Made by a program: the position numbers and the translations under genes. A stretch of 63,711 nucleotides of DNA, filler included, from Octopus bimaculoides (lineage: Eukaryota), in the NCBI RefSeq assembly GCF_001194135.2. It is 6 parts of 6 records of this genome, joined end to end, with 100 filler letters (N's around TTAATTAATTAA, not from the genome) between each part and the next. Parts side by side here need not be neighbours in the genome. Positions count along the whole stretch, not along the records: positions 1 to 15,379 come from NC_068990.1; 5 more parts are not named here. The stretch is one strand, 5' to 3'. The notes below the pieces were generated by a model, which was given only the letters and a program-made list of their open reading frames with translations, was not told where the DNA came from and did no database searches. Positions 1-63,711 of the stretch are shown here, one piece after another; position 1 is the first letter of the stretch, and every line of letters starts with the position of its first letter.

Positions 1-28
1 ATATATATATATATATATATACACATAT

Positions 29-196
29 ACGACGGGCTTCTTTCAGTTTCCGTCTACTACCAAATCCACTCACAAGATTTTGGTCGGCCCGAGGCTATAG
101 TAGAAGACACTTGCCCAAGGTGCCATGCAGTGGGACTGAACCCGGAACCATGTGGATGGGAAGCAAACTTCTTACAACACAGCCACGCCTACGCCA
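29..196 (-). mobile_element. tRNA-derived SINE, family A (head and core)
   Basis: Reverse complement closely matches the plus-strand copies at 46709 and 58592 (tRNA-like head, B-box-like GGTTCAGTCCC, ggcaccttgggcaagtgtcttctactatagcctcgggccgacc core). Confidence 0.85.
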
Positions 197-462
197 AGGT
201 TTTTTTTTTTTTTTTAAGAGGTTATGGAATAATAGATTTGGTACAGCGTTAGATTCAGGAAATTTAGATATAATGCTGCCCTGGCCCGACTTTGTCTTTT
301 ATTCATGAGAGTTGGATTTATTGAGTACCAAAAGATTACTGGTCAGTCGATCCGTTCGGCTGTTCAATTCTCCCCAATTACTGACTTTAGGAAATCGATA
401 TTATATGTATAATCTCGTGTTCTACTGACGCATTGATCTTACCCATCCATCTATGACAGATA

Positions 463-537
463 GGTAGATGAACAGAGAAGAAGAAGAAGAAGAAGAAGAA
501 GAAGAAGAAGAAGAAGAAGAAGAAGAAGAAGAAGAAG

Positions 538-568
<31 letters not shown>

Positions 569-570
569 GC
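463..570. repeat. (AAG)n followed by (AAC)n compound microsatellite
   Basis: Directly visible; produces the spurious poly-F/poly-L ORF at 387-725. Confidence 0.95.
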
Positions 571-1033
571 AACGAGACAAACATAAATAATTTAGGGTTC
601 TCGTTTTTTCTAAGACATGCTATATACTTTATAGATTCAGCGCGTCTAATAACAGTATCTAAAAATAGTTGTTTTTTAATTGATAACTTCAGCAAGGCAA
701 TGGGTTGGTATATTGTCCGCCTCACTCACTATTCATCTGTCTTATTCTTACCACCAGCTGCTTCCTTTACTAACAGATGTCACGCCTGAGCACTCAACAC
801 TCTCATACATATATAGCTGACGGTGAGGAGGTTAAGAAATCTAAAACTACCTGAACTTCAGTCAGTTTAGTGTTGGCAGATGGATATCAGTTAACGACTA
901 GATACATCTGCGACGTTGGAACATTTATTTATCTACTCATCTTACATGTTTTCAAGATTTGCTGCAAAGAATTTGGTGTGTTGAGAGTGTAAAAAGAGTA
1001 AAGTGGAAGGTAGCTAATGCAGACAAATGCAGG

Positions 1034-1093
<60 letters not shown>

Positions 1094-1095
<2 letters not shown>

Positions 1096-1800
1096 CTTTC
1101 TTTGTTAGCCACACAGGGTTGAACACAGATGGGACAAATACAATGTAGAGATCTTCTTTTTTTCGAGGGGGATGGGGGGCGAAAACAAAGTAAAAAAAAA
1201 CAAAAGTAGGGACAACGATCAAAAGGAATCGAAATTGTTTGGGGTATATACAAAAGAATAAAATATATACAAAAAGTTCCCAAGAAATGGGGAGGTTTAT
1301 CCGTGGAAAGAAAAATCTACGAAAAGACCACGGTAACCTCGGGCAATAATGTTACATGTTAATAGATTTATTTACAAAAGATAAGTAACTCTCTGCTTAC
1401 CTTTTGTAAATAAATCTATTAACATGTAACATTATTGCCCGAAGTTAAAGATAGATTAACTGAGATTTATCGAAATACAGGCATAGACATGACAAAATTA
1501 TTTACGTTTAACAGATCAGATGCAAACATGTAAATAGAAAGAAACAGGAAAGGAGACAGATATAATAATGGGAGGAGGCGGGGTAAAGTAGCGAAAGATG
1601 GAGGGAGAGTAGGCGATGGACCACATATTCCACAACAAATGGTGTACTCTGCAGCGTCCCCGGTAATGACTGTAATGGTGTTGTCGCGGATAATGGCCAG
1701 CGACACACGCTATGGTAGCCACTCCACCTCGCAGGGCTCATTTCTTCGACGGGCCGCCGTTATCCCTTTTTAGCGAAAGAAATCGGTAGTACGGAGAGAA
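1094..1800 (-). mobile_element. 3' end (non-coding) of a non-LTR retrotransposon, possibly L1/Tx1-like, ending at a (GATA)n tract
   Basis: Abuts (GATA)n at about 1033-1093 and resembles a common cephalopod LINE 3' UTR from memory. No ORF-level proof here. Confidence 0.4.
1339..1442. repeat. Perfect 42-bp inverted repeat with a 20-nt spacer (fold-back hairpin)
   Basis: 1339-1380 tcgggcaataatgttacatgttaatagatttatttacaaaag is the exact reverse complement of 1401-1442. Confidence 0.95.
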
Positions 1801-2160
1801 AAAGAGATTGGAGTATGCTGGTGATCGACTTCATGACAATCAATCTTGTGGCCTTTCTCTGGATGTTTGTTAGAAATTGCTAAAACAGTTGAAGAAATAT
1901 ATCTTTATTTGAAATAATTAAGATTCTAAAATACTCAGACATTCGTATACACTCTCAGACACATATTCAGAAAGACTCGAGCGAGAGCGCATATACGCAC
2001 ATACATGCTGTAATAGAAATATTGCAACAAAAACCTAAGAAAATATAAAGTACTAAAAATATCGTTTTTTTCTTCAGTGAGAGGATCCATCAAGACTGTG
2101 GTCAGTGGAAATTTGTGCGGCGAAGAATAAAGTAAACCCGTAGATTAACTAGGATTAACC

Positions 2161-4144
2161 ATGAGTTGGCATCATCTCAAATCACTCAACGAAGACAAAG
2201 AAATGTAAGTAACGCATTTTTTGGTAGATTCTTTACTTGATAATCTTTGTTCACTAGAGAAACGTCAGCAGCATAATGGAGTGTTTCAACAAGCGATTCA
2301 CCAGGCAAATTGACGTATTTCCAGATAATGAGTATTGCAATAGCAAGAACCCAACTGCGTGGTACATTGAGTATGTAGGTGTCTAACACGGTCTAAGATT
2401 GAACGTGATCTTGTGAGTGAAATACATACAGTGCAGACAGGGCTGGATTAAGACCCACAGAGACCCAAAACGTTTAAAAGATTTTGGTGCCTCAATATTT
2501 CCTTTTGGCGGTAAAAATTCGTTTCGTTGCCCTTGACAATAAACTTTCTATTTTCTATTTTATGTCAGTTGCCATAACAACATTTCTCTTCCAGATGTAG
2601 CTCTGTCACCAATGGTAATGTATTGCTGTTGTTGTTGTTTAGATCAATACCAAATCTGTCTTCGATCTGTCTTCTATCATTCATAACAAGCCAACCTTTT
2701 AAAATTGGTTTGGTTTTCCAGGAGACGTTAGATATGTTATATATTCTGTGAGGGTGTATATATATGTATATATTCTGCTATGAATAGTATTTTGTGGACA
2801 CGAAGAAACTGTATATATTGTGTCATGTATGTAGAAGCTAAAACACAAGATGGCCTTAATTAAAACAATATAGTTTTCAAAGTGATCCAACATAATATAC
2901 ACTCTATAAATGTGTAGATTCTAACAACAAGCAATTTTTCCAATTGTGTACCCCGTGTATTTCTGTGTTGACCCACTTTCCTCAATGCCCTACTCATGTA
3001 CTTATTTTGCTTAATGGTTAGTGCAGGGCATAGGGTTGATGGTACTAGGGGACAATATAAATTTCGACTCCCTTATAATTTTTTTTTAATGTTGACATGG
3101 AGAGAAAACTTCAGAAATGAAAAAAAGAGAACAGCTCAAAAGCAGCATCAAATCTTCAAATCGTTTCATCAATATAACACTGGGTACACAACCGGCAAGA
3201 ATCTCAGCGTATTTGCACACAAATACTAAATGGAAGGTGAATGGGTGTAGAGTGCTGTCGATCTGTAAATATAGTCCGTCATTGACGAAATCAAGAAAGG
3301 TCGAAATCATAAGATCTGGTGGTCTCGGCGCTAGAGGTGGCGGGGATTTATCTCCTTGCTGGCTATATAATCAAGAGGGCATTTTGCACCAAAAGCCAAT
3401 ATCAGAACTTCTCTCGTGGTATCTACCGCAGTATAGTTTGTTCTAAAAGAACATCTATGTTTAAGTGGGCATAAATATTATCTCTTGGCATTAATACTGC
3501 CTCTGTCGCTAATATATAGTATTTTTTAAATCAAATTTTCACCTAATAAATAAAATATGACTCAAAGAATACGTACGCTTGGAGGCATACATTATCCTTA
3601 CCAAAACAGCTTTTTTAGACTTTAAATCAACAAACATTCCCTCAGAACTTCTGTATCCAATTTGTTTTTATGACATTTTTTATGACAGAATTGTCAAAGA
3701 ATTTAATCTGTTTGTGTATTTCGAAGAACATAAAGACATGCTGTAGTGCTTCCTGGCATGTCACGCACCAGGTGACTTCTTGACTTACTGGTACTTTCAG
3801 CCAACACTGGATAAACATACGACGGACTTCCGCACAATTTCTAGCTTAGAAATTTAACAAACAAGGCATTGGTCAACCTACGGCAATGGTGGAAGACGTT
3901 AATCATGTAGATATATATCTGGAAATAGCCAATTTATTAGATGAGCTCTTTGTTAAACATATCTTCGAATCCCACCATATATATATATATATATATANNN
4001 NNNNNNNNNNNNNNNNNNNNNNNNNNNNNNNNNNNNNNNNNNNNNNNNNNNNNNNNNNNNNNNNNNNNNNNNNNNNNNNNNNNNNNNNNNNNNNNNNNNN
4101 NNNNNNNNNNNNNNNNNNNNNNNNNNNNNNNNNNNNNNNNNNNN

Positions 4145-4178
<34 letters not shown>

Positions 4179-7100
4179 TATGTGCGCGCGCGTGTGTGTA
4201 TGTATGCATGTGTGTGCGTGTGCATGTACGTGTATGCGCGCGTGTGCATATGTATGTATGTATTATGTTAGTACAACGAAAATGAGTCAAGAGAAATAAC
4301 TCAGAATGGCCAGTGAAATGAATGTGAAACGATAAAGATGAAGTTGTACTAATTGCCATATAAGATAAATTATTGATTTATTGTGATACTGAAGTTATCT
4401 TCGTTTCGAGAGAAGATGAACAAACACCTAGCGATAACTGCAACCGACTCCGAATGAGAAGCGGTTATAATCTCAAGAAATCAACAATTCACCGGAATAT
4501 GGAGATAACGTGTTTGCAGATAGATTCTGAATAAGTTTACATGTATACTTTCAATCAGCATACAATTGACCATGCTTCATAAAGAGAGCTGGTGGTAAAC
4601 CAAATAAGCTTCTACAGGACGATCCAAAGCATCACTTAATTGGTTTCGCCTGGTTATTGCTGGTTCATCATGAGTGTCTACTTCGTTGTTCAACAGAAAA
4701 CGACATTAACTTACAACTAATGAAGAATGCTAAGTGTAGCTGGCACTGATTTTCATAGAGGTACATTTATTAAGACGGCGAACTAGTAGAATCGTTAGCA
4801 CATTGGACAAAATGCTTTTGGGAGGAGCTTCTCATTAAACTCCTGAATTCATTTCCTACATACTGGAGTATTCATTGGTTACGACATTGAGTGTTCCAGT
4901 TGATTCGATTAACGGAACAGCCTGCTCGTGAAATTAACGCGCAAGTGGTTCAGCACTTAACAGAGTTCTCAAGGGGACACACTGAATGTCAAGGCTGGCC
5001 CATTGAAATACAGATACAACTTATTTTTGCCAGTTGAGTGGGGTGGAGCAACGCGAAATAAAGTGTCTTGCCCAAAGACACAAACAACGCACCGCTAGGA
5101 GTCGAACTCACGACCTTTCAATCATGGGTCGAATACACTAAGCCACTCGTCTTCTTGCAACGCTTGATCCATACAAGAAATATGTTTTGAGTACGTCCTA
5201 AGGTTTTTATCCAGTTTAGCTGTAGCTCAGTTTTGAAACTGAAGTAGTGGGGGGAAAATCGAATATAACAATTAACATTGTCTCTGAAAATGCAAGCCGA
5301 CACACCATCGGAATGAAAGACATTGTAGGTTGTGCCCCAACTCCATCTCTTTAAAAGATATTACCTCTTTTTTTTTTTTTTCATTTAGGATGCAGAGTTC
5401 ACTGAACAAAAGCAGAATGAAGAATGCAAAATTATTTGATGAAATATCTGACTTAAGCAAAGAAATATATAGATACAAAAGACGTCTTGAAAGAGCATAC
5501 AGACCAATTGATACTACTTATGAGGCAAAACCGAGGCGCCCAGTTTACGATAGTTATTCAACACTAAGATGCCCTGAAATATATTATCATGCACCTTCTT
5601 ACGGTTTTTACGATGGAGACTGGGAAGTAAGTTAATTTTAAATAAGTTATTTTTTCATCACTTTATTCATCACAAATTGGTTTTAATGTCGTTTAATTTT
5701 TGCAAAAAAAGATACCTAAATGTTCCATCTTCTGTTGAAATTTGCCCTTTTATATGGTACTACTATTCATTTACCGTTGAAAGTACTCTGTATCGGAACA
5801 TGATTTTTGCATTTTCTTATAATACACCTCGATACATCACGTCAATGCAGACTTTCACTATTATAATCGCATTTTAGTAATTATAGTAATTATTCTTTTA
5901 ATAAGTAATTGATTATCTGCGAAGCGTCCAGAGTTATATCCAAACGGTGTTAGGATGATGAAACAATATAACTGTAACTATTAACAATAATATTTTGAAA
6001 GATAGTCCAGTTCTGTATGGTATTTCGAAGCTCAGTCATGAATTTCTAATGTTAGATCGGGCACTGCTACTGACACATAGTATTGGTAATTCCATTTACG
6101 AAACGTCCAAGAACTTGCTAAAGTTCTTCTCTTCCATTCCTTTAGTTTTCTTTAATGCAACAATACATGTGGCTTCTTAAACATGTTTGTAGCAATTACA
6201 TGGAGGACATTTGCCGAGTATATCTGACAATTATAGTCTATAATATACATGGAGTGCATTTTGTTCTTGTTCGAAAATACGCGCGCGCGCGCGAACGTTA
6301 AGCTGGATTGAATGAATGAGAGAAGAGCACTCAATATGTTGTATAGAATATAAGGTTTTACTGAACTGAATGTTATCTCGCGATTTGAGTTTCAAATCAC
6401 TGCGATCTTCAGGTAAGAACTGTTACAAATAGGTTTGATAGTATATTCGTATTCGTTGGTATCCCTGTGATCACATCTTGTATTTCTTCATGGGTTTGCG
6501 TAAGGATTTGCTTTTATTTTTCTGCCTTATCAGAGAGTAATTTTTTTTTTTTTCTGATGGATTGATTGTTTGTTGCTGATAAAGGGTCTGCTTTTCATTT
6601 GTTATCTGTATATTCTGCTATTTTAGTTAAAGCTGTATTTTGAACTATCAAGTTACTTAAATGTCTAGATGTCCACTTCGTGGAATATTTCAAAGAGATG
6701 AACCTTTGATTTGTCACACTGAGCTATTAATTGTACTCTAGCGAAATGAATGTATTATATCATCAAATCGAATTTATCAAACACATGAGCGCTGTCCTCG
6801 GTATCCAAGGACGAGATAAGCTTTTAATGCAGAAATTCTTCACTTAACAAAAATTCGTTGAGTGGAAACCCTTCTTAATCTGCGTTTTATGGTGAATTAA
6901 ATACAAATACTGGTGGTAGTAATCATTACAGACAACGTTTAAATAACTGTATCAAACGCCTTAAAAACATAAAGCTATCAATTCTGATACTGGGATAGAA
7001 ATTTGACTGACTGTTTGGATAGAATAGCTTCCTCTAAGCTTACGTTCATTCTCTGGCACTTGAAGCTAGAGGAATTAGTTTACAATAAAGAGTTGTGTTA

Positions 7101-7480
7101 AAATACAAACATTCATGATAATGAATTTATATATGTATATATGTATGTACGCATGTATATATGCATACATATATGCATACATACATACATACATACATAC
7201 ATACATACATACATGCATACATGTGTGAGTGTTTGCCTATGCAAACATATGTATGATTAAATATGTATTAAAGTTTTTCATGAATGGGAATCTATTTACT
7301 TTGAATCTCACTTTTTTGTGTATTATATAAATGATTTCAAAGAAATCGCATTTACTCTCTATTTTTCCATAGATAAAAAGAGCTCCAGCCCCTGCAGACC
7401 CTATTGTCCAGAAGTCGTACCGAACTAAAGACGGAGTTTTACACCATATTTATACAGTAAAATCTGCACTTAAGTATTAA
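2161..7480 (+). CDS. Spliced orphan-like gene, 129 aa: MSWHHLKSLNEDKEMMQSSLNKSRMKNAKLFDEISDLSKEIYRYKRRLERAYRPIDTTYEAKPRRPVYDSYSTLRCPEIYYHAPSYGFYDGDWEIKRAPAPADPIVQKSYRTKDGVLHHIYTVKSALKY; coding exons 2161-2204, 5389-5626, 7373-7480
   Basis: Exon A: acceptor tttttttcttcAG at 2077, accATGa start at 2161 with in-frame TAA at 2146-2148, donor AT|gtaagt at 2204/2205. Exon B: T-rich tract then cattTAG at 5388, donor GAA|gtaagt at 5626/5627. Exon C: ttttccatAG at 7372, open to TAA at 7478-7480, AATAAA at 7965 and 8056. Phases (2, then 0) are mutually compatible and the joined frame has no stop. Confidence 0.7.
3336..3464 (+). promoter_or_regulatory. Possible alternative promoter and first exon (GC box, TATA, ATG TTT AA|gt) for the 2161-7480 gene
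   Basis: GGTGGCGGGG at 3336-3345, CTATATAA at 3363-3370, ATG at 3457, then AA|gtgggc at 3464/3465. The phase-2 end matches the exon at 5389 (would give MFKMQSS...). The donor is weak. Confidence 0.3.
4880..5155 (-). mobile_element. Diverged tRNA-derived SINE with a family-B-like 3' part and CORE-like middle
   Basis: gttccagttgattcgattaacggaacagcctgctcgtgaaattaacg matches the 36065 copy; ggagcaacgcgaaataaagtgtcttgccc is CORE-like; tRNA-like head near 5090-5150. Confidence 0.7.
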
Positions 7481-8906
7481 AATACTTAAAGAATATAAAC
7501 TATTCTGTCCAGAACTTACATTAGTAAACACTTTGAAAATATGAAGTAACTTATAACAGTGATTATTTCAGTTGAATTTTTTTTCATTTGCCTGTCGACA
7601 TTAACAACTAATATTGCTATTTATTTGGTTCAATTTCATATTTAACATATTAAAATGCTGGAGAATATCTTCGGCGAGAAGAAGCAATATTTTAAATCCA
7701 GTATTGAAAGACAATAACAACCGGAGAAAAGAAATGGATTTGAAAGTTGGCTTTCACCCTGTTTAACGACCACGCTTACTTTCTGCTTATTTTCTGACAG
7801 AATGTTCCGACTTGTATAAAAGCAGTTTCTAACATACAATATTGTTATAATGCATTCCTTGCAAGAAAATAAGAAATATATTTAAAAAATGTAAATGCGT
7901 CAAAAATATTGTTTGGTAATTATAATGCATTCGTAACTTTATGTAATAACATAAATTTCCATAAAATAAATTGATATACCATCTTACAAGCATTCTGTTT
8001 AAACATCATTAACGAATGTTGAAAAATAATGTATTCCTGATATAAAGCTTAAGAGAATAAAACATCATTTATGTATGGAATGAATAATCTTATTGATTAT
8101 TTTTAGCGATATAAAGTGGAAGTAGTTAAACTTAAAACAGATGATATTTTCAAGAAATTCAGGACATTGAAAACATTGATCATAAAACAACGTAAAAGAT
8201 TTAGTTCTAATTGAAAATTTTAATTTAATGAATTAATGCATGTGGTAAATACATATGAAAGTGAAATTCTAAACGAAGCCAGAGACATAATGGAGAAATT
8301 TTCGTTTCAATCCAAATAACGAATTAAATGGCAATTTTAAAAGAAGGAACATGGTTGTTTATTTATTGATTTTAATGAGAGACAATCCCCAGAGTTGGAC
8401 AGCTTTTCAGCTGAGACAAAAATTGCGATAACTTTCGGTTTTGCATTTACTTTGAATTAAATCTGAAAGAAATGTTTTTGCTATAGCTCTAATTATAGTT
8501 TATAATTTTCAGTGGAGGCTCTGTATTTAGGTATTTTATTTCACTTTTCAATGTTTCGTGTTTCAACTTCTACTGAAATTACTCAAAAGCCAGTATACAC
8601 GGAATGAATCATGCAAACCCCAACAGATAGGTTGTAATGATAAATGGAGATATCGTACTTTCTTTATACAGCATTACATAAAAAAATACTCAAGTCAAGT
8701 ATTCATTGTCGATATTATTCCAACTATTCCCAAGGATTCAAACTTATCAAAAGGCGATTTCTTCGATATTATTTTCTGAAATAGTTCAAGTTTATAAAGA
8801 TCCTGCTCTCTCTTCAAGAAATCGCCTGTCTCTTAATCCTTACCTCACGCACATACACGCCTAAAAGTTTACATATGTGTACACACACACACACACACAC
8901 ACACAG

Positions 8907-9050
8907 TGTCGACGCGTAGTCTAGTAATCACGAGCATAATACCGGGCTTCAATTCCTTCCTGGACCGAGCCGCGCCTTATGTCCTTGAGTAAAGTACTTC
9001 ATTTCCCGTTGGTCTAGTATACTCAATTTAAATTAATACCAACTGGTGCA
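8907..9050 (+). mobile_element. Diverged tRNA-derived SINE head between (CA)n and (CT)n
   Basis: A-box-like gcgtagtctagt, B-box-like ggcttcaattcc, then ttatgtccttgagtaaagtactt core-like sequence. Confidence 0.5.
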
Positions 9051-9123
<73 letters not shown>

Positions 9124-9302
9124 CATGCGCTCCTGCTCTCCAGAAGGTGTCTCTGCCTGCTCGCATGGCACCTAAACCAAAGAGGAAAATGAAACAATTA
9201 GCATGACGCATATTTCTCAAAAGAGACACCAACTTAACAATGTAAAGAAATTCACATAGATAAACAATATTTTCTCTCGTGATTGTAAGATAGATAACGA
9301 GC

Positions 9303-10380
9303 TGTTGCCATCCGTTCATCCATCTTCTTCGCCCAGTGTTCCTGAAAGTGTCTCCCTTCTCTTTCTCCTTCTCTCTCTCTCATCCTTCGTATATTTGTTT
9401 CTTCCACTTGTTTTTGTCGGCAACCTGTAGTTCCCAGTTGTGAAGGTCGAAATCGAATTGCAACAGCGAGTCTTTGACGCAGTCCTTGAAACGCTTTTTA
9501 GGTTTTTGCTAAGGCTTCTTTCCTTCAGTCAGCTCTTTGTAAAAGCATCTGCTTGGAGATACGACTATCGTCCAACCGTATCAGATGTCCTGCCCAGCGA
9601 AGGCGGTGCTTATGTGTATGAGTTTCTATGCTGAGTGTATCAACTTCTTCCAGTACCTCTGTGTCTGGAACATGTAAGGTCCAGTGAATGCTCAAGATCG
9701 ATCTCAGGAAGCACAGGTGGAAGCGCTCCAGTAGATCTAAATGTTTCCTGTAAACCACTCGAGTTTTGCAAGAGTAAAGAAGGCTTGCGAGAACAAAGGC
9801 ATTTCAGACATCTATCTTCGTTTTCTTTTCCAGGCTTTTCTGATACGTGGTCTTGAAGAACAGAAAAGGCGCCAGTGGCTTCCTTAAGTCGGGGAGTTAT
9901 TTCATCGTCGAGGGAACATTGATGGTTTATCGTGCTACCGAGATAGATGAAGTTGTCAACAACCTTCAGCTTCGCATAGGCTGTACCAAGTGCTGGTTGA
10001 AACATGACAATTATTTTATCCAAACTGATAGTCAGACCAAAGGTTGTGCATGACGGGGACAACTTGTCCATGAATCACTGTATAACTGTGGTAGTGTACG
10101 AGACCAGGTCGTAGTTATCGGCGTAGAAGAGATTGCAAGCAATAGTTAGGACATTCGATTTAGTAGCAAAGAAGCGTATGTTGAAAAGCTTGCCTGTGCT
10201 GCGATAGCGTACATACAGACCTCGGTTACAGCTTTTGAAGGCGTCAATAAGAACAATAGAAATGGAAAACAAAGTTGGTGCAACCGTGTCTCCCTGTTTA
10301 ACACAATTCTCTACTTTTATTGGTTTGGATATAATGCCTCCAACATACACAGATGCCTCCATGTCATCTATATGATGACA
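9303..10380 (-). mobile_element. RTE-clade LINE, 5'-truncated, degenerate reverse transcriptase C-terminal half
   Basis: Frameshifted ORFs carry VKQGDTVAPTLFSI, LFYADN, FGLTISLDKI, FIYLGSTI, LERFHLCFLRSIL and HRLRWAGHLIRLDDSRISKQML, all typical of RTE/BovB-type RT. Confidence 0.9.
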
Positions 10381-10777
10381 TGACGGACAAATTGAGAGAG
10401 AAAAAGAGAAGGGAGGATTGGGCACCAGCCCTGAAGTTATGTTATGGATAGACAGGCAGATTTTACGAGAATTATAATGATGTTTATAAAAGAGCCACAG
10501 ATAACTGATTGTAAAATAAAAGTGTAATTTAAGAAAACTCATTGGGTAAAAGAATAGAAATGAATTATTTGAATAGAAATATCGAATAGAAAGTAGACAA
10601 AAGAATCATGGGGGTGGAAAAGGAAAACGAAAAGTAATCTCTTGGAACAATTTGTTCAATGTTTAACATACCAAATCAGAAAGAGGCCTCAAAATCCTGA
10701 AACTCCACCAGCTCTTAGAAAATATTCTCAACAGCATGATAGAATGTCAGAAAATATCAAAGTTCTTGTTTTTGTTT

Positions 10778-10960
10778 AGCCCCAGGTCAACCCTGATTGA
10801 GCAGATCCATGATCAAAAGCATTCCACACATGATTATCTCGTTTCTAATTTTTCAGGACTACATTATCAATTCTGTCGTCTTTGTTTTAAAGATAGTAGT
10901 GTGATCTAAGTTAGGTATAGTTGCTATTTATAGCAGGTTGGGTGACTACGTTGAGGTTCT
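10778..10960 (+). repeat. Unclassified interspersed repeat (further copies at about 36795-36875 and 36982-37160)
   Basis: Shared tttagccccaggtca start and gctatttctagcaggtyg segment between copies. Confidence 0.55.
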
Positions 10961-12389
10961 CACGTTGATTTGATTAGAAACACCGCCACGAAAATGTTGT
11001 CCCGGTTGTACTCGGAATGCTAACAAAAGATCCAGATATAACCGTAAAATTGAAAAATAAGTACGTAAAAATCTTGTGGAAGTGATTTTAAAGTAATTTC
11101 GATTATCAGAATTCTGATATTCAGTCAAGTGAACTACATGTTTATCAAATTAACGTGTATCAGGTACAACCAACGCAACACATTGGGACAAGTTTGAACC
11201 TTTAAATCACAGGTGTGGTTTATCCGACGGACTTCTATGACGCTTACATCAATATAAATTCCCTCACAAGGTTTGAGTCAACTGTAGGCTATGGCAAAAG
11301 ACGCTCGTCCAGATTTTCTCGAAGTAGGATCGAAGCTGGGACTTTATGAATTATGAAGCAGGCATTTTAGTTACAGTTAAGGAACTATGATTATAGATAT
11401 AATTGTCTTAGATATACAGGGTGTTCGAGCGAAGGTTGTAGTTGAGAAAAACTTAGCTGATATGGAGGACTGGAAGTCTTCTGAGAATTGGAAAAGAGTT
11501 ACCTGTATCACGATGATACGTACTGAGTATCAAAATACTAATATCAATGCTCTGAGAACACTTCGCTATAAAGGCTGTAAGACGTGACATGGATAGTTGC
11601 AACGGAGACCACGAAGCCGTGGCCAGCATGAAGGGACACAGTAGGCATTCTGACTGCATCCATACGTCAAAATTCACCCTCCATATCTTTGAAAAGGAAC
11701 CTATGTATGCATATCATTATTATTAATAATATTATATCATATTAAATGCATGGTTTTGTCTTTTCCAAACTGAAAACATAAACGTTTCATGACAAAATAA
11801 TATTTCTAAAAGAACACTCCAACTGTTCAATAACTGATTGGGGAAACCGTACAGAGCAAACTCAAACATAACAAAATCGTGTTTAAATTAATTCATTACC
11901 GCTACTACTATTACTCCAATTAGTGAAGAACCGTTCCTTTCCCACTATCCACCTCAATCTGAATGTATACCTCGCAGCTCCATGATAAATCTGCCAATCG
12001 TAAATAAAGTAAACGCAACCTAAAAGTACACCGCTATTCTCAACGCGAGACATTATGCATATACAGTGACTACAACTTCACCTATTTACCAGTAACAAGA
12101 CGAATAGTTCATACAAGCAACCCCAGCCAACGCCAAATCACACATCTCACAATATCACCACCACCACCACCAAATACTAAATCAAACTTAATAGCTTCTA
12201 CAAGTGTAATCCGGAACCCTAAAATGTTCCGCAAGAGATTATGTCTGAAGCGTGATTGTCCCTTCCAGTGACTCGACCATTAAAAGCCAGCACTAAATTC
12301 ACAGTGCTGGTCCAGACTTTCCCAGAAACTCAGGGCCGCTATCTGACAGATTTTTTGCCGTGCTTCTGGCAGTGGAGACCTCCAGCTTC

Positions 12390-12630
12390 TTTGATGTATC
12401 CTACGAGCCTTCGTGACAAGAGAACTGATAGTTATGTTGACTCTATGGAAAACCTTTGTTCTGAGAAGATTAAATTACTGCTCACAGTTCTGGTCTCCAA
12501 CTCATCTGGTTTCATACAAGAAATTGAAGGGTTACAAAGTACATTTGCCAGTAAAATAACTTCGGTTAAAGGCCTTAATAATGACCGGGAACGTCAGAGT
12601 GCTCTGCGTCTCTACCCTTTTAAAAGCTGG

Positions 12631-12710
<80 letters not shown>

Positions 12711-13105
12711 ACGGACAGACAGACAGAGATAGACAGACAAACAGACAGATTGAGACAGAGACACTATCATATATGTATGGAAAATCCTGGACGGGCTTGT
12801 TCCAAAGTGCGGCATTAGATAGGGTTTCAAAACACGAGCTGATAGATAGTCAGCTTGCAAATATACCACCTTCGAAATCACAAACAAAAACACTCTATTT
12901 TTACTAATCTGTTATTAAGGGTCCTGAATTGTTCGACTGCCTACTTAAAGAAATCAGAAATATAAAAGGGACGTCTACTGAAAGATGAGAAAAACATTGG
13001 ATAAACTCCTAACAACGATACCAGACCACCCAACCGTTCAAGGATACACTCAGGGAAGATCAACGGCTACAAAATCAATCGTAGACCAACTTCGCGCCAT
13101 AAAGT
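12390..13105 (+). mobile_element. CR1/L2-type LINE 3' fragment, interrupted by an (AG)n/(AGAC)n expansion
   Basis: Degenerate motifs ILRAFVTRE..MLTLWKTFVLRRLNYCSQFWSP, EIEGLQSTFASKI, LRLYPF..KRER[microsatellite]IIYVWKILDGLVP and GPELFDCL; same C-terminal style as 34195-34568. Confidence 0.8.
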
Positions 13106-14563
13106 GACAAACCTGGCAGTAGTTTACTTTGCTTGCAATATATAGGAAACACGGTGTGGTACAATCATAGATTTTGTAACTAGAAGACTAGTTAGAAAAT
13201 CTATTCGAGATAGAAGCAGTATACGAACAAAAAAGTGTTGCTTATGGCCACTTTAATGTGGCTGTCTTCTAAGAGACGATGATACTGCCATTTAACTCCA
13301 GGAAGACATCTCCTCCAGCTGGTTTTCCATGCCAGGTAACGAATACCCATCACCGAGGAGATGCAGTACATATCGAAACCACGTAGCCTGGTGGTTTTGA
13401 AGCTAGGGTGACATGAGTTATCTCCCGCTTGCAATAAATATTGAATATATATATTGAATTATAGAAGTTTTCTTTAGGAAACTTAACTAGTAACTGTTGG
13501 TGCTGCCACCTACAGTTGCTTTCGGAAAAAGAGAGGGGGTGAAGAAGAGTTTACTAAGAAATAAAAGATAGGATGAAGTTTCCCTTTAAGAGGAGAGAAC
13601 TGCTCAGGTTTTATATATATGTATATTTATTATTATGAGAGGTCTTTTTCTTAAGAGAGAGAGAAAAAGAGAGCGTATGAAATGATATTTCCATATAATC
13701 CATTTTTGTTTCCATTTTAAGTGAAATTTTGTTTGTTTCGTGAGCAAGATATACACAAGCCTTGTGATAACTACAACCGACCTAGAATGAAATAAGAGAT
13801 GATCTATTGTCCAAAATTGACATGTTATTAAAGAAGAGTTAGTGTTTTGTCTAGAGACAAGAGGACATCTGTGACACATGTTTCTGCCTTTATAGAAGTT
13901 ATCTCCACAGCAGTAACTAGATGCATATACTTAGATGCATACACATAGACTTATGCATATACATAAACTTATGTGTAACTAGGTGCATACACATAGACTT
14001 AGGTGCATATACAAAAAGAGTAGAGGATATTTATGGCTTTGTGTAATTCAGCGAGGCACAAATCAAAATATATCAATGTAGATAACATCATTTATAAAGG
14101 AAAAGAAGGTGGAAGAGCAAAAAACATGGTGGTGCGATATATAATATTCATCCAGCGAACATGTTTCGCATGATAATCATAAGTGCCACTGAAAGTTTTA
14201 CAAGGACAAAAAGATAAATGTGAAGGAGAAACATTAGCTGAAGCAGTAACATCAACACCTAATAAAATTTTGTAAATATTTGTAATATTAATCATCGTTA
14301 ATTATAGTGTACCCATCCTGTTTGTGCTTTCTAAATCAGCGTCCTCTTCAATGGCGTCACGATCCTTTCGATTCACTAGCTGATTGAAATAAATCTCTAG
14401 TAGAAACAAGAGGAACATCTTGAACTGAAGTACTTCCTCGTGATTTTTCTAAAAACACATCCTCTACTTGCATGCGATGTGAAATCTAGTAAATGAAAAT
14501 AGGTCCGGGAGTAAAAATGAAACCTCTGTAACCAGTAGAATCCAATCCATTCTTGGACTGGAC

Positions 14564-15743
14564 ATGGCAAAAACTCATCTTGACCTTCCACGGCTAACCA
14601 GCAAGGTATAATCAATAGTGCTTAGTCTAGAACACTTTTTCAGATATCATTTAAAATTTAAAAGATTTTGGCGGCTAACTTGTCTATAGAATCTGAACAA
14701 CCTTGAATGGTCATGAAAAAATCCTTCAAGGAAATCTTCAGTTTTTGCAACTTCATCGGAAAATTTAGAATTTGGTCTGTAAAATCAAACTAGCAGGCAC
14801 AATAAGTAACTAGTTAAAAAAAATACATTAATTCATAGTTAGTGCAGGCATTTTTATGCACATCATACAGTTTCTTTATTAACTCGTTTCGTTTAACTCT
14901 ATAAACATAATCAGGTTCTTCTGGGAACGTTAACGCCAATAGTCTAGTTTCTTATTTAATACTGTCGACATAAAAATATTAGAAAGGGTGAGGACCCCCA
15001 GCTCACATGAACGCATTATAGTTGGTAAATTTTTTTATTGCTGGAAATCGATCAATTTAAAACACTTGACGATATTCGATTATATTGATCGCACAGGTAT
15101 CTGGTTTCTTGTTTTTATTGTAAACTAGCAGAAATACCCGGCGTTGCCCGGGTTAAAGAGAATAATGAAATCTAAAAACGCCGTCTAGACTACGCATCAT
15201 CTTTATATATAGAGATGTATATACACACACGTATATATATGTATATCAATATAAATATATGAAAGTCAATGAAGTTTCGTAAAAGAAGGAGATCATGTAC
15301 ATACTTTCTTGCTGTTGTGATTATAACACCTCGTTGTAAACTATGTTCCTTGTTTTCCCCTGTGGAGCATATATAAATANNNNNNNNNNNNNNNNNNNNN
15401 NNNNNNNNNNNNNNNNNNNNNNNTTAATTAATTAANNNNNNNNNNNNNNNNNNNNNNNNNNNNNNNNNNNNNNNNNNNNATCCTTTATATTGAACACTCA
15501 ATATTTCATCTACATTCAATACTTTATTTCATGGTGCCATCCATTTTTATTTTATTTTATATTATATATTGTATGTTATATTATATATTGTATATTCCAT
15601 ATTCTATACCCCACATTAGTTCTGCAGGAATATAAATAAAACATAAAAAACAGACAGTGTTGGAACTTTTTTAAGCCAAATAATATATTCCTCTATACAC
15701 AATCATACAAAAAAATCCACCTTTTTTTGTATTTATTTTTACT

Positions 15744-15788
<45 letters not shown>

Positions 15789-16327
15789 TGCTATTATTTC
15801 GGACCTTACAAAGCTAAATTCTCATATCCTAAAATAATATCGTTGGAATAATCAATATCGTCTTCTCTTAACGATTGTGTATAGAAGGACGTCTGTTCGG
15901 CGAAGAATTTTCGTATGGTGTTATCGCGGCTCTCAGTTTAACTCCATCTGATTTTATATTGAAGGGACTCGAAAAATGTGGGTGTCGTCCTCACTTCTAA
16001 ATATAGGCGAAGGCTCTTCATAAATATAAGACAGGTGTAATCCTATAAGAAAAAACTTTTTATTCGTCATTCTTCTTTATTCACCCGTAATAATGAGGGT
16101 GGCTTATTGCACCAACCTAGATTAAAGCATGAGTTGGATGTATGTCGTCTTAATTTGACAGGACTTTGTTGAAATGTCGATCCGTACTTTTATCCTGAAT
16201 TTTTTCAGCATTCGGATCTTTTTAAACGGAAGAACTAATCCTTCTATTTCCTCGCTTCTGAATGTCAATATGCTGAACGAAGCGCTATCTGCAGCACAAT
16301 CACGAACTTCTATATACATAAGGAACA

Positions 16328-16383
<56 letters not shown>

Positions 16384-18578
16384 TATGTATGTATGTATAT
16401 GTATATGTGTGTATGGGTGTATATGTATTTATGTACATATATATGTTTTTGAAAATCTTGTATGCGAGATTTTCTCTGTAAATTATTCAGAAATAAGGAT
16501 CTTGTCGCATTCTTTGCATATACTAATTTTTCACAAATTATTTTTATTCACTGGAAAGTATTTAAAAATAAGGATTCTAATGTATCAAGCAAAATTTCAA
16601 ATCGCGCTGTCTTGTACAACATGTTTAAAAGAGACTTCCATTGCAACGAAAACGCAAAAGGTGCTTACGAGGCGATTGTCGACACACCCTTATTTTCTGC
16701 ATTTGAAGCAGGAATGCTTTATGAAAAGGGCTTAAAAGTGTTCGAATGCTTCCCTCAATAGAAATGTGTCATTTTCTTCATAAGTTTGTATGATGATGTA
16801 TATACATTTGTGTGTGTACGTGTGTGTGTGTAACTGTGTGTGTGTGCGCGTGTGAACATGTGAGTGTGTGTAACAATGTTCGAGTTTTATCCTTCACTTG
16901 ACCCTAGGCAAAATGACTCCACAGTTAAATCTACTAACTTGAAAAATATGTATTGTTTCTATAATAGTTTATAGAATTTTAAAAATAAAAGACTAAATAG
17001 AAGTTTATCGATAATTTTCTCTTTGTTTTGAGGAAGAAAACTTGAGTGGAGAGAAAATTCCAGAAATGGGAATTTCAGTGTAGTAGATTTGAAAGTTAGC
17101 AACATCAGCGTAGGATTGTTGCTTACATTTAATACATAACTTTTAATTGTATGAGTGGAAGGAAAATCGAAAATAACTCATATGTTTCTACCGCAGAGAA
17201 CTTCGATCTTTCAAAATTATTCTAGTGTGAAGTTAGTGCTTGCGTTTAGAGTAGCAAACTGTTGCCAATTCAGCACCTCTTAAAATCAATTCCAATACTG
17301 CAAAGTTTTATTTTTTCAGTTCTGTACTTGTCTAACATGTAACGTGATCTGAGACTTTGTGTTGAAACTGAAGCAACTCTACCGCTGAAGAGCCATTTTA
17401 TAACGCATAACGATGTTAAATACACTTTAGATTTAAATTTTGACACGTCTCGGAAAAAAATGTAAAACGAATTTAATAGCTTTGTGTATTCTTAAATGTC
17501 ACTTTTACAATATAGCTCCCGAGGCATTCTTTTATTATAACTCACATTTTTGTGTTTAGTCAGCTACATGTTAACATACATCTTAAAGAAATCACCTAAT
17601 AGCGTTGAATGTGCTGTAAATATTGGTTTTATTGGAACTAAGTACTAATATTTTATATTCTTGAATGCAATAGAATACTGTGATGTTCAAGCACCTTCAA
17701 GAATACTTGTTGTGTAAATGAAGGGATGGAACGAAGGATAATATTAACATAGCAAGATTATCTAACTGCGATAAAGCAAATCTATTTAACTCGGTCATGT
17801 TACAACTATCTACAGTCGTAGTCAAACGTCTGGAATGTTTTCAGTAAATTATATCAATTCAAATATATACAACGTAGAGATATAGTAAGCTAATAATTTT
17901 CAGACCTATGTTTCAAAATCTGGAGCAAGTAATAATATATTGCAAATTAAATATAACTTAGGGTAAATAATATAAAAATTCCAATTTTCAGACCTACGTT
18001 CCAAATTTTGGCCACGACTGTATAACCAAATTTTCTCTAACATTTCCAAGTTTCATGTTACTTCATAATTATGATAGCTTACCTCTCCAACATGCGGTGC
18101 AAAATCAAGATTCTCTTAAAGGAAACACAATAGAAGTGTAAATAATTTAAATGCTTTAACAGGACAATCGTATATTTTGTAGTATGGGCACAAGGGAACT
18201 GTTTTAGTTTGTTTTATCCATTTATTTGATTCATTTTGTTTACTGCATTATATTACATTTCATACTGACAATACTCACAATGTGGTGAGTTTATATTGAA
18301 TAATATAATTATTTAATTATTTAATTTCTATTTCAATGTCTACAAAAACAACGCTCGGGTGTGTTGGTAGTTTAATATTTATTGAATATATAATTCTGTT
18401 AAAATATCTAATATTCAAAATGATTCTTAAACAGAGAGATATATGTTCTATAATCTTTTTATGTTTCTTGTTTCTGATGCAATAATTATCTTTCAATAGT
18501 TACAAAATCTCCAAAAGAAAAAGAAAATACTTCCAATCAGAATCACGTACTGCTAGAGAAATCAAACACTTAAACTAA
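14564..18578 (+). CDS. Tentative small single-pass membrane protein (about 65 aa): MAKTHLDLPRLTSK / FVLSIYLIHFVYCIILHFILTILTMC / YKISKRKRKYFQSESRTAREIKHLN; exons 14564-14605, 18208-18284, 18500-18578
   Basis: gacATGg start with AAG|gtataa donor at 14605. Strong GTG|gtgagt donor at 18284. Branch-like ctgat plus tctttcaatAG acceptor at 18499, stop at 18576-18578, AATAAA shortly downstream. The acceptor at 18207 is weak, and hydrophobicity can arise from T-rich DNA. Confidence 0.3.
15125..15215 (-). mobile_element. Mini non-autonomous Helitron (91 bp)
   Basis: The minus strand starts TCTCTATATATAAAG and ends with a CCCGGGCAACGCCGGG hairpin about 10 nt before CTAG. It sits between host A and T with no TSD. 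Confidence 0.8.
15424..15435. other. Artificial TTAATTAATTAA spacer inside 100-bp N gaps (also at 34613, 44646, 59208 and 61533)
   Basis: The identical 12-mer, which has stop codons in all six frames, is centred between 44 N and 44 N. Confidence 0.9.
17813..18020. mobile_element. Tc1/mariner-type MITE
   Basis: TA|cagtcgtagtcaaa ... ttttggccacgactg|TA: TIRs with TA target duplication and internal direct repeats aattttcagaccta(t/c)gtt. Confidence 0.8.
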
Positions 18579-18967
18579 AAATCATGAAACAAGAACTACA
18601 AAGCGAAATACAAATAAAATTATGTATTATAAATAGAGTCTCGGGCTAAATAAACAAGTATTTCGTAGCCTTAGAGATTAATCTTCAAAATCCAATTACA
18701 ATATCTGTCAATCACATGTTCTAGAATTAATAGTGTTGTTAGCACTCTTGTCAGATAGTAATTAGGAACTACCAAATTATTATGTTTAGATTGTCACTCA
18801 TCGTTAAATTCCAATTACGCTATCCAAAACACATTTTGTTGTTTTCGAAGGTAGAACCACATTCGGGTCTATTTTCGACCCTAATTCCAATTATTTCAAG
18901 TTATGTAATATCAGATGCATTTCAGGAGATACTACAGTTTCTTTATATGCTGATGCATTCACTTGTG

Positions 18968-19560
18968 CACTGAGAGTGACGAAATGGGACCCCAGATGCA
19001 TTTTACGTTTTGGTTCCTCAGTCCATCCTTGTGAATTAGTGCAATATTAAAACATGGAACATTATTTTTGTTTCTATCAGTTCTAATTAATTGTCTGTTA
19101 TTTTAGTACATAAATAATCAGAATCGCAACCTTCATAATATATTAAACCAAACAAAATACGAAATCTGTTTACATCAGTGGAAATGAGTGTGTTGTAGGT
19201 GTATGTACATTAATTGCAAAACTCAAATAAATTTAAATGACTGAAAATCATCGGTTTTTTCCTCACATTAGATGCTTCTTTTAGAGGAGACGCTTTTTTT
19301 ATGATTATCAGGTTTTCTCATGATTACAAGGAACGATTCGTCGTTGCATGTTTCTGATATAATCTCCTATAATCAATGTATCTATCATCTTGTTCTTCTC
19401 GTTTATTGCTTTTATACTATGATGGAATCTTTTTATTTGCTCTTTAATTAAATCGCCAAACCTTTCTGGGAAGCAATGACAATGTCTGCAGATTAAAGGA
19501 CTGTTAAAAATAACATTATTTACTTTATTTACATTTGTCGGATATTTGTCCGCATCTTTG
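18968..19560 (-). mobile_element. 3' remnant of a DNA transposon, probably Chapaev3/CMC-type transposase C-terminus
   Basis: ORF 19308-19640 contains FPERFGDLIKEQIKRFHHSIK...DY...QR, resembling the FPENLGxxSxEQGERFHQDIK...ADYCW motif I associate with Chapaev3-type transposases. CACTG terminus at 18968. Confidence 0.55.
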
Positions 19561-21450
19561 CGACAACCATCAAGCGCATTCCATATTTGGACATAATAGC
19601 CCCTATTGTAGAGATAGTCATAAAGATACCAAAAGCTCATGGAGATGAACTAAGGTGGAAAGTGAGAATGGTACTAGAAAAAGCGAAACTTCCCAAACCA
19701 AACATCACTACAAAAGACTACAGAGTGACAATTCGATCGTAATACATCCAACTAACAAGGGAAATGCTACAGTGGTGATGAACAACTCTGACTACTCGGA
19801 AAAATTGGCAAGTCTTATATGTGATGGAAGCTACAGCAAAGTAAAGAAAGACCCAACTCTGAAAACAGAGGAAGTTGTCACAGATCTTGATCAACCACAA
19901 GGATCACTTTACACCAATGAAGTACAGACAACTGCCCCAACACCACAGTAAACTACCACACATGTACTGTCTCCCTAAGATTCACAAGGATGATATTCCA
20001 TTAAGACCTATAGTGATTTGTAGAGGTTCAGCATGTCATCCACTGAGCCGCTTCCTTCTTGATACAATTAATCCTTTAGCAGGAAAATCAATATCATACG
20101 TGGAGAATTCCACCCACTTCACATAACTGAGCAAGCATAACCCCATTGAATCCAACCAAACGGTGAGTCTAGATGTGATAAGTCTGTTCACCAAAGTACC
20201 AACTGGTGAAGCACTATCGGTGATTCAAGAAAAACTAGTGACAGACATCCATCTAAAAGAATGCACTAGTATACCAATAAGAAACTTGATGGAAATGTTT
20301 ACACTCTGTGTAGAAACTACCTAGGTCAGTATGGATACTGATGTATATCGACAAGAAAGGGATTTAGCTATGGATTCGCCATTATCATTGATAATAGCCA
20401 ATATATACATGGAATAGTTTGAGAATTTGGCTTTAGTATCAACACCACAATAACCAACCCTTTGGCTGCGATATGTTGATGACGCCTTTATAATCCGGCA
20501 CCACCAGGAAGATGATGAAGACCGTGCTGTTAGAGCATGTGAACTCAATAAAGCCATGCGTACAGTTCACAATGGAAAAGGAAAGAGACAATCAGATAGC
20601 ATTCCTTGATGTATTAATAACACTCACCAATTATGGATTCAGGACATCCGTATACTGCAAGCCAACCTTCACTGGACGATACCTCAACTTCAATTCCCAC
20701 CATCCGTACAGTCTAAAGAGAGGGATTGCTCAGTGCTTAAAACATCGAGCAAAGAATGTAAGTAGCGATCGTGATACACACCACGAAGAAATGATTAAGC
20801 TCAATAAGAATCTATTAAACAACAACTACTCAAAAATATACTATCCACTCCAATTATGAAGAAAAGATAGGATGAAACTAAAAAACTGTCTACCCTATGT
20901 GACAGGCTTCTCCGAAAAGATACAAAAGATATTCGGTCCATATGACATCAGGACAGTATTCAAGAGCAATACAACAATTTGCAAATATCTCTTTCGTGTA
21001 AAGCCACCAATAAAAGAGAATATGACCAATGATTGCGTGTACTCCATCCAGTTGTGGTAGGTTATACAAAGGTGAAACATGCCGTCCCCTCAAATGAAGC
21101 GTAGGCGAACATCGCAAAACTGTGACACGAGGAAATATTGATAAATCGGGTATAGCTGATCATGTATGGAATATGGAGACCACCTCCCTAGTGGGATGAA
21201 GTTAAAACAATAGACAGAGAACACCACTGGAAAATACGGAAACTAAAAGAAGCAGCACGTATGCTAGGACACAACAACCTCCTAAGCAGACCGACTGCAG
21301 ATATGAGTAGCATATGGGAACTGGTATTAAGGAAGGATAGGAAAATATTAGATTCATAAGCCCTAAAATTCACTCCATAATTGCCCTTGGGTATATGGCG
21401 TACCGGGTAACAGCGCGGGCTACAAACCCCAAGATTCCGAGTTCGATAAT
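19556..21450 (+). mobile_element. Penelope-like element (RT plus GIY-YIG endonuclease), 5'-truncated, multiply frameshifted
   Basis: TIKRIPYLDIIAPI, KPNIT, HPTNKGNATVVMN, LPKIHKDDIPLRPIV, SLDVISLFTKVP, LAMDSPLSL..ANIYME, WLRYVDD, FTMEKERDNQIAFLDV, VYCKPTFTGRYLNFNSHHP, LPYVTGFSEKI, CVYSI and KSGIADHVW. Confidence 0.92.
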
Positions 21451-21887
21451 AATAATGATAATAATAATAATAATAATGATAATAATGATGAATAATAATA
21501 ATAAATAAGGAAACTCACCTCACTGAGAAAAAATATAGAGAAAAAATATAGAGCAAAACCTAACCACTTGTAACATTCTAGTCCTTCTAAACCAAATCAT
21601 GTTAAATTAAACAAAATCTATCATCTCCAACATTTTTTATTATCTCCCTTATATCGGAAAAAATCCCTGATTACCTTCCCCTATCTTGAACTCCATATTT
21701 TACACCGGAGCGAAGACATGTTATGATACAGGTAGAGACATTTGAAAAGAAAATACGAAACCGGTTATTTCTCCAAAAACAATGTTTTTATACTCAAAAT
21801 TTTAAAACATTTTCCTAGCATGGCGATTTAAATATGTACTTTAACCATATAAGACAAGCCTTCTGTAGTCTTTTCACTCTTGTTTAT

Positions 21888-21935
<48 letters not shown>

Positions 21936-22986
21936 CAGAGACAGAGGGTGAGAACAAGCGATAGATAAATAGATAGATATATAGACATATATACCTATAT
22001 ACGTACATACATACATACATACATATATATACACATATCAAAATCTGTACTTCAATTTACAGAAACAATAAATTGGAGAACATAACATTCTAACAAGAAA
22101 GACAGTAGTTTGCGTATAGATAAGCCGTAACCAAACAGGTGCTCGTTCCACCCGTAACAAACTCAAATTTGCTCAATGCCATAGGTATTCAGGAACACAT
22201 TAATCGCTGTTTGGTCGAAACTTATTCGTAGAGGTTTCGGCTGCTACCTCTTGCATATTGTTCCATTTCGTATAGGACGTGATTCTGACTCAACGTAGAA
22301 CGTTGCAATGTTGAAATATTATGCGAAATATTGCGAAGTCACAGAGAATCCCTGTGAGCAATGTCTGAGATCGCAACGTTTCAAAATGCAGTTAAATCAC
22401 ACCACTCACTAATCTTTTGTGGTTTAATATTTACTTCAATATTCAATAGATCGAAAACATACGAAATGTACCAAATTGACTGCATTAATTATATCGGGAA
22501 AGGGAAGTATTTGGTAATAATTATTAGAGCTGTTTACATTTTAACAGTCGTTTATTGATTTTCTTTGTCTATACAAAGGAGAAGATATAATTAATTGCAT
22601 CGAACAAAGTATATTTTATGGATTGATAGTATTCTTCTATATTCTTTCATTTTTATTTCTAATTCTAATTACAATATTCTGCCTAAATAAAAAAGAAAGC
22701 GAAGTTGCATACATTTGCATTCGTAGAACGTATGTATGTATAATAAATACAAGTAAATAATCGATAGGACACGGACCGCATGCCACCATCTGAAGTAGAA
22801 GGTGAATTTCGTTACGCATAACATGCAATGACGTGTTCTACATGACAAATAAGTAAAATATGAGAAATACTTTTATATTATTCTCCAACATATTCAGTCA
22901 GCTGGGGGGAAGGATTGAAATGCTTTAATGGTTTTCAATATGCATTAAGGGCAAGTGCTAGCGCTGTATAAGTGTGTGTGTATAGA

Positions 22987-23024
<38 letters not shown>

Positions 23025-23513
23025 TGTGTGTGTTTGTGTGTGTGTGTGTGTGTGTGTCCTTATACATACATATACATATATGAATGTATGTATTTGTGTG
23101 TGTAAATATATGACAAGAGAGAGGGAGAGAAAGAGGGAGAAAGATAGAGACAGAGATAAACAGACAGACAATGAGAGACCGTTGTTACAATCTAAACATC
23201 CTCTCGCTTTATCCAATTGCAAACATGCAACACTTATGTTTTATTGTCTCCGCAAGATGCAGTCGATTTACAACGGGACATCATTCAGAAAAGTTTGGAA
23301 GGAAATAATGTAATATAAGAATATTCTAGTTGTTAGCTTTTTTTATAACGTGTTATGATATTTTCGCCCGCATAAACACATCAAGAAAGTGAGGGACATT
23401 GCGAACTATGCATTGAAAGAATTGTAAAGTACGACTATATGGTCCAAGGTTAGCAATCACAACGCATGATACTACTAATACTACTACTGATGATGATGAT
23501 GATGATGATGATG

Positions 23514-23589
<76 letters not shown>

Positions 23590-23639
23590 GTAATAATAAT
23601 AAAGAAACATAAAAAAGTAACTGCAGAATATGTGGCGAT

Positions 23640-24286
23640 GGACAAGAAACAATAAATCATATTATCTCTGGCTGCCCAGTCCTAGTTAAGAAGGAATATA
23701 TTCACAGACACGACAGAGCTGGGGGCTACATCATACACGGGAAGCTATGCCAACACTATGGAATAACAACAGAAAAAAGATGGTATAGGCACACGCCAGA
23801 AAATGTCACAGAAAATGAGAAAGCAACCATACTCTGAGATATGCCAATAAACACAGATAGAGAAATTATGGCAAATAGGCCAGAAAATTTGTCAGAGTTC
23901 ATGAAGGAAACAAATGCTTTCTAATTCATGTATCAATACCACCAGATGACAACATTTCCCTAAAAGAAATGGAGAAACTTTCAAGATACAAAGACATGGA
24001 AACAGAGGTAACTCGAATGTGGAATCTAAAAGCAGAAACAATTCTTATCATAATAGGTATGATAAAAAAAATATTCAGACAAATACATAACAAAAACACC
24101 AGGACTTACAAATATATATAACATACAGAAAATTGCACTACTGGGCACTGCACACATCCTACGCAAAATACTTTTAATACAGTAACCATAAGAGCACCAC
24201 AGCAAACCACAGCATATACCCAAGGCACACAGAGATGCGTTCGGTAGTGAAGTAAAAGCACGTTATAAAAATAAAACTACTGAATA
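23640..24286 (+). mobile_element. R4/Dong-like (R2 superfamily) non-LTR 3' fragment embedded in (AAT)n
   Basis: ETINHIISGCP..EYIHRHD (CCHC end), DREIMANRP endonuclease region and QKIALLGTAHILRK C-terminus; (AAT)n on both sides. Confidence 0.85.
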
Positions 24287-24324
24287 ATAATAATAATGAT
24301 AATAATAATAATAATAATAATAAC

Positions 24325-24392
<68 letters not shown>

Positions 24393-24394
<2 letters not shown>

Positions 24395-24520
24395 TCTACC
24401 TAGCTCAGATACCAGGAAAACCCAAAAATGGCTGAAGTTCAAAAGATAGTGCTCATGGGAACTGCCCATATCCTACGTAAAATACTGTCTATGTGATCTC
24501 AAATTTTAAAGCAATCACAT
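24393..24520 (+). mobile_element. Short R4/Dong-like 3' fragment (different subfamily)
   Basis: EVQKIVLMGTAHILRKILSM*; starts inside (AAT)n. Confidence 0.7.
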
Positions 24521-24531
24521 ANNNNNNNNNN

Positions 24532-24628
<97 letters not shown>

Positions 24629-24698
24629 GATCATTTCTACTGGAAGCACAAGTCCTCAAGCAAAAGTCAAACATAAAAAAAATAATAATAATAATAAT

Positions 24699-24894
24699 AA
24701 TCCGTTTGTTGGGAGGACAGCAGTCGATTACATCAACCCCAATTTTCAAACGGCTCTTATTTTATCGACCCCGAAGCGATGAAATGCAAAGTTGACCTCG
24801 GTGGAATTTGAACTCAGAATGTAAAAAAAAAAACGGAGAAAATATTACTAAGCATTTTGCCCTGTAATGTTAACGATTCTGCCAGCTCACGGCC
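24699..24894 (-). mobile_element. CORE/MIR-like SINE, family C (a second partial copy lies at about 24960-25075)
   Basis: Reverse complement gtgagctggcagaatcgttaac...ctgagttcaaattccaccgaggtcaactttgc...ggggtcgataaaataag matches the 52498 copy. Confidence 0.75.
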
Positions 24895-25752
24895 GTAATA
24901 ATAATGATAACAACGACAATAATAGTGATTCATTCAAGCACAGACACAAGAGCTGTAGTTTGGAGATAGGGCTAGTGGACTGCCACGACCCCACTGAACA
25001 GCCGAAGCATATTTCATCGAACGAGGTAGAATGAATGGTAAAGTTAACTTCGGCTGAATTTGAACTCAGAATACTATGTTAAGCAATTATAGAACGATTA
25101 TACATAAATGCGGAGAATAATTTGCAATTAAATTAAATAATGAGATATATAGGTAATATTTCATGAAGGTAATGAAAAACAAATCAATGAAAACGAGGAG
25201 TAATGCAATTAGTATTTATTATAGAAATACTAATTTGTCAACATTTTAATTGGAAAAATGATATAATGTTCTAATATCCAAATATCGATTCGGTAAATGG
25301 TAACATTTCTAGACATTTGGATGCGAGAAAGTTATGATATTGAAAAGGCCATTATGTATAGTAGTTTTGTATATATTCTAATATCGATCAATGTCACACT
25401 CACTTACTTTGTCAAATAGGATTATATTTGGCGAAAAATTATAATATTTAAGCATACACGAATGTGTCTGATACATTTTTATGGGGCAAATATTCATGGT
25501 TATGTAGTTGTTGTTTGGATTTGCTTTATTGTTAACTGTGCAAATATACTATGAAATAATTTCCAGTCATAAGTGTGGCCTTTATCTTTGTCTGCATTAT
25601 CCAGTATATTCCTTTGTATCTAATACTCCTATTTCTAGCAGGTTTACCTACCATCTTTTTTTTAGCAGGTAATTCATGGTTTGTTTCTATTTTCAGTTAT
25701 CTATTCTCTTTTTATTTTATTTTCGTGTTTGTCTTTTGCATTTTCTTCCCAG

Positions 25753-26227
25753 ACCAGATCTGATCAGTAAGTGTCTGTGCAAAAGAAAATCGGCTGCGAC
25801 CGTTCTATTTTGTTTCCATTTTATTCAAGGATAATGAATTTAAGTCTAGGTTACGCAACATAAACTTTCCTTTGATACAGGAGGATATTAGGCTTCCACT
25901 TTTTGTACGTCAAACCCTCAGCATGTTCAATTGTTACATATACAAGTTACTTACAGATTATCGGGATTCCAATTTGCATAGAAAAGGAAACGTCTTTGAC
26001 TTAAGTATTAGAGTATGACATATAATTGCTTAATAAAAACCCTTAATTATAAAATGCACACAACCTTTCTTTTCAGATATTATCTGGTTAGGTACATGGA
26101 CAAGTGTCAGTAAATCTACTTGGACCTATTGGAGGTTTAGCGTCCTTATACAATTTCCTCATCCTGATGTCCACATCCTGATGACCTCATCCTGTCGGCC
26201 TCATACTGACAACCAGTTTGTGTCCAG
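25753..26227 (+). other. Candidate exons of an unidentified spliced transcript: microexon 25753(or 25758)-25766 and exon 26077-26227
   Basis: Long pyrimidine tract ...ttttgcattttcttcccAG|accagatctgatca|GTAAGT, and ctttcttttcAG|...gtccag|GTAACA. One frame of 26077-26227 is open, but the exon holds a 14-bp tandem repeat, which argues against coding. Confidence 0.35.
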
Positions 26228-28049
26228 GTAACAACAGCTTATCCGGGGTTAATAACGCTTGATACGAAACCAAAAGCTCTGTAGAGGGTCTATCATGCAA
26301 TTTTTCTGTTTTTAACCTTAATAGCTTCGCCCGCGACCTGTCATCAAATTTTCCACATTAATCCACCACCGCAGTATATTTTTAAATGTTCTTATATCTC
26401 TCACCTTATTACGTTCTTTCCAAAAACTGAAAGGTTTTAGCAAATTCAGATGAGGGATATTTTTGTTGTTAGACAATATCTTGCCTTAGTAATGCTGGGG
26501 CGACAGGTTTGGGGAGCTTCAGTTGCTCTCAAATTAATGTTGCACTCTTGCAGTTTTGTGCTGTTGTTAGGAAGCCTGGGGAAGTGATCTGATATCTGAC
26601 ATTGCCTGGAAACCAGCCTTCACAAGCTCTGAAAGGAGGGCAATACATCAAGTTGTAGATATTGAATGCATAATATAAAACTTATATATTGAGGGCTGCA
26701 ATAAAGAGAGTATATATGAAGGACTGAAAACAATTCCTCTTTTTAACAATATTTTCAGAAATATTTTAATAATTCTAAAAATATTACTTTAGTTTCTTTA
26801 CTTGTTTTAACACTTCAGTAAAGCATAAACAATAAAGTTCCTATGAATTAGATATGAAACAAAACGCTATTTTCATATAAATTTGTAGCATTTATTGTTT
26901 CTATCATAAAACGTTAACTATATTTTGTATCTTTCAATAACATTTCTGGTATTCAGAAAAATTAAAGATACATTTCCTCCGTGTTTATTTTTCTCTTTCT
27001 TTTTCTTTTCTTTAAACTGCGTTAACAATGTTGTTTGATGTATACATTTCAAAATCTCAATTTACCATGAAATAGGAAATTGTAATATTGATTTTGAAGA
27101 AAAGATGATAACGTTTACCCTTATGAAATATCTCACCCGATTTTCTCAGTCACTGCTAATAAGTAACAAATATACTTGCATAATACTCACAAATATTCAT
27201 ATATCTATGCAACTATTTCTGTACACACACAAACACACACACACAAACATGCACACCCTTACACATACACTCACACATACACTCACTCACACGCACACAC
27301 GCACGCACACAAGCACACGCACACAATCACACACATATATATACAATTAAAGTTACTAAACTATAGTGTTAAAACACTCACTGCAACGGTACAGATGTGA
27401 ATACGTCTGCTAATTATATCCGAATAGAGAAAAATAAACGACATTCTCCGGACATATTTCAAGCTTTGTTGACTCGATCACCCATGATCTATTACTGTCT
27501 TTCTGCACAGAGGAACAAGTGGTTTTACAGCTCTTCTAATTAGTCATAATTCAACTGCAAAACATGTCCGGGCAATCTCCTCTAATATTTGTTATTCTCC
27601 ATAAAATGTAATTATGGATATATGACTGTGTGTATGTTTCTGTATATGTGTGTGTTTAAAATTCCGTATTAAAATGTAGATTAAATATTTGAGTCTTACC
27701 GCGTAATGAAAATTTTGTAAAGCATTTCAAAATGTACTCTACAAACCAGCTGTATGTACGACAATTCCTTGTCTTTATCATAGGCTTTCAAATACACATT
27801 AAGTCACACGTAATCCATATCTAGTCATTTTAGCAGAATCATTGGTGCATCACAGGAAATGTGTAATATATATTTCTTGCTATCTACCTTCTGAATTAAA
27901 ATTCCTTCAACTTTGAATTGCCTTCATTCATTTCAATATCGATAAAAAATGGTAGACAAGTACTTTGGAGGTGATGTAATCAACCTACACCTTTCCCTAA
28001 GATTGATGGCCTTATGTCAATATTTGAAATTATTATCATCATCATCATC

Positions 28050-28121
<72 letters not shown>

Positions 28122-28128
28122 GTTGTTG

Positions 28129-28423
28129 AGTAGTTTTATTTTTATAACGTGCTTTCACTTCACTACCGAGCGCAGCTCTGTGTGCCTTGGTTATGTGCTG
28201 TGGTTTGCTGTGATGCTCTTATGGTTACTGTATTGAAAGTGTTTTGTGTAGGATGTGTGCAGTGCCCAATAGTGCAATTTTCTGTATGTTATATATATTT
28301 GTAAGTCCTGGTGTTTTTGTTATGTATTTGTCTGAATATTATTTTATCATACCTAAGGCGCCTACTATGATAGGAATTGTTTCTGTTTTTAGATTACACA
28401 TTCGAGTTACCTCTATTTCCAGG
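28129..28423 (-). mobile_element. R4/Dong-like 3' fragment flanked by (ATT)n
   Basis: Near-identical reverse complement of 24005-24281. Confidence 0.85.
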
Positions 28424-28425
28424 TA

Positions 28426-28536
<111 letters not shown>

Positions 28537-28543
28537 AATTATA

Positions 28544-28576
<33 letters not shown>

Positions 28577-28592
28577 GTTGTTGTTGTTGTTG

Positions 28593-28629
<37 letters not shown>

Positions 28630-28651
28630 CATCATCATCATCATCATTATC

Positions 28652-28800
28652 CGCTCGTCTTTATGTTCTGAGCTTAAATTAAACTGTGGTCGACTTTGCC
28701 ATTCATAAAATAAATACCAGCTGACTGCTGGTGTCGATGTAATCGACTGTCGCCCTTCCCTCAAAATTTCGAGCCTTGTTTCTATTGTAGAAAGTATTAT
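28652..28800 (+). mobile_element. SINE family C, diverged
   Basis: gtctttatgttctgagc...gtcgactttgccattcat...gtcgatgtaatcgact resembles the family C copies at 24699 and 52498. Confidence 0.6.
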
Positions 28801-31592
28801 TAAGCTTATTACGGTTGTTTTCGTTGTCGTTGTTGTTGTTGTTGTTGCTGTTGCCAGTGTTGCTGTTGTTGTTGCATATGTTGCATATGCTTCTGCAACT
28901 GTTGATGATGCTACTGATGTTGTCTTTCGTAAGATTTGCTATTGCGCATGTTCGGCGTTGTATATCGTAATGAGGACACGATTCAGAAACTCACGTACTT
29001 TGAAGGCGCATTTGCCGAAAGGAAAGCTTCAGTGCCTTGGTTGATGATTTGGGTCATAAAAATGATTGTAGAGTCAAATATGTACGACAGAAGTATTGAT
29101 CTGAAGCATCTCTTGCGGTCGTTTACTTTGTAACAACAACGCTCGCAAGTGCTGTATCAGTATGTGTATATATAAATTTTTTTTTCAGAATGAGGTAAAA
29201 AACCCTTGATTTAATTAATAGCACTGTGTACAAACTCTCTACTTGGAATGACCAATTTTAAATACTATTGGAATTTACTCACAAGGTATTGAAATTTTAT
29301 ATGTATACTATTCTGCCTAAATAATGGATCTGTAAATGCAAAATGCTTGCATATCTTACATCTATTTTCATTCCTCCACTTCACTTTCTATTTCATATCT
29401 TATCAAAATGAACTATTGCTTAACCATTGTCTCACAACGTCTCCGATGAAGGAATATAATAGATATCCTGGAAACGTGGGGGTAGTCTGTCTGGTAATTG
29501 CCCAACCAGTGTTGGTGTGTTTACGTCACCGTAATTTAGGGGCTCGCCAAAACATGCCGATAGAATAGGTACTAGGTTTTAGAAAAAAGTCCTGCAGTCG
29601 ATCTTTTAATTAAAATGCTTCAAGGCGGTTGCCCAATGTGGCCTCAGTCAAATGACTGAAACAACTAAAAGAATAAAAGCATAGATATATATATATATAA
29701 CGGTAGGATCAAGGTATCGAGGAAAAGGAAGAAAGTTAGCTTCAAGCAATCGGTAGTAAATATAAAAAACAACTTTCAGGGACAATAGTGGTTTATCGAG
29801 ACAGGTTCGTGGATTTTTTTCGTAGGCGACTTTGTTTGCCGCGTGTGCTAATTAGAATGTACGAGTTACGGAATGGAGTAGGTAAGATCCGGGTTACATA
29901 TGTTTCATAGGGAGCGGAACCTCAAAAGTGTTAAAAATACAAACGCGGTGTATAGCGCCGGCTACTCTTCAGGTCCAGTATGTTTTGGTTAAATTACAGG
30001 TTACATTGTCGCAAGGATACACATGTTAACGCATGGATGATTCAATCAGAATCTGCTTGAGTCTTCCATGCCTCAACATGTACATCCTTGCCACAATGTA
30101 ACATATGTTGCCCGACGTATCTTACATACTCCATTGCGTAACTCTTGTGTTTATATATATATATATATATATNNNNNNNNNNNNNNNNNNNNNNNNNNNN
30201 NNNNNNNNNNNNNNNNNNNNNNNNNNNNNNNNNNNNNNNNNNNNNNNNNNNNNNNNNNNNNNNNNNNNNNNNNNNNNNNNNNNNNNNNNNNNNNNNNNNN
30301 NNNNNNNNNNNNNNNNNNNNNNNNNATATATATATATATTATATATATATATTACGCACACATTACTCTGCGATTATTAAACATTAGTGAGCATGAAAAC
30401 ATCATATTAAAAGCCAGACTTCTAATATGTATTTGAATGTATATGATTTTGAATTCCTTGATAATACAATTATATGAAATTATATCAAAGCATTGCTGCA
30501 ACTTCTGTCCTAAAAAATAAAATTTTAATAACTGGCATTGTGTTAGATCTATAATTAAAATAAATCGACATAAACAATGTAATACTGTTGAATAATATAA
30601 TGATCGTGGATACACAAATTGCAAACTTACTTGTTATGTCTCACTTGGAATAAATAAATAAAAAATATGCGTTATTATAATTTAAACTAGATATTTATTT
30701 ATCCATTTTATATGTGGATATACGCGGCTATTTAAAGACATGTTCTTCTCAAGTCAGTTTCAAATGTAGCTGTGAATATAGATATGTAATATTGTATTAT
30801 GCATGTATAGCTGATAACTTTTACATAACGCCAGCTGTCACTTGCTAGGCTAATATAGCTTGATAGCATGTATCACGATATCGCTAGTTGTTTTAGGTAC
30901 TTATAATACACCGAAGAAGCCAAAATAGTTTCTCGGCTACCTCGGCAGAGTGCATAGTTCATTAGTAGATGTATATGTTTGAATCGTAATACAGATATCA
31001 TTTTGATGCTTTACCTACTGATACGTGTGAGTAAACCAGAGCCGTACGAGTCAGAGCTATATTTGAAGAAACAGCTTCTGATAACTTGTGTGTGTGTGTG
31101 CGCGTGTGTGTGTGCATGCGTGCATGCGTGTGTGTGTGTGTGTATGAGTGTGTGTGTGTGTGCGTGTGCGTGCGTGTGTGTTTGCCTTTGCGACTTTTTC
31201 AGGCTCTGTATAGATCCCAGATCAAAATTCGGAAATACAGAAAAGATGAAGAAGAAGAAGAATTGCGCCAATAACAAACAACCCAGATTCAGAATTTTTC
31301 CTCTCTATGAATTAAGGGACGATGAAATCTATAGTTAGCGCATTAGTAAGGAGTCATACTTTATCACAATATATAAGCCGCTTTTCAAAGCGTCCACCAC
31401 TAATGACACTATTACAAGGGCCTTAGAATAATACCCCAATATACTCAGAAACGTCACTACTCATGAATTGATTCAGAACAATTCCAGTCACTACTATTAG
31501 AACCACAACGGGTCACTTTTAGATCACTTGACCATATCAGAGGATTTCACCAAGATCCTGCTACTGTCATACCACTCCCACATTTTTATTAT

Positions 31593-31611
31593 TCTTTCTT
31601 CTTCTTCCTCT

Positions 31612-31643
<32 letters not shown>

Positions 31644-31715
31644 TTCTTCTTCTTCTTCTTCTTCTTCTTCTTCTTCTTCTTCTTCTTCTTCTTCTTCTTC
31701 TTCTTCTTCTTCCTC
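31593..31715. repeat. (TTC)n/(TCC)n microsatellite
   Basis: Directly visible; produces a spurious poly-Ser ORF. Confidence 0.95.
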
Positions 31716-34194
31716 CTCCGCCTCCTCTGCTTAAACAATCAAAAACAAAAATTCATATCAAACTATTACGACCAGTCGCCTACTACCTAGAACTCACATG
31801 AGTAAAACGAAGAGAGACANNNNNNNNNNNNNNNNNNNNNNNNNNNNNNNNNNNNNNNNNNNNNNNNNNNNNNNNNNNNNNNNNNNNNNNNNNNNNNNNN
31901 NNNNNNNNNNNNNNNNNNNNNNNNNNNNNNNNNNNNNNNNNNNNNNNNNNNNNNNNNNNNNNNNNNNNNNNNNNNNNNNNNNNNNNNNNNNNNNNNNNNN
32001 NNNNNNNNNNNNNNNNNNNNNNNNNNNNNNNNNNNNNNNNNNNNNNNNNNNNNNNNNNNNNNNNNNNNNNNNNNNNNNNNNNNNNNNNNNNNNNNNNNNN
32101 NNNNNNNNNNNNNNNNNNNNNNNNNNNNNNNNNNNNNNNNNNNNNNNNNNNNNNNNNNNNNNNNNNNNNNNNNNNNNNNNNNNNNNNNNNNNNNNNNNNN
32201 NNNNNNNNNNNNNNNNNNNNNNNNNNNNNNNNNNNNNNNNNNNNNNNNNNNNNNNNNNNNNNNNNNNNNNNNNNNNNNNNNNNNNNNNNTATATATATAT
32301 ATATATATATATATTTATTTATATATGGTTATGTCTATGCTCATGTAACGTGTATTGTATATCCTTATGCATAAATTAGGTACGTGATGCTATGAACAAA
32401 TACCTCCTTGCTGGAACAGTAGAAGCGCTGCAGAGCATTGAAAGTGTCATGAGCCAACAACTGTCTAGGTTACACAACAAACGCTTTTCTCTATGAAAAC
32501 AGTCAGACAAATAGAACGGCAGCGTTTGCAATTGAGACACTCTTATTCGTTCCTGCATTTTTCTCTCACCGCTTCTACCATATCCAAAGAAGAGCTTAGG
32601 CTCGAAAAGTAAAATCTACTTTTCAGTTTTCCTTGACGTCAGATTAGTAAATTTTCCTGAGCATCAACCTAATACAAATTACGAATTAAAAGCAACGCTA
32701 CTAACGTAAACATTACCCATAGCATATACAAAATGTATGTTTATATGTCCATTTGCTGCGGGATATGGTTCAGAGAAAATACCCCACAGGACGACGAGTG
32801 TAAAGAACACCGTATGTGTCAGACCAGGTGACCGCTGATGTTTACTTAGCAAGAACAACTTTTAATTATTAGTTTAATTTTCTTTCACGTCAACAAGTAG
32901 ACTTCAACCTATTTGTATAAAACTCACATAGCAGCAATTTATTTCCTTTCGACGTAAACTGAGGACTTGTTATTGATGAGCAACAATAATGGCAATATAT
33001 CGACATCTACCATTCTCAGTCATTTAAAGCGTGTTATCTCTCCTACTCTGGGGCATTCGGTATACCTTAACACTCGCCGTACTGTAGGGAGCTCCCTCCG
33101 GATTCTATGTCCGATTAAAAAACACACATACACTTTGTATGTGTGACCGATACTATTTACGCGTGTGCACACATGCAAACACACGCACAAATATATACAT
33201 ATATATATATACTTAGTATATTTGCACTAATCACACTAAAATAACTAAAATATTATATACCCTATGAGCAAATTTCTGACAATAAATATTGGAATAAGCA
33301 TTATTACTATGTGTACTATATTAGACTTTATTATAAAAAAGTTTGTAACACATACATAAATTACATTATTATTCATGTAACTACATTTAATCAATAACCA
33401 TATTTACAAATTACTAATAACTAAATAGTGAATGATATGCAATCATATTAAAATATTATTATATTTATTTATCTATTTATTTATTTTCATGTTTATTTAT
33501 TCAGACATCTATTTTATTTTATTTTACATTATTTCATTTTTTTTTTCATATATATTTTGATACACATATTATTCTTTTTTTATTTCTTTTCAATATAATT
33601 ATATGTAGATGTGGATTTGAAGAAAGTTTTATACTTGTAAACGTGTGTATATAGCTGTTGCCAGTGTGGACTTAACTTTCACATGTATGTATACTTCAGT
33701 ATTAACAAATGTAAACAAATGTGTCTATATAAATATCGACATATGTAGAGATCTATGTGCACGTGAATATTTTATATGTATCATGATTTCTGCATTTTGA
33801 TATATATTGATATATATATATGGATGTGAAGGTATAGTTATAATTATACCTATTAATTTATATCTATGGCTCTAGTTGAATACATATCATTATATGTATA
33901 TAATATAATATGCGCATATATATATATTATATATATATATTTTTTTTTTTAGTGTATGTAAATGTATATATATAAGTATAAACTACTACGTGTGCGCTTT
34001 TCATAAGCACGTATAATTTTATATGGATCATTTAATGCGTACACTGCTAAAAAATTTATTTTATGGCCATTATTTATTTGTTATCCAATTACCTCATTTG
34101 TTTCTTCTTGATAATCTAATCTGTGCTCAGTTATAAGTTCATAAATATATAAACATATATGTGTATATATACATATATTTTTTATTTATTTATT

Positions 34195-34568
34195 TATGGG
34201 TTTCAGCCACCGTGATTTTCCGTCTTTATGCTGTGCTCTCTTCACGTTCCTTGCATGGCTCTTCTCCCCCACCTGATATGGTCCAATCAAGAGTTTTGAT
34301 GGCACATCTGGTGTATAAGAGAATTTGACATCGCTGCCCTAAACTGCGTCTCATTACGAGCCATTGGTTCGTCTGGTATCGTGGAGAGGAAAGCATCAAG
34401 TTTTGTCTTGAAGACCTCCGCATCCATGTCTTGCATGTCTCTCAAATGTTTTGGCAGGGCATTGAAGAGCTGAAGTCCTCTGAAACCGAGGCTGCTGCAG
34501 TATCTCGTTCTTATGTGAGATGCAGTGGACGGCACCTTTAGCACCATGCAGTGGCGACCCGTGCGGGC
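34195..34568 (-). mobile_element. CR1/L2-type LINE 3' end
   Basis: SLGFRGLQLFNALPKHLRDMQDMDAEVFKTKLDAFLSTIPDEP...AMSNSLIHQ. Confidence 0.8.
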
Positions 34569-36051
34569 NNNNNNNNNNNNNNNNNNNNNNNNNNNNNNNN
34601 NNNNNNNNNNNNTTAATTAATTAANNNNNNNNNNNNNNNNNNNNNNNNNNNNNNNNNNNNNNNNNNNNGAGACACTCTTGAATTGTGTACTGAGCACTTC
34701 ACTTATCCATATATATATATATAAACTAAACTAAATTATTTGGAAACGTAATTCCGTAAAAGAATGCTTTTAAAATTGTCAGTAAGTCCTAAAGAATCCA
34801 GTATTTTGCGCTTTGATTTACTGGAGTTGGATTGAAGCGGGTATGTTTTTATATTGGTTTTAGGAATATAAAATATAAACTCTGGGTTTGGGGGTGGGAT
34901 TATCTACTACGTATATTTCCTATTTAGTACTGGGGATGTTTCATTTATGAGGACGTACTCCTGTATTTGTCTGAGTGTTGGGTTCTTTGGATGCTTAGAT
35001 AAAATGCGGATGTCAAGTTGACCCCGGTTGCCTACATGTTAGTCCTTGGCATGTTGATAGAGTATGGAGGACTGCTTTTTGTCGTCATATTTTCTCAAAT
35101 GTTCATTTAGTCTTTCCGCAATGCTCCTAGATGTTTCCCCTATGTGTCCCCTATGTATGTCATGTCATGAACATGACATACATATATACATACGCGCACA
35201 CACACACACGCACAATCATACATGCATACACACACTTGCATACATGCGTGCATACCTACCTACCTATCTACCTACATAAATACATACATACATACATACA
35301 TGTGTATGCGCACACACACTGACCCACACACATGCGCACAAACAAGCAAAAATAATGCAGCTTGAACACCGGACAGTGTCAACAACTATTGAAAAGGTTG
35401 CAATACGCAACGAAAATTTTAGAAAAANNNNNNNNNNGTCAGCACATGATAAATAGATTGGTATACAGCCAGACAGACAGACTGTGAGGATAAAATATTT
35501 TATGACAGATTTACCGCTGATGTATTAGGCAACTTTAGGCGCCTATGGTCCGTAGGTTAAGAAATTGGCTGCACCACCACAAGGTCCCGGATTCGACCCC
35601 ACTCTACAGCATCTGTCGTAGCTGCTACTTTATATATCCCCATATTAATCCTTATCCAGTCAGTTAAACTGAACACTGCACAGAAACTTTATGGAAGCCA
35701 GAAGGCTCTTTGAACCTTTAATTCAAACTTTATGGTCTTGTCATGCACACTGCATCGCGGTGATTCCACATGAGAATTACATTAAGAGTATATACACCTG
35801 TCGAATGGACATCAATCAAGAGCATATAAACAGGTTATTCGAACAACTGAATCATCGTTATCAATAGACGGGAATCCACCAAATTGGTATAGTGATGTAT
35901 TGACACGATCCGTAATGATGTCAAGATACTATTACAAAGTGATCAAATTACAATGATGTAATTACCTGCAATGAATTTTCCGCAATAAATTTATAGCAAA
36001 CTTGATGAAATGCTTCCCATATGTGACCATCTTGCATTTTATTCAAGTATA

Positions 36052-36744
36052 TTGTTGTTGGCACTCCGTCGCTTACGACGTCGAGGGTTCCAGTTGATCC
36101 GATCAACGGAACAGCCTGCTCGTAAAATTAATGTGCAAGTGGCTGAGCACTCCACAGACACGTGTACCTTTAACGTAGTTCTCGGGAATATTCAGCGTGA
36201 CAAGGCTGGCCCTTTGAATTACAGGCACAACAGAAACAGGAAGTAAGAATGAGAGAAAGTTCTGCTGAAAGAGTACAGCAGGGTTCGCCACCATCCCCTG
36301 CCGGAGCCTCGTGGAGCTTTAGGTGTTTTCGCTCAATAAACACTCACAACGCCCGGTCTGGGAATCGAAACNNNNNNNNNNTCCGTCGCTTACGACGTCG
36401 AGGGTTCCAGTTGATCCGATCAACGGAACAGCCTGCTCGTAAAATTAATGTGCAAGTGGCTGAGCACTCCACAGACACGTGTACCTTTAACGTAGTTCTC
36501 GGGAATATTCAGCGTGACAAGGCTGGCCCTTTGAATTACAGGCACAACAGAAACAGGAAGTAAGAATGAGAGAAAGTTCTGCTGAAAGAGTACAGCAGGG
36601 TTCGCCACCATCCCCTGCCGGAGCCTCGTGGAGCTTTAGGTGTTTTCGCTCAATAAACACTCACAACGCCCGGTCTGGGAATCGAAACCGCGATCCTATG
36701 ACCCCGACTCCGCTGCCCTAACCACTGGGCCATTGCGCCTCCAC
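36052..36744 (-). mobile_element. tRNA-derived SINE, family B, full length with an 11-bp TSD; internal 307-bp duplication across a 10-N gap
   Basis: Head GGAGGCGCAATGGCCCAGTGGTTAGGGC...GGTTTCGATTCCC (A and B boxes). TSD ATTCAAGTATA at 36041-36051 and 36745-36755. 36065-36371 is identical to 36382-36688. Confidence 0.9.
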
Positions 36745-37401
36745 ATTCAAGTATAGTCTATCTAATATTTCATTATCTTATTTTATCCTTCTTTCTTTTT
36801 AAGATAATAGAATGTAGTTCGAAGGTTATTTGTTGTTATTTTTAGCAGGTGGATTGGCCATGTAGTGACACCCTCCATTATCTCGATAATCTTTCGGTCT
36901 ATAGGTTTAGTCTAGTCATTGGTTACACTTAGATTTTTCGCTGCTTCTCTTAAAGATTCAATCGCCAAGGTTCATGTCATTTAGCCCCAGGTCAGGACAC
37001 AATATTTTAAAATGTTACTGCTATGATCAATCATCCCATCTTTTATTCAGATGTGGTGCATTATAGACTGTTTCATTCCACTATTTTGAAGACGATAGAA
37101 TTTTATATGGAGATTTGTCTGTTATTTCTAGCAGGTCGAACGGCCACGTAGGGGCTCCATTGCTGTCACATGTTGTTATTAATGTTGTTAGTTCATTTGC
37201 AATGTTACACTGTGGCTTTTATTCTTTTTACTCTTTTTTTTTTCTGTAACAACATTAAAATTACTGTAGCTGTAATTCTATTATCAAGTGAAATTCAGCA
37301 TAGCAGATCCAGCATGCAGCCATCAACTACCAACGTGCTTAGCACTGCACACTCACAACATCCGCACTGTATAGACAGTGCATCTCTCCCCATCTCTCTC
37401 T

Positions 37402-37438
<37 letters not shown>

Positions 37439-38499
37439 TCTTTCACTCTCTTTATTTCTCTGTCCCTCTCTCTCTCTTTCTCTTTCCCACTCTCTCTCAC
37501 TTTCTCTCCCTCCCTTTATATGCATGCGTCTTTGTGAGTATGTGAGAGGGGTACATTTTATATCTCCTTATCTTTATCTATATTTCTTTCTTTCAAAGAC
37601 AACATAATACTTCTCATTCTTTGTTTTTCGTATTACGTTACAGTCACTTATAATTATCTTCTGCTCTCTTTCTCTTCTCTTTGTGTATGTCATAATTTTC
37701 TTTTCTTTCACTCTATCACTCACTCCCTCTCACTACCTTTTTATCACTTTTTCTCCTTCTTCCTTCTATATACACACGCATGTATGAGTTTGTAAATAAC
37801 AGATAGGCTTTGCCATCATGTGGCTCAGACAGAAAATATTTAGACGATAGTATCTATTCTTAAGCTTTACACTTAATCCGTTTCTCAGATTAACCCCACC
37901 ACCTGACCTTTGGGTTTTAAATATTCGGACCTAGTCACCAATTTGTGACTCATCTTCTGCCACAAATCTCAAAGACTACAAACATTTATCAGGCTAGAAA
38001 TACTGAGTCACTATCTAGATTGTAAGCGAGAGGAACCGAACTGCAGATGCAGTCATAAGTTGGGGGGCCACTTAATGTCGCTTATCATATTCATAAGCAA
38101 GTGGACTTTCGGGCATATGAAAGCTGTCCCAAAGGAATTGTTTGTCATGAAGATTCGTTTGCTGTATAAGTATATAGGTGAGAAATGTCACCTTTCTTCC
38201 GAGCTTCATTAGCGGCTTCATACATGTTCAATTGTAGTTTTAAATAGTTTACAATCTTCTTCCTATTTCTGTTAAGAGGTATTCTTTCTATGTCAATTCT
38301 TCGATGAGATTACTTGTAACCAGTTCATAATTGCAAAAGAGTGAGTCCTGTCTAAGGTCAGATTTGAGTCTTTCCTACTTTTGTGTGCGAGTTTCTTAAT
38401 TATGGTTGCGGAAATTTTGTGCATGCCTACGGTGTCTTTGTTTCTTTGGGGATAATGTGTAAAAAGTTAATTATCGTTAGGTGTATTTGCTTATAGCTT

Positions 38500-38720
38500 C
38501 CATAAAATCAAATTCGCAGGAAATAATTGGAAATGATATCTTTTTGAAATCTATAAATGGTATGAGCACTCACCATGTTCGAGACGGGTAAGTCAATCGT
38601 TTCTTTGCAATCTGTGACACGAGCGATAGAGTATTTTCTAAAGTTGTTACAGACGAATAATCGGACGAAGTCGTTTACCTCTGTTCCATCATAGTTCCCC
38701 ATAGAAATATCGAAAGGAAG
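38500..38720 (-). mobile_element. Degenerate Penelope-like RT fragment
   Basis: FDISMGNYDGTEVNDFVRLF resembles the FDVxMGSYDGAEVCELVGL motif of some PLE RTs. Confidence 0.5.
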
Positions 38721-38876
38721 GTGACACTCCATTTTTTTTTTTTTCACCAAGCTGCAAGCACCTTAATACGAAACTTTTCCGTCAACGAGATTTCAACTCC
38801 TGTAGCTATCGTACGGAAGCCGTCCTGTCATGCGATATATTCTGAACATTTTAAACCTGAATACATTCGATTTCTG

Positions 38877-38943
<67 letters not shown>

Positions 38944-39974
38944 CGCGCGTGTGTGTTTGTGTGTATGTATGTATATTCGTTTACTTGTTTCATTCATTTG
39001 AATACGGCCATGTTGGAGCACCGCCTTTAGTCGAGCAAATCGATCACAGAACTCATTCTTTGTAAAGATTATTCTTAGAATTGTTATTATAATTACTGGA
39101 CTTGAGCGTAAATTTGAAATTATCATTAAATTATTGCTAGTTTCTATTATCTTTATGTCCTATCGCATTTTCCATAAACTCATCCACGTTAAGCCTTGTT
39201 TATCAATCTTTCTATCTTTCTCTCCGCTACTCTCTTTAAGCATCTATTTCTAATCCCTTTCGCTCTTTATTTCTTTTTATTTGCTTGCGTAGATATCTCC
39301 CCCTATGCTTACCAGCTTTCAATTCCCCACTCAGTATCTCTGATTCACCCCTCTTTCCTATCTCTCACGTTCTCTGCCTCCGTATCTATATCTCTTTATC
39401 TATCTTTCTTTTTATCTTACTTTCTACCTATACCCATATCTTCACAACTCCCTCCTCTCTTCTAGGAATATCCTCTACTAGCACTATCTATGATGTTGGG
39501 TAGTAACGCCCTTCACTTAAACCGAACATCGATTTTCTTGTGAGACAGAGTATGAGCTTATTCTGAGTATTAGATAACTCAAGCACATTTATCACTGAGA
39601 GATTAACTGTGGACAGGAATAGATTGAATGTGTTTGTTTATCTGTACGTATATATGAAAGTGAGAGTGTTTGTAGTCATTTGACTTGATGTACGTCTATG
39701 TGTTTGTCAGCGTGTATAAATATATCGATATTCGTGTTATCTGTGTACAGCATATATAAAATCAAGACATTTATGTAAATATATGTATACATTATAAGTA
39801 TAAATCTGAGTGGAAATGTGTGTATGCATTTATATGTGTATATAAATAATTAATCGTGTGTGTGCTTGTGTATGTGCGTGTGTGCTTGTGTATGTGTGTG
39901 TATGCGTGCGCGCACGTGTGTGTGTAGAATATACATCTATATATATCAAATATACATTTATACCTATACATTAC

Positions 39975-40018
<44 letters not shown>

Positions 40019-40983
40019 TTTCACATATCTATTTATATGTATGTATGTGCCTATGCTAGTTTCTGTATCTGTATATGTCTGAATATTAATAAATTCTATA
40101 TATATATTTACTTTTGTATCCAAATGAAATGTTTTATCAATAATATGACATTTTTATTCAAATAATATCTGTTTGTGTGTACGTTTTATGGAATTGTATT
40201 ATTTCATCTTCGATTCTTTTCTCAAAATGATAGTCAAAATGACTGCAAGAGTGTAGCAACGAAAGTTTAAATTTACCAACTAACAAAACCTTTGAACGAC
40301 AGACCAAATAAGAAAATAAACAGAACGACAGAACTAGTGTATGGTTGGTTATGCGGACTGTGAAGCCGACAGAATATATAGGATAACATGAGTAAATCAA
40401 CAAGTTGACTACGAATACTTCGAGACTCTAGCGGCAGCCGAAACCGAACAGTAATGATACTCTTTCTTTAGTTGTTTATAAAGCCTCTCTACATATATGT
40501 AAAGTATTCACTGACACACAGACACACAGGCGCTCACAAAACTAAGACGCAGAGACACACAAACTGTCATATACTACACAGAGGCGCACACGCAAAACAT
40601 ACGGTCACACACTTATATATCTTTGGTGTGTGTATGGATTTGTCTGACCGTATGTCTGAATCTCTGTGTATGTGTGGTTGAGCATTTGTGTGTGAGTGTG
40701 TGTATTGGTTTACGTAAATATGTTTGCACAGAGTTTGACAAGTTGTAAGTTTACTGTTGTATAGCTATCGTAGAAACCTCCAAGATACCAGAAATAATGC
40801 TTTGTGTTTTAATACTGAAATTTTGCATTACATAGATGCGTTTTAGGAAGAGTGTAATTTATGGTTCAAATGGTACTCTCACTACAAACATCTTGTTAAC
40901 CGGTGATATTTGGTCGTGAGGGAGAGTTCGAAGTTCTTTGCAAAACACTTTTCAGAATTTAAACTGTATCTGGTACGTTAGTC

Positions 40984-41169
40984 CAGTACTCCGCAACCTT
41001 TTTTTTCACTTCGGTACACTTTTATTCTTTTCGAAATTCGGCGACACACCTAAATTAAAATATAATTAAAAGTATAAGGTAAAAAATTATATTTATATTA
41101 TACTGCGGCACACCTAGCATCATCTCGCAGCATACCAGTGTGCCACGGCATACCGGTTGCGGAGCACTG
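40984..41169. mobile_element. hAT-type MITE
   Basis: 15-bp TIRs cagtactccgcaacc and ggttgcggagcactg; 8-bp flanks cgttagtc and tgttagtg (6/8 match). Confidence 0.75.
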
Positions 41170-42699
41170 TGTTAGTGAGTAAATTGTTCTGCAATGTAAT
41201 TGTTTCTTTATCAGCCTTCTTTTATTTGAGTGTTTATGTCACGTATATCAATACAAATTTGCGTTCAAAACTGTCGTTAATGTAGAAATCGACTCCAAAT
41301 TTCAGAACTCATTTCTGTAGTATTTCCTATATGAATATTATACCTCTATTTATAATAATTTCCCGTCCTTTGATATATGTACGATATAAATATATTGCAA
41401 CCTTTTTGGCAGATCTCTAAGCTTAGCATCAAAGAAATGAGTTACGAGTAGTGACAAACATGATGAGAACGGGCCCTTTTCGAAAATTTAACACGACACT
41501 TTTCTGTCTTCCTTTATTTTTCCTTTTATTCTAGACATTGTAGTCTGAGCCTAAAAGAATACAATATTACTCGCGACCTTTCCCATTTTTAACGCATGTA
41601 GATACGAATGCCCATTCTCTCCTGTCCACTACTACATTCAAACAGCCAGACAAAGTACTTCCACACAATCGTACACAACGTCTTGGAACATTATAGCGTC
41701 TGCTCATCGTGGCACAGCAAAGACCTAACTATAGATTTGTTTCCACGTCACACATCTACCAGCCAGGTCCAGTGAATGGCTTTGCTACCTCATGTTTAAG
41801 AGCATGAGTCTTAATTCTAATGATGCAACCTTCTTGTTTCACGATGAAGAAGTCCTTCGTCGACATTTTACTGTTCTGGAGCACTCTCTATGACCTTCGA
41901 AAATGTAGTGCTAATGTTCACCTTCTCGACATGCTATTTGGGGGAGATTATCTATGGAGTAGAAGGGGTGCGAGATGGATTTCAGGTTTAGTCTGCTACT
42001 TGGTTTAGTCCGCTAAAGACAGGAGTGAATGGGGTTATATTGGCCGTCCAGCCATATTAGTGCACTGGGGCGTTATTCTTATGGCCATTCAAACTTCTCG
42101 GATCGTTTTCAGATAACTGATTTGTTGGTCAAAAAGAGGCTGCTGATGGTGGAAAGGTTTCTAGTGTACGGACGTGAGGGGACGGGGAAAAGTTTCTACC
42201 AGGAAATTAATAAAATTATTCAAATCTAAATTTAAGAAGCAGGACAGCATTTGAGGAGACATTTCATATATATATATATTCGAAACGTCTAGATAGAATA
42301 GAGACAGCTGATGAAGGGATATTCCAAGTGGCTTTCCGTTTTCCTATGTGTTCGTTCCGTTGTCTGTAGTTTATTGTTCTAACGTCCTGTACCTTGATAT
42401 GCATATATATACACATGTAAATGTAAGTATGTACATATATGTGTGTATACATGTATATATATTCTTTGTATTATATATATATATATATNNNNNNNNNNNN
42501 NNNNNNNNNNNNNNNNNNNNNNNNNNNNNNNNNNNNNNNNNNNNNNNNNNNNNNNNNNNNNNNNNNNNNNNNNNNNNNNNNNNNNNNNNNNNNNNNNNNN
42601 NNNNNNNNNNNNNNNNNNNNNNNNNNNNNNNNNNNNNTATATATATGCATGTATTACAATGTTAACATCTTAGCTTACGATTCTTTTCTCTGTGACGTC

Positions 42700-43022
42700 C
42701 TGGGATGTAAATAAACAACGCTAGTTATAGCAGCAACTGAACTATATATTCTAAAATTTAAAATGGGAACAACTTGGAGTATGAGAACTGTAAAGGTCGT
42801 GCCTATAACAATTGGTGCGTTGAGAACAGTAAACAAAGATATAAACAAATGGCTGAAGGAGACTGGAACAGAAAACAATGTAGAGCTCCTACAGGAAGTT
42901 TGTCTGTTAGTGACAGCAAGGATTATCAGGAGGGTTCTAAGCACATACCCGAGGCACACAGAGCTGCGCTCGGTAGTGAAGTGAAAATATAAACGCTATA
43001 AAAATAAAACTACTGAATAATA
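42700..43022 (+). mobile_element. R4/Dong-like 3' fragment
   Basis: VKVVPITIGALRTV..ELLQEVCLLVTARIIRRVL, then the same cacacagagctgcgctcggtagtgaag tail as 24230-24281, then (AAT)n. Confidence 0.8.
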
Positions 43023-43619
43023 ATAATAATGTTGATGATGAGAATGGTGGTGGTGGTGGTAACTTTGTTTTGTTGCATTATTGAAGATGAGCGAGCTCTC
43101 ACTTTTTCTTCAACCATCATGTCTGTACACAGGGTTAGCATTCTAACTGCACATAACCTAAGGTCGATGTGGATGGAAGTTCACTTGTTTTACGATCACA
43201 GGTCACTGGATTTAGATGCATTGGCGATACAGAAGATCAGAAATTTGGTCTGATATGATATATGTCTGTGTAGTATTTGAATGTACTATAATATATCTTG
43301 ATTCCAACGACAGTAATACGCGATATCTCTTAAATATAGAAGCAGAAATGATGCAATATGTCGGACACCAGACGATTTACAATCCTAGAAGAGGTCATAG
43401 GAGGCTATTGATTATCGAGAAGCAGTTTAAAAAGAATGTTATTAATGTTCAACATAATGTTTCGAACTCACTCGAGAAGACCTGCTGCGTGCCCTTGTTG
43501 ATTCTGATCGCACAAAAGAAACAATACTCTTGGCGTATACATTCAAAGCACGAATAATAGAGGAAAATAACAACAACAACAGCAATAATAACAATAATAA
43601 TAATGATAATAGTAGTAAG

Positions 43620-43930
43620 AGGAGAGTGTCTGTCATTCCAGTAGTTGCAGGGAAACACGGAGCATTAACAACCAAGTTCGAGAAATATGTTAAAGAAATC
43701 ATAATTAGCATAAGTGCAGAGCAAGCTCAAAACACAGCTCTGCTGGGGACAGCTAGGATTTTGAGATTGCTACTTGGATGTTGAATATCTCCCACGATAA
43801 CTAACAACCAAATATCAAACTTTATAATTTGCAGAAAGATTCACTGTGAGGCCTCTGACGGCACGTTGCTGTCTGCTCTCACACAATCTACCAGAACAAT
43901 CAAGACCGAATCTTCTGAGAAGTAAAACAA
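43620..43930 (+). mobile_element. R4/Dong-like 3' fragment
   Basis: VIPVVAGKHGAL...EQAQNTALLGTARILRLLLGC*; lies between (AAC/AAT)n tracts. Confidence 0.75.
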
Positions 43931-43957
43931 AACAATAATAATAATAACAACAACAAC

Positions 43958-44495
43958 AAATGCTCTGATGTAGTACCAGGCAATGGCTCACGTGGCTTCT
44001 GATCTTGACTCGTTGGATGTGTCATTATTTTCTTTATATTTTGTCACGGTATAAAAGATGGGCTACATCAAATATTCTGCTCAATGCCACTGATTTACTT
44101 GTCAGTTGCTTGACCGTAACCACTTGAGTATGTCCTTTAGCGGCTCACGATATGTACATCTCTGATCAGGAGCAGAGGTAGTTGGGGAGCATTATAGCCA
44201 TGTGTTGAGAGAAATTCTTTGGAGTTTTGATAATTCACCTTTGGAAACATGAGTGTTTTGTTCAACATCGTTAAACAACCCTTATTTAGAGACATGAAGA
44301 AAATTCTAACTGGGCCCCAATTGGAAGGTCATGCGCTGTTTATCTTGATATGAGATCACTATGTCGCGCACATATGGTTGTGACGCATGTGCCTGATGTA
44401 GCCTTATCACACGGGTAGTCATGAATGCTATACTGGGCTCTGTTTATTTTACCCCAGTGTCACTTTGATAGCATGCACTGCTCTCGCACTCAATA
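43958..44495 (+). repeat. Unclassified non-coding interspersed repeat bounded by AAC/AAT tracts
   Basis: Complex sequence with no ORF, flanked by trinucleotide tracts; possibly a non-autonomous partner of the R4-like family (inference). Confidence 0.4.
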
Positions 44496-44522
44496 ATAAT
44501 AATAACAACAACAACGATAATG

Positions 44523-44601
<79 letters not shown>

Positions 44602-46048
44602 NNNNNNNNNNNNNNNNNNNNNNNNNNNNNNNNNNNNNNNNNNNNTTAATTAATTAANNNNNNNNNNNNNNNNNNNNNNNNNNNNNNNNNNNNNNNNNNN
44701 NGAATACTTATATATATCTCAGTCACACTGCGGTCATGCTGGAGTAGCGCCTTGGAGGAGTTTAGTCGAATGAATCGACCCCCAGAATATATTTTTAAAG
44801 CCTGATACATCGGATCTCTTTTGCCGAACTGCTAAGTTACTAGGACGTAAACACTATCTTTTAGTATTAAATTACTACTAGCCACATTGATAATTTATGA
44901 TTTCCAGTTTACCATTTTACAGAATCAGGCACTGATTCTTATGATACTTTCTATAAATTGACGAAGCGAGTTAGCTTAACCCTAGGCAACGTATTAATTC
45001 TATTCGAAATCCTCGATGATTTAACGTTCTCGCTTGCTGTAGGAGGGTTGTCTCCCTTGTCAATCAATAGATAGCGCTTTGCCCGTTGCTAAGAGCTGTT
45101 TTTACTTTTATTTCTAGCAATGATGGTGCTGACCTGTACCATACGTATGCCTCTTGGTCCTAAATTGCGACTAGTCATCTTAATAATTTGTGTGTGCGTG
45201 TGTCTTTGTGACTTGACAACGGCGTTGGCGTTGATTTTTTTTAGATGTTCCCCTAGACCTGAACTCCTCCTCTTATAAACCTTATCGTAAGCCCAACAAG
45301 AAACTTTCCTATATACATAAACAGTCGTGTCATCCCACCTGTAGTATTTAAAAATCTGATAATTAACATCAGTAACTGAGTTTCTAACCTCTCTTCCTCT
45401 AAAGCTTTTTCGGGAAGGCAACCCTTTACTACAACAATCCCCTTCCCAATAGTGGCTTTAAAGATAAGTTAATATATAACCCCTCTAATATTAATAGGAA
45501 TATTTTGTTTTAATATCTTGTGACTATGGAAGCAGGCATGAATGTGTCTATGGCTTACGATTGGCTAAAATTATTCCAAATTTTATTACGAAGATGAATT
45601 TCAAAGCAGTAATTAGCATATAAAACCACATCATTACACGGAATATGAAATCAATTTGAACAGGAATTGAAGAGTTGAAAGTTGGCAGCCAAACAAAAAA
45701 AATCCATCTCCCCACCTCTCTCTCTGTATATATATATATGTATAATATCATCCACTCGTCTATTCTTCCTTAATCTTCCTTAATTCCATTTTGTCTTGTT
45801 ACGCTCCGTCTATCTATACATCTCTCTGTCCTTCTGTCTCTCTGTCTTTGACTCCCTTTCTGTCTTTTTCAACCTTGCTTTATCCCCCGACAAAAGACTC
45901 GTAATTCTAATACAGTATTTACTCTTAGGTAGTAAGGTGAAGAAGAACGTCTTTAGAAAAGGTAGGTGTCTCTATACACGCTAGAGGGGAAGCAGGGTTG
46001 CATCCAGATCATGATGTCAGAAAAAAGAGGTATGTGTGACGGGGACAG

Positions 46049-46670
46049 GGATCCTGTTCAAAACGGGGGCACCAGTTTTCATTAATGTTTTATGTAGTGT
46101 TTTTGGTACCAAAAGACTTTCAAACTTCGTATAGTTATCTATTTTGTGTTATAGAACAGAAAAAAATTTTTGTATTCGAATTTATTTCATGTAAAAAATT
46201 GTCTTATTTCGATAATTTCAACCAATCACTGACAAGTATTCAGCTGTTTATACTTACTCCTTTGGCTGTTTAAGCGGTGTAAAGCGTATTTAATCTCCAT
46301 TTATAATTTCGTTAACATCTGCCTGAACTGTATGAAAGGTTTATTAGCTACTGCCTAACCCTAACCCTAACCCTACTGCCAATATGCTTCAGCCATTTTT
46401 TGACAAGGAAATAATAATTTTATTACCGCCAGAATCGTTTGAGAATCGTTTGTTTACGTAGTCAGCACTTAATGTATTCGGCTGAATGGATGTCAGTCAT
46501 TGGTTGAAATTACAGAAATACAACTTTAACATGAAATAACTTGCGATGTACGTTTTTTTGTTAAGAAGACTTAGAGAAAAAGATGTTTTATATGACACAT
46601 TCTACCAGTGTCCCAAGTTTCAAAGTGTTTCGTTAAGAAAATACTGGTGCCCCCGTTTTGAACAAGATCC
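46049..46670. mobile_element. MITE with about 28-bp TIRs and an 8-bp TSD, Merlin-like; contains (CCCTAA)3
   Basis: Left end ggatcctgttcaaaacgggggcaccagt; right end reverse complement ggatcttgttcaaaacgggggcaccagt. Perfect TSD ggggacag at 46041-46048 and 46671-46678. GG termini with an 8-9 bp TSD fit Merlin. Confidence 0.8.
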
Positions 46671-46708
46671 GGGGACAGTTTTTGCTTTTAAATGTATAAC
46701 ATGTATAT

Positions 46709-47183
46709 AGGTGCAGGAGTGGCTGTGTGGTAAGTAGCTTGCTTACCAACCACATGGTTCTGGGTTCATTCCCACTGCGTGGCACCTTGGGCAAGTGTCT
46801 TCTACTATAGCCTCGGNNNNNNNNNNCCCACTGCGTGGCACCTTGGGCAAGTGTCTTCTACTATAGCCTCGGGCCGACCAAAGCCTTGTGAGTGGATTTG
46901 GTAGACGGAAACTGAAAAGAAGCCCGTCGTATATATGTATACATATATATATGTATGTATGTGTGTGTATATGTTTGTCCCCCCAACATCGCTTGACAAC
47001 CGATGCTGGTGTGTTTACGTCCCCGTAACTTAGTGGTTCGGCAAAAGAGATCGATAGAATAAGTACTAGGCTTCCAAAGAATAAGTCCTGGGGTCGATTT
47101 ACTCGACTAAATAAGGCGGTGCTCCAGCATGGCCGCAGTCAAATGACTGAAACAAGTAAAAGAGTAAAAGAAAGTAAAAGAGT
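46709..47183 (+). mobile_element. SINE family A, full length (head, core, internal TA/TG tract, tail ending in gagtaaaa repeats)
   Basis: Matches the copies at 29 and 58592. Tail fragments recur at about 29490-29680, 38986-39065, 44715-44850, 55460-55640 and 58352-58460. Confidence 0.9.
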
Positions 47184-50100
47184 AACACTTCCATTCCACT
47201 GCCGCAGAATGACTCATAAAAAACATGAAGGCTATCCGCATTCACTGACACCCAGCTGAGCTTTTCATTTACTTTTCTTACTTTGTCAGGTTTATATCGN
47301 NNNNNNNNNNNNNNNNNNNNNNNNNNNNNNNNNNNNNNNNNNNNNNNNNNNNNNNNNNNNNNNNNNNNNNNNNNNNNNNNNNNNNNNNNNNNNNNNNNNN
47401 NNNNNNNNNNNNNNNNNNNNNNNNNNNNNNNNNNNNNNNNNNNNNNNNNNNNNNNNNNNNNNNNNNNNNNNNNNNNNNNNNNNNNNNNGTTGGGGGACGA
47501 GCACATGATCAAAGACACACACACACACACTTCAACTACGGTAGTAGTTGTATAATATTCTTAACGTAGCTTTTTGTCACCGTCGGCGTCTTTCAAGCAG
47601 TCTCACTAATTCAGTTTTAATCGAAATCAAGTTTAGTATTTTGAATTATGTTTGAATAATGAATTTTGGATTATGAGGTGACGAACCGATAGATAGACCG
47701 TTAGGAGCTCACAATCAAAAGTGCTGTATCGTCGCTCAGCTGGTTGCAGTTGGCAAGAAAAGAAAGCCAGAGGTCGAGTACGATCGTCCACTGTGCTGCA
47801 GCACAGCGCCAATCGCAGTGTCTGATGCATCTACAGTTAAAGAGAGAGAAGCACCAGGAACCGGATGTACAAGCAAAGGAACAGAAGCTAACTCCTTGAT
47901 GGGCTCAAAAGCTGTCAGTGCCTCAACGGAGAGGGTGGCTTGACCGTCCTTTCTAGGGGTGTCCTTTAATAGCTTGGTGAGAGGAAGTAGCTTATCTGCA
48001 CAACCGGGAATGAAACGTCTATAGAAATTGACCATCCCTAGATAATGCCTTAGCTGGCGCAAAGAAGTAGGAGGTGCGATGCGCTGAATTGCATCGACTT
48101 TAGACGAGAGAGTTTTGATGCCAGTCGAATCAATATGATGGCCGAGAAAATCAAGAGAAGATTGCCCGAACACACACTTGCCTGGATTAACGCGCACACC
48201 ACAGTCGCGAAGACGCTGAAAAAGCTGAGACAAGTGCCAGAGATGATTCTCATGTGTGTCGCTTGCGATGAGGATATCATCGACATAAGCGAACACAAAG
48301 TCAAGNNNNNNNNNNNNNNNNNNNNNNNNNNNNNNNNNNNNNNNNNNNNNNNNNNNNNNNNNNNNNNNNNNNNNNNNNNNNNNNNNNNNNNNNNNNNNNN
48401 NNNNNNNNNNNNNNNNNNNNNNNNNNNNNNNNNNNNNNNNNNNNNNNNNNNNNNNNNNNNNNNNNNNNNNNNNNNNNNNNNNNNNNNNNNNNNNNNNNNN
48501 NNNNNNNNNNNNNNNNNNNNNNNNNNNNNNNNNNNNNNNNNNNNNNNNNNNNNNNNNNNNNNNNNNNNNNNNNNNNNNNNNNNNNNNNNNNNNNNNNNNN
48601 NNNNNNNNNNNNNNNNNNNNNNNNNNNNNNNNNNNNNNNNNNNNNNNNNNNNNNNNNNNNNNNNNNNNCTAAATGAAGAGGAGATGCCCAAGGGCTGGTG
48701 GAGGGGCGTATCAGGCCAAGTTGGTGCTCAAACTCTGCCCTAGCCATTTTGAGACGGTCAGGTACAAGGCGCCGAGTGCGTGAAAAAATAGGCGGTCCAG
48801 TGGTGATAATAAAATGGAGTGTCGAGTGCATGGGCTTAGCACACTGAAAGGTAATGTCTACAAGCTTTGGAAAAGTAGACAGGAGAGAATGAAAAACATC
48901 TCCAGAGGTGGCAACAAAAATGCCGGACTAAGAACAGCATTGGTAGATCCTGTAGTTGGCGTAGAGAGCGAAATTGAACTGTCGACGAACCTCCGATGCC
49001 TGACATCTACCAATAAATCAAAATGATTTAGAAAATCAGCACCCAAAATAGGATGCGGAATGTCAGCAATGACAAAAACCCATTGAAAATCTCGACGAAG
49101 ATTAATGTCGAGTCGCAGAGGAATCTGACCGAAGGTGGCTATGGGAGACGAGTCGATAGCGTGCAGAACAATAGAAGAGCGTTTTGGCTTGTCTGTAGTT
49201 AGACGAAGAGGCCAAATACTGCAAAAAGAACCGGTGTCAACCATGAAGAAATTCTTAGACACGCGATCTCTAACAAAAAATGTACGATAAGTAGTAAAAC
49301 CTGAAGAAATTGACGTGCTCAGTTCCTTCTGGACTCGTTTCCCGAGCTCCTAAAGCTGCAAGGCTGAATACACTTATGAGCTTTGTCGCCAAATATGTCA
49401 TGATACCAACATAGAGCAGTGCGCGACGGAGAAGCACAAGAGGTAGAGCGACCACGACTGCGACTGCGCGAGCGGGAAAGACGCTTGCTACTGCGGCATA
49501 ACGCGTCCATTCTTTTAGTAAGAGCGTCCAGCTTGGCAGAAAGGTCATCATGTGACGGAAAGGAAAATTTACTGAGGCTGCTGAAGGGGCCTCAGAGCAG
49601 ACGCAAGCACCACGCAACGATGGCTGCTCAGAGAATTCAAGAATTTTGTCCGCCATAGTGGCGATTTGGTCCACAGTGTTGAACTCAAGGGCTGTGGTCA
49701 GATTTACTTTGAAAGAAAATTTTCCTAAGAAGAGGCGCGTCAGCGGAGTTCCCGCTTAACTCACGCAAGCGGCGCAAAAACTGTGACGGGGTCCTGTCTC
49801 CTAGCTGCTCGTCCGCCATTAGCTCGTTAAACTTACTTTCTTCAGACCGTGTGTTGCGTCGAAGAATTTCCGCATAGGTGACGTCTGGGCTAGGATCTGT
49901 AATGAGATCTCTAGCAGATGTGGCCAGTTGAGGAGGCATGCTACAATAAAGGAGGTGTAATTGTTGAATCGCAGAAACGCCATGTGCCGAAAAATGGGCT
50001 TCTACTTGTGCGAACCACAGAGTCGCATCTCCCGTAAATANNNNNNNNNNTTCAGACCGTGTGTTGCGTCGAAGAATTTCCGCATAGGTGACGTCTGGGC

Positions 50101-50929
50101 TAGGATCTGTAATGAGATCTCTAGCAGATGTGGCCAGTTGAGGAGGCATGCTACAATAAAGGAGGTGTAATTGTTGAATCGCAGAAACGCCATGTGCCGA
50201 AAAATGGGCTTCTACTTGTGCGAACCACAGAGTCGCATCTCCCGTAAATAAAGTAAGCTTGGAACAGACATGTTTCTTCGAGGCGCCTGTCACAGGGAAA
50301 GGAAAACGAATGGAAGTAAAACTACGAGAAAGGAACAAAGAGAATTGAGATGAAACACGAGAAGCGGAGAAAAACCGACGAGCAAACCGACAAAATGTGT
50401 TTGTGGAGTGGTGAGTGCACAAAAGGAGAAAAGAAAAATAGAAATTGTGAGAAACAATTTTGTGTATCGTGTACTGTATGCAGAGAGAAAAAAACGGTTT
50501 TTCTTTTTATTCTGTATTCGTCGCTCTGAAAAAGGAAAAGAAATGAAACAAGGAAAACAAACACCAAATTATCAATGTGCGTGTGTGTTGTTTTCGTTCT
50601 GTTTCGTCTCTTTTCTTTTATTTTTAGTGTTTTGTTTTCTCTCTTTTATTCCTTTTATATTGAACGTCCATTTGTGTGTAATGTCGGTTGCGGCAAACAC
50701 TCAGTGTGCTTCTGTGAACTGGTAAAACGTTTACATCTGTTCTTTTTTTTCACTGCTCCTGGTACACGAACATACAGACACTGTCCGTGTCCACGATTTG
50801 GTATCGTCTGTTTGACTTCATTGCTTCTAGTGAAAGCTGTGTAACACGTGGCGGAAGGAGGAAAAATATGGCTGCGGGAAGAAGAAAATGACGGCTATGG
50901 CTCTTCGCAGAAGGTTGAATGTTCGAGTC

Positions 50930-50941
50930 TCGGGGTCATCA
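50930..50941 (-). promoter_or_regulatory. Primer-binding site, tRNA-Trp type
   Basis: TGATGACCCCGA is one mismatch from TGGTGACCCCGA, the complement of the eukaryotic tRNA-Trp 3' end. tRNA-Trp priming is reported for the CsRn1 lineage. Confidence 0.8.
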
Positions 50942-50943
50942 AT

Positions 50944-51375
50944 TGTAACAGGATGAGAGATTCTCGTACTGGATGAGTGCTGCTCGCATCGTTCACATTA
51001 AATATTAATTGAAGAAAGAGTCAAGAGTTTCGTTAACTTCAACAGTATAAATATTTATTCTTTGATTCGCAATATAAAACATTTCCTTCTTCTAGGCGAA
51101 TCGGCAACCTAGGAGCTTATCGGTAGTGGTCTAGTGGAGTGAGTCAGTCCTGCCCGTTCATGCATAGCGGGGATGCGCCACGAGGTAGCACCTCGAGAGA
51201 GCTGCTGGAGACACGTCTGTATCGTTCAGCTGCTAGCGTAAGAAAAAAAAGACACAAGAGAATTTCGCTGCTGCTAGTTTTCTGCGCATGCGCATGAGGG
51301 AACTTCCGGCAGGCCTTCCGGAAGATTCCAACCCTGCGCATGCGTGCTGGAGATTTCCAAGCTGGCGTCACTACA
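50944..51375 (-). repeat. 5' LTR (432 bp) of the Gypsy element
   Basis: Minus strand starts TGTAGTGAC and ends TGTTACA, contains GAATAAA, and is followed after 2 nt by the PBS. Confidence 0.85.
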
Positions 51376-51382
51376 CATGTAC

Positions 51383-51429
<47 letters not shown>

Positions 51430-52497
51430 AACGTGTATGCATGTCTTCGCGTTTTGCATGTGTATTTTGTGTGTGAGTATACGGGTTTNNNNNNNNNNNN
51501 NNNNNNNNNNNNNNNNNNNNNNNNNNNNNNNNNNNNNNNNNNNNNNNNNNNNNNNNNNNNNNNNNNNNNNNNNNNNNNNNNNNNNNNNNNNNNNNNNNNN
51601 NNNNNNNNNNNNNNNNNNNNNNNNNNNNNNNNNNNNNNNNNNNNNNNNNNNNNNNNNNNNNNNNNNNNNNNNNNNNNNNNNNNNNNNNNNNNNNNNNNNN
51701 NNNNNNNNNNNNNNNNNNNNNNNNNNNNNNNNNNNNNNNNNNNNNNNNNNNNNNNNNNNNNNNNNNNNNNNNNNNNNNNNNNNNNNNNNNNNNNNNNNNN
51801 NNNNNNNNNNNNNNNNNNNNNNNNNNNNNNNNNNNNNNNNNNNNNNNNNNNNNNNNNNNNNNNNNNNNNNNNNNNNNNNNNNNNNNNNNNNNNNNNNNNN
51901 NNNNNNNNNNNNNNNNNNNNNNNNNNNNNNNNNNNNNNNNNNNNNNNNNNNNNNNNNNNNNNNNNNNNNNNNNNNNNNNNNNNNNNNNNNNNNNNNNNNN
52001 NNNNNNNNNNNNNNNNNNNNNNNNNNNNNNNNNNNNNNNNNNNNNNNNNNNNNNNNNNNNNNNNNNNNNNNNNNNNNNNNNNNNNNNNNNNNNNNNNNNN
52101 NNNNNNNNNNNNNNNNNNNNNNNNNNNNNNNNNNNNNNNNNNNNNNNNNNNNNNNNNNNNNNNNNNNNNNNNNNNNNNNNNNNNNNNNNNNNNNNNNNNN
52201 NNNNNNNNNNNNNNNNNNNNNNNNNNNNNNNNNNNNNNNNNNNNNNNNNNNNNNNNNNNNNNNNNNNNNNNNNNNNNNNNNNNNNNNNNNNNNNNNNNNN
52301 NNNNNNNNNNNNNNNNNNNNNNNNNNNNNNNNNNNNNNNNNNNNNNNNNNNNNNNNNNNNNNNNNNNNNNNNNNNNNNNNNNNNNNNNNNATATATATAT
52401 ATATATATATATACATAGAGAAAGAGAGAAAGAGAGAGGGAGAGGGAGTTATGCTTAAGGAATGATCGCTTTTCCCCTTCTGTTAAAAATCTGACTT

Positions 52498-52655
52498 AGG
52501 CGGTGAGCTGGCAGAATCGTTACCACGCCGGACAAAATGTTAAGAGTCATTCCGTTCGTCTTCACGTTATGAGTTCAAATTTTGCAGAAGCCGACTTCGC
52601 CTTTCATCCTCCGGGGTCGATGAAATAAGTACCAGTTGTAATCGACTAGACCTAC
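52498..52655 (+). mobile_element. SINE family C (CORE/MIR-like)
   Basis: aggcggtgagctggcagaatcgttacc...gagttcaaattttgcagaagccgacttcgcctttcatcc..ggggtcgatgaaataagtacc. Confidence 0.8.
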
Positions 52656-52689
52656 ACACCATTTCCCCCCATCAAAAAAGCAAGAAACG

Positions 52690-53082
52690 AAATTCAGATA
52701 CTCAATCCCTCTTCTTTTTTTTTTAATCTATGAACCCCTTTGATTACTATTTTATTCTGGTGGACCCCCATAGCCATTTGATGTTTCAAAACTAGTTCTA
52801 TGGAAACTTCTTTCAAAATTCCCATTTTGTTTTCCACACATTAACTTGTATAGGTTGAATTATGTAAAACATTAGAGAAAGAAACTTAGGATCTATTCAT
52901 CCGAAACATAGCTGTTTCTTGCAATACATACCAATACATACATCTAAAGCAAATTTTTTTAGGGGCCCTTAAAATGCTATTGCAAAGTCCCAATTTACTA
53001 TTTTGTTGTATGGACCCCACAAAATGTTATATGGACCTTCGGAGGCCATATGGACCCCCCCCCCACCAGTTGAGAACCACTG
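52690..53082. mobile_element. Truncated hAT/Charlie-like MITE (right TIR only)
   Basis: Ends ccagttgagaaccactg with repeated ggacccc subterminal motifs; left TIR not found. Confidence 0.45.
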
Positions 53083-53531
53083 CTGAAGAAAAAAAAAAAA
53101 TTAAAATCTGCCTTCCCCTTTTTCCTTTACTCCCTAATGTCTTCCCCGCCCTATGAACATACTCTAATACCATACACCAGTCTCTCTCTCTCTCTCTCTT
53201 CTCTTTTTCTTTATCATTCAATCATTGGCACAATCTCTATACCTGTTTTACTGAATTGCGTCATCCTATTTTCTCCTCTCTATATTTAGATCTCTTTTTC
53301 TTTTTCCTACCATCGAGTCTCTTAATTAATTAATCACGTTATCTCTTCCTCTCTAACCCGTTTTTTAATTCCTCCCTATATTTCATTGTCTGCTCTCTTA
53401 ATCGCTAAGTGACTATTGACTGTTACTCTCTCCTATCAATTATTTATCTAGTACATTGTATGGTGCTGCTTTCTCCTTCTGCATTTATGTAGTGTGTTAC
53501 AGAAAGGGTTTGAAAACAATAAAAGAAAGAC

Positions 53532-53600
<69 letters not shown>

Positions 53601-54117
53601 NNNNNNNNNNNNNNNNNNNNNNNNNNNNNNNNNNNNNNNNNNNNNNNNNNNNNNNNNNNNNNNNNNNNNNNNNNNNNNNNNNNNNNNNNNNNNNNNNNNN
53701 NNNNNNNNNNNNNNNNNNNNNNNNNNNNNNNNNNNNNNNNNNNNNNNNNNNNNNNNNNNNNNNNNNNNNNNNNNNNNNNNNNNNNNNNNNNNNNNNNNNN
53801 NNNNNNNNNNNNNNNNNNNNNNNNNNNNNNNNNNNNNNNNNNNNNNNNNNNNNNNNNNNNNNNNNNNNNNNNNNNNNNNNNNNNNNNNNNNNNNNNNNNN
53901 NNNNNNNNNNNNNNNNNNNNNNNNNNNNNNNNNNNNNNNNNNNNNNNNNNNNNNNNNNNNNNNNNNNNNNNNNNNNNNNNNNNNNNNNNNNNNNNNNNNN
54001 NNNNNNNNNNNNNNNNNNNNNNNNNNNNNNNNNNNNNNNNNNNNNNNNNNNNNNNNNNNNNNNNNNNNNNNNNNNNNNNNNNNNNNNNNNNNNNNNNNNN
54101 NNNNNNNNNNNNNNNNN

Positions 54118-54530
54118 AATCCTTCACAAGTAAGGAACTCTTTTTTACTGTCAGTAATGTAGGATCCGAGGTATTTGAAGTGATTGACCTGCTTGAGTTG
54201 TGTGGCTTCGTTGGAACAGATTGGCAAGTGGCTTTCATCTTCATTGATGACTATATAGTCAGTCTTGATTGCATTGAAAGACTTACCGACTTTGTCTGCA
54301 GCATTCTCAAAGTCTCTCAAGGGATGTTAACATGTATTTCGCACCATAAAATTGATGATCTGTGAGGGTAAGATCATTAACATGGACAAAACCTGAGAGA
54401 ATACCGATCGCTTCTGCTCGATGATGAGACCTTTTCATCAAAGCTTTGCCTAAAGCTGCAGTCCATTTCATTCATAAAGAGAAAAGCAATTACAGTGTCT
54501 CACTGAAAGATTCTTACCTCAGGGAATTAT
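54118..54530 (-). mobile_element. RTE-like RT fragment
   Basis: ENAADKVGKSFNAIKTDYI...LKQVNHFKYLGSYI. Confidence 0.7.
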
Positions 54531-55171
54531 TTAGCTGATCAGTCCGTGCTTCGTATAAAGTGTGATGGGTTTTCGTACATGATGATGATTTTGATAATTT
54601 CATCTAAAATACCTAGTTCAACGGCATATATTTTTGTATATACCAATGATATTGGTATAAATGCAAATTTATAATCAAGGTAGGAGTAGCTGGTTTCGAA
54701 GCGGTTCTCCATTAAGATTTTCCATCTCGTTGATTTTAGAAGCGATGTTCACATATACAGAACAGCTAACTTTTATGACTGCAATATGACTTTTTTGTTT
54801 AAATTTATCCCAAAGCAGTCTTTTCTATGGATGGTATTCTATATTGTTTTTATCAACACTATCATGTCGCATTGGAAAGTAGTGCCTGGATGACATTTTT
54901 TGAGCAGGTATTGATTACACGCTACACCCTCTACAGAAGAGTGACAAATGCATCTTGAGAGTTTTAAGGATTCGCTCTCCTGCTTGTTTATAAGATAGTT
55001 CGTAGCATATGTATATATGTATGTATGTACGACATGAGTATATGAGTATGTACGTATGCACATATTCATGAATGCATGTATATATGCATTATTTATGTAC
55101 GCATATGTATGTATGTATGTAAGTAAGTATGTATGTATGTATGTATGTTTGCACGAATGTATATATGTATG

Positions 55172-55204
<33 letters not shown>

Positions 55205-55669
55205 TTGCACGAATGTGTGATGTTCGTACGTACATAAACGTATGAGGGTTAGTTGGAAAGTAATGCAATTTTTATCTGCATTGCTTTCTGACTCACTCTC
55301 GTATATATGTATGTATGTATGTATGTATGTGTGACTCACATGCTTGTGTGAGTGCGACGGATTTCCGCACACTTTCCGACTACAAAGCTCCACTCATAAG
55401 GTCAACACGTAGGTACGGTAGAAGAGAGGTACTTAAAATGCCGCGCATGTTTCATTTGACTCCGGCCATGCTGGAGAACAGCTTTAAAGGGTTTTAGGCG
55501 AAAAAAATCGATCCAAGGACTTATGCTTTGGTAAGTCTAGTACTTATTCTATCAGTCTCTTTTGCCGACCCGCTAAACACATCAACATTGGTTGTCAAGC
55601 GATGATGGGCGGACAGACGCAAACACAAAGGCACATAAGCGTAAATCTATTTACACATACATACATACA

Positions 55670-55700
<31 letters not shown>

Positions 55701-56309
55701 ATGTATATATATATATATANNNNNNNNNNNNNNNNNNNNNNNNNNNNNNNNNNNNNNNNNNNNNNNNNNNNNNNNNNNNNNNNNNNNNNNNNNNNNNNNN
55801 NNNNNNNNNNNNNNNNNNNNNNNNNNNNNNNNNNNNNNNNNNNNNNNNNNNNNNNNNNNNNNNNNNNNNNNNNNNNNNNNNNNNNNNNNNNNNNNNNNNN
55901 NNNNNNNNNNNNNNNNNNNNNNNNNNNNNNNNNNNNNNNNNNNNNNNNNNNNNNNNNNNNNNNNNNNNNNNNNNNNNNNNNNNNNNNNNNNNNNNNNNNN
56001 NNNNNNNNNNNNNNNNNNNNNNNNNNNNNNNNNNNNNNNNNNNNNNNNNNNNNNNNNNNNNNNNNNNNNNNNNNNNNNNNNNNNNNNNNNNNNNNNNNNN
56101 NNNNNNNNNNNNNNNNNNNNNNNNNNNNNNNNNNNNNNNNNNNNNNNNNNNNNNNNNNNNNNNNNNNNNNNNNNNNNNNNNNNNNNNNNNNNNNNNNNNN
56201 NNNNNNNNNNNNNNNNNNNNNNNNNNNNNNNNNNNNCGAAGTTCAGAAATAGCAGCTAAAAATGCTGAAGCTCCAACAGATAGCAGTTACCCGCAACTCA
56301 CATAAGCAA

Positions 56310-56790
56310 AACATATATATGGATAAATTTACGAAAAAAACAACAGACGAAGACAGGTGGTGTAAACAACAAATAGATGTATTAGTTTAATGCTCGGGAA
56401 TAGAGAAAGTCTTTGACGTTTCGAGCCTACGCTCTTCAACTGAAAGGAACACAGAAAGAAACAAGGAGAGAAACAAGGAGAAAAAAATATATAAATGTAG
56501 TGGTCAGCGATCTATCATGGCGAATGCCGGACGGAAGGATCACACAGGAGAGCTAAGAAAAAGGGGAGATAACAAAAAAGTGGTGAAACCAAGGCGAGAA
56601 GCTGCGTGTGTGTGAGGGAATGCTGGTGATCTTAACGTATGCATGTGTGTATGTAGGTGTGAAGGTGTGAAAATGTGGGGAAGGGAGTTGGTCAGTGCTA
56701 GTGTGTGCGTGGTGGTGTGTTGTGAAGTGATGTGTTGTGTGATATGGTGTAGCGTGGTGTGATGTGAGGGTGTTGGGAGGTGGGGGAGGC
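56310..56790 (-). mobile_element. Penelope-like 3'/terminal-repeat region with a degenerate hammerhead-like motif
   Basis: Minus strand TTGAAGAGCGTAGGCTCGAAACGTC at 56415-56440; a related motif lies at 32587-32610 (+); a PLE RT fragment is nearby at 57958-58165 on the same strand. Confidence 0.5.
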
Positions 56791-57014
56791 GATATATATA
56801 TATATATGTATATATATAGTCGTCAGAATTTTGGAAAAAAATCCTTATTTCTTCATTATTATTAACGCTTACGTTCCTCTCTAGAACTTGTCAAATACAA
56901 TTTTGTGAGTGTACAAACAGCTTGTTCATTTATATAAAACGGGTGTTTTTTTTNNNNNNNNNNTTCCAAGACAATGGAGATGGATAGATATAAATATAGG
57001 TAGGTAGATAGGCT

Positions 57015-57051
<37 letters not shown>

Positions 57052-57463
57052 GTAGAGGGTAAGAGAGAGAGAGAGAGAAAGGATATCCACCTTCCTATTC
57101 ACCGTTTATTTATTATTTTTTTCTTTTACCATTGTATTGGAATAAGTTTAAGGATGGTGACCACTTCAAAATAAAAAAAAAACAACAGGTGTGGTTTGGT
57201 CATCACGGAAAGTCTTTTTGTTTTCTTTCATCCCTCTTCTTTTTCCCCCTTTCCTCTCTTCTTTCCCTTTTCCTTCCTTTTTCCTCCTTTCTTTCTTTTT
57301 CTCCTTTTTGAGGGAATTTTTTGATAAAGTGTAGTTCTGCATGAAAATACATTAGTATAAAATTTGCAAATTAACAATTTGAAATATCAATCAGTAAATA
57401 AAATAAAACGAATACACACACATATATATACATATATAGGAAAGTGGGTTATACATCATTAGA

Positions 57464-57784
57464 TGTACACCTGCTTTCCTATATTAAATTAGAATGAACG
57501 GAACGCAGAACTCCAAACTAACAACTCAACAATATTTATTCATGGTGGAAAATATACAGCTTTACTCTTGGTTGTTGAGACGCCTTCGGTGTGTGAGAAC
57601 ATGGTTGTTGGGACGTTGGTATGTTGATGTGAGCTGCCTAGCGTGAGTTCGAAAGATGGAGAGTCAGCTAGACACGTCCTTGCTCAATCGCTGGCCAGCA
57701 AGAAAGAGAGAGAATGAAGCGGGAAAGCTTGGATGTTGAATTCCACGCATGCGTGAGACTACGCATGCGCACGGCGTTACTACA
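57464..57784 (-). repeat. Solo-LTR-like sequence related to the 50944-51375 LTR
   Basis: Shares the terminal ggcgt(c/t)actaca, cgcatgcg motifs, agacacgtc and atatttattc in the same order. No clear TSD. Confidence 0.5.
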
Positions 57785-57957
57785 CATATATATATATACA
57801 CACACACGCACACATACATACATATATATATACGTGAAGCTAGAGCATCCCAATGCTACACAAAGATATGTTTGAACATTTGTAGAGATGAGCCACGTTT
57901 GGAATAAAGAATTCAGATTCTGAAACTTTACCTTCAAACATTCAATTTTAGGGAGGG

Positions 57958-58165
57958 TTTGCATATGAGGACGCAAACCGCGTACCCATAGTGGTGCCCT
58001 CCCACTGTCGATATGTTTTATTGTCGAATCTAAATGTATTTTTCTCTAGTACTAGGCGTATGGCCTTGGTGAGGAAGTCAGTCTTGAAGCATTCATTTAT
58101 CCGCTCTCTATACCTGTTTTGTTTAGAAGAGAACATTGTTTTTGTTTTCTTTCTTGAGGTTCCAA
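57958..58165 (-). mobile_element. Penelope-like RT fragment
   Basis: FLTKAIRLVLEKNTFRFDNKTYRQWEGTTMGTRFASSYAN. Confidence 0.8.
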
Positions 58166-58238
58166 GACAATGGAGATGGATAGATAGAAATATAGGTAGA
58201 TAGATAGATAGATAGATAGTCACATGGATGGGCTGTAT

Positions 58239-58755
58239 AGGCGCAAGAGTGGCTGTGTGATAAGAAAGTTGCTTCCCAACCGCATGGTTCCGGGTTCAGT
58301 TACACTTGGGTAAGTGTCTTCTTCTATAGCCTCGGGCCGGCCAAAGCCATTATTCTTTGTAAGCCTATCGTTCTCTTTCGCTGAACCGGTTAGTTATGGG
58401 GACGTAAACACTACAAGATCGGTTGTCAAGCGATAGTAAGGGACAAACACAGACACAAACACACAAATACATAATACATACATACATACATGCATACATG
58501 CATACATACATACACACACATATATATAGAGAGATAGGTAGATAGATAGATAGATACATACATACATATATACATACATATAGATATATATCGCAGGAGT
58601 GGTTGAGTGGTAAGAAGCTTGCTTACCAGCCACATGACTCCGGGTTCAGTCCCACTGCGTGGCACCTTGGGCAAGTGTCTTCTACTATAGCCTCGGGCCG
58701 ATTAAAGCCTTGTGAGCGGATTTGATAGACGGAAACTGACAGAAACCGGTCGTAT
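58239..58755 (+). mobile_element. Two SINE family A heads (58239-58351, 58592-58755) with an inverted tail fragment between them
   Basis: Direct similarity to the 46709 copy. Confidence 0.8.
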
Positions 58756-58853
58756 ATATTTATATATACAATGCACATGCACGACATTAAAAATATAAGA
58801 TGGTGACAATTTACCTATCGCACCCTGTATATATGTATATATAATAATAAATA

Positions 58854-59100
58854 AATGCGCCCTTTTAAAGCCTAGCCAGGCTCATGGGCCCGGTTTCCCG
58901 GTTTCAATGGCATATGTGTTCCCCAGCTGGACGGGACGCCAGTCCATTGCAGCGTTACTCATTTTTGCCAGCTAAGTGAATTGGAGCAACGTGAAAAGAA
59001 GTGTTTTGCTCAGGAACGCATCGCGTCGCCCGATCCAGGAATCGAAACCACAATCTTACGATCGTGATGCTGACACCTTAACCACTAAGTCACGCACCTC

Positions 59101-59103
<3 letters not shown>
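58854..59103 (-). mobile_element. tRNA-derived CORE SINE (further family)
   Basis: Head tgtggaggtgcgtgacttagtggttaagg...ggtttcgattcctgg; CORE-like cagctaagtgaattggagcaacgtgaaaagaagtgttttgctc. Confidence 0.8.
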
Positions 59104-59143
<40 letters not shown>

Positions 59144-59389
59144 CATCATCATCATCATCGTTTNNNNNNNNNNNNNNNNNNNNNNNNNNNNNNNNNNNNN
59201 NNNNNNNTTAATTAATTAANNNNNNNNNNNNNNNNNNNNNNNNNNNNNNNNNNNNNNNNNNNNTGTAAACATGTGCATATAGTTATACATATACATGTAT
59301 ATATATATGCATTTTATGCATTATACATTTTTATGTATGTATACATATATGTTGTTGTATAGATAATAGATACACGCATTTACATGCAT

Positions 59390-59430
<41 letters not shown>

Positions 59431-59536
59431 TTGTGTATAAATACGTATATGCATATATATATATATATATATACACTTATACACGCATATTTTATTATAT
59501 ATATATATATGTATACATATATACATATATATAAAT

Positions 59537-59591
<55 letters not shown>

Positions 59592-59989
59592 TAGAATAAT
59601 AAAGAAAATCAAATATATCTGTGTGAGACATATAAATGCATATAAAGTTACATGTGCGTTTGTGTTATGTGTGTATGTGTGTATGTATATATGTTTATAT
59701 ACATATATATATATGCATGTTATATATATGTATATATATGTGTGTGTGTGTATATATATCTACGTATATACGCAATGTGTAAACTTGTGTGTGTGTATCT
59801 GTGCGAGAAAGTTATTACTTTCGTAAAAGTAAATGAATTTATTTGAGTGTATATTACATATGAATATAATAGATTGATATCCACAATCTCATGCGCGCAC
59901 ACATATGGACAGGTGTATATTTATGTATTTAAAGAAAAGAAGATAGATAGGTATTTGGTGCGCTACTTCACAAGTATGTTTATACATAC

Positions 59990-60029
<40 letters not shown>

Positions 60030-60687
60030 NNNNNNNNNNNNNNNNNNNNNNNNNNNNNNNNNNNNNNNNNNNNNNNNNNNNNNNNNNNNNNNNNNNNNNN
60101 NNNNNNNNNNNNNNNNNNNNNNNNNNNNNNNNNNNNNNNNNNNNNNNNNNNNNNNNNNNNNNNNNNNNNNNNNNNNNNNNNNNNNNNNNNNNNNNNNNNN
60201 NNNNNNNNNNNNNNNNNNNNNNNNNNNNNNNNNNNNNNNNNNNNNNNNNNNNNNNNNNNNNNNNNNNNNNNNNNNNNNNNNNNNNNNNNNNNNNNNNNNN
60301 NNNNNNNNNNNNNNNNNNNNNNNNNNNNNNNNNNNNNNNNNNNNNNNNNNNNNNNNNNNNNNNNNNNNNNNNNNNNNNNNNNNNNNNNNNNNNNNNNNNN
60401 NNNNNNNNNNNNNNNNNNNNNNNNNNNNNNNNNNNNNNNNNNNNNNNNNNNNNNNNNNNNNNNNNNNNNNNNNNNNNNNNNNNNNNNNNNNNNNNNNNNN
60501 NNNNNNNNNNNNNNNNNNNNNNNNNNNNNNNNNNNNNNNNNNNNNNNNNNNNNNNNNNNNNNNNNNNNNNNNNNNNNNNNNNNNNNNNNNNNNNNNNNNN
60601 NNNNNNNNNNNNNNNNNNNNNNNNNNNNNNNNNNNNNNNNNNNNNNNNNNNNNNNNNNNNNNNNNNNNNNNNNNNNNNNNNNNNNNN

Positions 60688-60718
<31 letters not shown>

Positions 60719-60803
60719 GCACAGACATACATATTTATGTATTTCTCAAGAAACCTATCAGTATTTACGTATAATGATACATACATGCATACATACAGGT
60801 ATT

Positions 60804-60838
<35 letters not shown>

Positions 60839-61588
60839 TGTGCATGTATAAATATTTCCGAAACTCAGTTTAAAGGAATATATTATAGGTATGTATATAT
60901 ATATATATATGTATGCATGTGCGTACATATATGTGTGTGTGTGTATGCACATATGTGTATATGTTTGCATGTATGTATAGATGTGTGTGTGTGTACATAT
61001 ATATATAATACACATACATACATATATATATGGGGTGAGAGAGAGAGAGAGAGAGAGAAAGAAAGAATTAGATAAAGAGATAGACAGTGTAGGCAGGTAA
61101 AAAGATAAATAGACAAATAAATTCCCGCATATTTATGTATATATATCTATGTATGAATCATTAATAACATGAAGTACCACAAACGGACACATGCACGTTG
61201 AGTAGACTTGCTAGAAATAGCAGCTAAGTTAATTAAAATTGCACCATGCCCATTATCACGTTCTCCATAAAAAATGGAGTATGACTCTTTAGATGGCGTT
61301 ATCATAAACTCAGCATGATAGCCAGGAATGGAATGATTTCGAACTTTGACAATTTTGGTATCTACAGAACCATTGCAGAAACCACTTACATGCGTGTATA
61401 TAGATACGCACACATCTATGTGTGCGTGTGTTCGTGTCTGGGCGCATTCAAGGATTTCTCTCAACCTATATGCTTATATAGTTATATANNNNNNNNNNNN
61501 NNNNNNNNNNNNNNNNNNNNNNNNNNNNNNNNTTAATTAATTAANNNNNNNNNNNNNNNNNNNNNNNNNNNNNNNNNNNNNNNNNNNN

Positions 61589-61755
61589 TGTGGTGAAAGA
61601 GTACAGCAGGGTTCGCCACCATCCCCTGCCGGAGCCTCGTGGAACTTTAGGTGTTTTCGCCCAATAAACACTCACAACGCTCGGTCTGGGAATCGAAACC
61701 GCGAATCTATGACCGCGAGTCCGCTGCCCTAACCACTGGGCCATTGCGCCTCCTC
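61589..61755 (-). mobile_element. SINE family B head (partial, runs into a gap)
   Basis: Near-identical to 36580-36744. Confidence 0.85.
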
Positions 61756-61765
61756 ATACACACAC

Positions 61766-61796
<31 letters not shown>

Positions 61797-62046
61797 TGTA
61801 TGTATGTATGTATGTATGTCCCATTGAACTTCGCATTCTTTTGGCTTTCGAATGATGCCACCGTGCTGGCCCGGGGAGCAGGTCTACGTCTGCCCTGATC
61901 GGAAAGTTAGTCCCTGGTAGGGGTAACACATTTACAGCCGAGTGGCCTGGTGCAGCGCGAAATGTATTGTCTTTCTCAAGTACATAACGCACCGCCCAGT
62001 CCGGCCTGATATATCAAAAGTAAGTTACAAGCCAAAGGGGATACAG

Positions 62047-62060
62047 ATAATGATGATGGG

Positions 62061-62107
<47 letters not shown>

Positions 62108-62473
62108 GTGATATGGAAATTGAGAAGAAGGACAAGGAAGATGAGGAGGAGGTGGAGAAGGATTGTGATGCGGATGGATGAAGTGCTGGTGATGTAGTTG
62201 ATGATGATGATGATGATGGTGGTGGTGATAGTGGTGTTCTTGGTACTCAAGACGACGACGACGACGACGGAGACGACGGAGACGACGGAGACGACGAGGT
62301 TGGCCATGACAACGACGACGACGACGATGAAGACCATGAAGACGACGACGGTGGCAGAAGGTGGTGGTGGTTGTGATAGTAGTGGTATTAATGATTGTGA
62401 TGTTGATGATGATGCTGATGATGAAGCCGGTAATGACGATGGTGATGGTGGTGGTGGTGGCGAGGTTGATGAC

Positions 62474-62511
<38 letters not shown>

Positions 62512-62852
62512 GGATGATGACGACGACGATGATGATGATGACGATGTTGATGAAGATGATGATGATGAAGATGATGATGACGATGACGATGAGGATGACG
62601 ATGAGGATGACGATGAGGATGTTGATGTTGATGGTGATGATGATGATGTTTATTATTATGAGTGTGCTGCTGNNNNNNNNNNNNNNNNNNNNNNNNNNNN
62701 NNNNNNNNNNNNNNNNNNNNNNNNNNNNNNNNNNNNNNNNNNNNNNNNNNNNNNNNNNNNNNNNTGATGATGATGATGATGTTGATGAAGATGATGATGA
62801 TGATGATGATGACGATGACGATGACGACGATGATGATGATGATGTTGATGAA

Positions 62853-62893
<41 letters not shown>

Positions 62894-63285
62894 CGATGAC
62901 GATGACGACGATGATGATGATGATATTGATGAAGATGATGATGACGATGACGATGAGGATGACGATGAGGATGACGATGAGGATGTTGATGTTGATGGTG
63001 ATGATGATGATGTTTATTATTATGAGTGTGCTGCTGCTGATGATAATGATGCTGCTGATGACAGTGGTGTATGTGCTGGTGGCGACGTTGTTGGAGATGA
63101 TACTGATGATGATGATGATGACGATGATGACGATGATGACGATGATGACGATGATGACGATGATGATGATGATGATGAGGATGATGATGATGATGATCAC
63201 GATGAAGCTGATAATATGGTGGTGTTGACTTGGTGGTGGTGGCGTTGTTGTTGATGATGACGATGATGACGATGATGTTGATGAT
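62047..63285. repeat. Large imperfect (GAT/GAC/GGT)n trinucleotide array
   Basis: Directly visible. All three plus-strand frames give homopolymer-like peptides. A block around 62530-62672 is repeated at about 62930-63035. Confidence 0.9.
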
Positions 63286-63661
63286 GCTGTATTTTAAAAC
63301 AGCTTTTTATAAAGAGAACCAGGCTAGACTCAATTAGACCGGCAACAACCGGAAGTCGCGTATTTTTTCTTTCTATAATTTTTTTTTCTGTCATTTGAAA
63401 TCATATTTATTTTTTTTGTTTTTCTTTCTGTTCTCGCCGCCATCTTTTTCTTCTCTTCTTCCACCCTTTATTCGTTCATGCCATCTTTCTTCTTACCCTC
63501 TTACCTTCTCTCTTTCCTTCCATCCGTCGTTCGTTCCTTCTTTTTCTCTTTGTTTCTTTCCTTCCTTCTTTCTCTCTATGTTTTCTTTCTTTCTTCCTTC
63601 TTCCTTCCTTCCTTCCTTCCTTCCTTTGCATCTTTCTTTTGTTCCTTCTTTCTCACTGTGT

Positions 63662-63711
<50 letters not shown>

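What the first reader, a model, noticed from the sequence alone, without database searches (positions are those of the whole stretch)
2078..7480. Unannotated-looking 129-aa coiled-coil, Tyr-rich protein gene hidden by splicing
Seen: three exons with consensus splice sites and compatible phases (2161-2204, 5389-5626, 7373-7480). The ORF track catches only the middle exon. The product has a heptad-like N-terminal half (LNEDKEMMQSSLNKSRMKNAKLFDEISDLSKEIYRYKRRLE) and a Tyr/Pro/Arg-rich C-terminal half (13 Tyr in total). I recognise no domain or family. Inference: a lineage-restricted (possibly cephalopod-specific) small protein. Short basic Tyr/Pro-rich proteins with a helix are often sperm/ciliary or structural proteins, but function is unknown.
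Basis: partly seen in the sequence, partly recalled or inferred. Interest (0 to 1): 0.7.

Follow-up and report, generated by a model that had tools for sequence, protein, structure and literature searches.

The report
Small cephalopod-only coiled-coil protein gene
The three exons form a real, conserved octopus gene for a small helix-plus-tail protein found only in octopuses and a few apparent cephalopod relatives; it is already in public annotation as an uncharacterised protein and its function is still unknown.

Summary
Exons 2161-2204, 5389-5626 and 7373-7480 (+ strand) have ATG, GT/AG borders and compatible phases. They give a 129-aa product identical to RefSeq XP_014786747.1 / UniProt A0A0L8FUI8, "uncharacterized protein LOC106881054", Octopus bimaculoides. 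So the gene is already annotated, but nothing is known about it.

Octopus vulgaris, O. sinensis, Argonauta hians and an unlabelled genomic contig have the same three coding exons in the same phases. cDNA contigs from relatives run straight across both junctions. dN/dS is 0.11-0.38.

The assembly gap lies inside intron 1, in a microsatellite. Its flanks are collinear with the sister species.

Searches of 5.8 billion and 1.84 billion proteins found seven clusters in all. Pfam, PDB sequences and Foldseek gave no match.

The product is basic and has no signal peptide. It has a conserved 6.5-heptad helix ending in YKRRLERAYRP, a variable Tyr/Pro-rich disordered linker, and a conserved C-terminal beta-hairpin.

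My best guess, which is inference only, is a dimeric coiled-coil adaptor. This is a sound but ordinary lineage-restricted orphan gene.

The parts
2078..2160 (+). Probable 5' UTR part of the exon that carries the ATG. It starts just after a conserved acceptor-like site (ttcttcag|TGA), which implies a further non-coding exon upstream of the window.
   Evidence: The same polypyrimidine-CAG|TGA is present in O. sinensis and Argonauta. In the non-octopod relative L009, cDNAs of two different sequence types (L010-L012 and L005) stop aligning at 6858|6859, 115 nt 5' of the ATG and just after a polypyrimidine tract with AG. This is inferred for O. bimaculoides. The upstream exon was not found in the DNA held.
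2161..2204 (+). Coding exon 1: codons 1-14 plus two bases of codon 15 (MSWHHLKSLNEDKE, M split). Donor is gtaagt.
   Evidence: An in-frame TAA lies 15 nt upstream. The same exon end and phase occur in L001, L002, L003 and L009.
2205..5388 (+). Intron 1 (3184 nt as assembled, GT...AG). It contains the assembly gap 3998-4144, inside a (TA)n/(GA)n microsatellite.
   Evidence: The gap flanks are collinear with O. sinensis and O. vulgaris. The equivalent sister-species stretch has stops in all three frames.
5389..5626 (+). Coding exon 2: last base of codon 15 through codon 94. It encodes most of the heptad helix, the invariant block YKRRLERAYRP (residues 44-54, 5474-5506) and the Tyr/Pro-rich linker.
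   Evidence: This is the only part caught by the ORF list. It aligns to Argonauta DNA at 75%.
5627..7372 (+). Intron 2 (1746 nt, gtaagt...ccatag, phase 0).
7373..7480 (+). Coding exon 3: codons 95-129 plus stop TAA (7478-7480). It encodes the conserved C-terminal block P..DP.V.K.....DG....I.TV.S (residues 101-125, 7391-7465), predicted to form a beta-hairpin.
   Evidence: It aligns to Argonauta DNA at 83%.
7481..8699 (+). Probable 3' UTR. The block 6712-8699 is the best-conserved stretch against O. vulgaris and O. sinensis (91-93%, against 85-93% in the other aligned blocks). Candidate poly(A) signals lie at 7649, 7965, 8056, 8323 and 8456. The true extent is not established.
   Evidence: In relatives, the 3' UTR is contiguous with the last coding exon.
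8035..8215 (+). Non-coding block conserved between Octopus and Argonauta (about 76% over about 180 nt although dS is above 1.2). It is probably a 3' UTR regulatory element.
   Evidence: There is no Rfam match and no unusual RNA folding on either strand (z = -0.64 and +0.14).

Best explanation
SHOWN. This is an authentic, single-copy, spliced protein-coding gene of Octopus bimaculoides (RefSeq LOC106881054). It has three coding exons and is under purifying selection. It belongs to a tiny family known only from octopods and a handful of unlabelled relatives.

The 15.4-kDa product is basic (pI 9.4) and has no signal peptide or membrane segment. It has three modules:
1. Residues 3-51 form one long helix with an unbroken a/d heptad pattern over 6.5 heptads. 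The helix ends in the invariant YKRRLERAYRP.
2. Residues 55-100 form a Tyr/Pro-rich, low-confidence (disordered) linker. Its length varies through duplication of a (I/V)YYRPPVYD(E/S)Y-like unit.
3. Residues 101-125 form a conserved block, predicted to be a beta-hairpin.

INFERRED. The helix pairs with a second copy, or with a partner helix, as a coiled coil. The basic helix end and the C-terminal hairpin then act as docking surfaces for another protein or polymer. The linker is a flexible, evolvable spacer. On this reading it is a small intracellular adaptor or scaffold, not an enzyme or a secreted peptide.

I put the reality of the gene at about 0.97 and the dimeric-adaptor mechanism at about 0.5.
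For: - Gene model: splice sites and frame were read directly. The product is identical to XP_014786747.1 / A0A0L8FUI8.
- Orthologues: O. vulgaris/O. sinensis (128 aa, 92%) and Argonauta hians (186 aa).
- Exon structure: the same three exons, phases and GT/AG borders occur in L001-L003 and L009.
- Splicing: cDNA contigs L004-L005 and L010-L013 are uninterrupted. They map to genomic L009 in blocks that break at the two coding junctions.
- Selection: dN/dS is 0.13 (O. bimaculoides vs O. vulgaris, dS 0.22), 0.17 (vs Argonauta) and 0.11-0.38 among the other relatives.
- Synteny: the flanks are collinear with sister species, and no second copy was seen in the DNA held.
- Heptads: positions a = 6, 13...48 and d = 9...51 are 67% core-hydrophobic across 7 sequences, against 14% elsewhere.
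- Structure: AF2 gives a helix at 3-51 (pLDDT about 90), low confidence at 59-101 and a hairpin at 104-111/117-123 (pLDDT 57-83) in two runs.
- Conservation: invariant columns cluster at residues 44-54 and 101-125.
- Localisation: the maximum 15-residue hydropathy is 0.24, so there is no signal peptide or membrane segment.
Against: - There is no direct evidence on oligomeric state, partners, localisation or tissue.
- Several core positions are polar (K13 invariant at a, S/C23 at d, N/R27 at a). This is compatible with a dimer, but also with a single helix lying on a partner.
- Hairpin confidence is only moderate, and it fell when the alignment was deepened.
- No O. bimaculoides RNA-seq was available here. 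Splicing in this species rests on annotation identity and on relatives.
Confidence: 0.55

Rival explanations
1. It is a structural protein that binds along a cytoskeletal polymer, for example a ciliary or sperm-flagellar microtubule inner protein, or a muscle or intermediate-filament accessory protein. The long helix would lie on the lattice as a single helix, and the Tyr-rich segments would insert between subunits.
For: - The composition is basic and Tyr/Pro-rich, with a long helix followed by extended segments.
- Complete mRNAs assembled from mixed marine metatranscriptomes in several samples, which hints at fairly high expression.
- A published survey reports that genes dating to the octopod ancestor peak in male reproductive tissue (PMC7656900).
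Against: - A profile search of all PDB chain sequences found nothing better than E = 0.13. From my own knowledge, not checked here, the PDB includes doublet-microtubule cryo-EM models with many inner proteins.
- Foldseek found nothing.
- Cilia and flagella are ancient, yet this family is absent from all other animals searched.
- The regular a/d core is more typical of a coiled coil.
Confidence: 0.2
2. It is a small nuclear or nucleic-acid-associated basic protein. The KRRLERAYRP patch would act as a nuclear localisation or nucleic-acid contact site at the end of a dimerising helix, as in a zipper-type regulator.
For: - pI is 9.3-9.9 in all members.
- An invariant Arg/Lys-rich block lies at the end of the helix.
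Against: - No bZIP, HLH or other DNA-binding family appeared in Pfam, even at E up to 10.
- The basic block follows the zipper, whereas in bZIP proteins it precedes it (from established knowledge).
- Nothing explains the conserved C-terminal hairpin on this reading.
Confidence: 0.12
3. It is a secreted neuropeptide or hormone precursor related to the CCAP precursor.
For: There is a weak Pfam hit to PF11105 (CCAP): E = 0.0038, 17.6 bits, in 2 of 7 members.
Against: - The score is far below the curated cut-off of 27 bits.
- The match covers only the helical region, against the C-terminal end of the model.
- The N-terminus is hydrophilic, so there is no signal peptide.
- No Cys-bridged peptide core is present: Octopus has a single Cys.
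Confidence: 0.01
4. It is not a functional gene but a chance ORF, a pseudogene or a transposon fragment.
For: The window is rich in repeats (SINE-like element, microsatellites, species-specific insertions) and the exons are short.
Against: - The locus is single-copy and syntenic.
- Identical exon phases occur in five genomes.
- dN/dS is well below 1.
- Spliced cDNAs exist in relatives.
- Only the exons and one 3' block remain alignable with Argonauta.
Confidence: 0.01

Closest known systems
RefSeq LOC106881054 / XP_014786747.1 (UniProt A0A0L8FUI8), uncharacterized protein of Octopus bimaculoides, and its orthologue LOC115215725 of O. sinensis and O. vulgaris
   Same: LOC106881054 has the identical 129-aa sequence. 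LOC115215725 is 92% identical, with the same three coding exons.
   Different: Nothing differs: this is the same gene. Public records carry no function, domain or family name. None of the accessions appears in the searchable literature.
Argonauta hians GAB1602985.1 (186 aa)
   Same: The N-terminal helix and C-terminal block are the same (62% identity over aligned columns). Intron positions and phases are the same.
   Different: Exon 2 is 60 codons longer because the Tyr/Pro unit (YYRPPVYDEY / YYRPPVYDSY) is duplicated, with Pro-rich spacers. The protein ends in ...SAL.
Short dimeric coiled-coil (leucine-zipper-type) adaptor proteins in general
   Same: It has a continuous a/d heptad core over about 46 residues. 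Octopods have an Asn at one a position, as in GCN4-type parallel dimers (the comparison comes from established knowledge).
   Different: There is no sequence or fold match to any such family. The Asn is Arg in the non-octopod members. The oligomeric state is untested.
Ciliary/flagellar microtubule inner proteins and other small Tyr-rich structural proteins
   Same: Small size, basic charge, a helix followed by extended Tyr/Pro-rich segments.
   Different: No detectable homology to any PDB chain. The taxonomic range is far narrower than that of cilia.

Membership tests
LOC106881054/LOC115215725 orthologue group (undescribed cephalopod orphan family) | Significant full-length sequence similarity to the other members | tested here: met
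   E = 9e-75 (Octopus), 4e-38 (Argonauta) and 5e-13 to 1e-64 for the others, with full-length coverage.
LOC106881054/LOC115215725 orthologue group (undescribed cephalopod orphan family) | Three coding exons, with intron 1 after the second base of codon 14 or 15 (15 in O. bimaculoides and L009) and intron 2 in phase 0 before the C-terminal block | tested here: met
   The same positions and phases occur in the window, L001, L002, L003 and L009.
LOC106881054/LOC115215725 orthologue group (undescribed cephalopod orphan family) | Invariant motifs Y-x-R-R-L-x-R-A-Y-R-P and P-x-D-P-x-V-x-K...D-G...I-x-T-V-x-S | tested here: met
   Invariant columns in the 7- and 8-sequence alignments.
Coleoid-cephalopod-specific gene | Present in decapodiform cephalopods; absent from Nautilus and from non-cephalopod animals | tested here: inconclusive
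   No hit outside the family in 5.8 billion or 1.84 billion proteins. The non-octopod members come from unlabelled runs (ERR1712142, ERR1711900, SRR24189493/498/505, ERR4030420, ERZ21867824), and their taxon could not be read here. Small genes are also often missed by annotation.
Coiled-coil dimer | Continuous heptad repeat with a hydrophobic a/d core | tested here: met
   67% core-hydrophobic at a/d against 14% elsewhere, in one register across residues 6-51, in 7 sequences. AF2 predicts a helix at 3-51.
Coiled-coil dimer | Self-association in solution | not testable with these tools
   This needs SEC-MALS, AUC, cross-linking or a multimer prediction. Only single-chain prediction was available.
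Microtubule inner / sperm-ciliary proteins | Homology to a protein seen in solved axoneme structures | tested here: not met
   The best profile hit against all PDB chains was E = 0.13, to unrelated proteins. The best Foldseek hit was E = 2.6.
Microtubule inner / sperm-ciliary proteins | Expression in testis or ciliated tissue | not testable with these tools
CCAP neuropeptide precursor (PF11105) | Score above Pfam's gathering threshold, a signal peptide and a Cys-bridged peptide core | tested here: not met
   17.6 bits against a cut-off of 27. The N-terminus is hydrophilic. The Octopus protein has a single Cys.
Transposon-derived ORF | Multiple copies, transposon protein domains or non-syntenic positions | tested here: not met
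   The locus is single and collinear in sister genomes. There are no Pfam domains. dN/dS is 0.13-0.17.

The most novel reading that the evidence does not exclude
The family arose in the coleoid cephalopod ancestor, either de novo or by divergence beyond recognition. It would encode a new kind of small dimeric adaptor whose conserved basic helix end and C-terminal hairpin dock onto a cephalopod-specific cellular structure, for example in the nervous system, skin or muscle. That would make it a tractable handle on one cephalopod innovation. The conserved 3' UTR block would then point to tight post-transcriptional control.
Probability: 0.12. Interest if true: 0.55.

Novelty: already known. Interest (0 to 1): 0.25.

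Why it matters
Practically, this confirms that a tool-free reader can recover a short three-exon gene exactly, and that the public model is right.

Biologically, it defines a very small, apparently cephalopod-restricted protein family with a clear three-part architecture. The family is under purifying selection, and no function, domain or literature exists for it.

Published work already reports lineage-specific genes in cephalopods (PMC7656900), so one more is not surprising. This one is short, single-copy and well conserved. It would be easy to test by expression profiling, interaction mapping or knock-out in a model squid.

Tried and rejected
- Pfam scans of the protein and of all 7 family members gave only sub-threshold coiled-coil noise: CCAP, DivIC, ACBP4_C, Cep57_CLD_2 and COG6_N.
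- PDB sequence searches with the single protein and with the profile gave nothing below E = 0.07.
- Foldseek of the AF2 model against the PDB gave a best E of 2.6.
- In the exhaustive HMM search, P0004 (1455 aa, E = 4e-54) is a tandem-repeat artefact: 18 weak matches to EISDLSEKEI summed. P0006-P0008 are long coiled-coil proteins. All four were rejected as homologues.
- A third profile search with 8 sequences added no members.
- A literature search for the six accession and gene ids found 0 papers.
- A search for the run accessions found only an unrelated venom-display paper that uses ERR1712142 as a peptide label. The taxon of the non-octopod members therefore stays unread.
- No shared repeats between L009 and the octopod loci gave a taxonomic clue.
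- The upstream non-coding exon seen in the relatives' cDNAs was searched for in the window, L002, L003 and L009 and not found.
- The conserved 3' block was tested as a structured RNA or miRNA hairpin. Rfam found nothing, and the fold z-scores were -0.64 and +0.14.
- The reverse-transcriptase-looking ORFs at 9525-10542 (- strand) gave no Pfam hit even at E up to 10.
- No tRNA genes were found.
- PPxY (WW-binding), W-acidic (kinesin light chain) and C-terminal PDZ-ligand motifs were considered from memory. None is conserved across the family, so all were dropped.


Full report
**1. Observation**

The three proposed exons are exactly as described.
- An ATG at 2161 is preceded by an in-frame TAA 15 nt upstream. 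Coding exon 1 ends at 2204, followed by gtaagt.
- Exon 2 (5389-5626) follows a T-rich tract ending in ag and is followed by gtaagt.
- Exon 3 (7373-7480) follows ttccatag and ends in TAA.
- The phases fit: two bases of codon 15 lie in exon 1, and intron 2 is in phase 0.
- The joined CDS is 390 nt and gives a 129-aa product with 13 Tyr.
- The mechanical ORF list shows only exon 2, inside ORF 5330-5635.

**2. The gap**

The N run at 3998-4144 lies inside intron 1, so it cannot change the reading frame.
- Its left flank ends in (TA)n and its right flank begins with (GA)n.
- Window 2757-3997 and 4180-4775 align collinearly to O. sinensis L002 13054 and 13177 onwards, and equally to O. vulgaris.
- Those species have about 120 nt of (TA)n plus stop-filled sequence between the two points.
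- The two sides are therefore continuous, and nothing suggests a hidden exon.

**3. Identity**

The exact 129-aa sequence is in public databases as XP_014786747.1, "uncharacterized protein LOC106881054 [Octopus bimaculoides]", and as UniProt A0A0L8FUI8. The window is therefore O. bimaculoides, and the gene is already annotated but uncharacterised. None of its accession numbers, or those of its orthologue, appears in the searchable literature.

**4. Relatives and gene structure**

*Octopod orthologues.* O. vulgaris and O. sinensis have a 128-aa orthologue (92% identity). Argonauta hians has a 186-aa one. I fetched their loci and located the exons. All have the same three coding exons, the same phases and GT/AG borders.

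*More distant relatives.* An exhaustive HMM search of 1.84 billion representative proteins added one more distant relative (P0005, E = 5e-13, full length). Profile searches of 5.8 billion proteins added P0009, P0010, P0011 and P0012. A third search with all eight sequences added nothing.

*Sources of the relatives.*
- P0005 and P0011 come from ERR- and JGI-numbered mixed-community assemblies. From memory these are Tara Oceans metatranscriptomes; I did not verify that.
- P0009 and P0010 come from RNA-seq runs SRR24189493/498/505 and ERR4030420.
- All four sit on short intron-free contigs.
- P0012 lies on a 297-kb genomic contig (L009, ERZ21867824). There I found the same three coding exons: 6974-7017, 10066-10303 and 11725-11829, with the same phases.

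*Splicing.* The cDNA contigs align to L009 in blocks that break at those junctions. Splicing at the equivalent sites is therefore shown directly in relatives.

*Taxon.* The taxon of these non-octopod sequences could not be read. I infer that they are decapodiform cephalopods (squid or cuttlefish), for three reasons:
- Their identity to Octopus is 36-43%, against 62% between Octopus and Argonauta.
- They split into a set from mixed marine samples and a set from single RNA-seq projects or the genomic contig.
- No protein named by its source as coming from another animal matched.

**5. Selection**

Nei-Gojobori dN/dS values:

| Comparison | dN/dS |
|---|---|
| O. bimaculoides vs O. vulgaris (dS 0.22) | 0.13 |
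| O. bimaculoides vs Argonauta (dS about 1.3) | 0.17 |
| Among the non-octopod sequences | 0.11-0.38 |

Against Argonauta DNA, only exon 2, exon 3, one block 3' of the stop and a SINE-like repeat remain alignable. The locus is single-copy and syntenic. A chance ORF, a pseudogene and a transposon origin are excluded.

**6. An extra 5' exon**

cDNAs of two different sequence types (L010-L012 and L005) stop matching L009 at 6858|6859. That point is 115 nt upstream of the ATG and follows a polypyrimidine tract with AG. Their upstream 5' UTR sequence is conserved among the cDNAs but absent from the 6.8 kb held.

Octopus and Argonauta keep ttcttcag|TGA 83 nt upstream of the ATG in Octopus and at about the same distance in Argonauta. 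The gene therefore probably has a non-coding first exon outside the window. This is inferred.

**7. The protein**

There is no Pfam family above threshold in any member. No PDB sequence match was found with either the single sequence or the profile. There is no Foldseek match. The protein is hydrophilic throughout, with no signal peptide or membrane segment, and pI is 9.3-9.9 in all members.

Two AF2 runs agree on the architecture:
- one helix at residues 3-51, with pLDDT about 90;
- a low-confidence stretch from about 59 to 101;
- a hairpin at 104-111/117-123, with pLDDT 57-83.

Across seven sequences a single heptad register runs from residue 6 to 51.
- Position a reads L, K, L, N/R, I/V, I/L, L.
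- Position d reads L/I/V, M/A/T, S/C, L/I, L, Y, A.
- These positions are 67% core-hydrophobic, against 14% at other positions.

Invariant columns cluster in YKRRLERAYRP (residues 44-54) and in P101-x-D-P-x-V-x-K...D-G...I-x-T-V-x-S125. The linker varies in sequence and length. Argonauta carries 60 extra codons with duplicated YYRPPVYD(E/S)Y units.

**8. Mechanism**

What is shown is a conserved, expressed, intracellular small protein with a coiled-coil-type helix, a disordered Tyr/Pro linker and a conserved C-terminal module.

What I infer is a dimer or hetero-oligomer formed through the helix, with the basic helix end and the hairpin docking to a partner. That would make it an adaptor or scaffold. 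I put this at about 0.5.

The rivals are:
- a small nuclear basic protein (about 0.1);
- a CCAP-like peptide precursor, or a non-gene (each about 0.01).

Published work reports that octopod-age genes peak in male reproductive tissue and that many novel genes are neural (PMC7656900). The prior on tissue is therefore open.

**9. Verdict**

The gene model is already public. The family is undescribed and functionally blank, but it is one of many lineage-restricted cephalopod genes. Interest is low to moderate.

Noticed in passing
window 8035-8215 (+); L003 13102-13277: A non-coding block about 560 nt after the stop codon is about 76% identical between Octopus and Argonauta, although synonymous sites are saturated. 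It is AT-rich and full of stops. It has no Rfam hit and no unusual RNA fold. It is probably a conserved 3' UTR regulatory element.
   Followed up: partly
window 22-195: A SINE-like element starts ACGACGGGCTTCTTTCAGTTTCCG and includes GGGACTGAACCCGGAACC. It has further copies in the O. sinensis and O. vulgaris loci (L002 22696-22887 on the minus strand and 27862-28030) and, at 77-84%, in Argonauta (L003 9542-9658 and 12841-12913). There is no second copy in the window.
   Followed up: partly
window 9374-13966, incl. ORFs 9525-10542 (-): About 4.6 kb does not align to O. sinensis or O. vulgaris, which hold a different stretch of about 4.4 kb there. Minus-strand ORFs contain reverse-transcriptase-like strings (VKQGDTVAPTLFSI, FYADNYDLV; recognised from memory). 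Pfam gave no hit even at E up to 10, so a decayed LINE is only a guess.
   Followed up: partly
window 2756/2757, 4775-4815, 5827-5885, 6691-6712; L002 10579-11800, 13783-15567, 16560-17852, 19158-20385: Intron sizes differ widely among species: 3184/1746 nt in O. bimaculoides, 6102/4615 in O. sinensis and 534/989 in Argonauta. The Octopus differences come from four insertions or deletions of 1.2-1.8 kb.
   Followed up: partly
L003 10576-10993 (Argonauta exon 2): Exon 2 is 180 nt longer than in Octopus. This comes from duplicated (I/V)YYRPPVYD(E/S)Y units and Pro-rich spacers, so the disordered linker evolves by repeat expansion. Argonauta thereby gains two PPxY-type strings that Octopus lacks.
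   Followed up: no
C-termini of the family (window 7466-7477): Four of eight members end in S-x-V/L-COOH (Argonauta SAL; P0010, P0011 and L009 SEV), which resembles a class I PDZ ligand. The others carry 1-4 extra residues (Octopus ...SALKY, P0009 ...SQVY, P0005 ...SEVNYNY). The comparison is from memory and the pattern is not consistent.
   Followed up: no
L009 6858|6859; window 2077|2078: cDNAs of relatives show an additional upstream non-coding exon. It is conserved among them (…ACATCAGTAGGAACGACAAGCTTCTTGCTAAGG…CTTGAAG) but was not found in any DNA held. The octopod genes keep the matching acceptor.
   Followed up: partly
P0004: A 1455-aa protein made of 18 identical repeats reached E = 4e-54 against the 3-sequence profile, purely by summing weak matches to EISDLSEKEI. 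This shows that whole-protein E-values mislead for repetitive targets.
   Followed up: yes
window 387-725, 929-1283, 3960-4260, 9023-9110, 12640-12760: There are many simple repeats: long poly-T/CTT runs, (TCTA/ATAG)n-type, (TA)n, (GA)n and (TG)n. One of them caused the assembly gap.
   Followed up: no
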